From Magallana gigas (Eukaryota): a stretch of 64,000 nucleotides of DNA. Positions within the stretch are counted from its first letter, which is position 1. Every line of letters starts with the position of its first letter. Of the stretch, positions 1 through 64,000 are shown piece by piece. Made by a program: the position numbers and the translations under genes. The notes under the pieces were generated by a model that was not told the origin of the DNA, searched no databases, and worked only from the letters and a program-made list of their open reading frames with translations. The stretch covers positions 21,390,001-21,454,000 of the forward strand of contig NC_088855.1 of NCBI RefSeq assembly GCF_963853765.1. Reading direction: 5' to 3'.

Positions 1-15081: not shown

Positions 15082-15831
15082 TTAATTTTCAGCATTATCT
15101 CCCTTTCCTTCCTGTTGAGTGTCAGATGTCCACAGATTGAGATTATCTCTAAGGAGCTGCATGATTAGGGTACTGTCCTTGTACATTTCTTCATCTAACG
15201 TATCGAGCTCAGCGATTGCATCATCAAAAGCCTGTTGGGCTAGATGGCATGCTTGTTCCGGGTTGTTCTTAATCTCATAATAAAACACTGAGAAGTTGAG
15301 AGCTAATCCAAGTCGGTTGGGGTGAGTTGGACTCATGTTGGCTTTCGCGGTGTCATAAGCGAGTTGATATGACTTCTGTGCTTCTTCAATGACCCCGCTT
15401 CTTAAACTCTCATCAGCATACTCTGCTCTGTATCTCTGGTAATCTCCCTGCATTTTCAAGAAGAACACTTTGCTGTCGATTGATGTAACATTTACTAACA
15501 GGTGCTTTTCTAACAATTCCAAAACTTCCGAGCAGATTTTCTCTAGTTCCTCTTCGATTTTTTGCCGAAACTTTTTGGCCAGTGCTAGCTTGGTTGGATT
15601 AGATTCAATTTTTGACTCCATCATGGTAATCATGCGCCAGGAGGATCTTCTGGAGCCAACGACATTTTTATACGCTACAGAAAGAAGATTTCTCTCATCA
15701 GATGTTAGCTCTTTGCTGTCAGATGCTGACAGGCTTTCGGTTACTTTTTTCATAGCTTCTGCCATATCTTCGAATCTTTCTGCCTGTTCGGCAAACTTTG
15801 CCCATTGCACTAGTTCGTCCCGGCTGCTCAT
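15082..15831 (-). CDS. 14-3-3 family protein B (249 aa, intronless CDS)
   Basis: Uninterrupted ORF with [34 protein letters not shown] and [14 protein letters not shown]. Confidence 0.97.
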
Positions 15832-16482
15832 TTTGAAATATTTTGGAGGAAATATATCTGCTTTTGATGACGGGTAAAATCTTCTACCGCAGCAAAGATG
15901 GCGAATGATGCACCGGAAATTCTATCAGTGCTGAATCACGAACCCGAATTTATTTAATCGATTGCAGCAATGACGATAAGGTTATTGAGGATATTTAACA
16001 GCGATCGTGTGAATTTCACTTTGTTTTTATTGTCAATCTGTTAATTTGTTAAAAGAAAGATGTAAATATAAAAATAACGCGGGCTGTGTATTTTTTCTGC
16101 AATGTCGCCACCTTCATATCCAGCATGAATCATCAAAGAAAACATTCCATCGTTTAAAGAATTTGAGATTTGTGCAGGGATAAATCAATATACACATTTT
16201 TGCGAAAATTATACGTGTCGGTAACATGATAAACCTAAAACCAGTAATTTGATTACATTTTCAAAAATATACACTTACTTAGATCTATTTCAGTGACCAA
16301 TAACAATTCAGTTTAAAAAAAACCCCAGAAATCCAAATAACTGCTATTTTGTGTTATGAAAATATATATATATCAGAACAGCTGTTGACAAGCAAATAAA
16401 TATTTAAACAACATGTGCATTCTTCTTTTAGTGTAAATTTAATTCAACATTTGATATTCATGTCATTCAAGTAATACATAAT

Positions 16483-16778
16483 CAGGCACGTAGCATCGTT
16501 TTTGAAAGTGTGTGGGGGGGGGGGGGGGGGCTCATCTAAAAAATCTTGACAAGCAAATAAAGGAAGAAGAAAAAAAAGAAGGAAATTTCTAGAATTTTAT
16601 TTATTTTCATATCAACTCTTTTACATTTTACCAAAAAAGTTGGGGGGGGGGGGCAACTCCATGATAATTCAATTTTTTATATGTAAATTTTAAAAAATTG
16701 GTTGCTGCGAGAAAAATTGGGGGGGGGGGGGGCAGGCCCCCCTGCGCCCCCCCCCCCCCCCCCGATGCTACGTGCCTG
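16483..16778. mobile_element. MITE with CAGGCACGTAGCATCG terminal inverted repeats
   Basis: caggcacgtagcatcg ... cgatgctacgtgcctg perfect 16-bp TIR. Confidence 0.8.
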
Positions 16779-17480
16779 TCACGCGCTTTTTACAGAATTT
16801 AACGTCATATAAAAAACACAACAAATTTTCCTTAAATCTGCGATATATAGAATTCACGTACCGGTTAAACAAGAAATAAGTTGTAATTTACCTCGAAAAT
16901 ACATAAATACAGTTTACAACATTCCAAAAATTTTAAAGATTATTTTTCAGAATGAAGTGATAAAAATTAATTAAGAATGATCATGGCTTATATAAATTGA
17001 TATATATACAAATTAAAAACAAAAGAATAACATATTCTTTTGCCAGACAGAAACAATATTTGCAAAAAAAGATATAAATTTGTCTAAGGCTAGCTACCAG
17101 GCTGGCATGTTGCAACGGAGAAAAAGGGGGGGGGGTGTCGGGGCCCCTCTCCACATAATTATGTTAGAATAAACGTACATGATAGAATAAATGACTTAAA
17201 AAAATAATATCCACAAAAACGTGATTTTATAGCCTTATAGAATGGTCTTAGAACAAAGTAAGTGATGTCCTAAAGTTAGGGCAAAGTTATGGCGGTTCCG
17301 AAATTTAGAAAAGCTAAATTTAGGTGGGGAGGGGGGGGGGGGGGAGGTCGAGGAATAATTTTGTTTGCCTGTGGAAGGGGGCCTATTTTGTTAATTCATT
17401 ATGAGAATTTCATAAGTTTGAATATTGCAGAGTTTGTGTGTGTGCGGGGGGTGGGGGATTAATCTATGTTCTATGAAGTT

Positions 17481-17534
17481 CATCTTCGCTAGCCAAGGGT
17501 TTTTGGTCCCGAAAACCCTTGGCTAGCGAAGATG
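17481..17534. repeat. Perfect 54-bp hairpin (23-bp stem, 8-nt loop), probably a collapsed TIR element
   Basis: catcttcgctagccaagggtttt-tggtcccg-aaaacccttggctagcgaagatg. Confidence 0.9.
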
Positions 17535-17974
17535 TATTAATTAAGTTATACTTTTTATTTACAAAAGATATGAACGTTAGATCTAAATCCATTGGCATCG
17601 AATTCCATCATTTTTAAAACATTCTAACCATGCGTACATATGTGCTGCATGTATGAAAATTACACACAGAATGTATCTACACAGTATATTGACAGTTCAA
17701 ATTTAATGTTGAAATAAGGCAACACAAGTTATCGACATCGATAGTTATATTTTAATACATTTCGACTAAAAATACTAGCAAACGTACTATAGTACTTGGA
17801 AATCGTTCTATCTCTGAAGGAAAACGCTACTTATCCACACGTCCGCTGTGAACACTCATAGAGAAAGATTCATTCTATAGCACCAAACAAAAAAAAAAAA
17901 ACCCTAAAAACATCAACAAAAATTCATTGATTGGGAATACCGTGGAGATCTGTGACCTAGCTATTACTGTTGAC

Positions 17975-18109
17975 ATGGATCTAGTTCAAAAAGGCGCCAT
18001 ACTCCGGACACGGGTGGCACTCGTTAACGATTTAGACGTGAGCGATGAACTTTGTGATGCACTTATGAGCCAGGATATTTTCAGTCCGCTTATGATTGAG
18101 TATATAATG
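17975..18109 (+). CDS. Orphan CARD first exon (45 codons), paralogous to exon 1 of the two downstream CARD genes
   Basis: MDLVQKGAILRTRVALVNDLDVSDELCDALMSQDIFSPLMIEYIM followed by a phase-0 gtgagt donor. No exon-2 homolog was found before 19789. Confidence 0.75.
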
Positions 18110-19788
18110 GTGAGTTTCAGTGATATATCTGCTGTAGATAATGAAAAACAAAATGATCGCACAGTTCATGTATTTTCCCTTTTAAATATGCGTCTTTTAC
18201 TAATTAACAATATTTGATAGTCAGTGGATCAATGACTATTACTTAGTATAATGGACTTATTGACAATTAAAAATTGTTAATTAGTTAAGGATATATACAC
18301 TATAGTATCAATCTAAGCAAAGAATATATTCTGATATCGATGCTAAACAGTTTGCAAAAGCCAATGGTCTGATGCAGTATGCCGGTACATTTCTCGATCC
18401 CGTTCTGCGACAGATTTACATTGTACATGTATATACATGTACATGTTTTGTAAACTTTATCCTCATGGTTAAAATCCTATTAACTCTGTACGATATTTCT
18501 TCCGCATATTTGAACACATTCCAACTTTATATCGTATATATAAACGACTCATTTATTTTATGTAACTATGTAAATGAGTAGAAGTTTTAAACAATGTAAT
18601 GCTTTCTTTGGCGATACATGCGGGAATAAAGGTAGCAGAAAAAATACATGATTGTATACAGGAAGCCCGTGTTAGCGGACTATGTTAATTTTTTTTTTCT
18701 GCAATGATTTCTACCTTTATAGCCCGTATGAATTATCAAGAAAGGCATTTATTGTTTATATTTACACCTTTATTTAAGAAAATTAATGAATTTGTTGTAA
18801 AGAGTAAATAAAATACGTAAGTAAGTAATTGTTTATTATAGTGAATTTGTGCATGACATATATATTAGATCTATAAAAAGTATATGCCGAATAATCGTAA
18901 TTTACACCCGGCCCTTTGCACCTCAAAGTCAATTTATACAATTGTAACTTTATACATGCATGATTTCAAATTTATATTTTATTAACCTTTGGACATTGAT
19001 AAATTACATTTCTGATGTACAATATTTTAACACATTTTAATACTTTTGAATATTATTTTTCCTGAGTTGGTAAGCATGCAGAGTTTATAAATCTAGCAGC
19101 TTATAATGGGTAATAGTTGATCAATGAAACAAATAAATATTGCCTATTATCAAATTCTTCGAAATTCACCATCGGCTTTCTTAAGAAATAGAGGAGAAAA
19201 TACTCGATAGATATGCATTTAAACTATGATTCTATGGAACTGGACCACGTATTTTCAGATTACTGAACCAATCTTAGCAGTGCGAAAGTCAAGGAGTTTC
19301 GAGTGTGACTCTACTCAAAATAGATATTTCATATGATTCCGAAATTAAGGGTCATGTTTAAAAAATCCTTCACTGAAAAATAATACCAAATTCAGGTGAC
19401 CTTTTACTTTTAAATATCACCGCAAATTGTTGATAATGAAAATGTAACCTACATATTTCTAAAAAAAAAACAAAAACAAAAAACAACCCCCCCCCCCCGG
19501 ATTTCTACAAGCTAAAAAAGAAACCCCGGAGTCCGTATACATATAATTATGTGTATTTACATTTTACGATATATGTCAAGAATTTTTATAAAATGTACAG
19601 CATTGTTGACCCTGATACGTTTTCAGCCCCAATTCTGGCATCGTTCAGGTGTGAATGTATGCGGTCGCGGTTTACTTTTTTTTCTTCAAAGACATACATT
19701 AAAAACGACAAGAATTGCAATTGAATTCAATAAATTGAACTTGTATGTGAAAGAGATTTATATTTAAACTGTTTAAAACGCCGTTATC

Positions 19789-21468
19789 ATGGATCAAGTT
19801 CACAAAGAAACCTTACTCCGTACTCGAGTAGAACTAGTCAAAGACTTAGACGTTAACGACGAAATTTGTGATGAGCTTTTGAGCCAGGGCATTTTCACTG
19901 AGCTTATGATTGAGTATATAGTGGTAAGTTTTGTTGCTATATCAGTAGGTGAATACTTTGAAATAAACTTGTCATTAACGAATTTGAAATGGCCGACAAT
20001 ACATTCTATGGGTCGTTCGTCGCTACATATAATATCTCGATCTATGTGAGCGGATCTATAATGCTATATGTACATTTTCTGCTGTCTTTGTCTGCGATAA
20101 CATTACGAATCAATTTTGAAGCCCAAAACCTAATAATCTATCATAAAGCCCTTCGGGTTTTATTGGATTTGATCACACCCCGGCCAAAATTATCATGCAC
20201 CTTATAATGTTCAGAAAATGATTCCTTATTCCTTAAATTAGACCATACTTTATCGCATGTCCTAATGAGTTTTTTTTTATAGTCTGTAACGAATTAAAAG
20301 GACTTGTAAGTTTACATTCTTTTAATAAACAGGCCCAACATACACGCATGGACAAGGTTCGTCGCCTCTTGGACGATCTTTCCAGGAGAGGTTCCAATGC
20401 TTACCATGGCTTTCTTTGGGCTCTGAGGAACGCTGGATACGATTTCCTTGCAAGTAAAATTGTAGAAAACGAGAAAATTGTTCGCAGGGAAATAGAAGAG
20501 AAAGAAAGGGAAAAGAGGAAAAAGAGTGAAGAAAGGGGGAGTCCTATGCAGACAGCCACCAATACAGTACCCTCGTCTCGGCCACTTGAATCAGGAAATG
20601 ACAGTGCTGCTCAATCTTCTACCATTGATAATCAACATCTGAATCCGAATTCCAATTCTTTAGAATCATTTAGAGTTGACTTAACATCCGACAGGTCGTC
20701 CGAAGACATTCCCCAACAGTCCAAGTCAGAGGAGCCCTATTTCAAGCCTCAACCTCAAGATGAGGTGACAGTTCATGAAATGGGCAAGTTTGAGATTTGA
20801 CAGATTGCTATTATAAAGCACAATTGTTTACTTTCTCTATTTTATATAAATATATTAATTAATCATTAATTTGCAGCTCTTTCGACAAAATAATAGGTGA
20901 TAGTATAGAGTTAAGTTTTTTGTAATTGAATCTTTATTGATTTTAATGGTACAACTATTTCCATAGCAACAGCACTTTAGTATTGATTAATTTTTTAACT
21001 TGGTGAGTTTAAAATGTAGACATTTATGAACTGCTGATATATGGTGACACGTAGCTACTAGGATTGCACGTTCTGTAATGTTTGCAAATCTACTCCACTT
21101 TACAAGAGTCATTCACAAATTCTTATAATAAAATAAAAAAATAGTATTTGAAAAAAAAATACAAAGATAAGTAGTAATCAACGATTTCCTTTTCTTAGTT
21201 TCAGTGATTAACTATATCAACCATAATAGATAGATACGTNNNNNNNNNNNNNNNNNNNNNNNNNNNNNNNNNNNNNNNNNNNNNNNNNNNNNNNNNNNNN
21301 NNNNNNNNNNNNNNNNNNNNNNNNNNNNNNNNNNNNNNNNNNNNNNNNNNNNNNNNNNNNNNNNNNNNNNNNNCAGCTTCCAGTTCAACAATATCCCAAG
21401 ATGATGACATGATTGATTTAAACCTTAGCACCACCTCAAATCAAACAGGCATGGATGTTGATCATTGA
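19789..21468 (+). CDS. CARD-only protein or truncated caspase paralog. Exons 19789-19923, 20333-20783 (GC donor), and a third exon starting inside the N gap with TGA at 21466-21468.
   Basis: MDQVHKETLLRTRVELVKDLDV...|AQHTRMDKVRRLLDDLSRRGSNAYHGFLWAL matches the caspase CARD at 25842. The post-gap exon is homologous to caspase exon 3, but all three frames stop before the 21474 donor. No p20/p10 exons were seen before 25842. Confidence 0.7.
21240..21373. other. Assembly gap (N run) hiding the acceptor of CARD gene exon 3
   Basis: Run of N. Confidence 1.
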
Positions 21469-21633
21469 CGAAGGTACGTGTTTTAATAATAAACACTCAA
21501 ATGATTTTTTTCTACATTTTATATTTGAAAACAGATGGAATAATTACCTATTGAATATGCCAAATGCGGTTATGAATAACAAAAAAGTCCTTTGAGGCTG
21601 AAACTGTCGGTGATAATTTTTTTCCATTTCGAT

Positions 21634-23078
21634 TTTTTAGGTCACCTGAGTCACCCAGGTGACCTATTGCTATCTGTTATGTCCGTCGTCGTTCGTAGTA
21701 TGTCGTTCGTAAACTTTTGAACATTTTTTTTTAGATAGATTGATTGAATGATTTCTGAAAAAATTGCGAAATTCATGGCACTTGCTCCCCTGAGGCCATG
21801 GGGTCGGGCTAAAAGTTAATGCAATCTTTAAAAAAAATGTTCTTGTTTACTCATGGACATCAAGCAGTCAAACTACTGGCATGATTGTAATAAGCATTAA
21901 GCTCTCTACCAAACTTGTGAATTCTATGGCCCCTGGGTCAGAGGTTCTGGTGTTGAGACTGGGCTCTAATGATTATTTGTATAGAGAAAATGCATTCATT
22001 CATAAAAAAAATTTTCTCCTCTGCTCCTGGATATTAAGCATGATTTAAGTATATAGTTAAAAAAATGATGGGGAAGAATGCCTCTTCCAAAATTGTGAAT
22101 TTCATGACCACTGGGTCAGGGTTTCTTGTGTTAGGGTGGGGCTTTAATGAGTACATGTATATTGTGAAAATACATAATTTCTTAAAAAATCTTCTCCTCT
22201 AATCCTGGGTATTAAGCCCATGATCTATGTACAAGTACATATTTATAACAGGGAAGAACGCCTCATCCAAAATTGTGAATTTCATGGCTCCTGGGTTAGG
22301 CGTTCTTGTGTTAGGGTGGGGCTCTGATGATTAAATTGTGAAAATACATTAATTCTTCAAAATCTTCTTCTCTGATCCTTGGTATTCAGCCCATGAACAA
22401 AGTACATAGTTATGATGGGGAAGAATGCCTCTTCCAAAATTGGGAATTTCATGGCCCCTGGGTTAGGAGTTTTGGCGTTAGGGCTCTAATGATTAAATTG
22501 TGAAAATACATTAATTCTTTGGAATCTTCTCGTTTGCTCCTAAGTATTATGCAGATGAACTTACAAGTGCATAGTTATGATGAGAAAGAATGCCTCTTCC
22601 GAAATTGTGAATTTAGTGGCCCCAGGGTCAGGGTTTCTGGTGTAAGGATGGGGCTCAAAACGAATGCAGTAATTCTTTGAAAATATTCTCCTCTGCTCCT
22701 GGCTATTAATCCGATGAATAAAGTACAAAGTTGCGATGATGAAGAGTGCCTCTTCCAAAATTATGAATTTCATGGTCCCTGGAACAAGGGCTCGGGTAAT
22801 AGGGCAGAGCTCTAATGATTATAAGGGGTGGGGTGCAGTAATTTTGACCGATGATTTTTTGTACTTCAGGTTTTTTTTTCAATTATGGAACTGTATGTTT
22901 TGCTATAATTTTAAGTTTTGGTTTTTTTTAGAATTTAGAAAGTTTATTGGATTAAACAATCCCGGAATAATAAAAAAAGATTTAATTAGCCCTGTAATTA
23001 TAATGCACATGAATATACAAAGCAAAAGCCACACTGCAGTTACTCAGGTGACCGATAATGCCCATGGGCCTCTTGTTT
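21634..23078 (+). mobile_element. HINE/Helentron-like element carrying about 6 satellite monomers of 156-180 bp, resembling the oyster Cg170/HindIII satellite
   Basis: 5' ttttttaggtcacctgagtcacccaggtgacc inverted repeat, gtccgtcgtcgt microsatellite, repeated ccaaaattgtgaatttcatg monomers, 3' ctcaggtgacc...gcccatgggcctcttgttt. The satellite name is from recall. Confidence 0.85.
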
Positions 23079-25699
23079 GTATATACACGGCATACATATA
23101 TCAATCATAAAACTGTCTTTAAATTTCAGAAAATTTGTTGGTTTACCGATAGACTTTAGGACATTCCGAATATAAATTACCATTGGATTTCCAAATGAGA
23201 ATCCGAAGATTGGCAGCTTTGCACCAAGAAATTTCCGAGTATTTCGAGCCTGAATCATGTTTTCCTTCTGTTGAATGGTCAGCAGTGGTGGCCTGTCGAT
23301 GGATCACCCAGCATGTTTCAACAGTGCTATATATAGCTCTTTCGTCACTCTTAATTTAACAAGAGTGGTAACTAAATTGTTTATTTACAAAATTTATAAG
23401 TATACAAGAAAGAATTAAACAGAATTCTTATAAAAATTATGCTGGCATTTTTTTTTTTTGCCCCTTACATGCATATTGAATTCAAGATAAATTAGGTTAA
23501 TATGCAAGAAAAGTAAATCAAAATTCAAGAAAATCATGTTGACGTGTAGGTTTATACATGTAATTGTGATTAATTGTAAAAATCCATAGACGTATATATG
23601 TAAATAAAAACAAGTTCTAGAATATACACGGATTTGACTTCTATTACTAACATATATACAATTGCTATGTAAATGACAAATATTATAGATAATTTTGCTT
23701 TCTGTTTTATATAACCAAAAATTTGAAATTTTCATTAACAAAATGGGGCTTTTGTTTATTTCTGTCGTACTGGTTAATTCTAGTACATGTCCTGATATTG
23801 ATATATTATTCCAGTTGATGAACTTCCGCTTTGAGATCTATGATAAATGTACAACATGTAATATCATTTTAAAAATAAAATGTGTGAATAAAAACAACTT
23901 TATTATTTTCAACAAAATACAATGACAATTTCTTTATTTTCTGAACTGCATAAATTACAGTGTTGAGAAGAATCAATTGAACAATAATACATATGATACA
24001 TATATTGCATGCATTGGAGAGTGACAATACAATAGTGAAAAAAAAGGGAAAAAATGATTGACAATTAACTAAGCGTGTTATATGTACAGTGCATTATAAA
24101 ATGAAAAACTGCAAATAGAAAAAAAAAAAAACCTAGCGAGCTAACTCTCTCAATTATAACTTTAATGAATTTACACAGATTAATCAGCAATTTTTTATTA
24201 TTAGTATTAAAGAGTTGTTGAAATTTGTAAACATTTGGGTGTGTGTAGAAGTATGAAGGTATGTATAAAACTCTCTTATATTTAATTGTTATATATCTGT
24301 ACAAATAAATGATGAAATTCATCTCCTATCTCATTACAGTTGCATATGGTACATATACGGGTTTTCACGAGGTATATCATACCATCTACCTCGTTCTATA
24401 GGCAATTTAGCATTACTTGTTCTAAAAGTACAAAAAAAAAATTCTGATATTTGAAAGTGCAGTAACTGTTCTAAAAAGTATTTTACCAAGGATAACGTGG
24501 TTTTAAAAATTCTATAGTTAATACTTTTAATGAATTATACATTTCACTATTCCATGACTGCTTGAATTGGTCTACAGTATATGAAAAACAGTTTTCTTAA
24601 GCCACTGGATATTTACATTTTGTTGACACAAAATAAAAGATAGACCACAATCATTCAATATTTTAACAATGAATTTAACCAGGGTCTGTTCATTTTACCC
24701 ATTGCATATTATTGTAGTTTTGACGAAACTTTATTATTTTTAGAAAAGACAAGTTTACTCCAAAATGCTATAGGCCTAATGCGGAATATAACATTAATTA
24801 TTAGTGGGTATCGTCCAGGCCAATTTCCCCGTAAACCTTATAATTTGGTGTTGACTGAGACTTTATTATAAAGGTTTAAGATATGTTTACAAAATCAGAT
24901 GTAACTTTTCAACCAGTGCTATATTACCAAATCACCAAACTTTACATCCATATACTGTAGTATCCACAAGTCAAATTTTATATCGGATATTTTCCACAAG
25001 TGTGATATATCATTTTAAAGCTTGGAGAAAGTATTAAAAGAAAATGACATTTTGGAATTCTTTGGTCATATATTGTTACTAAAAATAGACCGCAAAAAGT
25101 AGTGCTTATGTTATTCTTTGTGACCATTTCTTGGGAATACTATTCATTTTAATAATCGGCATATATACAAGATAATTATTATCACAAATCAAAATAAGTT
25201 CAATTGGATTGTAATGTACACTTTCTTTAATCATGCTCTTTTGATTTTTATTGGATATCCAAATTCCTTTATTATTCCGCACCTCGGATTTAAACGTATT
25301 CCTGCGCCAACGTCCCGTTGACAAAAATGACGTCAAAACGTCAACAAATAAAAATTAAATACATACATGTACACTAAGTATTTTAAGGTAAATCATTTCA
25401 CAAATATTTTTGTTCTATGATTATTGAGTGAATACAAGCTTATGAATTTGCTGTTTAAAAACACTTAATTTTGTTTAGAGTCACATAGCGTTACGTTATG
25501 ACGTGACTGTGTTTGTGGATGCTACATATAGTAAAATATGTTTCACGATTTTGTCAAACATATATAATTTGTTTGATTTTGTATTTGATTCTCTTTTGAG
25601 TATTTGCTGAATTCGAAATCGTCCGAGGCTCCGATAGGCCGAGTCGCAGGCCGAGTAAGTTAATGTACGACTTCTCTAGTACCCAGTTGAACGAAACTT

Positions 25700-25709
25700 G
25701 GAATTTCCC
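25700..25709 (-). promoter_or_regulatory. Candidate NF-kB/Rel site about 130 bp upstream of the caspase ATG
   Basis: GGGAAATTCC on the minus strand, an exact match to GGGRNWYYCC. A 10-mer can occur by chance. Confidence 0.4.
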
Positions 25710-25841
25710 GTTTATTTTTAGAAAACATGGCCGACAAAAATGTCACCATCGACGATCGAATTCGAAAGTAAAAATTTGATCACTCTGAGTTAAATTTGAT
25801 TAGAATTTTACATGTCAGTGATGTGAAACAGCGCTGTTGAC

Positions 25842-28800
25842 ATGGATCAGATCCACAAGGACGCCCTGCGCCGCACACGTGTGGCGCTTGTTAAAGATTT
25901 GGACGTGAACAACGTTTGTGATGAGCTTTTGAGCCAGGACATTTTCACTCAGCTTATGATGGAATATATCATGGTGAGTTGTGACTGTGTTTTCACGTGT
26001 TTCATGTCAGTGTAATTAAGTATTTATTATTAGACAACCCCGAACCCTACATTGGCCCAATTTACGGTATACGCCTTCTGATTTTCATTAAAATTAAACT
26101 ATAAGTTTAATGATACATAGTTAATTTAATCATAAGTTAATTTTTAACTTATGATCTCTTAGCCATTTTAACCACAAGTTATATATTCTACTGATTTTCA
26201 TCACACGTCATCTTTACTGGACATTAGCCTATTATCTTTTAAACAGTCGGAACGTACACGCATTGACAAAGTTCGCCGCCTCTTAGACGATTTGGTAAGA
26301 AGAGGGCCTGACGCTTACCTTAAGTTTCTTGAAGTTTTAAAAAAATCAGGATACCCATTCCTAGCTGATCAAATTGTTAAAAATGAGGAAATTCTTCGAA
26401 GAGAGAAAGAACCTTTTTCTTCTATACCAATTCAAGCAACCAATCAGACACGAGAAGAAATCCACCCAGCCTCAAGACCATGGTCAAGGAAAATCACAGC
26501 AACGCAATCTTCCTTTGTTGGGAGTCAAAATTCAAATTCAAATTCCTCATCCACGGAATCATTTGGTTCCAGCTCAATGACATACAGCGGACCTTCTGGA
26601 TTCTCTCTTCCCATGTCTAGATCAGAGCCTTCTCGTCTCAACCCTCAGCCCAGAGGTTTGGCTGTTGGTGAAATGGGTAAGTGTTGGGCGCAAATAGAAT
26701 AAGTACCATCCAATCCAGATATATAATAAGAAAAAATGTGTTTGTGAAATTCTTTGACCAGGTTGGTGACAAATTTCCACAGAAGGAATTTAAGATTTTT
26801 TGAATGGTAGTGATTGAGCCTTCATCTCTAGACTAACCTTGATTTTTCTCTTGGCTAGATATGAAGTCTTTATGTTGTAAATTCACAAGATATGGTGAAG
26901 GTTAAAATTACAAATGCCAGTAGACTGAAAGACAAGTGGACATACCTACCAAAAACCATATGTCTACCACTCATGAACACTCAAAAATGCCCAAACAGTT
27001 TTTTTCTCAAATCTATATGCATACCCCATACCTACAATTGTTTATAATAGATAATTTAATAAGCTGCTGATATTCATCTTTATACAATATCTTATATAAA
27101 TATAATTTAAACCTGTATACACTTGTTAGATTTGTGATGATCTATAATGGTTAATAAAATCGAAAGTAACCTATAGGTCCGATGGGCTGGGTGCTTAATA
27201 CATGTATTTAGTCCAGATTTGTATAATATTATAATTATAATATTGGTATTAAATGGAACAACTGTTCACAAAATGCAGATGTCACTATGATAGATAGGGT
27301 GATTTCACCATGGATCGGACACCTTTGAGTTTTTCCCTTTGTTCATGCATCAAATATCGTCCAAATAAAAATAAAACTTGTTTTAAAAGTTACAGGTTTT
27401 CCTCTTGTTTAATTATTGGAGAAATAATTGTGAAATTGTTAAAAATGTAGAAAATAAAGCAAATTAATGAAGTGTTGAACTATTTCACCATGGATCGGAC
27501 AATATTTACCAAGCTTCGGACAGCTATACAGTACTGAATAGAGATTAAAAATAACAGTTTCTGGTTTTAATGCAAAAATACAAAGGTTCAGAAAAAATAA
27601 ATTCATTCAATTGCTATTCAGATATCTTTTCATGTAAATCCTCAAATCTACATATAGGAATTTAGACTAGTGCTTCTGTTTATAGGAATATTTATCATGA
27701 GGGGTTCTTTATCATGCCAGCTCCGACAGGAACTTTGGACTAAAAAGGCGTTGTCCGTAAAACTCGAATTTGAAGTGGTCTGAAGAAAATGTTTGTATCA
27801 ATTATTTTTTAAATATTAATTTTACTTCAAATTTAAAGAATATCACAAGGAATGGGCACATAATCTCCTTATTATTAGATGAAATCATGCACTGAAAACT
27901 GTCCGATGCATGGTTAATTTGTGTCCGATCCATGGTGAAATGAACATATGGAGTGAAAATGACCTTGACATTAATTGTTCAAATTTCTTGGACTTATTTT
28001 AATCAAATTTTGTTTCAAAACTTACTTCTTTCTAATTATTTTACGCAGAGAGTGCATTGTCACCAATTTCCAATCAAATGCACAACATTCAAATCATGCT
28101 TTAGTGTAAAATCTTCGTAAATAAATTTTCAATGATGGCGTATTTCACGTCATTTTACGACACCTATATTGCTATTTTTTTGACAATGTGACAGTCAAAT
28201 TCTTAATAATGATAAAGTTCATTAGTTCTAATTCAGGAATATACGAAACAACACATGAGCGCATGTACATTTATTTGTATATTTATTACCAAAGTTGTCC
28301 GATCCAAGGTATGTGTCCGATGCATGGTTAACTCACCCTACTTATTTATATTGATTATGAAATTGACAAACAAGCATATTGCTGCCTTTGTATCAGTAAT
28401 TGTTGTTGACAGTAATTACCTGGTATCAAACATACATGTACCTACTTGTTATGCAATTTAACATACATATACCTACATGTTAAGCAATTTGACATACATG
28501 TACTTACTTGTTAATAAGATTTACATTGAACTTACGCTTGTATGTACTTTTGATTGATTGGGGAGAGGTGGGCAGGGGCTGCATCACATATATATGTTAA
28601 CAGGTGGTGAAAAGTCAAGTCTCAAACAGAACTCCAACCCAGGGCCTCTGGCATAAACAAACATTCTTAGGATTATGTATTTGTACCCATCATGCAAAAA
28701 AGGAAAGATGAAATAAAAAAAAAAAACCTACCTACCATACCTAATTTTTTCATCAGTGTTACTCTAAACACACAGTTTTTTCTTAGGCCTATCCTCAAGA

Positions 28801-29130
28801 ATTTGTATAATATATCGCCTATTGGTTTATTGATAGTGATTGTTCATCATTGTTTCAAATGACGAACACATTTTTTATAATCTGGCTGTTAATACATTAA
28901 TTACTGAATATAAGATATGTATGGTATATGAGATATGTTATTTCTAACTGACAGAATATGGAGCTGTAGAATCTAGTGAGGATGACACACTGGATTTAAC
29001 TGGTTCCCAATTAAATCCATCCAGCATGGATGTTGATGAAAACGATTCCAACATTGGTAGTATTGACGTAGAGGCTTTGTTAAGAGGTATTACAAATGTA
29101 CTACAAAACACCACAAAATGAGTCAAAAAA

Positions 29131-29185
<55 letters not shown>

Positions 29186-32100
29186 TCTTTTCATGGGAAA
29201 GACTTGCCTTAATGCCTGAGAAACTTTTCAAAGAACTAACAGTATTGTACATTGAAGCTCTATTATTCCTCAAGATGATTATTTGTGGCGATCTATGGAC
29301 ATGGTCCCTGAGCAGGCTATATCTATGGTCATAAAGATATGGTTTCTTAATTTTGTGTTTTGAAAGAGTCCTCAAAATATCCTGTTCAGCCCTCAGAAGA
29401 TGGGAATCGTCCATATAGTTTGGGACCAACAACAATGACCTCTAGATACAGCTCACTAAGTATCTCTAGATACAGCTCACTAAGTATCGAAAAGGTACGT
29501 TTGAATTATTGCATTTTTTAGATCTCCTGTACTTTTCTTTGTAAAATTATGATAGGTATATTGATAATGATTTTTTATGTAAAATTACTGGTAAATCTGC
29601 TATTTCATCTACACAATGTTTATTGTGAAATTTTTTCTATGCTACATGTATTTGCTCAGTGTGAATGGTCATTGAAACTATTCACAGGAAGCTTTAGATT
29701 TCCTTTGCTTTTTATGTTGGAATCTTCTGGTATTGTCATGCAGACTCACTTGAATAGACTACATTTTATTCAAAGTTAGATAACTCCAGCTTGTCTACTA
29801 TCAACAAACTCAGCATCATCAGAAATTAAATTTTTTGAGTATAAAGATATACCGGTACCTATTTAGTAACACTGATTATTCAGATGATGGCAAGTTTATT
29901 ATATTTCAAATTGAAAAATTTTTGCATCACAATAACTTCATTTGAATAATATTGAAAAAAGATCTAATTGGTGCGATCATGGTTAAAGGAACTGATGAAA
30001 AGAATATATGATTGTTTCAAAATATACTTCATTGCTTATAAATAGATGTTAATCATAGTATTAATCAATAAAATCTAAAACTATTTGTAAATGAAATGTA
30101 AAAATGTAAATTTCATGTTTTTAATATACTTATATATCAGCCATTAATGTTAGACATTGCCCTTACCAAAATGAATTGTTTGCAGCAAATTTGTCGCAAA
30201 TTTTCGGCAAACTGATTAGTTTACCAGAAAACTTTATAACTTGTTTGCCGATCATTACCAGTAGTAGCAAACTTCTGGTAAACCTCTTATATTTTGCCAG
30301 AAGTTTACCAGACTTTTGGCAAACTCTTTAAAATTTGTCAGAAGTTTACCACAAACTTTTCTTCTTTTTTCTCTGTTTTGTTTACTTCCTGAGCTTTCCA
30401 AAGCTTTACCAGAAATAAGACTTATACAATTTTACACATTCAGCACAACTTTAAGACTGTCATACATTTATAAAGAATTGCTTTAATTTATAATTTTGTA
30501 ATTGAAATCAAGATTGATTATTGTTGGCCTTAATGTTTCAACTGTTAAACTTGCATTTTCCAGCGCTACACAATGGATTCAAAACCAAGAGGGGCTGTTT
30601 TTATTATAAACAACAAAAAATTTATGAATGATCACCATGAGCGATCTGGGACAGAGCAAGACTGCATGAAATTGAAGCTTCTTTTTGAGAAACTTGGCTT
30701 CCGGGTGTGTGTGAAAGAAGATTTGAAAAGACATGTGAGTCATCTTGGAGAATTTTATTCCCCCTTCCAGGCCCCTGCAAACAAAAGCTATAGGGGATGA
30801 TATATTAGAATCACCATTATGTCCCTTTTTATGTGTGCATGGAGAGATCAAACTTTTAAATCCATTCCATAACTTTTTATTGAAAAAAAAAAAAAACATC
30901 AGAAAGTTATTTTTTGTCAAAGGTTGGCTATCAATTCCCTTTCACCACTGCAGGAAAAAATCACATTCGTTTCTGACTGTGATTTTTATTGCCATACAGT
31001 AATAAAATAGCTGAAATTGCAATCAGCATTAATTCTTTTGAAAGTCTTTTACTCATTATAGTCAGTCTTAAATTTTTACATATTATAGTTATTAAAGAAG
31101 ATCAAAAGGACTTCCACCAAATTGTGAAGTTAATGAATCCTGGTAGCTCTTTACATGTATATCAGTATTTAATCGATGAAATATGAAAGTTGCATACTTT
31201 TTGTAGGAAATATTGAGAGAGTGTCAGGCTTTTGCAAGACAACCAATCTTAGCCGATGTTGACTCTATGGTGCTGGCAGTGCTTTCACATGGCACAGCAG
31301 ACAACATGATAAGTGGAACTGATGGAGGAGAGATTCATGTGATTAATGAGATTTGTCCCATTTTTTCGGCAAAGAATTGTCCCTCTCTGTCTCGTAAACC
31401 AAAGATGTATATCTTCAATGCTTGTAGAGGAAGTAAGTTCATCTGCATGGACCTTTTCTTCAAATTTAAAAAAAATACCTTACAGCCTCAGAGCTTTAGA
31501 AGAAACCTCCATTATATTTAATATTGACTGGGTTTGAGGGCAACTTATGATTAATTGAACCCTTTGGCAGAAATGTTTCCAAAGACTGAGAACAACAGTT
31601 TCTCTGTATGAAGATCCAACGAATAATGTGTTGTAGAATCCCAGTCAGCAATTTTTATTCAATACCAAGTGCTTCCCATGATTAGAATGTATCCAGCACG
31701 GGGGCATTAAAATCATTTCTTTTTTAATGTAGATAATGCCCCTTTACTACATGTATAATAGGTTGGAATTTTTTTTAGTAAATATAAAAGCAGACACATA
31801 GCTTCGTTTTGAAAGTGGAAAAATGGGATGGGGCAGAAAGTGGGGGGGTGGGGGGGGGGGCGAGGCAGACTAACCAAAGACTACCGGTAATATTACCTTA
31901 ACCAGTATTCAAATTAGAGTAAGGAGAATCATCTTATCATCTTCAATCAAGGGCAGACAAGTCTAGAATCCAGATGTTTGCAGAGCAATTAGGTTTAATC
32001 AAAAACAATGAAATTATTATTTTATTGCAGCACAGTTTAAAACCGTTATGACATTAGATTTCTATAATAATTGGAAATTGATCAAACTATATAACAAATG

Positions 32101-34920
32101 ATTTGAAATAATCAAAATTAAGTGAGAAGAATGTTCCATACATCATAGTAAGACTAAAGTCAAAAACGTAACAATCTGCCTGACGCTACATTTAAATTTG
32201 GTACAATTTGATGTCATTTTTAAGGTCAAATGACTGTTTTATCTACAAGTAATAGCAAGAAATCAAATCATAAGCAATGATTTCAATATTTATAAGTTTT
32301 ATACAATATAAAAAGGTGTTGGAAAGTTTATGCTTTTTAATTAACCGCTTTGCGGTATATAAAGCATAAACTGCCCTAAACCACTTTATATTGTATAAAA
32401 CTAATAAATATTGAATTCATTTCTTAAATATTAATTGGTATGAAGTCCAAGCCCAAGAGGCTTCTTAAAGGTGCGGTCACACAATGCAATTTTCCATCCG
32501 ATTTTAAATCAATATGCTCAGGTAAGTTTATTGGAGTTGATTGCATGTTGAGGTGGTCACACGATACAATTTTACAATCGATTTTTGATTAGTTAAACCT
32601 ATTTATTATTTTTATTGTACGGGAAAAAGTCATTGTGACGTCACAATTTCACCAGAAAGTCGATTGAAAATAGGATGCACTTTAGATTTTCAATCGACTT
32701 AAGATTTTAATTGCTTTCAACTTTCGACATAGGTGATCATACGGTACGATTTTAGTCGAAAGGAATCGGATGAGAAAATCTGATGGAAAATCATATCGTC
32801 TGACCGCACTTAAGAGATTTGGTCATGTACCAACCAAATTTATCTCTTGTACTTTTAGATGTTGTTAATTATTTATATTCACCGGTATGTTTGAGCACGT
32901 TTAGAATGCCAAATTGTTCAGAATTACGAATATAACTGTGTTTTTACATGTATGTTTGTAATGAAACATTTATTATGAGGTAACATATATATCATTGATA
33001 AAACCTCATGACCTGTGAAAAAGTTCATACAAAAATGAATATTTTTGTTCCTCTTTAAGTTCATGAAGTTTTGTTTGTGTAAATTTCAATTGAATACTTT
33101 CAAAACATCGTGATATAATTTCACTAATAAATTAACCTTGAAATAAATTTTAAAACATACGGAATTCTTTTCTAATTATGAATTATATAGTTTAAATACA
33201 TAGAATATTAAGCTGATTGGTTTATGATAATAGGCATGGAATTCAATTGTTAATGAAAAAAGTGGAAGTTTTAAAACAAATCCCTACAAATTTTTTTAAT
33301 GTACAAATTAAAACTCATTACATAAAAAAATATGCTCCCTTAGAAATCATTAATAAGAATTTTTTCTTCACTCTTTAGACAAAACTGGCCATTCAATCCT
33401 AAATCTTTCCCAGAGTATTCAACGAGATGAACTTCAAAAGGATGGACTTAATGTTGCCGGAGAATCCCAAGTTTTGGATACACAGGACATTCTTCTGTGT
33501 TATTCTACTTTTCCAGGTAAAAAACAAAAATGTGTGGTACATTTTACATATCTACATATACTAAGTACCGGGTAAGTAAGAAAAGTGTCATAAACATTAT
33601 ACTCTGAAGGGATCAATTGAATCAAAAACCAAGTATACACATCTATAAGCAAATGATTAAGAGTTCACCTTGTACATGTATGCATTTCAAAAGTGACTAC
33701 TTAATGGAGTTGGTGGTAAGTCACTGTTACTAAGGGTTCCTTTGTTTTTTTTATTAGGATACACATCCTACAGGGATACAGAGAAAGGCAGTTGGTTCAT
33801 TCAGGAGTTTGTAGAAGTATTTCAGGAACAGGCTGATGGAGAACATGTATTGGATATGTTAACTGAAGTATGTACTGGATATGCATCAGAGCTCTCAGTA
33901 CTTTGTATTCAAAATTGGGAATTGTTTTCAAAAGGGATTATTTTTTGTATTTTAGATTTAAAAAGAATAAATAATGAAGCTGTCTATCAAAGTTAAGATA
34001 TTGCAAAAGCATTAGGAAAGAGTTCAAGGGGTTGTAACAGTTTGTAAAGTTATCTTCCCTTGCTTGTTAATATTTAATGATTAATCATTTTAAAAAAAAT
34101 GTGATTAAGAAGTTGTATGATTAAAGAGGTACCCAAGTTTTTTTTAAATCTAAAATAAAACAACTAAAACAGTTTTTGAACTTTCTCAATAAGCAAATAG
34201 ACTTGTCAAAAGTTATCAATAATTGGCTAGCTAAAATCACTGATAAGCAGTAAAATGATTTTTGCATGCATAAATGTCAGATGGTGATGTACTAACATAG
34301 GTTGACTTTTGAAATACAATGTATTGCAAAGCTGAGGCTTGAGAAGTTAAAAAAAGAAGAAGAGAGATTTAATTGTTTTTTTTTGGGGGGGGAGGGGGGG
34401 ATTTGCATTTGAATGCCCAAGGGGGAGAGTTTCTGTGTGCCCCCAGAGGATGGGGATAAAAGGTTACCGGTATTTTAAATAAAATATGTATTCTAGCCAT
34501 CTTTCTTAGTCTATTTATGAAAACATACACATAAACCTATCTTGAAAGTTAACAATTATGGGAAATTTAACGATCAGTCTTGCACATTTTAAATATCAGC
34601 TAGTTCATGCACTCTCTTATGATCTATAGGTTTTTCACCAAAATTCATAGGTTTCATAGTCCTCTTTGAAAGATTTTAGGCAGGAAGATGGTTGTCATAA
34701 CTATATCTTTTTTTTTTTTACCCCAAAATGAAACTTCATTAAATGCAGGTCTAGTTGTATAATTAATTAAACTTTTTTCCAACAGATAAACAACAGAGTT
34801 GGCCAGAGGAAGCATAAGGATGATTCATCAGAGGCCACATGTGTGCAAATGCCATTTCCTGCATCCTCCTTGATGAAGAAATGGTTCTTGAATCCTCCTC
34901 CAGTCTTGAACATCAACTGA
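25842..34920 (+). CDS. CARD-containing initiator caspase (caspase-2/9-like), about 533 aa, 9 exons: 25842-25973, 26247-26676, 28955-29086, 29367-29494, 30564-30734, 31207-31432, 33379-33516, 33758-33867, 34786-34920
   Basis: All junctions are GT-AG and phase-consistent (1602 nt). Motifs: YTMDSKPRGAVFIINN, ERSGTEQD, LSHG (catalytic His), FNACRG (catalytic Cys), GYTSYRDTEKGSWFIQ, CVQMP. Exons 3 and 4 (linker) are less certain. Confidence 0.9.
27300..28330. mobile_element. Probable DNA-transposon remnant in caspase intron 2, with repeated and inverted (t)ttcaccatggatcggaca motifs
   Basis: Motif forward at about 27302 and 27483; inverted or variant copies at about 27900-27940 and 28297-28330. 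Boundaries are approximate. Confidence 0.5.
29130..29180. repeat. (CT)n microsatellite in caspase intron 3
   Basis: Directly visible. Confidence 0.95.
32465..32813. mobile_element. MITE with TTAA-flanked GTGCGGTCA(C/G)AC terminal inverted repeats
   Basis: ttaaaggtgcggtcacac ... gtctgaccgcacttaa. Confidence 0.65.
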
Positions 34921-35035
34921 GCAATCTATGTTACTTAAAGGACACCCCATTACTTCTACTTCTTATGATAGTTTGTTACAACATGGGAATTTTAATGTAT
35001 TGTGAATCAGTTTGTATTGCCACAATTTAGTGCCT

Positions 35036-35110
35036 ATCTCTGTGGCACAATGGGTGTACCTTCAGTCTACCATTGCCCGCAGATCCCGAGTTCGAATACT
35101 GCAGGGACTT
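35036..35110 (+). repeat. tRNA-derived, SINE-like head; related copy inverted at about 42670-42740
   Basis: A-box-like gtggcacaatgg, B-box-like gagttcgaatac, and a shared cccgagtt(c/t)gaatactg(c/a)agggacttta. Confidence 0.55.
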
Positions 35111-35282
35111 TAATTTTTAAGAAGAATGGTAAAATTTAAAAAGTTGATGTTTTCCCCAAAAATCGATTTTTCAAATTTCATTTTTAAGTCAAACACATGC
35201 TAAAAATCCATATCTTTTAGTAATTCAGAAGAATGGGCTATAAAGCCTGAATGCAGAACTTTTCCAGGTGTGTGGAGGACAC

Positions 35283-35611
35283 TTAAGGTGGTATGGGACA
35301 TCTATTAATATTAATATAGGTTAAAGTACATTATAAATGAAATACTTTCACCAGTTTAAAATTTTTAAATGTTGTAACCTAAAAAATATGTTTTAAAACT
35401 TTTGAAAAAATAAAAATTTCAAAATTCCCAGCTGGATTCAAACTCAAGATTAACAGTTCCATATATATAGTGATTCCTCTAGCCCTCTGAGACACCTTGT
35501 AAGGCAACACATTTGGGAAAGAAACATTTATAAAAATTTCTCTTGATTTTATTGTTTATTTTATTGTATAAATAATATGTCACAACATGGAGGCGTCCCA
35601 TAATACCTTAA
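35283..35611. mobile_element. Kolobok-like non-autonomous element (TTAA target duplication, GG termini)
   Basis: ttaa-ggtggtatgggaca ... tcccataatacc-ttaa. Confidence 0.65.
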
Positions 35612-38543
35612 TACATGTACATAACACAACTCATCATACATGTATATATATACATCTGTGAATTCTAGGCAAAAGATTCCTGCAGTTGTTCCTCCTATGA
35701 TTTGATACGGAAAAATTCATAGATAACATGCAAATATGTGAATTGAATTTCATGTACAAATACAATGCATGTATTTTGAATTTATTATTGAAATAAAGCA
35801 AAACAATAGACTTTTAAAGTAATTTAAAAATAAAAGACTATAGTATTATTATAATTTTTACTCTAATAAAACATGCTTTTTTCACATGAAATCTACACAA
35901 GGCTTTGGTATATACGATGCATGTACACATACAAGTAGCTAAATGATAACTGAGTTATTGTTTGATTTAAAAGTTAATATTTTTAAACATTTCTATAGAA
36001 TTGAATATACAAATTTGGCAATAATGAAATATAGCCATTTGTTGAAAGACTGTGTTTTGGTACTTGTAATACATGACATTCATGTATCGCATACCGGTGC
36101 ATTATTAATTTATGTATTGATATGATGGATTCTTTCGTTATATGTAGTACACTTTACAATCAGAGATAATGACCTGATCATGTATGCCATTCCAAGCATA
36201 GCTGCTGACTTTTAATGTTTTTTTTATTTCATTAATTATTGTCTCTTAAAATGTGCAGATCTAGAAAGGGGCCACGGGTCTAAACACCTCCTGAAAAATT
36301 CAAGCTTTTTCAATTTATACATAGTAAAATTACGGTACCAAAAATAATACCTGAATTGGACCACCCAACCTTGTTAAAATTCTCTGGATCCGCTGATGCT
36401 TACCATGTGTTTTCTGAGATATAACAGTCATGCTTTTAATATGTTTCACTGTACATGTAACAGAGTTGTTTTACCTCTCATTCCACACAAAGGTTATTCC
36501 ATGCATTCATATGTACAAGTTTAGAAGACAGATTTTAACCAATTCTTAAGTACCTTGTACAATGAATATACAGTGTATCATTGTACTGGATAATGATTTT
36601 ATTCTTTTATGTCAATATGTTAGTTGTAAAATTATTTACAGATATTTGATATTATATGGTAGTACACCGAATGCAGGATAACATATATAAATGGACAATA
36701 TTTGCTGTCATATAAAAGTAAAATTATTGATCATGGGGAAAAGCTGATAGCAACTTTAGAAGCTATATGAAGCTTCCTCTATGATCTATGTACCGGTACC
36801 ATATCATAAACACATGTAAAATCCATTACATATGCATATTGCTTTTCAGATTTTGCTTCGCTATTGGAATCATTCATTTCTTATTTATATACATGTATAT
36901 ATATATATTTGTGAGATATCGATAGGAGATCTGGTTATCCATTGGTTATGTGTTAGCTAATATAGGTAATACATTTCATTCTAATTCTTGTATACACATA
37001 TGCTTGTACTTTACAATCATTGATCAGAGAGACTGTGCACGTAATTACTGCATATAAGCTTTGCTCATTCTATAATTTATTCTGGTTGTTTATAAGATTG
37101 AGTGAGTTGGTATAACCACAGTGGTGGGTTCATTTGTTTTTCTTGATGGTTTGAAAAACCAAGTCTCAATTTACACATGTACATTATATAACAAAATGAA
37201 ACAAAGGAAGAACCAAGACCCACCTCTGTAATGTACACTGCATTTATGAAAATTTCATGTTTTTTCTATCATCGAAAAATCATGTCATAAAAATTGGTTG
37301 AAACTGCTATTAGAATATTACATGCATTATGATTAAAATTATACTGTTATATTGTGTCATTATGTTTCCTAGAAAAAAAACACCTCTTTAATCTAGCACA
37401 TGATGTTGCTGGTAAAAGCAAATAAAGTTATCATGCAAAAATATTTTCTTATTTGTTATATGTTCCTACCAACTTTCAATCCTCAGCCCATAAAGAAGAT
37501 GGGGAGATAAGATATGCCCATTTGGATTAGTTGTAAAATATAATTTTAAAATTTTTGCAACTAAATCTACTTGATAATGAATGTTGTAATACAGGTTTGC
37601 AAACGTGCAATTTCTAACTAAATTCAGTTTTAGATATGCTTTAAGATTTGGTGGTATCTAACCCATGACTTAATAAGCTGGTTCTCTAATTTAGATATAC
37701 AATGTACTTGTATTTGAATTAAATTTAAATCAAAAGAATTTTATGTAGGTGTTTTACAAAGCTATATATCCTTTTTGTCAGAGTTCTTATGGAAAATACA
37801 ATAGATAAAATGAACAAAAATAATAAAAGGATTCATTATGTGTTTGATTTTGTGGAGAAATGGTATATGTCACAAACGCAGTGAATTAAAACCACCATGA
37901 TAAATTTCACATTCTACAATATATGAGGCCATAACATTAAAAAAATGAGGTCACTATGACCTAGCTGCTTTTGGGTGTAAAAAAACCTTTTCAAAAAAAT
38001 TCATCAGCTGACCATATATTAAGAATGGAGGTTCTAAGCCTCACATTGCTGTAGAAATGATCCAGACATGATTTTGAGCATGTGCAGGTAAAAGTGTAAC
38101 ATGTTTTGGGACACCCTGTACAATAAGATTCCACAATTAGGCCAACATGACCTAGCTTTTTTTCAATTGTGACACACCTCTCTAAAATATGCATCAGCTA
38201 ACCAGGTTCAATCATTCTAGGCACAGTACCAGTGTAAAAGATATGACTTGGGCACAAAAAAAAGCTAAAAGGATGCAGATGTCAAAAGACATGCTATAAA
38301 ATGCAACTTCATTAATTTCACTTTTATTATACGCAAAACATAGTACATGTACAATGTAATTACAAAATAATGTATCACAGATTCAATCACACCAATTACT
38401 TCTTTCACTAGGATTATTATTGGTGTGGTACCAGTATATATGCAGTTGGACACAACTCGTAATTCTTGCATTTATGATTTTGCTGCCACCACTTAGCTTC
38501 ATCATGACCTCAAAGAATTTTCCAAAGCATATGCCTTGCTTAT

Positions 38544-41500
38544 TTACAGCTTTGATAATTCCTTTAATGGGCCATGCCATTCTTCTTCTGAAAAATTAGA
38601 AGTTCAAAAATAAATTTCATCTTGGATGAGTACAAGACAATATGGACGTTACCTGATTAATTACAAACATTTGGATATCAACTACAGATTTTTCTTTAAC
38701 ATTCAGTTAAAGTTGCAATTATGTTTGAGTGCAAGTGTACTAAGTAAACTCTCCTGAAAGTTTTAAGGGATATTTGACTCCTTTTCAATTAAGCCATGTC
38801 CACATGTAGGAAAGTCACTGTAGTTGTATTGTTTACAAGATTTTGTATGATTGTGTATTTCGCTAAAGTTTAATTATTATCTAAAAACATTTAGAGTTAT
38901 CTTCCATTATCATATTGATATGTATTTTCTGCAGTTATCTTTCTTTTTTGAACCTAGAGTTATCCTTTCATTATATGATTTAGAGTTACTTTTCCTAATT
39001 GTTGACTTCCTGTTTGTTGTTTGTTATTCTCTTTTGAGAAGTGGACAGGCATAGCCTACATCCACTTCTCTTCGCAAGCTCTCATGTTTTGATTCTGGAA
39101 AACGTGTAAATGTCGGAACCAAAGACGGTTTACACTTCGAGCCATATTTCGACTCCAGTTTCACTGAATTTTCGTAACAGACCTATTATTTCTATATTTT
39201 AAACATAAATGCATCCATATAACACAAACAAATCACCACTAACCCGTTCTCAAATCATTTTCTCAACCTCAACATTCCGGGTTTAAATTATGAGATCACT
39301 CGCTATAGGTGGTTTAAAAAGTAGAAATTTTAGAGTCGGAAAAAACGGAAAATAGTGTTCCGATTGTAGACTTTAGATTAAAGGTATTTTTCTTAAAATT
39401 TACAGAGATATATAGAACGGTCTTACAATTTAAGACAAGTTAACAAAATGCATACGATAAAATAAGTAACTTTGTCACATAAAACAATGAAAACTCTTTA
39501 TTTTAATCTTTCTTGTATGCTATATTAATCAATGTTCGTTTTATTGTTTAAAATAGATGTAGAACAAAATTTGTCACCATAAAAGATGGTTAAAAAGGGA
39601 AGAAATACCACTTTGTAATTTATCGACTCAGTATTTGTTTGTATGTTGTAAGATTAAGTTGATTCAGTTACGTTTTCCACATTATTGTCGTAAATAGGTT
39701 TCCAATTTTATCCGAAACATAAACATTTAATCTGCGCTGACCTAGATAAACAGTGTGATACACAAAATTTAAACCCGGGATGTAGAAGTTGCGAAAATGA
39801 TTTGACAGCGGGTTAGTGTTGATTTTTTGTGATATATGGATGCATTTATGTTTAAAATATAGAAATAATAGGTCTGTTACGAAAATTCAGTGAAACTGGA
39901 GTCGAAACATGGCACGAAGTGTAAACCGTCTTTGGTTCCGACATTTACACGTTTTCCAGAATCAAAACATGAGGGCTTGCGAAGAGAAGTGGATGTAGGC
40001 TATGCCTGTCCACTTCTCAAAAGAGAATAGTTGTTTGTGTGACCCACACAAGGACACTTAGTTCACCCAACATGTTTTTCGTATTCCTATGCTGCCACAC
40101 ACTGTAAGTAGTTTTCTGTTGATTTATATTACATACGCGGCTATTCATTTATATGTTTACTGTTTCGTATTGTTATATAAATGCAGTTTATAAGTAAATT
40201 TCTCATTATCTCTAAAAAGTATGGAACGCCATAATTGTCATTGTCAATCTAAGTAAATAACGTACGTTTGTTACAATTTTCTATGGAAACCCATTTGTGT
40301 TAAAATTCATTGTTTTTTGGACCTTATCTTCAATACTGTTATTTTTTCATTTCTATTCTTTCATTACAATTATATTATATGCATTTTGTCTTTACATGTA
40401 CATTGTTTTTGAGAACGTATGAGTAATTCATACTTTGTTTTTGTTTCAGTTTTTTACCGCATACACAATAAATACGAAGCACTGGATTGTTGTGTTGGTT
40501 AACTATCTGTAGGCAAAGGCAGAATAGTAGTACATATGTAATATAAAATTACCACTCAAAGACTGTCATATTTTCATCGGGGATGCATTTTACAAAAGAA
40601 CTTCTGACAAAGTTGTAAATATTTTCAGTCTTGTGGAATGATTTTTGATGAACAAATTTTATAAAAACCATTAATTTACCCTTAATATTTTGATTTTAAT
40701 ACATGTAATTATATTTTACGGCCATTAAATTCAAAGATTCGTTAGTTTGTGATAATAAGCATTCATTAATTTGGTCATAAACTTCTGTAAAACGAAGCCA
40801 TAGTCTCTACCTGTACATAAAATCATAAGTCATACATTGTATGCTTGTACTTGCCTAATAACATTGCTAATATTGGAAATCTGTCTGATCCAAATATAGA
40901 TTCTTTCTTCCCATTTATGTGAGCCACAATCCATGGACTGCCAAAGGCCTGAAAAGATCAAGTTTTAAAGGTATTATTTTATTATTATTATATGTCTTAT
41001 TATTATATTGACATATAGAGCGCAAAATATACATAGTTTCTATGCGCTGCACAATGTACAATTTTGAGATCTCTCGCATATTATCAAGACTTACATTGTT
41101 TTTACATAGCTTCCTCCCAACTGTAAGCTCTTGACCTGCCCCTCAGGTATTTCACTCCCGACATTAGTTCAAATGTACTCACCCCTTCATCCAGGGCCTG
41201 TTTTGTGTACTGAGCAAGTCTGTCCTTCACATCTTGGTCCTTCATTCTTTTAAGTGCTGTTGCTATGGCATCATCACATAGTCCTGCTTTTTTTGCGGCC
41301 TTGAAAATATTGAATGAAATTGAGCAAATGAAAATCAAAGTATCATTGTTGAGAATATTAATGATTCCTTTTATTTTTACTTTTCTTGAAATTAACTTTC
41401 CAGTAATGTAAATTTCTTCTTGTTCAACATAAATTTATGTCTAAATTAAATTAATATCAGAAAAGTTTGCCATTAGTCTGAAGAGGGGTGATTCTTTTTC

Positions 41501-42557
41501 TTCTACACTTATTGAATAACTTACTAGAAAATGATTTCAAAATAATACTACATTAAAATGAATATTTCATTCATGAAGACACAGGCTTAATTTAAGTATA
41601 TACATGAACCAGTAATCAAATGATTTTGGAGTTGGTTGCATGTACTGGTAATTGCTTTTGTTCTTTTTTTCCTCAAATTAATTTAGAAGTAAACTATGCT
41701 TACACACATTAGTTTTTTCTCTTCTTCTAATATTAATTTGAGAAAAAAAAATCTTTTTCAATGTTTTTACCTCTGCATAATGCTGGGGGTCAGTGACTGG
41801 TTCATCCTGTAAAAGAAACAGATTCATGTTTGACATACTGTGATGTAGAACCATTTTAACAAGACCTTGGACTTTCAGTAGGACGTAGCTATCTAATTCT
41901 TGCATCAACGTGGTTTCAAGCGAAATTTGCACCGATTGCATAGTCGTAGCTCAAAAGCCAGACAAATCTTGTTGATTTCAGAGAGCCGTGGCTGACAATG
42001 AAATAGACAAGCCTACGTCACATTACTGTTTGACAAAACTACCCAAAGTCCAAGCTCTTGATAAAATTACCAGGGATTAGCTTATTTCCTTATTTCAGTA
42101 ATGTTATCATACATGTCTTGGGAGTCACCAAACATACTTAACCCTTGTGTAATTGACTAAAGTGATTTCTATTTGCAGATACCTTCCTCAACATATGCTT
42201 TATTATACATATATAGCTAGTTTTATTTTACAAGCATTTACTGGAAATGTTTTTGAGATATTATTAGTTGATGCATCTAGATGTTTTCATTTAATTTCTA
42301 CAAAAATAGACATTTTTTTTTTCAAAAAATTTACCAGTATATTTACATATAATAATTGATAGGCTATGAATATTTCCTATGAACCAAATCAAAAGAATGT
42401 ACAAGAAAAACCTTGTAAATCTAAATCAACATACATTTTTCCAAATTCGGAACCAGAATTGCCGAGAGAGTTCCTCTGTGTACTCAGGATGGGCGATGTC
42501 CACAGCTGTTAGTAACCTCTGGACGGGAAGAGTCCCAAACATCACGCTGCCAAAGTC
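38544..42557 (-). CDS. Tandem duplicate of GST kappa exons 4-8: 42557-42435, 41806-41771, 41299-41183, 40948-40855, 38587-38544. It has no exons 1-3 of its own.
   Basis: All five exons have the same lengths as in the full gene, open frames and intact splice sites. Two amino acid changes in exon 4 (F>L, M>I); the other differences checked are synonymous. Confidence 0.8.
39025..40029. mobile_element. MITE/foldback element of about 1 kb with TIRs of about 260 bp and a probable TA target duplication
   Basis: tattctcttttgagaagtggacaggcatagcctacatcc... is mirrored by ...ggatgtaggctatgcctgtccacttctcaaaagagaata. A fragment of the same end lies at 50902-50940. Confidence 0.9.
41845..42056 (-). repeat. 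Dispersed repeat, inverted copy of 11283-11512, inserted in intron 4 of the duplicated GSTK segment
   Basis: Absent from the equivalent intron of the full gene (empty site near 46225). Confidence 0.8.
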
Positions 42558-44313
42558 CTGACCCACAGGACAGAAAAGAATTAATTCAAATTTTTTTTTT
42601 TTTAGGGGGGGGGGGGAGATCAACTTTTTTAAATCTTACAGTTATTCATGAAAATAAATAATAAATTAAAGTCCCTTCAGTATTCAAACTCGGGACCTGC
42701 GAGTCGGTAGGTCTAGGCTACACCCATTGAGCCACAGACAGAGTTATTCAACTGGTTTGTATCCACACACCGTTGCAGTTATGATACCACATCTTTAAAA
42801 AAATTATGATTCAACACCTAAATAAAGTCAAATTAAGCGACAGCACACCGATCTAATGCAGACCCTATCTTAATGTATGGAACCTGTATAATAGGGCCCA
42901 CTCAGTGCCCTGGCGCCAAAAATAGGCACCTATATCGCCACTTTTGAGACCAGATTCCGTCAGGGGACACTTGTAACCTTGAGGACCGGGTCTCAGCTAA
43001 ATGGCATACCTCCTAGTTTGGGCGCTAGGCGCCCCGTTTAGAGACCCTATCTAAATTTACGGAACCTGTACGATACATGTAGGGTCAATTCGGTGCCCTG
43101 ACGCAAAAAATCGGTAATTATATCGCCACTTTTGAGACTGGATTTCGTGGTGTATGGAGACAAAATATATTTTCTCTTCAAACTTATAACATGTACATGT
43201 ACTTTCTATAGACAGCAAGTTAAACAAAGCATTACATATCCGGCATTTTTGCAATAATCTTCCTTTTTTAAATAAATTAATGAAACTGTTCATGACCAAA
43301 TTAATGTTTGAAATTAAATTAAAAAACATGCAGGTCAATTAATATGTAAATGTGCTTTTATGCAATTTATATTGTAACATTAAATAAAAGTAAATATCAA
43401 TTGGAAATAGATATGTTTTATTTATTTTATTGTCAATCTTCCCTCACAGGAACTGTGATATAGACTAAGTAAGTAGACCCTGACAACGTTTTCCAAATCC
43501 TTTGAATTCCATGTTGACTGGTCCTCTGTCTAGTATATATCGCGCATATCAGACAGACATTGCCAGTCTAAATTCCATGATGATGCTAAGTGGAAGGGGT
43601 CGGTCCTGTCCCAAGCACCTGTGTTCACGATTTGTATCATTTTGTGGAGAAAAACTATGTCACAAACACAGTGAATGTAATAGACCATCATAGAAAAATT
43701 TCCAAAATACAATTACATGTGTATAACTTTATACTGGTACATGTACATGGAACCATTAGATTACAAAACAAGGTCAGAGTGACCTGCTTCTAAAAGTACC
43801 AAACCTTTTCTTTGAGATTCGTAGAGATTCTAAGACTCGCATTGCCCAAGAAATGATCCAGACATGATTTGAGTATGTACAGTAAGATTCCACTACAAGG
43901 CCAACATGACCTACTTTTGGGTTGTGACACGGCCTCCCTAAAAACATGCATCAGCTAACCAGGTTTCAACCATTCTAGACCCACAGTGTAAAAGATATGA
44001 CTTGGACACAAAAAACAAAAAATAAAAAGGACAATGTCAAAAGACATGCATTTAATAATAAAATGCAACTGCATCAATTTCATTTTTATTATCGGCAAAA
44101 CATAGTACATGTACAAAGTAATTACAAAATAATGTATCACAGATTCAATCACACCAATTACTTCTTTCACTAGGATTATTATTGGTTTATGGTACATTGT
44201 ACCAGCATACATGTATGTAGTTACACACAACTCATAATTCCTGCCGTTTATGACTTTGCTGCCACCGCTTAGTTTGACCTCAAAGAATTTTCCAAAGCAC
44301 ATGCCTTGCTTAT

Positions 44314-51206
<6,893 letters not shown>

Positions 51207-52506
51207 CTTTGTTTTTATGAACAACTGTTACCTCAAATGTTTCGTGTATAACATTTGAAAAAAATATTTTCGATACATTTATTCACGTTAATTAAAAAAA
51301 TGTATCTCTCATCTTTGATTTAAAGTAAATTTATCTATAGAAAGATATGATTATGCACTCAATTTATTCATTTTTATTTTTTCAAAGTTTTTCTGATGTA
51401 ATTTACTATTACATGTACTTTGAATTTTGATACATATTGAAATAGTTTTTTTGTCAATTTATATGTAAAATCTGGCATTTCAAACACAACATCAATATTA
51501 ATTATGATTATATATTTTTTTTTAGAACATTACTTCATATGACTCATATTTTTTATTTCTCTTATGCAATCAAGCCGGAAAACTTACTTTGGTCATAAAA
51601 TCTTCGAAACAGAAGGTTTTAAAAATATGTTTATGGTACATGTATGCCAAAAAAGCATAACAACTTCTGAATCTTTTTAAAACCGACAAGGAGTTTTTTT
51701 TAATTGTTTTACGCGAGGTCGTAATTTTTTTTTACTCAAAAGAATAAACAAGATACACATGTATAGATCTATCCTTTTTCTAAGAGATATATCTTACAAA
51801 CTTTGAGAAATATCTTTTCTGAAATAGATTTTGGGCCACGTTTGGTGAAGAAAATAGTAATACAGAAGAAGAAACGTCGAATTTACATTTTTTTATCTAT
51901 TCATGCAATTTGTAAATTGCGATAATTAAACAATGAATTAGCACTTTCAAACATATTGGTCCACACTACTTTACGAAATAAACATCTTTTAAAAAAGAAG
52001 TACATGTACTAGTCCACATAAATGAATATTTAATGAATTCATAACTTTTAATTTTCTTATGACGGTCTTTTTTTCTGAAGGGGGGGGGGGTTGGTTGGTA
52101 GTGAGGATGCCGTATTTTTTTCCATATTAACAATAAAAGGATCGAATGTGGTCCTATCTGGACCCTCCAATTTTAACGTAATTTCTACCGACATCTAACT
52201 ATGCATGTCGCAACCAGCCCTTGTACATGTGAACAAAGTTTTAATGCAAATATGTACTGTTTGAAAAAGGGAAAATCTAGAAAGCTAAGGGAAGTACATT
52301 GTACCTAGATATGAATCAATATCATACGAATTACAGCAAACATATAACACAGTTTCGTTAAATTAAATTGAAAAGCAAAAAATGCCACTCCTAAAAAGTC
52401 TAAAGAGCTTGTTATTTTTTTAAACGAACTCGTTGAAATAAAGATATAGATAAGACACATAGAATTTGGTTTATCCTGTTTATTTAGATAGCACCAACAA
52501 TCTCAT

Positions 52507-53327
52507 CTAGTAGTAGCCTCCCTTTTTACCTCCTCCTCCTCCTCCCCATCTGCAAATCAAAAACAAAAANNNNNNNNNNNNNNNNNNNNNNNNNNNNNNN
52601 NNNNNNNNNNNNNNNNNNNNNNNNNNNNNNNNNNNNNNNNNNNNNNNNNNNNNNNNNNNNNNNNNNNNNNNNNNNNNNNNNNNNNNNNNNNNNNNNNNNN
52701 NNNNNNNNTGTTGCAACAAACTATATCCACAGTAGCCCTGGCTGTATTCCCCACGGAAACAGTACTGTCTGCACTGACAGTTTCTGCCAATTCCACCGCT
52801 TCCACCTCCAGGGTACCAGTTTCCACCGCCAGGGTACCAGTTTCCTCCGCCGGGGTACCAGTCATCGTTACCTGGGTACCACCCGCCTCCACCTCCGGGA
52901 TATCCACCACCAGGATAGTTGAAGGCAGAAACTGAGAAAAAGGAAATACAGATATTTAAAAGTAGTCATTGTATTTTCCATTTGCAAGTATTTTGATTAT
53001 GCTTTGTTTTGAAATAAACAGTTTTTTAAATTTTGCACGAAAGACATCTTGAAACAGAAAAACATAATATGTTGAGTGTCACTGGCTGTTCAAAGAGTTC
53101 AATCTTACAAAAAGTGCAGTAAACTAGATTGTGCAAGAAAAGGTAGGCCACACTAAAAGAATTAAAGATACTCCCCCCCCCCCAAAAAAAAAAAAAAAAA
53201 AAAAATTTAAAAAAATTTAAAATAAAAATATGAAAACAATTTGAACTCGTAAAAGACTAAACATTTTCTTACCGGAGACTACAGCAATGCAGAGTACTGC
53301 TAGGGAAACAAAGTGAGAGATGGCCAT
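52507..53327 (-). CDS. Small secreted Gly/Trp/Tyr/Pro-rich peptide with a Cys motif. Exons 53327-53273, 52931-(gap at 52708), 52549-52507.
   Basis: Signal-peptide-like MAISHFVSLAVLCIAVVS|VSA, then FNYPGGGYPGGGGGWYPGNDDWYPGGGNWYPGGGNWYPGGGSGGIGRNCQCRQYCFRGEYSQGYCGYSLLQ [gap] WGGGGGGKKGGYY*. Clean splice sites and an upstream TATA box. Confidence 0.82.
52570..52708. other. Assembly gap (N run) hiding the end of exon 2 of the Gly-rich peptide
   Basis: Run of N. Confidence 1.
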
Positions 53328-53384
53328 TGTTGTTACGTCGTGCTTCCAGACAATTCGAATATAGGGAGGGAGTGCCAGGGGTCC

Positions 53385-53393
53385 TTATATATA
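53385..53393 (-). promoter_or_regulatory. TATA box of the Gly-rich peptide gene
   Basis: TATATATAA on the minus strand, about 60 bp upstream of the ATG. Confidence 0.65.
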
Positions 53394-55047
53394 CACAGAT
53401 CTACCTAGCGTGACCCCGGGGTCACTGGAATTGACCGCTAGTTTCCTCTTTCCATCACAAAGAGTAATGATGAAATATTACTGTTGTATAAAGGCTTAAT
53501 TATTATTATCATAAAACTTATGAATTCCCATTACTAGTAATTGTGGCCATGTTTGGGGGTATGATGAATGTTCTGATACGTGTAAACACGTTGTTTTCAC
53601 GCAAAAATGTTTATGTAGAACTCTAGATATATATATTATTCTTCTCTATATCAGAATTATTGAAATTGATAGCACTCACTCTTCCTATGTGAGTAACGCA
53701 CTATCAACGCACGGTCATTGTATTTTTGATATGAATGTAAAGCTAGAGATTTTAGTTTATATTTTTGTTGTTGTTTTCATTAACATTATTGATTAATTAT
53801 CATCATTATCATTAATAAAAAAATGCTGTAAAAAAAGTAAGAATAAAAACGTTTATCGTAAACGTCATATTTGAACACACTTTTCATATTTATCTTTGCA
53901 AATTTATTAATTATACTAAATTTACTAACTCTCTAGTCATGAAAAAAAATAAATCCAATAATTATATTTTAGATATTAAATGCATGATTACTAGCTTCCT
54001 TGTCTTTTTTTCTGATCGCGTGCGATTGTACTGGAACTATAAAAATGTCGGAAACAACTATTTCATTACATATCTTAAGTATGAATGATTCATGATGACG
54101 TTTCTACATATGTATCTATCTTATATTCATTAAGCAGTCAATCTTTACTGAAGTGACCGGGGAGTCGTTAACTCAGACATTATATTGGCATTAACACTTA
54201 TGTAGACCTATATGGCTATTTTTCACGATGAACTATCATGAGTAATTGCACTTACGATCCCCACAAACAAAGAAAATACTAGGTGTACACAATACGATCA
54301 TCCGTGTTCGCTAGATTTATCATCTTTGACATAGAAGGGGATTCACCACACGTTTATTTACCCCCCCCCCCCCAGTGACCCCACCCCCTTTATAAACTCC
54401 TTCCCAAAGTTATTCACACCTTATATATACACTGTATATTACATGTATATGGACAAATATTATGTTTCTTTCATGTATGTGCGTAATCCCTCCACCCCAT
54501 TGTAGATTTTTTTTCTTTTTCGTTGGACAACTACATGTGCAGCTGTATATTAAATGAAGTATGCTTTAACCCCCACTCTACCCCAATCCCCTCTCCCTTC
54601 CCCTGTAGAAAATAGGCTAGTCGTTTCTTCATATAGGAATAGTTTTTATGAAACTATTATTTAAAAACCTTTTTAACAACAATTTCTCTTTTAAGTTAAT
54701 AAAAAATCGGGTGTAAACATATTACATTGAATTCTTCCTCAAGGATCTCCGCATTTTATACATAATACATGCGTTCATGTCTGTTAATAAAATATGTGTA
54801 CTGTCATGAACAAAATAATAAATTACACATATCCATACAAGTGTTATGGAAATTCAGCCCCCCCCCCCAAAAAAAAAAATAAATAAATAAAAATCTCAAT
54901 TAGCTTGATATACAAGTTTTAGAAGAAATATCATTGAATAGGATAGGATAGGATAGGAAATACTACTCAAAACTTTAAGAAAAATTTAGCCATACTAATC
55001 TTGCTATAATTTCCAAAATCCTTATACAATTAAGTTACAACTAGCAT

Positions 55048-57474
55048 AACAAGAGGCCAAATAAATAAGCCGCCATTGGGGCCACATCGTTCACCTCCTT
55101 GGTAGAATAACAAAAAATTAATATTGTAAAATATTAGAATTTTTTTTTTGCAAACATTTAATCTTTGACTTTGTACCTTTATGCAATACAATTTTTACCA
55201 CAAATAAGAAAATCCTATGCAAGATATAAAAGTAAACTATTGGTAGGGGTACCCTGTTAACTTCCAATTCCCTATATTTTCGTTTTGCCCCCTACTCCCC
55301 CCCCCCCCCCCCTTCCCACTATATAAAGCGATCAAAATATTTAAGAGCATATAGGTACCTTAAAACTTACTAGTTTTTTTTTTATTTTTAAACAATTTAT
55401 TATAATATTTATTGTTCTGTATTACACCAGTTGGTGGAAAGAACTATATGGGAAGAAGATTTTATTTTATTTAAAACATTCCTATAGATGTGAAGAATAA
55501 AACTGTGCCTCAATGCACTCAATTCCTCAAATTAAAAACATTCAAAAATTTAATTGGTCTTCCCCATCATAAACGACTGTTGTTTACCTGGCGTAAACTC
55601 GTGTGACTTTTTAACCTTACTCAATGATTGATGAATACATTGGAATGAAAAGTGTCACGTGACATGTAAAAGAGTTATTATAGTCAATGTATTGACAGGC
55701 ATATCACTGTATTTTACTAAGACCCACCCATTATTTTCATCTTTATTCAAAAATAACAAATGGCTGCAAACCAGGATGATTTACGCTGTAATATTTTCTT
55801 AGGAATAGTGATAATGCCTTTATCCCCGTAACAAAATGTGGTCAGAACTATAGAAACTGTTTTAACGGTGTCGTTTTTATTAACTTGAGTCTGAAAAACT
55901 ATTAAATTTAATGTGGAATTCATATAATTCTGAATCATCGTATAAAAAGGGGGCACCAGAGAGTAGTTACAGCATATCATTTTTTGTACAAGTATTTAAC
56001 GTTTAGCGAGACATTTCTAATGTATGATCAACTAAAACTTAGAATTATAAGCAAGATACAGAGCTCACAATTTTGCTAGATTTTTAACTTGGTATTTCCT
56101 TTTCAGCATCTAAAATGTAAACAAACAAATGGCGTCATATTTGTGTACAAAGCTCTGTATCCCAGCAGGCATTTCAACGTTGTATCAACGTTGAAACAAC
56201 GTCACCCTTCAACGTTGAAATGACGTTGAAAATTAGGTTATACAGTTCAGAAGCCATCTCTATACAAAGAGTTAAATGATGAAATTTCAACCATATTTCA
56301 ACCAAATTTAGACATTGTATAAACGTCAGAAGACATTGAATCAACGTTGAAACAACGTCAGAATTCACCGTTGAATCAACGTCGGAATTTCAACGTCCAT
56401 TCAACTTTATTTTTCAATCAATTTTCAACGTCATTTCAACGTTGAAGGGTGACGTTGTTTCAACGTTGATACAACGTTGAAATGCCTGATGGGGTGCACT
56501 CAAACAAAGAGCACAATTTATTTTTCAAAATAAATCATATATATAGATATATTTATATATATCTAGCACATATTTCTGTCAGCGATTTTAACTCTGTTTA
56601 AACTGCATTGTATCAATGAACCACATTACGCAAAAGATCATACCGAATTCCCAATAGAATGAATTGTATTTTAGTACTTTGTTAATACATCAGATTTTGC
56701 TTATTTGCGCAGGTAAACAGTTTTGATTTGATACGTAAATATAACAAAAAAACAGGCGATAGTTCCCAGGTAACAAAGCATAAATAATATGAAAATGAAC
56801 GAAAATCAAAACAAGCTATAATCACACAACCGTCAAATGTGAAAATTTCAACGCATTGAAATATTTAACCTCAATTTACTTCACAAAATCGGAACCAATA
56901 TATCTTGCATGTTTCAAAGATTCTCTTCGCACGCGAACTGATGCACAGCATTTGTCAGATCGAGCCGTTTATCATTCAACATGCCTGCTTTAAACAAAGA
57001 ACCTACTTTTGCACCGTTCCGTTTTTAGAAGAATGGAATACCGAACTCGACGTTATAATCGGATCGAAAGAGGCATTTCCTTTACTATTATTTTCGTAAT
57101 AACTCAGATTTGAAACAGAATTAGCCCATAATTTTTGCAATTTATAGTCTCCTTTCCATATAAGGATTATTTATGCTTAATTACGTGGATTTTGACTCAG
57201 TAGTTCTTAAGAAGAAGATTTTTAAAAATGCACCCCTTTTTCTACAATTTCGAGGGTTTTACCGCTTTGAATAATGATCGGTCTTTCATTTCTGCAATTT
57301 ATATTTGCCTTCGCATAAGGATTCTTTGTACAAAATTTGGTTGAAATTGGTCAAGGGTTTTAGAGAAGAAGTTCAAATTGTAAAAAGTTTACAGACCGAC
57401 GGACAGACAGACGGACGACTGACAAAATGTGATCAGAATAGCTTACTTAAGCTTTCAGCCCAGGTGAGCTAAAA
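55048..57474 (-). mobile_element. HINE/Helentron-like element, or two remnants, with nested insertions
   Basis: Left end aacaagaggcc...gggccacatcgttcacct; right end gctttcagcccaggtgagctaaaa; GACA/GACG microsatellite at about 57395-57422 and a satellite-like monomer beside it. The interior is heterogeneous. Confidence 0.55.
56161..56493. mobile_element. Foldback MITE with TIRs of about 75 bp built from TCAACGTTGA palindromes
   Basis: cccagcaggcatttcaacgttgtatcaacgttgaaacaacgtcacccttcaacgttgaaatgacgttgaaaatt is mirrored at the right end. Confidence 0.88.
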
Positions 57475-59937
57475 TTGAAGTATATACCCAGTAATATCAA
57501 AATTAACATTTTCATTTTAACGCTTGTAAAAGCTAGTTATGTTCATGGATGTTTTTAAAGGTAGCTCGCGGGTTTACCTGCTTGTGAGAAAATCTACCTT
57601 GAAAATTTGTCCACGTTTCAGAGTTTTATTTCTAAAATTTATTTGAGATTCGTCTGCGCGGTACGTAATAATGATATAGTGTTTCAAATACAGTGTCATT
57701 GATAAAATCAAGCAACACAATTTCAATGAAATATATAGTAAAATGCACACCTTAGTCGAGAAACGCATTACAAAACTATGCTTCAAACTTTTATACGATT
57801 CAGACGAAATTAATCATATTCAACACAATAACAGAGCAGATAATTATGAATCAATCAATAAAAAATAATCAGTATGTGTTCTCGGCCAATTTTTGGCAAA
57901 ACAAAAAGATTTCTCAAAACCTTATATTTTCATTACGACGTTAGCCCGACGTCACCATTTCTTTAAAGTCTGAGAACCCAAAAATTGAAATGCATTTATT
58001 GACAAGACTAGCTGATTAACACATTTTAGAACATGTAAATACTAATTAGACATTATTGTGAATGTTATCAAATGCACAAATAAATGTAAGGCTTTAAAGA
58101 TACAGAAAATTGCTATTTTTGTTTTTATGAAACTGAGTCAATCAATGCAAAAGAAATTGCCAGTCAACTACTACTGACATAATAAGTTTGTAATCGTATA
58201 AAATAATTAGCTCAAGCCAAAATAATTTAAAAAATTTGATCGGTAGTTAAAATTACGTAACTTATAATTGTAAAAAAAAAAATTCGAAGTTAATGAATAC
58301 GGTTCAATTAATTTCCTTTTCTATTTTAAAACATGATTTTAAATGGAAGATCGAGTTCCAACGCACACTCATTCTTTATAGAACAAAATGTGACAGTGTA
58401 TGTGGCATCTTTAAATTTTCAGCACTTCATAATTATAAATGTCAACGCTAAAAAGATATAGAAATCTTCTTTACAAAATTCTTCTCTGCCTCTTCTTGAT
58501 TCAACTTTAGATCTTGTAAAACATTGTAATAATCGTTCCTCTTTATAATATGTATTAATGAAGCCAGACGGTTGTGACTATTTTATAGAATTTACCAACG
58601 TTCGGCTTTTCACTGTGTCGAGACGTAAATCATAACGAATTAAAATGAAAAAAACAGTAGTAAGTTTGAAAATGATATTGCATGGACTTGTTGTTCTTAA
58701 CTCAGAGTCCTTATAACGCAATATATTTACATCCACTAAGCACGGTTCCCTCTCTTTCTTACGGTAATTGGTTGTAATTCATTTCTCTACAGAAACTAAC
58801 GGGACTGAAATCTACACGATCCAGTTCTAACCAGTTTGTCGATCAGCAACCTAAGAAAAAAAAGAACACGGACTGCACGAAATAATCATGACGGTGTCAG
58901 ACTTGAATTCCCATATAGTACGACTTAGCTATTTCTTTTGATCTCAGTCTTACTTTTCTGCTATATACATTTCTTTTGTAAAAGTGAGACTGAGATCATG
59001 TACGTTAACAATGATTTAGTTACTTTTACTTACTCTTTACGATCAATTCATTTATTTGTTAAAAGAAAGATGTAATACAAACAATAAACTGCTTTCTTTG
59101 ATTATTCATTCGGGTTATGAACGAAGCAATCATTGCAGAAAGAAATCATTTAATTGTTTTTAAAAAAAATTATTTTTGGTTTACTCACATTAAAGTTAGA
59201 TCATTTCTGATCTGTTCAGGTCTTTTAACTAGTATGGGGCCAGAAATCAATTAAAGATTCGTAATCTTTCTCGAAAGAAAAAACGAAAACATATTTATTT
59301 GCAATAATTGACCCGAAATATTTCACGATCATATGATTACAAATTAATGTCTTTTTAGCTCAAGTTACAATGAGTTGTTTAATCCCAGAACTTTTTTTTA
59401 AAAGAACGTTAAACGTGTTAAAAGCTATTTTAATTGATTTTCTCGAAACGTATAGGTTCAATGGGGTTACATCCAACACATATTCAGTTACTCCCTAAAG
59501 AAGAAAGGAGTAAAGAATTTGTTTAAACTGATTTGGAAATAGCAAAACCTAATAGACCTTAAAATAGATTACAAAAATCATTGTGCGCTTTGACCTCAAA
59601 GCAAATTAGGGTATATACTACTTTTGACGCAGTGAAAATTTACGTAAAATTTCAATTTAAGGGAGAGAAAAAGATAAATGGCACTTCAATTTCTATAATA
59701 TTTATTTTTAGAACAAGATTCAAAGTAGCAAGGTAAAATAGAGCGAATTAAAAAAAAGACCCAATCATATTGCAATGCTGAAGAATTATGAGTTCATTGT
59801 TATAAAGACATAATTTTTCACTTTTTACAGTACATGTACATCATGGCTTTGTGGCGGTAAAATATAAAGTAAAATTCAACGAAAAACAAAGTAAAAACAA
59901 AACAGAACAAAAAACAAACAAATCTTTGGTATCGAGT

Positions 59938-60591
59938 CTATTTCAAAGATATTCTCTCATGTTCAAACAACGTGATTTTCCTCGCATTTTTTAAGCAGTC
60001 CGCTTCAACAAATTTTTGTTTGCAAGCTGTGAATGCATCTCTGGCCTTCACAGGTTCACCTTTTCTCCTGTATAACTCAACTAGAAATTGATAGACCTGT
60101 AAATCCGAATTAATTTCAGCTGATTTAATGAATTTATTTTCAGCGAGATTGTAACTTCCATATGACATTAACCACTGTCCTTCATATTTCAATATTGTTG
60201 TATTTTTATTGTCCGTTATGCTCTTCTCTACCATTTCCAAATAGCTCTCTTCTTGGGAATCAAACGAACGCTTTAACACGTGCATGGTACCATACCTGAA
60301 AACCTCTACATAACCTCGAGTAATAAACTGACGTGTTATTTTCATCACAAGATAATTGTATTCTTTTTGCCTAATCAAACATTTGAGTAAAAACGGAGTG
60401 TTTTGAATATGGACGTAATTCGATATTTGTGACGTAATTGATATTTCTCTGTTGCCATAGAAGGACCACACAGCCAGTCGACTTTCTTTCGAGAACTCCC
60501 TAAACTCTGTATTAATCAAGGAAAACCACGGAACATTTTGCCTCAAAACCGTATATCCTCCAGTCATGTGAATATCCCTGTCCATGAACAC
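59938..60591 (-). CDS. Intronless hypothetical protein (ORF3; 215 aa from the ATG at 60585), directly downstream of the hammerhead
   Basis: Open frame of 217 codons in AT-rich DNA, co-directional with the RT. No recognisable domain. Confidence 0.55.
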   Translation of the reverse strand: MFMDRDIHMTGGYTVLRQNVPWFSLINTEFREFSKESRLAVWSFYGNREISITSQISNYVHIQNTPFLLKCLIRQKEYNYLVMKITRQFITRGYVEVFRYGTMHVLKRSFDSQEESYLEMVEKSITDNKNTTILKYEGQWLMSYGSYNLAENKFIKSAEINSDLQVYQFLVELYRRKGEPVKARDAFTACKQKFVEADCLKNARKITLFEHERISLK

Positions 60592-60659
60592 ACCCGTGAC
60601 GTCACTTTGTTTTGAAAAAAGACGACATCAATCAACCAAACTTGTTGTAAATTTATTAA

Positions 60660-60790
60660 GACCCGACACTCTAGACCACATTATGAGTACACGTTATACA
60701 CTGATATTGTTATTATGGATGCATAGAGTGTTTCGGCGGTTTTTGTAAGAGTTATGGTTTTAACTCTTAAGGCCCGCCTCATCAGGGGTC
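60660..60790 (-). ncRNA. Type I hammerhead ribozyme, predicted GUC cleavage between 60665 and 60664
   Basis: Minus strand: GACCC-CTGATGA-GGCGG[..TAAGAGTTA/TAACTCTTA..]CCGCC-GAAA-CACTCTA[50 nt]TAGAGTG-TC-GGGTC. All core nucleotides and all three stems are present. Confidence 0.92.
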
Positions 60791-62742
60791 TACCTATTAT
60801 GATTTTCACATTTTTGTAATCGTGATTGAATTATCATTTCGCCGATATTCTTGTGTTTACTGTAGGCGATTATAGGTTCATTGGTAAATAGTTCTTTGCA
60901 TATTTCATCATTTTTAAGGACATTCCAGTATTTCAGGATGCGCTTTTTGAGACCCTTCAAGTGTGGGTTGTACTTGGTTATCATGACATTTGGTGGTCGT
61001 TGTTTGCATTTTATATCTGTTTTCACCAAGTATTTTTTTCTATTTGTGTTTTCCATTGTACGCACAGTGGGATCTATTTCCTTATCAGAGTAACCTCTCT
61101 TTGAAAGGTGTGTCTTGAAATCCGTTAGAATTGTAGATAGAATGCAAGGATTACTGGTATTCCTTGTATGTCTGATGCATTCGCCTTTTATGAACCCTTT
61201 AAAGACAGAAGGGCTGTGAGTGCTTTTTCTGTGTAGATATTGAAAATTGTTTGTTGGTTTTATATATGATTTAATATCAAGTATGTTATTTTCCTGAAAC
61301 CTCACGCCTTTGTATATAGTAGTGTCCAGAAAATTGACGCTTTTTTCTGAGATTTCATACGTGAATTTCAGGTGTTCGTGACATGTATTGCCGATGTCAA
61401 AAAATTCTAGAATTTCATTTTGTGTGCCGTTAAAGGCTATAAAACCATCGTCTCTAAATCGCCCGTGGTAAAGAACTTGATTGGCGAGTTTGAATTTTGA
61501 CATTATATAGTTGGTGATTTGATACATTCTTGTATCTGAAATTTCTGGAGATGGTATTGCACCCATACTGCATCCTATAATTTGTTTAAAGTATTTTCCA
61601 TTGAACTCAAAGTAATTGTTTTCCAAGACGCATTTCAATAAGAAGATAAGATCTTCGCTCTCTGGATAAGGAATGTCGATTTGTGGTTTGTTTGCGTTTT
61701 TGTAAGTTTCATTGACGGCGCTGAGTAATTCGCCGAATTCCATGTTGGTATACATACTAGTTACATCATATGTAATTAGTAACACCTCTGCTGGAAGTTC
61801 GAGAGTCTCAATTTTATTGATAAAATCGGCGGTGTCCTTAATATAAGTTGATTGATTTTGTACTATGGGAATGAGAAAGTAATCGCAATATGCGCCGATT
61901 TTCCGTGTTGGCGTATCACACTGTGAAATAATCGGGCGGCCAGGTGGTAATTGTCTGATGCTGCATAGGCCGTTTTGAAGGGCATATCGGACTTCATCTT
62001 TGATTTTGTGTATTTTAGGGAGCAAGTATAAATGACCGCATTTAAGCGATGGTTTGTTATCGCAGAGATAACGATACGTTTCCTTATCTATTGAGCCCTT
62101 AGAGTACATTTGCGTTACTCTATTTTGTATGATATGATGCAAGTTCTGTAGATCTGGTTTATCAACTTGCATGTAATGTTTTGATTTGAGTTGGCGCATG
62201 GCCTCTGCAATATATTGGTCTTTGTCCATAATAACAATTGTATTGCTTTTGTCCGCTTTTTTGATAACAATATTGTTATTGTTTCTCAGAGACGTCAGTG
62301 CTTCTCTTTCAAGCTTAGACGTATTATTTTGAATTTTCTTGATTGGAATAGATGACAATTCTAATTTAGTTTTGTCGATGTAATCCTCTAATGCATAACA
62401 TGTGAATGAGGGGTTGTAACCAGACGGTTTTCTGAATGGGTGAATTGGAAGATTTTCCCCTTTGTCAAAATGATACTTGCATCGGAGTTTTCTAGCAAAC
62501 TCGTCAAAGTCGTTCAAGATGACTTTTTTAGTGTTGCTGTTTTGTGGAGTCGGTATAAATTTTAAACCTTTACTGAGCACAGAATACTCGTGTTGGTTGA
62601 CTTTGTACTTAGATAGATTGAGTACATACTTCTGAGAGTTGTTCTCGTTATTTTTGTATGTATTTTTAAATTGCATTAGATTAGATTGGGATCTACGGTA
62701 GTTTTTTCTGGTTTTGTTCCGTTTATTAAAACGTCTTGCCAT
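60790..62742 (-). CDS. Penelope-like reverse transcriptase (650 aa from the first ATG) with no C-terminal GIY-YIG domain
   Basis: VLNLS..LSKGLKFIPTP, IKKADKSNTIVIMDK, YLLPKIHK, PGRPIIS, YDVTSMYTN, GCSMGAIPSP, RFRDDGF, FLDTTIY, KPTNNFQYL..STHS, PIIAYSKHKNIGEMIIQSRL, then a stop 8 codons later. Confidence 0.92.
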   Translation of the reverse strand: MARRFNKRNKTRKNYRRSQSNLMQFKNTYKNNENNSQKYVLNLSKYKVNQHEYSVLSKGLKFIPTPQNSNTKKVILNDFDEFARKLRCKYHFDKGENLPIHPFRKPSGYNPSFTCYALEDYIDKTKLELSSIPIKKIQNNTSKLEREALTSLRNNNNIVIKKADKSNTIVIMDKDQYIAEAMRQLKSKHYMQVDKPDLQNLHHIIQNRVTQMYSKGSIDKETYRYLCDNKPSLKCGHLYLLPKIHKIKDEVRYALQNGLCSIRQLPPGRPIISQCDTPTRKIGAYCDYFLIPIVQNQSTYIKDTADFINKIETLELPAEVLLITYDVTSMYTNMEFGELLSAVNETYKNANKPQIDIPYPESEDLIFLLKCVLENNYFEFNGKYFKQIIGCSMGAIPSPEISDTRMYQITNYIMSKFKLANQVLYHGRFRDDGFIAFNGTQNEILEFFDIGNTCHEHLKFTYEISEKSVNFLDTTIYKGVRFQENNILDIKSYIKPTNNFQYLHRKSTHSPSVFKGFIKGECIRHTRNTSNPCILSTILTDFKTHLSKRGYSDKEIDPTVRTMENTNRKKYLVKTDIKCKQRPPNVMITKYNPHLKGLKKRILKYWNVLKNDEICKELFTNEPIIAYSKHKNIGEMIIQSRLQKCENHNR

Positions 62743-63227
62743 TTTAATAAAGAATACCCAGAAATGTAGTAGATCTTTGTTACTTATGAGAATCAAAGGT
62801 TCCGTCTACTAAACGACTGGTCGATGTAGTAGAGGAAAGTAACTGGTTTGTTAAAATCCTTGGGAAGACATCAGAGAAGATAGCACGTGGCTTCAAACTA
62901 CGCCCCGTTTGAAACTGAGGCTAATACACCTAAATAACCACAACCCAAGTTGTGTAAACAATCCAAAGATAATGAATAAAAACAAATAATGCAAGTATAA
63001 TGGTATATTCTGGTATCACACGATATATAAACAATACAGTAGTATTATAATCTTTAACTAACAAAGTTAGTTATTAATTTTATGCATGTTCTTGATTATG
63101 AGGGTTTAAAATTTCCAATCATAGAATATTGTGCATCACATTGTCACAAAAACGCTATATTCATTTCGGGTAGAGTGTTTCCAGAAATTTTGATGTGAAC
63201 ACCCCGTTGGTCAGAACATTATAAGTG

Positions 63228-63935
63228 TCAATATGGCCTGCCTCTTAGTTGTTGTCTGCGTGGTCCAGGTCTACGGAAGGGTCTTCCGCGTGGTCTTTTA
63301 GACTGGTCCCGCGTTTGGGAGTTAGATTGGGTTGCTGTTGCCAACCTGCTCCTGAATTCCTGGATTTCCGATATCTGTTCTTGGTTGATTTTGGTAATGT
63401 TTTCGTCAAAGTGACGCTTTTCAATTTCAAAATCAACAGACTGGCGCCTTACTGCTTGGAGAGTTTGATTACGGATTTGGTTACTCTCCATTTCCTTGGT
63501 TTTGATTTCGGCCTCCACATAGTCAAGGACTAATTGGGCTGTTTGTTTATTCTGGGATTCGGCCAAGTCTCGCCAGAATTTTTCAAACTTCTCATTTCCT
63601 TCGCCGTCCAAGTTTAACGCACAGTAAGACCGGGTATGAAACCAAGTCGGAAATTTTCCTGTCTGGATGCCATAGCGTAAGCTTTCTTTCCTCTTTGCCA
63701 GGGTCAGGCGGTTTTGAAGTGTTTTGCGAATTTCTCCCAGTCCTTCAGAAATTATAGTAGATGAATTATCACTTCCCTCTGGAAGGTTGATCGTCAGATC
63801 AAGGTCTGGGATTGCGAATAAGGCTTCCTGGTTTGATGGAACCAAATCATCATCCATTTTGCTTTCATAACTGTTCTGCATATTACTAGTATTAGACTGT
63901 TTCTTAAGAGAGAGTCTGTTGAATCTGTGGAACAT
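63228..63935 (-). CDS. ORF1 of the Penelope-like element (235 aa; probable coiled coil, Arg-rich C-terminus)
   Basis: Intact ORF upstream of and co-directional with the RT. Glu/Gln/Lys-rich helical middle and an RPRGRPFRRPGPRRQQLRGRPY tail. Confidence 0.75.
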   Translation of the reverse strand: MFHRFNRLSLKKQSNTSNMQNSYESKMDDDLVPSNQEALFAIPDLDLTINLPEGSDNSSTIISEGLGEIRKTLQNRLTLAKRKESLRYGIQTGKFPTWFHTRSYCALNLDGEGNEKFEKFWRDLAESQNKQTAQLVLDYVEAEIKTKEMESNQIRNQTLQAVRRQSVDFEIEKRHFDENITKINQEQISEIQEFRSRLATATQSNSQTRDQSKRPRGRPFRRPGPRRQQLRGRPY

Positions 63936-64000
63936 ATTATAGGAATGAGATCGTGAAGTTGGTACACTGCCTTATAGTTTGTCGTAAGGAACATATTTTA

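What the first reader, a model, noticed from the sequence alone, without database searches (positions are those of the whole stretch)
52507..53327. Secreted Gly-rich peptide with an alpha-defensin-like cysteine signature
Seen: signal peptide, four WYPG(GG) repeats, then C-Q-C-R-Q-Y-C-F-R-G-E-Y-S-Q-G-Y-C, cut off by an N gap, then a WGGGGGGKKGGYY tail. Known: mammalian alpha-defensins follow C-x-C-x3/4-C-x9-C-x6/10-CC with a conserved Arg after C2, a Glu four residues after C3 and a Gly two before C4 (HNP-1: CYCRIPACIAGERRYGTC). All three are in register here. CRxxCFRxEY also echoes the beta-defensin-like domain of oyster big defensin. Inference: a hybrid Gly-rich/defensin-fold peptide, either a new host-defence family or a shell/periostracum matrix protein (shematrin-like Gly/Tyr content). 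Prediction: the gap hides a CC pair shortly after YSLLQ.
Basis: partly seen in the sequence, partly recalled or inferred. Interest (0 to 1): 0.75.

Follow-up and report, generated by a model that had tools for sequence, protein, structure and literature searches.

The report
Oyster glycine-rich peptide with defensin-like knot
A small, expressed oyster gene, known otherwise only from the eastern oyster, encodes a secreted peptide that joins a glycine/tryptophan/tyrosine repeat arm to a six-cysteine module spaced like a mammalian alpha-defensin; it is probably a look-alike, not a relative, and its function (defence or shell/periostracum matrix) is untested.

Summary
A three-exon gene on the minus strand (53327 to 52507) has a TATA box and an AATAAA signal. 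It encodes a 110-codon precursor: signal peptide, six YPG repeats (four of them WYPG), a Cys module and a Gly/Tyr tail.

The N stretch covers the last 11-12 bases of exon 2 and most of intron 2. Spliced RNA contigs from three studies bridge it, and the frame is kept.

The only relative found among billions of proteins is Crassostrea virginica LOC111136664. It lies in conserved synteny and has the same exon structure. It reads C-x-C-x3-C-x9-C-x7-CC, so the predicted CC pair is present there. In the Cys module, silent sites are saturated but only 13% of replacement sites differ.

Domain-only AlphaFold and the ESM Atlas model both give a three-stranded sheet. Its structural neighbours are almost only alpha-, beta- and big defensins. 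However, the scores are weak, a full-length model failed, and sequence matches to defensin families are at noise level (13.6-16.2 bits against cut-offs of 22-23).

It is therefore not a member of the alpha-defensin family. It is more likely a convergent or very remote trans-defensin-like peptide. Host defence and a KRMP/shematrin-like matrix role remain open. No paper describes it.

The parts
53385..53393 (-). TATA box (TATATATAA), inside a 15-base block GTATATATAAGGACC that is identical in the C. virginica orthologue
   Evidence: read directly from the sequence
53273..53327 (-). Exon 1 coding part: MAISHFVSLAVLCIAVVS plus 1 base, with donor G|GTAAGA (phase 1). It carries most of the signal peptide. 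Cleavage is expected after VSA (residue 21) by the -3,-1 rule
   Evidence: splice junction seen in RNA contigs of X1, X5 and X8
52932..53272 (-). Intron 1 (341 nt, GT..AG), containing a poly(T)/poly(G) run
   Evidence: joint 52931|53273, ends CT..AC on the + strand
52780..52923 (-). Gly/Trp/Tyr/Pro repeat arm (FNYPGGGYPGGGGG, WYPGNDD, three times WYPGGGx, SGGIGRN). Includes a 21-nt tandem repeat at 52800-52862
52709..52779 (-). Visible part of the Cys module: CQCRQYCFRGEYSQGYCGYSLLQ plus 2 bases. This gives four Cys with spacing C-x-C-x3-C-x9-C
   Evidence: 22 of 28 residues identical to C. virginica
52570..52708 (-). N stretch. It hides the last 11-12 bases of exon 2 and most of intron 2 (phase 2). 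Not read or filled here
   Evidence: RNA contigs bridge with 11 letters between; the orthologue's intron 2 lies at the same codon and starts with a (CT)n run
52550..52569 (-). Visible 3' end of intron 2: tttttgtttttgatttgcag (polypyrimidine tract plus AG)
   Evidence: joint (the joint may lie one base further, since base 52550 fits both sides)
52507..52549 (-). Exon 3 coding part: the last base of a split codon, then WGGGGGGKKGGYY and the TAG stop
   Evidence: orthologue tail is WGGGNKGGYY
52479..52484 (-). AATAAA polyadenylation signal, 23 nt after the stop codon
   Evidence: RNA contigs end at 52484 and 52492

Best explanation
This is a real, expressed, lineage-restricted oyster gene for a secreted peptide of about 89 residues (about 110 with the signal peptide). 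The peptide has two modules.

Module 1 is a flexible arm of (W/Y)YPGGG(N) repeats. It is 32-38% Gly and 23% aromatic, and is predicted to be disordered.

Module 2 is a compact, weakly basic module of about 30 residues. In the orthologue it carries six Cys spaced C-x-C-x3-C-x9-C-x7-CC. It is followed by a short Gly/Tyr tail.

I infer that the Cys module folds as a three-stranded, three-disulfide sheet of the trans-defensin type (the alpha/beta-defensin-like fold). I infer that it reached the alpha-defensin spacing, with Arg after C2, Glu after C3 and Gly-x-C4, by convergence or from a very remote oyster defensin-like ancestor. It is not a member of the mammalian alpha-defensin family.

The mechanism I think most likely is an extracellular host-defence effector. 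The knot would carry the activity. The Gly/aromatic arm would bind or anchor the peptide to surfaces such as chitin, mucus, periostracal matrix or microbial walls. Known crustacean chimeras (hyastatin, penaeidins, type II crustins) are built on the same logic.

Shown: gene model, splicing, expression, orthology, selective constraint, and the Cys framework in the orthologue.

Inferred: signal-peptide cleavage, fold, disulfide pairing, and any antimicrobial or anchoring function.
For: - Gene model and transcripts.
- Only relative: C. virginica XP_022343165.1 / XP_022343385 (LOC111136664), found among 5.8 billion proteins by word-indexed search and the only true relative among 1.84 billion cluster representatives read by phmmer (the one other hit was spurious).
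- Orthology: conserved synteny (GT22 gene, peptide gene, DSBA/GST-kappa gene) and identical intron positions and phases.
- Six-Cys framework with terminal CC in the orthologue.
- Purifying selection on the Cys module: pN 0.126, pS 0.95.
- AlphaFold2 of the module alone: pLDDT 70, strands at residues 8-10, 17-22 and 30-34.
- Foldseek against PDB: 41 of 44 rows are alpha-, beta- or big defensins; RK-1 gives TM 0.57/0.69 and rmsd 1.5 over 28 residues.
- VIA-align against 48,161 chains: all 23 chains with Z of 2 or more have a defensin-type fold; best are hBD-2 at Z 4.0 and RK-1 at Z 3.7, rmsd 1.9 over 32 residues.
- AlphaFold DB clusters: mostly beta-defensins among the named rows.
- The ESM Atlas's own model of the orthologue also neighbours beta-defensin clusters, TM 0.53-0.60.
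- Best PDB sequence hit is the alpha-defensin RK-1, E 0.057, with C-x-C-[RK]-x-Y-C-x-P-x-E-x3-G-x-C-G shared.
- An adjacent CC at the last strand does not fit the C-x-C of the cysteine-stabilised alpha/beta (cis-defensin) motif. Definitions are in PMC7203481.
- Architectural precedent, a Gly- or Pro-rich arm plus a 6-Cys module with chitin binding: PMC2866484.
Against: - The fold evidence is weak. All Foldseek E-values exceed 0.3 and the best Z is 4.0.
- The five AlphaFold models ranged from pLDDT 43 to 70.
- The full mature peptide with a 3-row alignment gave pLDDT 42 and helices.
- A single-sequence prediction may simply echo the Cys pattern of defensins in the training set, so it is not independent of the sequence pattern.
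- No significant sequence similarity to any defensin family. Genome-wide noise reaches higher scores.
- Net charge is only about +2 (pI 8.3-8.4), which is low for an antimicrobial peptide.
- The gene is single-copy and conservative, whereas oyster antimicrobial peptides are usually multi-copy and fast-evolving.
- Gly/Tyr-rich secreted proteins of bivalves are mostly shell, periostracum or adhesive proteins. Pearl-oyster KRMPs also combine a basic 6-Cys region with a Gly/Tyr region (PMC3191542).
- The tissue and inducibility of expression are unknown. The runs are coded and unlabelled.
Confidence: 0.4

Rival explanations
1. Structural matrix protein. The peptide would be secreted by the mantle into the periostracum, shell framework, ligament or larval cement. 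The Gly/Tyr/Trp repeats would be cross-linked by tyrosinase (quinone tanning). The Cys module would be only a small basic binding or cross-linking knot, as in pearl-oyster KRMPs and shematrins. It would have no antimicrobial role.
For: - Composition: 32-38% Gly, 23% aromatic, GGYY C-terminus.
- KRMPs consist of a signal peptide, a basic region with six conserved Cys and a Gly/Tyr region, are expressed at the mantle edge, and are proposed to be quinone-tanned (PMC3191542).
[quoted passage not shown] Genes with that name are treated as biomineralisation genes in C. virginica studies, though none of those listed is this gene (PMC12040131).
- Low net charge.
Against: - No sequence similarity to KRMP, shematrin or any other annotated protein.
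- The module order is reversed and the peptide is not Lys-rich.
- It is single-copy with a strongly conserved Cys module, whereas shell matrix families are multi-copy and fast-evolving.
- The Arg/Glu/Gly triad in defensin register is conserved in both species.
Confidence: 0.3
2. Chance resemblance. The Cys module would fold differently (another small disulfide knot), and the alpha-defensin register would be a coincidence picked out of a very large scan. The function would be something else, for example a signalling peptide, enzyme inhibitor or toxin-like peptide.
For: - All sequence statistics are insignificant.
- The profile search mixes plant cis-defensins, alpha-defensins and unrelated kinases.
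- The full-length AlphaFold model is unstructured or helical.
- The scan covers about 250,000 windows, so E near 0.02 is expected somewhere.
- The two possible paralogues keep only the Cys framework, an Arg two residues after C3 and G-Y-C; they lack the Arg after C2 and the Glu.
Against: - The CC pair was predicted from four Cys alone and is present in the orthologue at a defensin-compatible distance.
- Two different predictors give the same three-stranded sheet for the module.
- 23 of 23 structural neighbours are of defensin type.
Confidence: 0.2
3. True but very diverged descendant of the invertebrate big-defensin/beta-defensin lineage. The hydrophobic N-terminal domain would have been replaced by Gly-rich repeats and the first Cys would have moved next to the second.
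For: - Big defensins are oyster genes with the same fold class, and bivalves have non-canonical forms that lost the N-terminal domain (PMC7203481).
- The gene has a phase-1 intron upstream of the exon that holds the Cys module.
- Cg-BigDef1, Cg-BigDef5 and Tachypleus big defensin appear among the structural neighbours.
Against: - No hit to Pfam Defensin_big from the peptide.
- The spacing differs in three of four loops from my recollection of big defensins (C-x6-C-x3-C-x13/14-C-x4-CC); that pattern was not taken from a tool here.
- The phase-1 intron sits after the signal peptide, about 50 codons before the Cys module, not directly at its 5' end. Phase-1 introns after signal peptides are common.
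- There is an extra phase-2 intron after the CC.
Confidence: 0.1

Closest known systems
Mammalian alpha-defensins, nearest the rabbit kidney defensin RK-1 (PDB 1EWS, Pfam PF17860)
   Same: - Six Cys as C-x-C-x3-C-x9-C-x7-CC in the orthologue; RK-1 has x8 in the last loop.
- Arg/Lys after C2, Glu four after C3, Gly-x-C4.
- RK-1 also shares Y before C3, P after C3 (C. virginica) and G after C4.
- RK-1 is among the best structural neighbours of the module's model.
   Different: - Oyster, not mammal.
- No anionic propiece, and no hit to Defensin_1 or Defensin_propep.
- RK-1 model score is 13.6-16.2 bits against a cut-off of 23.4.
- A Gly/aromatic repeat arm and a Gly/Tyr tail are attached.
- The Cys module is followed by a phase-2 intron.
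- Disulfide pairing is unknown.
[quoted passage not shown]
   Same: - Predicted three-stranded sheet.
- Terminal CC.
- Present in oysters.
- Two-module build (for big defensins).
- Beta-defensins dominate the structural neighbours.
   Different: - C1-C2 spacing is 1 instead of 4-8.
- No hydrophobic N-terminal domain.
- No HMM hit above noise.
- No intron directly before the Cys module.
Hyastatin, type II crustins and penaeidins (crustacean chimeric antimicrobial peptides; PMC2866484)
   Same: - Signal peptide, then a Gly-rich (or Pro-rich) unstructured arm, then a C-terminal Cys module (six Cys in hyastatin and penaeidins; Cys-rich plus WAP in type II crustins).
- In hyastatin the arm binds chitin and the Cys module is needed for full antibacterial activity.
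   Different: - No sequence similarity.
- Different Cys arrays (penaeidin type, WAP).
- Crustacean, from haemocytes.
- The repeat unit here is WYPGGG(N), not LGGG/IGGG.
KRMP and shematrin shell-matrix proteins of pearl oysters (PMC3191542)
   Same: - Small secreted bivalve proteins.
- KRMPs combine a basic region holding six conserved Cys with a Gly/Tyr-rich region; shematrins are Gly-rich.
- Gly/Tyr repeats suited to quinone tanning.
   Different: - Module order is reversed.
- Not Lys-rich.
- No detectable sequence similarity.
- Single copy.
- Tissue of expression unknown.

Membership tests
Alpha-defensin (Pfam PF00323/PF00879, RK-1-like PF17860) | Six Cys spaced C-x-C-x3/4-C-x9-C-x6-10-CC | tested here: met
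   Four Cys in register in the window. The full pattern, with x7 in the last loop, is in the C. virginica orthologue. The strict PROSITE form as I recall it has x9 in the last loop and would not match.
Alpha-defensin (Pfam PF00323/PF00879, RK-1-like PF17860) | Conserved Arg after C2 and Glu after C3 (salt bridge) and Gly two before C4 | tested here: met
   R, E and G are in register in both species. Whether they form a salt bridge or a bulge is not testable here.
Alpha-defensin (Pfam PF00323/PF00879, RK-1-like PF17860) | Profile score above the curated cut-off | tested here: not met
   PF17860 scores 13.6-16.2 bits against a cut-off of 23.4. PF00323 and PF00879 give no hit. Unrelated genomic ORFs reach 20.4 bits.
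Alpha-defensin (Pfam PF00323/PF00879, RK-1-like PF17860) | Precursor made of signal peptide, anionic propiece and C-terminal mature peptide; found only in some mammals | tested here: not met
   The precursor has a Gly/aromatic repeat arm instead of a propiece and a further Gly/Tyr tail. The host is an oyster, shown by synteny with C. virginica.
Alpha-defensin (Pfam PF00323/PF00879, RK-1-like PF17860) | Disulfide pairing C1-C6, C2-C4, C3-C5 | not testable with these tools
This needs mass-spectrometric mapping or NMR.
Big defensin (Pfam PF14862) | Hydrophobic globular N-terminal domain joined to a beta-defensin-like C-terminal domain | tested here: not met
   The N-terminal part consists of Gly/Trp/Tyr/Pro repeats. 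PF14862 gives no hit from the peptide. Definition from PMC7203481.
Big defensin / beta-defensin | Phase-1 intron directly at the 5' end of the Cys-rich region | tested here: not met
   The phase-1 intron follows the signal peptide, about 50 codons upstream. The repeat arm and the Cys module share one exon in both species.
Beta-defensin (PF00711, PF13841) | C-x4-8-C-x3-5-C-x9-13-C-x4-7-CC and a profile score above the cut-off | tested here: not met
   C1-C2 spacing is 1. PF13841 scores 12.1-15.4 bits against a cut-off of 22.2, and PF00711 gives no hit.
Trans-defensin fold (structural superfamily) | Three antiparallel strands with three disulfides, two of them leaving the last strand (CC) in opposite directions | tested here: inconclusive
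   The domain-only AlphaFold2 model (pLDDT 70) and the ESM Atlas model give three strands with defensin neighbours. Scores are weak and the full-length model failed.
KRMP / shematrin shell-matrix proteins | Sequence similarity to family members, mantle-edge expression, and presence in the shell matrix | tested here: inconclusive
   No family member was found in any protein search. Tissue of expression and shell proteomes could not be tested.

The most novel reading that the evidence does not exclude
An alpha-defensin-type framework (C-x-C start, terminal CC, Arg/Glu pair, Gly bulge) exists outside mammals. It would have been invented independently in oysters, or kept from an old invertebrate trans-defensin stock, and is fused to a WYPGGG repeat arm. 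It would be the founding member of an undescribed oyster host-defence peptide family. Two unannotated 8-Cys genes 15.8 Mb away on the same chromosome may be distant members.
Probability: 0.3. Interest if true: 0.8.

Novelty: new variant of a known kind. Interest (0 to 1): 0.55.

Why it matters
Alpha-defensins are held to be confined to a few mammals (PMC7203481). The known oyster antimicrobial peptides are cysteine-stabilised alpha/beta defensins, big defensins, a proline-rich peptide and BPI.

A conserved oyster peptide with the alpha-type Cys spacing and the same three non-Cys landmark residues would be one of two things. It could be a clear case of convergent evolution of a disulfide scaffold. 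Or it could be a new branch of trans-defensins in invertebrates.

Either way it offers a small module of about 30 residues that can be synthesised and tested. The species is farmed and suffers bacterial and viral mass mortalities.

If it instead proves to be a matrix protein, it would show a defensin-like knot used as a building block of periostracum or shell. That would link defence and biomineralisation secretomes.

The gene is absent from the protein database for the window's species and carries only an automatic or 'uncharacterized' name in C. virginica.

Tried and rejected
- Wrong frame. Searches used window:52711-52931:-, which is off by two bases. Their results are void and were redone.
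- Paralogues by protein search. Only Gly-rich noise was found, E above 0.1.
- Defensin HMMs on the whole genome. Defensin_big gave nothing. Defensin_RK-1 and Defensin_beta_2 gave only noise hits of 17-22 bits, some with stop codons, and none at this locus.
- DNA pattern for the six-Cys framework. There were 224 matches against 227 for the reversed control, nearly all TGY low-complexity, so it is useless as a chance estimate.
- Two non-repetitive hits led to the 8-Cys genes at C3:37.24 Mb. Their link to this gene is unproven. One of them as a single-sequence query gave E 0.48 and made this locus the third-best hit in the genome. hhalign gave probability 59%. Their joint profile does not list this locus. 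They have no database homologues.
- Full-length AlphaFold with a 3-row alignment gave pLDDT 42 and is unusable.
- ESM Atlas search by features gave no usable hit.
- The raw-read RNA run X23 gave 0 reads from about 1% of the run, which is no test.
- Literature searches by accession, gene number and peptide words found 0 papers. [quoted passage not shown]
- A dibasic KK cleavage/amidation site in the tail and an Arg cleavage site before the Cys module were considered and rejected, because neither is conserved in C. virginica.

Full report
**1. What is in the sequence**

On the minus strand there is a compact gene.
- A TATA box (TATATATAA) lies at 53385-53393.
- The ATG is at 53327.
- Exon 1 runs to 53273. 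It encodes MAISHFVSLAVLCIAVVS plus one base, with donor G|GTAAGA.
- Intron 1 is 341 nt and ends in ttctcag.
- Exon 2 starts at 52931. In the frame that begins at 52929 it reads SAFNYPGGGYPGGGGGWYPGNDDWYPGGGNWYPGGGNWYPGGGSGGIGRNCQCRQYCFRGEYSQGYCGYSLLQ, plus two bases, and then meets the N stretch (52570-52708).
- After the N stretch come 20 bases of a typical intron end (tttttgtttttgatttgcag).
- A last exon follows (52549-52507) that reads WGGGGGGKKGGYY and stop.
- An AATAAA signal lies at 52484-52479.

The three WYPGGGx units are a 21-nt tandem repeat. What it lacked is the exon structure. The tail is a separate exon, and the N stretch covers an exon end plus an intron.

**2. Continuity across the N stretch**

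This was tested first, as the scan's program asked.
- The listed 'RNA?' runs hold 95% of the words of exon 2, and the larger, unclassified (probably DNA) runs hold 100%. My query included four intron bases, so this fits spliced RNA.
- I laid four runs on 52440-53400.
- Contigs of X1, X5 and X8 (three studies, two organism labels) lack intron 1 exactly (52931|53273, GT..AG).
- Contigs of X1 and X5 also join 52709 to 52550 with 11 letters in between. X8 has a loose end consistent with the same joint.
- The count 2 visible bases + 11 + 2 gives 15 bases, which is 5 codons between ...LLQ and W. The frame is kept, and the precursor has 18+1+73+5+13 = 110 codons.
- Base 52550 fits both the acceptor AG and the transcript, so exon 2 most likely contributes 12 hidden bases and exon 3 starts at 52549. 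That makes a phase-2 intron, as in the orthologue.
- I used only the number of the bridging letters.

Two tool outputs showed some of these letters unasked.
- Table 5c printed the bridging letters.
-, a pattern search meant for paralogues, listed the window's own locus as a match to the six-Cys pattern.
- That match means the tools' copy of the genome holds letters there. It implies that the pattern is completed in this species too.
- I do not rest the verdict on this result.

**3. Relatives**

*Protein searches.*
- A word-indexed search of 5.8 billion proteins found one protein, C. virginica P0001. [quoted passage not shown]
- phmmer of P0001 against 1.84 billion cluster representatives found only itself and one spurious Gly-rich protein.

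*The C. virginica locus (L003).*
- It has the same order of neighbours: a GT22 glycosyltransferase gene, the peptide gene, and a DSBA/GST-kappa gene.
- It has the same TATA block, the same phase-1 intron after the signal peptide, and a phase-2 intron after ...CCS+AG.
- Its intron 2 begins with a (CT)n microsatellite.

*The orthologue's product.*
- It reads ...GIGGNCQCRQYCYPGEYTRGYCGYSLLRQCCSRWGGGNKGGYY, which is C-x-C-x3-C-x9-C-x7-CC.

*Within the window's genome.*
- A six-frame search found no paralogue with the Cys module.

**4. Constraint**

Over the 28 alignable codons of the Cys module, 15.5 of 16.3 silent sites differ between the two species, but only 8.5 of 67.7 replacement sites differ. 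The peptide sequence has therefore been held by selection. The repeat arm varies in the number of units.

**5. Is it a defensin?**

*Sequence.* The statistics are at noise level.
- Pfam gives only RK-1-like defensin (13.6-16.2 bits, cut-off 23.4) and Defensin_beta_2 (12-15 bits, cut-off 22.2). Defensin_1, Defensin_propep and Defensin_big give nothing.
- The best PDB sequence hit is RK-1 at E 0.057.
- A two-row profile gives E 0.2-1 for a mix of plant defensins, RK-1, cryptdin-4, HD6 and unrelated proteins.
- The same Pfam models score 17-22 bits at unrelated places in this genome.

*Pattern.* All six Cys, the Arg after C2, the Glu four after C3 and the Gly two before C4 are in alpha-defensin register in both species. 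The adjacent CC does not fit the C-x-C of cis-defensins (definitions in PMC7203481).

*Fold.*
- AlphaFold2 of residues 50-90 of the orthologue, with no alignment and no templates, gave pLDDT 70 and three strands.
- Its neighbours are 41 of 44 defensins in Foldseek/PDB, all with E above 1.
- All 23 chains with Z of 2 or more among 48,161 chains have a defensin-type fold. The best are hBD-2 at Z 4.0 and RK-1 at Z 3.7.
- The named rows in AlphaFold DB clusters are mostly beta-defensins.
- The ESM Atlas's own model of the orthologue also sits next to beta-defensin clusters.

*Against the fold.*
- The scores are weak.
- The five AlphaFold models differ (pLDDT 43-70).
- The full mature peptide failed (pLDDT 42).
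- Single-sequence predictors may simply recall defensins from the Cys pattern.

*Odds.* I put the defensin-type fold at roughly 55%. I put membership of the mammalian alpha-defensin family near zero, because the profile, the precursor build, the taxon and the gene structure all fail.

**6. Function**

The mature peptide is about 89 residues (71 in C. virginica). It is 32-38% Gly and 23% aromatic, with pI about 8.3-8.4 and net charge about +2. Two readings fit.

*(a) A chimeric host-defence peptide.* It would have an unstructured binding arm and a disulfide knot, as in hyastatin, penaeidins and type II crustins. In hyastatin the Gly-rich part binds chitin and the Cys part is needed for full antibacterial activity (PMC2866484).

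*(b) A matrix protein.* It would be built like pearl-oyster KRMPs, which have a signal peptide, a basic region with six conserved Cys and a Gly/Tyr region thought to be quinone-tanned, and are expressed at the mantle edge (PMC3191542).

I favour (a), possibly as a matrix-anchored form, at 0.4 against 0.3 for (b). The reasons are that the landmark residues of the knot are conserved while the arm varies, and that no similarity to matrix families was found. The low charge, the single-copy state and the composition argue the other way. Tissue data would decide, and the runs available here are unlabelled.

**7. Possible distant paralogues (side result)**

- The framework pattern hit two non-repetitive places 15.8 Mb away on the same chromosome.
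- Both look like two-exon genes: a signal-peptide exon, a phase-1 GT donor, and an exon with eight Cys. The core is C-P-C-x3-C-x-R-x5-G-Y-C-x7-CC.
- They are 48% identical to each other and have no database homologues.
- The link to the window's gene is suggestive only. One of them used as a single query gives E 0.48 and makes this locus the third-best hit in the genome. hhalign gives probability 59% and P 9e-5. Their joint profile does not list this locus.

**8. Novelty**

No paper in the searchable library mentions the gene, its accessions or its peptide words. It is a lineage-restricted gene. As far as I can find, it combines a repeat arm with an alpha-type defensin-like framework in a way not described before. 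I class it as a new variant of a known kind, with function untested.

Noticed in passing
G000:C3:37239705-37239872 (-) and G000:C3:37248334-37248507 (+); loci L039:7706-7933 and L040:6218-6508: Two divergently oriented, apparently unannotated two-exon genes. Each has a signal-peptide exon with a phase-1 GT donor (MKLHIVFCLYALLMLSG... and MARVVLYFSILCIFG...) and an 8-Cys exon with the same core, C-x-C-x3-C-x9-C-x7-CC, and G-Y-C. They are 48% identical to each other and have no homologue in the protein database. They may be distant paralogues of the window's gene.
   Followed up: partly
window 52570-52708 (and G000:C3:21442687-21442708): the genome search returned matches whose coordinates run into the N stretch. 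The tools' copy of the genome therefore holds letters where the window shows N, so this N run behaves as a mask rather than an unread gap. I did not fetch or read it.
   Followed up: no
window 59938-60612 (-): This stretch is 76% identical over 225 codons to the last coding exon of the C. virginica neighbour gene (768-aa product with Glyco_transf_22), in conserved synteny. It has no Pfam family of its own. It overlaps the stretch another first-stage note calls a Penelope-like retroelement, so at least this part may be a conserved host exon, or both gene models may include the element.
   Followed up: partly
window 38500-51300 (-): The exons of the DSBA/GST-kappa-like neighbour gene match the C. 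virginica gene twice (for example 46794-46651 and 42567-42427; 45671-45549 and 41299-41177). This indicates a tandem duplication of that gene in the window's species.
   Followed up: no
window 53583-53615 and about 53455-53475 (-), upstream of the gene: Two short non-coding blocks are conserved with C. virginica: TTTTTGCrTGAAAACAwCGTGTTTA about 270 bp upstream of the ATG, and GTAATmTTTCATCATTA about 140 bp upstream. They are candidate regulatory elements. No NF-kB-like site was noticed by eye; no motif scan was run.
   Followed up: no
window 53400 and upstream (-): One spliced RNA contig of run X1 extends at least 77 nt upstream of 53400, beyond the TATA box at 53385-53393. This suggests an additional upstream start or read-through transcription.
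   Followed up: no

What the first reader, a model, noticed from the sequence alone, without database searches (positions are those of the whole stretch)
59938..64000. Intact three-ORF Penelope-like retroelement whose RT has no endonuclease
Seen: three uninterrupted minus-strand ORFs (235, 650 and about 215 aa). The RT has all PLE motifs and runs to PIIAY..NIGEMIIQSRL, where endonuclease-bearing PLEs continue into a Cys-rich linker and a GIY-YIG domain. Here it stops, and the stop codon is directly followed by a hammerhead rather than a decayed endonuclease. There is no N-terminal GIY-YIG either. Known: endonuclease-less PLEs (Athena, Coprina) and multi-ORF, hammerhead-bearing Terminons are described mainly from bdelloid rotifers, fungi and some other lineages, often at telomeres. 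Inference: this may be an uncharacterised, recently active endonuclease-less PLE architecture in a bivalve, inserted among ordinary genes, which leaves open how it integrates.
Basis: partly seen in the sequence, partly recalled or inferred. Interest (0 to 1): 0.82.

Follow-up and report, generated by a model that had tools for sequence, protein, structure and literature searches.

The report
Endonuclease-free Penelope retroelement with working hammerhead
This is a young, intact, two-gene Penelope-like jumping element in an oyster genome that has no DNA-cutting domain yet sits inside chromosomes. RNA reads support that it cuts its own RNA with a full hammerhead ribozyme, and the supposed third gene is only a duplicated tail of a neighbouring host gene.

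Summary
The three ORFs, the endonuclease-free RT and the hammerhead (HHR) are real, but the element has two ORFs, not three.

**Element.** The repeat unit is 3,623 bp. It ends at window 60609 and starts 231 bp beyond the window. It holds ORF1 (235 aa, helical with a basic tail), a 650-aa RT with all catalytic motifs, a canonical type I HHR overlapping the RT stop, and a conserved 56-nt tail.

**"ORF3".** It is the last 213 codons of a host Glyco_transf_22 gene. It lies in a 1,639-bp segment duplicated on both sides of the insertion.

**Copies.** Three arrays (C3, C7, C1) each carry two full intact units plus 5'-truncated copies, 97.7-100% identical.

**No endonuclease.** No GIY-YIG was found in any frame. 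The RT falls in a 101-member ~645-aa clade with 0 endonuclease carriers, against 33 of 41 in the sister group, so it is not a deletion derivative. Named members are all bivalves.

**HHR.** The core is invariant, with compensatory changes in 10 of 18 helix pairs. Eleven template-switch-tagged RNA reads start exactly at the predicted cleavage site.

**Location.** No telomeric repeats were found and insertions are interstitial.

**Open.** The integration route and placement among named Penelope-like clades remain open.

The parts
60609..64000 (-). Last full repeat unit of the Penelope-like element. It is 3,623 bp in all. Its first 231 bp lie beyond the window end, at G000:C3:21454001-21454231.
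   Evidence: Self-comparison of C3:21448000-21461835 gives an 836-bp 5'-truncated copy plus two full units, all 100% identical. The same unit recurs at C1:34322810-34330973 (97.7%) and C7:14282945-14294363 (99.7%).
63228..63935 (-). ORF1, 235 aa. Disordered acidic N-terminus, three long helices, and an Arg/Gly/Pro-rich basic C-terminal tail.
   Evidence: ORF seen. Six intact copies lie in three arrays, and sister families in the same genome have ORF1 at 41-46% identity. It is 39% identical to the ORF upstream of the Pinctada RT. AlphaFold2 gives mean pLDDT 70.6 with helices 56-92, 114-165 and 169-203. No Pfam or PDB fold match.
62743..63227 (-). 485-nt spacer between ORF1 and the RT ORF.
   Evidence: It holds no ORF of 60 aa or more on the element strand. 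The only Rfam match is sub-threshold (SCARNA7, 27 bits against a gathering score of 65) and is judged noise.
60790..62742 (-). RT ORF, 650 aa, without an endonuclease domain.
   Evidence: Homologues carry DUF8422 + RVT_1 + HTH_animal. The catalytic D326 and D431-D432, plus the DK, LPKxHK, RPI, FLD and KPT..YL..S.H motifs, are conserved across 142 relatives. It falls in an endonuclease-free clade.
60659..60791 (-). Type I hammerhead ribozyme, 133 nt. Helix I is 60791-60786 paired with 60664-60659. The CUGAUGA core is 60785-60779. Helix II is 5 bp plus an extension. GAAA follows, then an 8-bp helix III with a ~50-nt loop. C17 is at 60665.
   Evidence: The MFE fold equals the hammerhead junction. 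The core is invariant in diverged families of this genome and in Pinctada, Mytilus and an unnamed host, with compensatory changes in 10 of 18 pairs. Rfam models miss it, probably because of the long loops (my inference).
60664..60665 (-). Self-cleavage site, between C17 (60665) and G (60664).
   Evidence: In RNA run X24, 11 reads end at 60664 and continue with CCCATGTACTCTGCGTTGATACCACTGCTT. From my own knowledge of the chemistry, this is the reverse complement of the SMART template-switch oligo. It marks an RNA 5' end exactly at 60664 (table 7).
60609..60664 (-). 56-nt 3' tail after the cleavage site. It holds AATAAA (60657-60652) and ends ...TTTTTTCAAAAC.
   Evidence: The motif AAGTYTGGYTGATTGATGT is conserved in families with ~70% nucleotide identity over the RT region and in Pinctada. 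Every insertion ends within a few bases of it. It is repeated three times with a 39-bp period in L038. In L012 an extra tail copy starts exactly at GGGTC and ends in an A run.
58973..60611 (-). Host segment 'A' (1,639 bp), not part of the element. It is duplicated at 100% identity on the other side of the array (C3:21458697-21460335). It contains 'ORF3' (59938-60591), the last 213 codons of a Glyco_transf_22 gene, plus ~965 bp of 3' flank.
   Evidence: Seen. Pfam PF03901 matches at E = 4.9e-21. The 3' junction has a 3-nt AAC overlap (60609-60611). The 5' junction has a 6-nt filler, CCTTTT.

Best explanation
**What it is.** A recently inserted tandem array of a low-copy, apparently autonomous Penelope-like retroelement (PLE) from a large lineage that has no endonuclease (EN-) and whose named members are all bivalves. 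Each 3.6-kb unit encodes a helical, basic-tailed ORF1 and a telomerase-like RT. ORF1 is inferred to be an RNA-binding or chaperone, Gag-like protein. After the RT come a full type I hammerhead and a conserved 56-nt tail with a poly(A) signal.

**Shown**
- RNA is made from the element strand.
- Transcripts cross unit junctions.
- RNA 5' ends lie exactly at the hammerhead cleavage site.

**Inferred**
- Read-through transcripts of tandem units are cut by the ribozyme into unit-length RNAs carrying the tail at their 5' end.
- The RT recognises the conserved tail and starts cDNA synthesis at its end, on any available DNA 3'-OH.
- It jumps between templates. This gives 5'-truncated, tandem and inverted copies.
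- Because there is no endonuclease of its own, priming uses pre-existing breaks or nicks, or possibly cuts made in trans by co-resident EN+ PLEs. This would explain the lack of a target consensus and the microhomology and filler at the junctions. It would also explain the unusual 1.6-kb target duplication, which left the neighbouring GT22 gene intact and created the false 'ORF3'.
For: **Structure**
- Unit and arrays.
- Ends of the element.
- ORF3 is a host gene fragment.

**No endonuclease**
- Pfam finds no GIY-YIG in the ORFs.
- A custom linker+GIY-YIG HMM gives a best E of 0.29 in six frames of 13.8 kb here plus 15 related loci. The same HMM hits 56 control proteins.

**Lineage**
- 2,027 homologue clusters, mostly ~645 aa, including Saccostrea, Pinctada, Mytilus and Argopecten.
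- EN+ relatives appear only at 31-38% identity.
- The tree places the query in a 101-row clade (SH-aLRT 94) with 0 EN carriers, against 33 of 41 outside it.
- RT motifs are intact.

**Hammerhead**
- Fold; conservation and covariation.
- Template-switch-tagged 5' ends at 60664, tandem-junction reads, and minus-sense coverage.

**Recent activity**
- 100% identical units, 97.7-99.7% identity between arrays, and six copies with both ORFs intact.

**Location**
- No telomeric repeats. Copies lie 4-63 Mb inside contigs; the six whose lengths were returned span 50-76 Mb.

**Possible trans endonuclease**
- Intact EN+ PLE ORFs coexist in the genome.
Against: **RT domain call.** The local Pfam copy gives no RVT_1 hit for this RT even at E <= 10. 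The RT assignment rests on homologues and motifs.

**Placement.** No named PLE reference sequences (Athena, Coprina, Neptune and others) could be brought in, and the tree is unrooted. Placement among named clades, and whether the EN-free state is ancestral or a loss, is therefore open.

**Cleavage evidence.** It comes from one run: 11 reads at 95% identity or better, which could derive from any copy of the family.

**Covariation.** My helix parser selects for pairing, which inflates the apparent covariation.

**The duplication.** The 1,639-bp duplication and the element-flank junction were not confirmed independently.
- Contigs of DNA runs X1 and X5 run from segment A straight into the intact gene.
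- Depth over A is about equal to depth over the next flank: 6.5 against 5.2-5.6 in X1, and 13.4-14.3 against 13.9 in X5.
- The insertion may therefore be private or heterozygous, or the duplication may be an assembly error.

**Mechanism.** The integration mechanism and the role of ORF1 are inference only.
Confidence: 0.8

Rival explanations
1. The element cannot integrate on its own. It is mobilised by the GIY-YIG endonuclease of endonuclease-bearing (EN+) PLEs living in the same genome. In this view its own RT copies its RNA at nicks made in trans.
For: - The genome holds many EN+ PLE ORFs of 800-1,000 aa without stops.
- Insertion sites are AT-rich, as reported for PLE endonucleases (PMC11167929).
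- The inverted plus direct copies in the C7 array resemble canonical EN+ PLE insertions (PMC8557442).
Against: - The EN+ relatives share only about 29-37% identity with this RT.
- In PLEs the endonuclease is fused to the RT that binds its own RNA.
- In Adineta vaga no preferential co-mobilisation of EN- PLEs by EN+ PLEs was found (PMC3846280).
- No short, regular target-site duplications were seen at the junctions I could read.
- The C3 insertion has a 1.6-kb duplication, whereas 8-10 bp is reported for EN+ PLEs (PMC3846280).
Confidence: 0.25
2. One reading: a three-ORF, Terminon- or Athena-like composite in which the 215-aa ORF downstream of the hammerhead is an element gene.
For: - Three open frames lie on one strand in close succession.
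- Athena-type EN- PLEs and Terminons do carry extra ORFs and hammerheads (PMC8557442).
Against: - Every other copy ends at unit position 3619-3623, before ORF3.
- The ORF3 segment occurs only twice in the genome, both times at this locus.
- In the other copy it is the in-frame C-terminus of a Glyco_transf_22 ORF of 694-718 aa, PF03901 at E = 4.9e-21.
Confidence: 0.02
3. A recent deletion derivative of an EN+ family. In this view the RT stop is a secondary truncation and the hammerhead merely abuts it.
For: Loss of the endonuclease inside EN+ clades is documented (Chlamys PLE-X; the Neptune-like MjPLE01; PMC8557442).
Against: - The stop lies at the same place in ~645-aa homologues down to about 33% identity, in several bivalve orders.
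- 0 of 101 clade members carry the endonuclease.
- There is no decayed endonuclease in any frame.
- Only 181 bp lie between the stop and the unit end, and the hammerhead and tail fill them.
Confidence: 0.03
4. The local structure is partly an assembly artefact. This would cover the identical tandem units and the 1,639-bp flanking duplication, for example haplotypes stacked at a heterozygous insertion.
For: - All repeats are 100% identical.
- DNA contigs of X1 and X5 pass from segment A into the intact gene without a break.
- Segment A shows no twofold depth.
Against: - Two other arrays, on C1 and C7, also hold 5'-truncated copies plus two full units.
- RNA reads cross the unit junction.
- The 5' junction (end of A + CCTTTT + unit position 2788) is a specific novel joint, typical of retroelement 5' ends, and not what stacked haplotypes would give.
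Confidence: 0.15

Closest known systems
Endonuclease-deficient PLEs: Athena (bdelloid rotifers) and Coprina (fungi, protists, plants)
   Same: - An RT-only ORF without GIY-YIG.
- An upstream ORF1 with coiled-coil character, as drawn for PLE types with an ORF1 (legend of fig. 1, PMC8557442); that Athena is the one is my recollection.
- A hammerhead near the 3' end.
- Fungal and protist EN- PLEs have type I hammerheads with a large helix III that work as monomers (PMC4209133), like the one here.
   Different: - Those elements carry short reverse-complement telomeric repeats at the 3' end and sit at or near telomeres.
- This one has none and is interstitial.
- The hosts with a name are all bivalves.
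- RT relationship to Athena or Coprina could not be tested, because no reference sequences were available.
Neptune / Nematis EN+ PLEs, and the Neptune-like EN- MjPLE01 of kuruma shrimp (cited in PMC8557442)
   Same: - The nearest EN+ relatives of this RT (31-38% identity) all carry the C-x4-5-C-x2-C linker ahead of GIY-YIG. The literature gives this as the mark of Neptune and Nematis.
- MjPLE01 is a precedent for an interstitial EN- animal PLE near Neptune.
   Different: - This element has neither linker nor endonuclease.
- It belongs to a large, deep clade (members down to about 33% identity), not a single family.
- It has a separate ORF1.
- It carries a full-length rather than a minimal hammerhead.
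- Identity with MjPLE01 was not testable.
Canonical Penelope/Poseidon PLEs (e.g. PAc of Anolis, PMC11167929)
   Same: - Partial-tandem arrays that form pseudo-LTRs.
- 5' truncation and inverted 5'-truncated copies.
- A 30-40-bp 'tail'.
- A hammerhead in the repeat region.
- Shared RT motif set.
   Different: - Those have a single ORF with a C-terminal GIY-YIG.
- Their hammerheads are minimal, lack a stable helix III and are thought to act as dimers.
- Short target duplications of 8-10 bp are reported for EN+ PLEs of the rotifer Adineta vaga (PMC3846280).
Metazoan non-LTR retrozymes (PMC7229834)
   Same: - A type I hammerhead with a real helix III.
- Tandem genomic units.
- RNA processed at the ribozyme site.
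- Presence in bivalves.
   Different: - Retrozymes are 170-400-nt non-coding units that accumulate as circular RNA.
- This unit is 3.6 kb and encodes its own RT.
- RNA circles were not tested.
- Only 20 copies of this hammerhead's 17-mer exist in the genome, and 17 of them lie in mapped copies or partial copies of the element; the other three were not examined.
Terminons (giant Athena-based composites)
   Same: An EN- PLE-type RT with hammerheads.
   Different: Terminons are giant, multi-gene and telomeric. This unit is 3.6 kb with two ORFs and lies inside a chromosome.

Membership tests
Penelope-like elements (PLE) | RT with the PLE motif set: an N-terminal DKG-type motif, LPKxHK, RPI, catalytic D and DD, FLD, and the thumb motif KPT..YL..S.H. 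| tested here: met
   All are present in the query and 86-100% conserved across 142 relatives, including EN+ PLEs. Homologues carry DUF8422 + RVT_1 + HTH_animal. Caveat: the local Pfam gave no RVT_1 hit for this protein itself.
Penelope-like elements (PLE) | Partial-tandem insertions with a 5'-truncated upstream copy (pseudo-LTR), often with an inverted 5'-truncated copy. | tested here: met
   C3: 836-bp partial + 2 full units. C1: 911-bp partial + 2 full. C7: inverted 662 bp + 1,570-bp partial + 2 full + 1,936-bp partial.
Penelope-like elements (PLE) | Hammerhead ribozyme motif in the terminal repeat region. | tested here: met
   Deep members of the same RT clade carry the minimal palindromic-helix-III form typical of PLEs (L034, L037).
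Canonical EN+ PLE | GIY-YIG endonuclease fused to the RT, C-terminal or N-terminal. | tested here: not met
   Pfam scans. Six-frame custom HMM, best E = 0.29, with 56 positive controls.
EN- PLE (Athena / Coprina) | No endonuclease domain. | tested here: met
EN- PLE (Athena / Coprina) | Short reverse-complement telomeric repeats at the 3' end, and location at or near telomeres. | tested here: not met
   The unit ends ...TTTTTTCAAAAC. No (TTAGGG)2 on either strand in the window or in 51 loci. Copies lie 4-63 Mb inside contigs; the six whose lengths were returned span 50-76 Mb.
EN- PLE (Athena / Coprina) | RT groups with Athena or Coprina reference sequences. | not testable with these tools
   No named reference sequences could be fetched. 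The tree contains only unnamed database proteins.
Neptune / Nematis | CX2-5CxxC Zn-finger-like linker between the RT and GIY-YIG. | tested here: not met
   Absent here. It is present in all 27 nearest EN+ relatives inspected, so the affinity is by neighbourhood only.
Terminon | Giant, multi-ORF composite with an Athena RT, at telomeres. | tested here: not met
   3,623-bp unit with two ORFs. The third ORF is host DNA.
Type I hammerhead ribozyme | Conserved core (CUGANGA ... GAAA ... UH cleavage site) enclosed by three helices, with helix I open. | tested here: met
   The MFE structure equals that junction. The core is invariant in 11 variants, and 10 of 18 pairs show compensatory changes. The Rfam models did not report it.
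Type I hammerhead ribozyme | Self-cleavage 3' of position 17. | tested here: met
   11 template-switch-tagged RNA 5' ends lie exactly at 60664 in run X24. This comes from one run, and in vitro cleavage was not tested.
Non-LTR retrozyme | Small (170-400 nt), non-coding tandem unit expressed as circular RNA. | tested here: not met
   The unit is 3.6 kb and coding. RNA circularity cannot be seen with these reads.

The most novel reading that the evidence does not exclude
These elements may form an old, diversified clade of endonuclease-free PLEs, whose named members are all bivalves, that remain active inside chromosomes. In this reading they replicate through hammerhead-delimited, unit-length (possibly circular) RNAs, making them RT-encoding 'autonomous retrozymes'. 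They would integrate without any endonuclease by priming on chance DNA ends, sometimes with kilobase-scale target duplications that copy parts of host genes. If so, they would be the missing RT source for invertebrate retrozymes. They would also be a living model of how telomerase-like RTs use free 3' ends away from telomeres.
Probability: 0.25. Interest if true: 0.8.

Novelty: new variant of a known kind. Interest (0 to 1): 0.62.

Why it matters
Endonuclease-free PLEs are described as generally restricted to chromosome ends, where they anneal to telomeric overhangs. Here a whole, species-rich lineage lacks the endonuclease, lacks telomeric repeats, and still shows very young, intact, interstitial insertions. 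That makes the question of how a telomerase-like RT finds a primer inside a chromosome directly testable.

It also supplies something missing for animal PLEs, whose ribozymes are reported as minimal, weak in vitro and of unknown role. This element has a full hammerhead, and RNA ends mapped in vivo lie exactly at its cleavage site.

On the practical side, the case shows how such insertions create false 'element ORFs' by duplicating host gene tails, and how they leave hundreds of unnamed 'hypothetical proteins' in bivalve annotations.

Tried and rejected
- **Rfam.** A scan of 56000-64000 at E <= 1 found no hammerhead model, only sub-threshold snoRNA-like noise. The motif was found by eye, fold and regex instead.
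- **Pfam on the RT.** No hit even at E <= 10. The local library seems to lack DUF8422 and HTH_animal, which are precomputed on the homologues.
- **Taxon names.** The listing of cluster members on 10 deep or EN+ relatives returned none, so the range beyond bivalves stays unknown. The ESM Atlas gave only generic PLE-type clusters from rotifers, chordates and cnidarians.
- **Long flank duplications.** I searched 13 other copies and found none. The only hit was a possible 34-bp repeat at the complex L012 locus. The C7 and C1 arrays also have none.
- **Short retrozyme-like arrays sharing this hammerhead.** The candidate 426-bp spacing at C1:17.97 Mb turned out to be inverted and tandem 5'-truncated PLE copies. 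The hammerhead 17-mer has only 20 copies.
- **ORF1 fold.** A PDB fold search gave no match at E <= 0.001, only generic helical bundles.
- **Duplication in public DNA.** Confirmation of the 1,639-bp duplication in public DNA runs was inconclusive.
- **Literature.** I found no description of this clade. The MjPLE01 paper is not in the library.
- **Named references.** A phylogeny against named references (Athena, Coprina, Neptune, Hydra, Naiad) could not be done.

Full report
**1. The observation**

The window is G000:C3:21390001-21454000. Three minus-strand ORFs are present as stated:
- 63228-63935, 235 aa.
- 60790-62796, 668 aa from TTG, or 650 aa from the ATG at 62742.
- 59938-60591, 217 aa from GTG.

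Pfam finds no GIY-YIG in any of them. Directly after the RT stop the sequence reads ...UAG ACCC CUGAUGA GGCGG...CCGCC GAAA CACUCUA...UAGAGUGUC GGGUCU.

Folded alone, 60650-60795 adopts exactly the hammerhead three-way junction. Helix I is 6 bp and open. Helix II is 5 bp plus a 9-bp extension. Helix III is 8 bp with a ~50-nt loop. The MFE is -39.5 kcal/mol, z = -3.55, and no shuffle of 200 folds as well. Rfam's models do not report it, probably because of the long loops.

**2. Limits of the element: two ORFs, not three**

A search of the whole genome with 59500-64000 shows that everything from the window end down to 60609 is repeated elsewhere. The stretch 59500-60611 matches only one other place, 9 kb away at the same locus.

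Self-comparison of C3:21448000-21461835 gives a unit of 3,623 bp. Read in element sense, the locus is:
- segment A (1,639 bp)
- CCTTTT
- an 836-bp 5'-truncated unit
- two full units
- segment A again (window 60611-58973)

All repeats are 100% identical.

In the upstream copy of A, 'ORF3' is the in-frame C-terminus of an ORF of 694 aa (ATG) to 718 aa. That ORF matches Glyco_transf_22 (Alg9-like mannosyltransferases) at E = 4.9e-21. ORF3 is therefore a duplicated host gene tail. The intact gene survives upstream of the array.

At the 3' junction the element end ...CAAAAC and the target share AAC. At the 5' junction there is a 6-nt filler.

**3. Other copies**

| Array | Identity to the unit | Content |
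|---|---|---|
| C1:34322810-34330973 | 97.7% | 911-bp partial copy + two full units, inserted in a ~435-bp satellite |
| C7:14282945-14294363 | 99.7% | inverted 662-bp 5'-truncated copy, 1,570-bp partial copy, two full units, then a 1,936-bp partial copy |

- Both ORFs are open in all six full units.
- Further copies are 5'-truncated and end within a few bases of ...CAAAAC or ...TATAAAAC.
- Their flanks are different and mostly AT-rich, one of them a (TA)n run.
- No other copy shows a long flank duplication.
- The hammerhead 17-mer occurs 20 times in the genome, so the family is low-copy and young.
- There are no telomeric repeats in the window or in any of 51 loci. Insertions lie megabases inside the chromosome-scale contigs whose lengths were returned.

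**4. The RT and the missing endonuclease**

The RT has >2,000 homologue clusters in the 90% collection. Most are ~645 aa with DUF8422 + RVT_1 + HTH_animal. They include proteins of Saccostrea, Pinctada, Mytilus and Argopecten.

In the exhaustive search, relatives with a ~150-aa C-terminal extension appear only at 31-38% identity. Eight of ten of these score for GIY-YIG in Pfam. All 27 inspected carry a C-x4-5-C-x2-C linker, which PMC8557442 gives as the mark of Neptune and Nematis.

An HMM of that linker plus endonuclease finds nothing (best E = 0.29) in six frames of the 13.8-kb locus or of 15 related loci from several hosts. The same HMM hits 56 control proteins.

In a tree of 142 RTs the query sits in a 101-row clade (SH-aLRT 94) with no endonuclease carrier, against 33 of 41 outside it. 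The catalytic Asp residues and the PLE-typical motifs are all retained.

The endonuclease-free state is therefore old and clade-wide, not a local deletion. The tree is unrooted and holds no named references. Whether the clade is sister to Neptune-like elements, nested in them, or allied to Coprina cannot be said.

**5. ORF1**

- ORF1 recurs upstream of the RT in sister families of this genome at 41-46% identity.
- It is 39% identical to the ORF upstream of the Pinctada RT.
- Several unnamed hosts have similar ORFs of 199-433 aa upstream of the RT.
- A Mytilus family has RT-only units of 2,566 bp.
- The AlphaFold2 model (pLDDT 70.6) shows a disordered N-terminus, three long helices and a disordered Arg/Gly-rich tail.
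- There is no Pfam or PDB fold match.
- A nucleic-acid-binding, Gag-like role is an inference from this composition and from ORF1 proteins of other retroelements.

**6. The hammerhead is functional**

The core (CUGAUGA, GAAA, C17) is unchanged in families of this genome with ~70% nucleotide identity over the RT region. It is also unchanged in Pinctada (61% RT identity), Mytilus (47%) and an unnamed host (39%). The helix II and III loops vary from 5 to ~150 nt.

Among 11 distinct variants, 10 of 18 helix pairs show compensatory double changes. My parser required pairing, so this overstates the case somewhat.

Two deep clade members carry the minimal, palindromic-helix-III form known from animal PLEs (L034, L037).

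RNA evidence comes from the random-primed single-cell run X24:
- Eleven reads end at 60664 and continue with the reverse complement of the SMART template-switch oligo. That identification is from my own knowledge of the chemistry. It places an RNA 5' end exactly one base after C17.
- Eight reads cross the junction between unit end and unit start.
- Nine reads join the unit end to unit position 1660.
- Coverage is almost wholly of the element strand.

At L012 an extra DNA copy of the tail begins exactly at the cleavage-site GGGTC and ends in a run of A. This suggests that the cleaved, polyadenylated 3' fragment can itself be reverse-transcribed. An AATAAA lies 6 nt after the cleavage site.

**7. 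How it most likely works**

Shown:
- The structure of the unit.
- Transcription across tandem units.
- RNA ends at the ribozyme site.
- Intact RT and ORF1.
- Absence of any endonuclease.
- Non-telomeric, non-specific insertion sites.

Inferred:
- The ribozyme cuts multimeric transcripts into unit-length RNAs that begin with the conserved tail.
- The RT recognises the tail and starts at or near its end. Internal initiation and 'tails' are documented for a canonical PLE in PMC11167929.
- Template jumps produce the partial, tandem and inverted copies.
- The primer is a DNA 3'-OH not made by the element itself.

The 3-nt microhomology, the filler, the absence of regular short target duplications and the one 1.6-kb duplication fit priming at pre-existing breaks or widely staggered nicks. 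Use of the endonuclease of the many intact EN+ PLEs in the genome is not excluded.

**8. Caveats on the locus**

Contigs of two DNA runs go from segment A straight into the intact gene. Segment A shows no doubled depth. The insertion is therefore probably private or heterozygous, or the duplication is an assembly error. The other two arrays and the RNA junction reads show that the tandem organisation itself is real.

**9. Comparison and novelty**

By RT motifs, array structure, tail and hammerhead, this is a Penelope-like element. It fails the defining features of canonical EN+ PLEs (no GIY-YIG). It also fails those of Athena and Coprina (no telomeric repeats, not terminal) and of Terminons.

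It resembles Athena in having a helical ORF1. It resembles fungal and protist EN- PLEs in having a hammerhead with a long helix III (PMC4209133). It resembles the Neptune-like EN- MjPLE01 in being an interstitial animal element (PMC8557442).

I found no paper describing this bivalve clade, its full-size hammerhead or its in vivo cleavage. TE libraries such as Repbase could not be checked.

I rate it a new variant of a known kind.

Noticed in passing
window 58973-60611 and G000:C3:21458697-21460335 (L009): A 1,639-bp perfect direct duplication of host DNA brackets the PLE array. It covers the last 213 codons of a Glyco_transf_22 gene plus ~965 bp of 3' flank. It leaves the gene intact and creates a promoterless gene-tail copy. 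This is far longer than the 8-10-bp target duplications reported for PLEs.
   Followed up: partly
L039 1828-2272 (G000:C4:47834827-47835271); also G000:C9:28174789-28175066: In other copies the helix III loop of the hammerhead is expanded into a 32-bp minisatellite (13.9 copies, 91% matches). The loop therefore tolerates large inserts.
   Followed up: partly
L038 2771-2888 (G000:C1:17971270-17971387): The 39-bp tail motif (TACGACAAGTTTGGTTGATTGATGTCGCCGTTTTTACAA) of a sister family is repeated three times in tandem at an insertion end. It lies within a complex of inverted and direct 5'-truncated copies.
   Followed up: partly
L042 ~4470-4620 and ~4885-4950 (unnamed host, ENA assembly): A related family has two hammerhead cores per 3,435-bp unit. 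In the first, the cleavage-site strand lies upstream of the core, so helix I is closed and helix III is open, a type III-like permutation. The second has GAAC in place of GAAA.
   Followed up: no
L031/L032 (Mytilus edulis OY782963.1): RT-only units of 2,566 bp sit in long head-to-tail arrays. Their hammerhead has a 5-nt helix III loop, a ~128-nt helix II insert and an extra U between A9 and G10.1.
   Followed up: partly
unit start, G000:C3:21454220-21454231 and homologous position in L038 ~3240: The first ~40 nt of the unit (..ATCAGGGACAATGTCCCACCGGCATCATCCCG..) are conserved between families with ~70% nucleotide identity over the RT region. They contain the palindrome GGGACAATGTCCC. This may be a 5' recognition or promoter element.
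   Followed up: no
window 58001-58400 and 58801-59200: These are high-copy repeats: DNA word depth runs from a few hundred to about 4,900, against about 6-14 for the unique flank. Many RNA reads have loose ends here, including a poly(A)-like end at 58282. This looks like an unrelated abundant, transcribed repeat next to the duplicated segment.
   Followed up: no
window 62572 joined to 60609 (RNA run X24): Nine RNA reads join the unit's 3' end directly to unit position 1660. This is a transcribed tandem junction with a 5'-truncated copy that matches none of the arrays I mapped.
   Followed up: no

What the first reader, a model, noticed from the sequence alone, without database searches (positions are those of the whole stretch)
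60652..60792. Complete hammerhead ribozyme between the RT stop codon and an AATAAA signal
Seen: the RT stop TAG overlaps stem I (TAGACCC). The core CTGATGA...GAAA, a GUC cleavage triplet and three perfect stems are present. Stem II is extended by a second 9-bp helix and stem III closes a 50-nt loop. AATAAA (60657-60652) lies 7 nt after the predicted cut. Known: PLE termini commonly carry type I hammerheads. Inference: self-cleavage would remove the poly(A) site from the RT message, leaving a defined 2',3'-cyclic-phosphate end and a 5'-OH downstream RNA. The extended arms are larger than minimal PLE hammerheads and may form tertiary contacts.
Basis: partly seen in the sequence, partly recalled or inferred. 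Interest (0 to 1): 0.7.

Follow-up and report, generated by a model that had tools for sequence, protein, structure and literature searches.

The report
Working hammerhead ribozyme in oyster retroelement
A genuine, evolutionarily conserved self-cleaving hammerhead RNA sits right after the reverse-transcriptase gene of a tandemly repeated, endonuclease-less Penelope-like retroelement of an oyster, and RNA reads end exactly at its predicted cut; this is a well-supported new example of a known association, not a new kind of thing.

Summary
On the minus strand, 60659-60791 holds a complete type I hammerhead: CUGAUGA, GAAA, GUC, three stems, cut 60665|60664. It is not chance. The free-energy fold gives the same three-way junction (z -4.5). 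The core is invariant and 12 of 19 stem pairs show compensatory changes across oyster families, Pinctada, Mytilus and other relatives. All 22 other loci checked in this genome that encode an endonuclease-less RT of this clade carry the same kind of hammerhead just after the RT, on the sense strand.

In a single-cell RNA run, 11 reads join the template-switch oligo exactly at 60664. One genomic copy starts exactly there. Cleavage in vivo is therefore likely; a transcription start at that base is the rival.

The host is a 3623-bp Penelope-like element without GIY-YIG endonuclease, in seamless tandem arrays. AATAAA is not conserved, transcripts run through it, and genomic copies end 57 nt past the cut without an A tail.

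Hammerheads in PLEs are known. This one is the stable monomeric form, previously described for fungal and protist endonuclease-less PLEs, not the minimal dimeric animal form. The scan noted another copy of this family elsewhere in this genome (s1-361692).

The parts
60786..60791 (-). Stem I, 5' strand (AGACCC); overlaps the A and G of the RT stop codon TAG (60792-60790)
60779..60785 (-). Catalytic core box C3-A9, CUGAUGA
   Evidence: invariant in all 11 lineages compared
60774..60778 (-). Stem II, 5' strand GGCGG (G10.1 first)
   Evidence: compensatory changes at II.2-II.5
60746..60769 (-). Extension of stem II: 9-bp helix (60769-60761 with 60754-60746) with a 6-nt loop, set off from stem II by an internal loop
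   Evidence: the helix is kept (AAGAG/CUCUU) in the 75%-identical subfamily; the length of this insert varies from 8 to 126 nt among lineages
60735..60739 (-). Stem II, 3' strand CCGCC
60731..60734 (-). Core box G12 A13 A14 plus A15.1 (GAAA)
   Evidence: invariant
60724..60730 (-). Stem III, 5' strand CACUCUA
60674..60723 (-). 50-nt loop of stem III. AT-rich, holds a TATAA at 60698-60694. In older copies it is expanded by a 32-nt minisatellite.
60666..60673 (-). Stem III, 3' strand UAGAGUG plus U16.1
60665..60665 (-). C17, the cleavage-site nucleotide; cut between 60665 and 60664. A C-to-U variant, still an allowed H17, is seen in RNA run X23.
60659..60664 (-). Stem I, 3' strand GGGUCU. G60664 is the 5' end of the downstream product: 11 reads join the template-switch oligo here.
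60652..60657 (-). AATAAA hexamer; not conserved across the clade and read through by transcripts, so probably not a working poly(A) signal
60609..60664 (-). Tail: the stretch between the cut and the 3' end of the element or array. It is present at both ends of a cut-to-end RNA.
60625..60638 (-). Conserved tail motif UGGUUGAUUGAUGU (clade pattern TGGYTGATKGRTGT), candidate RT recognition or initiation site
   Evidence: conserved in 11 of 13 lineages while the flanks diverge; role inferred from PMC11167929
60790..62796 (-). RT ORF (668 aa from TTG; ATG at 62745), PLE-type, ending without a GIY-YIG endonuclease
60666..64000 (-). One 3623-bp repeat unit, cut to cut; it runs on to 64288, beyond the window. 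The array is a 779-nt 5'-truncated copy, two full units and the tail.

Best explanation
This is a functional, monomeric type I hammerhead ribozyme belonging to an endonuclease-less Penelope-like retroelement (PLE) of an oyster.

Proposed mechanism:
1. Transcripts that run from one repeat unit, or from an upstream truncated copy, into the next fold the three-way junction and cut themselves after C17 (60665).
2. The upstream piece, which carries the RT reading frame, is expected from hammerhead chemistry to end in a 2',3'-cyclic phosphate (not tested here).
3. The downstream piece starts with 5'-GGGUCUUAAUAAA at 60664.
4. The cut thereby sets the 5' end of the element's RNA. An RNA cut at the upstream hammerhead but not at its own 3' one runs from the cut through ORF1, the RT gene and the hammerhead to a fixed 3' end 57 nt past the next cut. 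It therefore carries the same 57-nt tail at both ends.
5. Reverse transcription starts at the end of the tail and stops at the ribozyme-made 5' end.
6. Jumping to another RNA from there, end to end or through the repeated tail, or copying a ligated circle, would give the tandem arrays.

Shown: the motif, its fold, its conservation and covariation, its constant place after the RT gene, RNA 5' ends at the cut, a genomic copy that starts at the cut, and the constant 3' end.

Inferred: that the 5' ends come from self-cleavage and not from a promoter; the role of the tail motif; and how the arrays arise.
For: - Motif and coordinates read directly.
- Only one descriptor hit in the window, and 1 in 300 simulated windows as good.
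- The minimum-free-energy fold equals the hammerhead junction, z -4.5. The Pinctada homologue folds the same way.
- Among 27 distinct genomic copies the core is kept down to 75% identity, with an A-U to G-C swap in stem I.
- Across 11 lineages (oyster families, Pinctada, Mytilus, four other relatives) CUGAUGA, GAAA and U16.1 never change, H17 is C or A, and 12 of 19 stem pairs show both-sided changes.
- In this genome, 22 of 22 further loci of EN-less RTs of the clade (four further hammerhead variants) have the same type of hammerhead starting within about 150 nt of the RT end. All lie on the sense strand, apart from two antisense hits that look like adjacent inverted copies.
- RNA run X24: 11 reads carry the reverse complement of the SMART template-switch oligo directly after 60664, with the oligo's own three G in addition to the genomic GGG. 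That argues against strand invasion. Six reads cross the site (oligo identity).
- A genomic tail-to-tail junction in which the second copy begins exactly at G1.1 (C9:4742839). The same joint is seen in 12 reads of run X22.
- The 3' end is constant, 54-58 nt past the cut in about 15 of about 20 copies that end in the tail (the rest scatter from 41 to 65).
- The literature proposes this role but calls it unproven (PMC4209133, PMC8557442).
Against: - No in vitro or 5'-OH-specific assay was possible.
- A transcription start at 60664 would give the same read ends and the same genomic junction. A TATAA lies 30-34 nt upstream, at 60698-60694, in the stem III loop.
- Only one tail-to-tail junction exists in this assembly.
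- The lineages in the covariation table were partly picked by a scanner that demands pairing, which inflates the paired fraction.
- Rfam covariance models do not score it.
- Read depth is low, about 5-40x in a 1% sample.
Confidence: 0.8

Rival explanations
1. The RNA 5' ends at 60664 come from a promoter in the repeat, not from cleavage. A TATA-like box in the stem III loop would direct a start about 30 nt downstream. The hammerhead would then be a conserved fold with another role or very low activity.
For: TATAA at 60698-60694 lies 30-34 nt upstream of 60664. PLE repeats are known to hold internal promoters (PMC8557442 on D. virilis Penelope). Template switching favours capped ends. A full-length cDNA would end at a start site just as at a cut.
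Against: The start would have to coincide to the base with the predicted cut. The loop is AT-rich, so a TATAA is cheap. In Mytilus and one oyster family stem III is a short hairpin with no room for such a box, yet core and stems are kept. Invariance of all catalytic nucleotides together with stem covariation is hard to explain without catalysis. Reads cross the site, so substrate RNA exists.
Confidence: 0.1
2. One reading: the ribozyme acts mainly as a 3'-end maker for the RT message. It removes a working AAUAAA poly(A) site so that the message ends in a cyclic phosphate.
For: AATAAA lies 7 nt after the cut and is exact in three lineages. Cleavage does leave the RT message without whatever lies downstream.
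Against: The hexamer is not conserved. Transcripts read through it for about 700 nt with no drop in depth, and no A-tailed ends appear even in poly(A)-selected runs. Element copies carry no A tail and end 57 nt past the cut.
Confidence: 0.08
3. A chance hammerhead-like motif with no function.
For: A motif this good arises about once in 300 random 64-kb windows, so tens are expected in 564 Mb. There is no Rfam hit.
Against: It holds the same position after the RT gene in every family and species examined, with compensatory changes. The fold is strongly favoured. RNA ends lie at the cut.
Confidence: 0.01

Closest known systems
Type I hammerheads of endonuclease-deficient PLEs of fungi and protists (Coprina group), Cervera & De la Pena 2014, PMC4209133
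   Same: Type I topology. A large, stable helix III, so the motif can act as a monomer. Helices I and II of variable size without the classic loop-loop contacts. Sits in the repeat of an RT-only PLE.
   Different: Those elements sit at telomeres. This one lies in interstitial tandem arrays of an animal genome. Stem II and III loops here carry inserts of 8-126 nt. Its RT is closest to animal RT+GIY-YIG elements, so it looks like an independent loss of the endonuclease.
Minimal hammerheads (min-HHR) of animal PLEs (PMC4209133)
   Same: Same core, same type I topology, same place in the element's terminal repeat. An optional extra base after A9 is seen here in Mytilus and two other relatives. The distant relatives of this RT carry exactly these min-HHRs.
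   Different: Min-HHRs have a helix III of 1-2 bp with a palindromic loop and are thought to work as dimers with low activity. This one has 8 bp and folds alone.
Poseidon element of Anolis (PAc): protein-assisted hammerhead and internal initiation of reverse transcription (PMC11167929)
   Same: Tandem repeats; a hammerhead near the ORF/repeat border; a fixed element end set downstream of the ribozyme (the 'tail').
   Different: In PAc the hammerhead overlaps the start of the ORF and needs the protein to cut. Here it follows the stop codon and looks self-sufficient. The tail motif differs in sequence.
Animal non-LTR retrozymes (PMC7229834; bioRxiv 10.64898/2026.07.22.740005)
   Same: Type I hammerhead in head-to-tail repeats. 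Cleavage gives unit-length RNA that could be circularised and copied into tandem DNA.
   Different: Retrozymes are 170-400 nt and non-coding. This unit is 3623 nt and encodes its own RT.
HDV-like ribozyme of R2 elements (cited in PMC4209133)
   Same: A self-cleaving RNA that sets the 5' end of a retrotransposon RNA out of a longer co-transcript.
   Different: A different ribozyme class and a different retroelement class.

Membership tests
Hammerhead ribozyme | Conserved core C3 U4 G5 A6 N7 G8 A9 ... G12 A13 A14 | tested here: met
   CUGAUGA 60785-60779 and GAA 60734-60732; invariant in 11 lineages
Hammerhead ribozyme | Three helices around the core, with G10.1-C11.1 and A15.1-U16.1 closing pairs | tested here: met
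   6, 5 (+9) and 8 bp. The minimum-free-energy structure reproduces them. Both closing pairs are invariant.
Hammerhead ribozyme | Cleavage-site nucleotide H17 (not G) after U16.1 | tested here: met
   GUC here; GUA in two lineages; a GUU variant in run X23 and in one genomic copy
Hammerhead ribozyme | Helices supported by compensatory changes | tested here: met
   12 of 19 pairs have both-sided changes; further ones in other oyster families. Caveat: sequences were partly chosen by a pairing descriptor.
Hammerhead ribozyme | Match to Rfam hammerhead covariance models | tested here: inconclusive
   No hit at gathering or at E<=10, but control min-HHRs of canonical PLEs are missed too. Large loop inserts are the likely cause.
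Hammerhead ribozyme | Site-specific self-cleavage giving a 5'-OH and a 2',3'-cyclic phosphate | tested here: inconclusive
   RNA 5' ends exactly at the predicted bond (11 reads) and a genomic copy starting there. The end chemistry and in vitro activity are not testable with these tools.
Hammerhead ribozyme | Tertiary contact between helices I and II (needed for fast cleavage in vivo) | not testable with these tools
   No classic loop 1. An A-rich strand 5' of the stem II 3' strand recurs in most lineages (raw sequences), which is only suggestive.
Penelope-like element (PLE) | PLE-type reverse transcriptase | tested here: met
   The RT aligns over more than 600 aa at 28-35% identity with metagenomic loci. 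The two checked (L040, L045) encode RT plus C-terminal GIY-YIG, and about 20 of the 80 loci carry min-HHRs. The ADKS variant of the DKG motif and LPKIHK are present. Relatives hit RVT_1.
Penelope-like element (PLE) | GIY-YIG endonuclease domain | tested here: not met
   The ORF stops at the RT-EN linker. No Pfam hit in any of the three ORFs. All close relatives are about 645 aa. So it is an EN-less PLE; such families are known to arise inside EN+ clades (PMC8557442).
Penelope-like element (PLE) | Partial tandem and inverted insertions forming pseudo-LTRs, 5' truncation, tail | tested here: met
   A 5'-truncated copy plus two units plus the tail. Truncated tandem and inverted joints appear in reads. 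Tail duplication.
Penelope-like element (PLE) | Hammerhead motif in the repeat | tested here: met
   This finding.
Minimal dimeric PLE hammerhead (min-HHR) | Helix III of 1-2 bp with a palindromic loop, requiring a second copy | tested here: not met
   Helix III is 8 bp with a 50-nt loop and forms in the monomer fold.
Retrozyme | Short, non-coding, non-autonomous unit | tested here: not met
   The unit is 3623 bp and encodes ORF1 and an RT.

The most novel reading that the evidence does not exclude
A bivalve-wide clade of PLEs that lost their endonuclease relies on a strong monomeric hammerhead to make RNAs with a 57-nt terminal redundancy. These RNAs would be copied like a retroviral R region (strand transfer through the tail), or would close into 3.6-kb coding circles copied by rolling-circle reverse transcription. 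Either route would explain how an element without a nuclease builds seamless, 100%-identical interstitial tandem arrays. That would be an autonomous, protein-coding counterpart of the retrozymes.
Probability: 0.25. Interest if true: 0.65.

Novelty: new member of a known kind. Interest (0 to 1): 0.42.

Why it matters
Hammerheads are known to be present in nearly all PLEs, yet the literature says their role is still unclear and that animal PLE hammerheads cut poorly in vitro (PMC4209133, PMC8557442). This family offers an easy test case: a self-sufficient ribozyme, young identical copies, expression in public RNA data, RNA ends at the cut, and a genomic copy whose 5' end is the cut. It could therefore show directly that ribozyme-made ends feed retrotransposition. 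It also documents an endonuclease-less PLE clade that is spread through bivalves (Ostreidae, Pteriidae, Mytilidae, Pectinidae) and sits inside chromosomes in arrays, not at telomeres.

Tried and rejected
- Rfam scans of the window, the locus and six related loci found no hammerhead anywhere. They also missed the published-type min-HHRs used as controls, so the blanks were set aside.
- Pfam on the window's RT gave nothing, even at E<=10. Homologues and distant relatives had to supply the RT and GIY-YIG evidence.
- A MAFFT alignment of the hammerheads across species misplaced Mytilus and L121 because of the huge loop inserts. I therefore did not use the count of structure pairs or build a covariance model. 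I counted pairs from descriptor-anchored positions in a script instead.
- Two contig look-ups returned no DNA.
- The Saccostrea copy L036 is interrupted in the stem III loop by another retroelement and could not be used.
- L127 showed no hammerhead in the 260 nt printed after the stop, and none of its four CUGANGA sites is an obvious hammerhead.
- The strict descriptor found nothing in 80 metagenomic loci. Only a relaxed one found their min-HHRs, with several false hits on the antisense strand (13 loci against 25), so only the compact, recurrent motifs were believed.
Full report
**The observation.** Read on the minus strand, the stretch 60792-60652 runs as follows.

- UAG stop at 60792-60790, whose A and G open stem I (AGACCC, 60791-60786).
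- Core CUGAUGA (60785-60779).
- Stem II GGCGG (60778-60774), then an internal loop, a 9-bp helix (60769-60761 with 60754-60746), and CCGCC (60739-60735).
- GAAA (60734-60731).
- Stem III CACUCUA (60730-60724), a 50-nt loop, and UAGAGUG (60673-60667).
- U16.1 (60666) and C17 (60665).
- Stem I 3' strand GGGUCU (60664-60659).
- Two bases later, AAUAAA (60657-60652).

**Is it more than chance?**

- A descriptor scan I wrote finds only this site on both strands of the window. The descriptor asks for CUGANGA, helix II of at least 4 bp, GAAA, helix III of at least 3 bp, UH, and helix I of at least 4 bp, with loops up to 260 nt.
- In 300 simulated windows, one motif was as good. The motif alone would therefore not be decisive at genome scale.
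- The unconstrained minimum-free-energy fold is exactly the hammerhead three-way junction with the core left single-stranded: -39.5 kcal/mol against -24.8 +/- 3.3 for shuffles, z -4.5.
- Rfam gives no hammerhead hit. It also misses the classic minimal hammerheads of canonical PLE loci, so this says nothing.

**The host element.**

- The hammerhead region occurs about 70 times in the genome, at 73-100% identity. Eighteen copies share the exact core and stem II pattern used as a probe.
- Copies lie head to tail with a period of 3623 bp on three chromosomes.
- In the sense direction, the local array is a 5'-truncated copy of 779 nt, two full units, and 57 nt more. It ends at window 60609.
- Each unit holds a 235-aa ORF1, the 668-aa RT ORF and the hammerhead.
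- The RT has hundreds of relatives of about 645 aa in Saccostrea, Pinctada, Mytilus and Argopecten. They carry RVT_1, DUF8422 and HTH_animal, and none has an endonuclease.
- More distant relatives (28-35% identity over more than 600 aa) came from metagenomes. The two checked are 1000-aa RT plus GIY-YIG proteins. A relaxed scan found textbook minimal hammerheads downstream of the RT gene in about 20 of the 80 loci: extra base after A9, helix II of 7-8 bp, helix III of 1-2 bp with a palindromic loop.
- The element is therefore a Penelope-like element that lacks the endonuclease. Craig et al. note that such families arise now and then inside endonuclease-bearing clades (PMC8557442).

**Conservation and covariation.**

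- Within the genome, the core survives in copies down to 75% identity. That subfamily has G-C where the main family has A-U at the sixth pair of stem I.
- In Pinctada the hammerhead follows the RT stop after 14 nt and folds the same way.
- In Mytilus it has an extra U after A9, a stem II of GGUAG/CUACC with a 126-nt insert, and a short stem III hairpin.
- Four further relatives add more variants. One has all three stems different (L121). One is circularly permuted, with stem I closed and stem III open (L120).
- Over 11 lineages CUGAUGA, GAAA and U16.1 never change, H17 is C or A, and 12 of 19 stem pairs show changes on both sides that keep the pair.
- A search of the oyster genome with a distant RT found several more endonuclease-less families, many in arrays. 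In 22 of 22 loci a hammerhead of this type starts within about 150 nt of the RT end. All lie on the sense strand, apart from two antisense hits that look like adjacent inverted copies.
- Caveat: the scanner requires pairing, so the paired fraction is biased upward. The fixed position, the invariant core and pairing beyond the thresholds are not affected.

**RNA evidence.** Four RNA runs of the same species label were laid on 59000-64000.

- The element is transcribed at low level.
- In the single-cell run X24, 11 reads stop matching at 60664 and continue with CCCATGTACTCTGCGTTGATACCACTGCTT. This is the reverse complement of the SMART template-switch oligo (identity checked; for example PMC8579666).
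- The oligo's own three G are present in addition to the genomic GGG. This argues for a true RNA 5' end and against strand invasion.
- Six reads cross the site.
- This is the 5' end predicted for the downstream cleavage product, to the base.
- In run X23 most reads have U instead of C at position 17, a variant that a hammerhead tolerates.

**Genomic junctions.**

- About 15 of about 20 copies that end in the tail stop 54-58 nt past the cut; the rest scatter from 41 to 65. None of the ends read has an A tail of its own.
- Reads show the typical PLE joints. The constant 3' end (60608-60610) is followed by 5'-truncated copies starting at 60957, 61462, 61965 or 62572. There is also an inverted joint.
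- One joint, seen in 12 reads of run X22, runs from the 3' end straight to the base after the cut. A junction of this kind is present in the assembly at C9:4742839, where the tail is followed directly by a second tail that begins GGGUC.
- A cDNA that ends exactly at the cut means that an RNA with that 5' end served as template.

**What the cut is for.**

AATAAA is exact in 3 of 13 lineages and absent in others. Same-strand reads continue about 700 nt beyond it at equal depth, and no A-tailed ends appear even in poly(A)-selected libraries.
- What is conserved after the cut is TGGYTGATKGRTGT at +27 to +40.
- By analogy with the Anolis Poseidon element, whose RT starts inside the RNA at a defined site that sets the genomic end (PMC11167929), I infer that this motif marks where reverse transcription begins.
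- The most likely scheme is this. The hammerhead in an upstream unit cuts read-through RNA and sets the 5' end. The RNA runs through its own, uncut, hammerhead to +57, so the 57-nt tail is present at both ends. Reverse transcription goes from the tail to the ribozyme-made 5' end.
- Jumping on to a new template gives either the tail-to-tail junction or, through the repeated tail or a ligated circle, seamless arrays.
- The array mechanism is inference. A circle junction cannot be told from a tandem junction.

**Rivals.**

- A promoter start at 60664 would explain the read ends and the junction equally. A TATAA lies 30-34 nt upstream. I give it about 10%. It needs a base-exact coincidence, the loop is AT-rich, and lineages with a tiny stem III loop keep the ribozyme.
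- Chance is excluded by the comparative data.

**Comparison with the known.**

- Hammerheads in PLE repeats were described in 2014. Animal elements carry minimal, probably dimeric motifs with poor activity. Endonuclease-less PLEs of fungi and protists carry type I variants with a large helix III that cut as monomers (PMC4209133).
- The present motif is of the second sort, but in an animal, in an element whose RT is nearest to animal endonuclease-bearing PLEs, and in interstitial arrays rather than at telomeres.
- I found no paper describing this bivalve clade or its ribozyme, but the library is not complete.
- The scan's first stage had noted another copy of the same family on this chromosome (s1-361692, the copy fetched here as L011).

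**Verdict.** It is a real hammerhead (about 0.95) and very probably active in vivo (about 0.8). The poly(A) interpretation is rejected. It is a new member of a known kind and of moderate interest, mainly as a clean system for testing what PLE hammerheads do.

Noticed in passing
It is covered by same-strand reads that run on from the element, so it is read-through into flanking DNA and not part of the element.
   Followed up: partly
G000:C4:47834891-47835248, C9:28174901-28175066, C4:24411543-24411645; loci L025, L027, L029, L030: In older copies (85-90% identity) the stem III loop is expanded by a 32-nt minisatellite, in one case to about 1 kb. The two halves of the hammerhead are then far apart, a discontinuous hammerhead.
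   Followed up: partly
L120:3496-3590 (ENA contig, 41%-identical RT): A related element has the hammerhead circularly permuted. The cut site and stem I 3' strand come first, stem I is closed by a loop of about 45 nt, and stem III is open (type III-like). A second, degenerate half-motif lies 345 nt downstream.
   Followed up: partly
window 60625-60638 (-) and homologous places in L035, L037, L038, L122, L124, L126, L129, L135, L136, L151: The motif TGGYTGATKGRTGT, 27-40 nt after the cut, is conserved across oyster families, Pinctada, Mytilus and others while its flanks diverge. It is a candidate recognition or start site for the RT.
   Followed up: partly
G000:C6:35353129-35372770, C8:50095822-50105150, C4:39244025-39255210: Several other endonuclease-less RT families of the same clade also form tandem arrays of three to five units in this genome, with intact 640-680-aa frames. 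The Mytilus edulis relative forms arrays with a period of 2566 bp and no ORF1.
   Followed up: partly
L136:3761-3832 (-) and L040:4325-4397, 4684-4756 (-): tRNA genes on the antisense strand lie 50-150 nt downstream of the hammerhead cut in one oyster family and in a canonical PLE locus from a metagenome. They could be an insertion target or a carried sequence.
   Followed up: no
L036:4955-5900 (Saccostrea cucullata): The Saccostrea copy has stem I, the core, a short stem II and the 5' strand of stem III. The stem III loop is then interrupted by another retroelement with an apurinic-endonuclease-like frame.
   Followed up: no
window 62747 (run X21) and 63798 (run X22): Three reads join an unrelated sequence just upstream of the RT start codon (62747). 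The meaning is unknown; it could be another subfamily or a splice. Reads at 63798 join an inverted copy of the hammerhead region, the usual inverted PLE arrangement.
   Followed up: no
L006:2316-2340 and window 60595-60612: The two flanks of the array share a TTTT(A)CAAAA(G)-like string. This could be a target duplication or microhomology at an A/T-rich target, which is of interest for how an element without a nuclease integrates.
   Followed up: no
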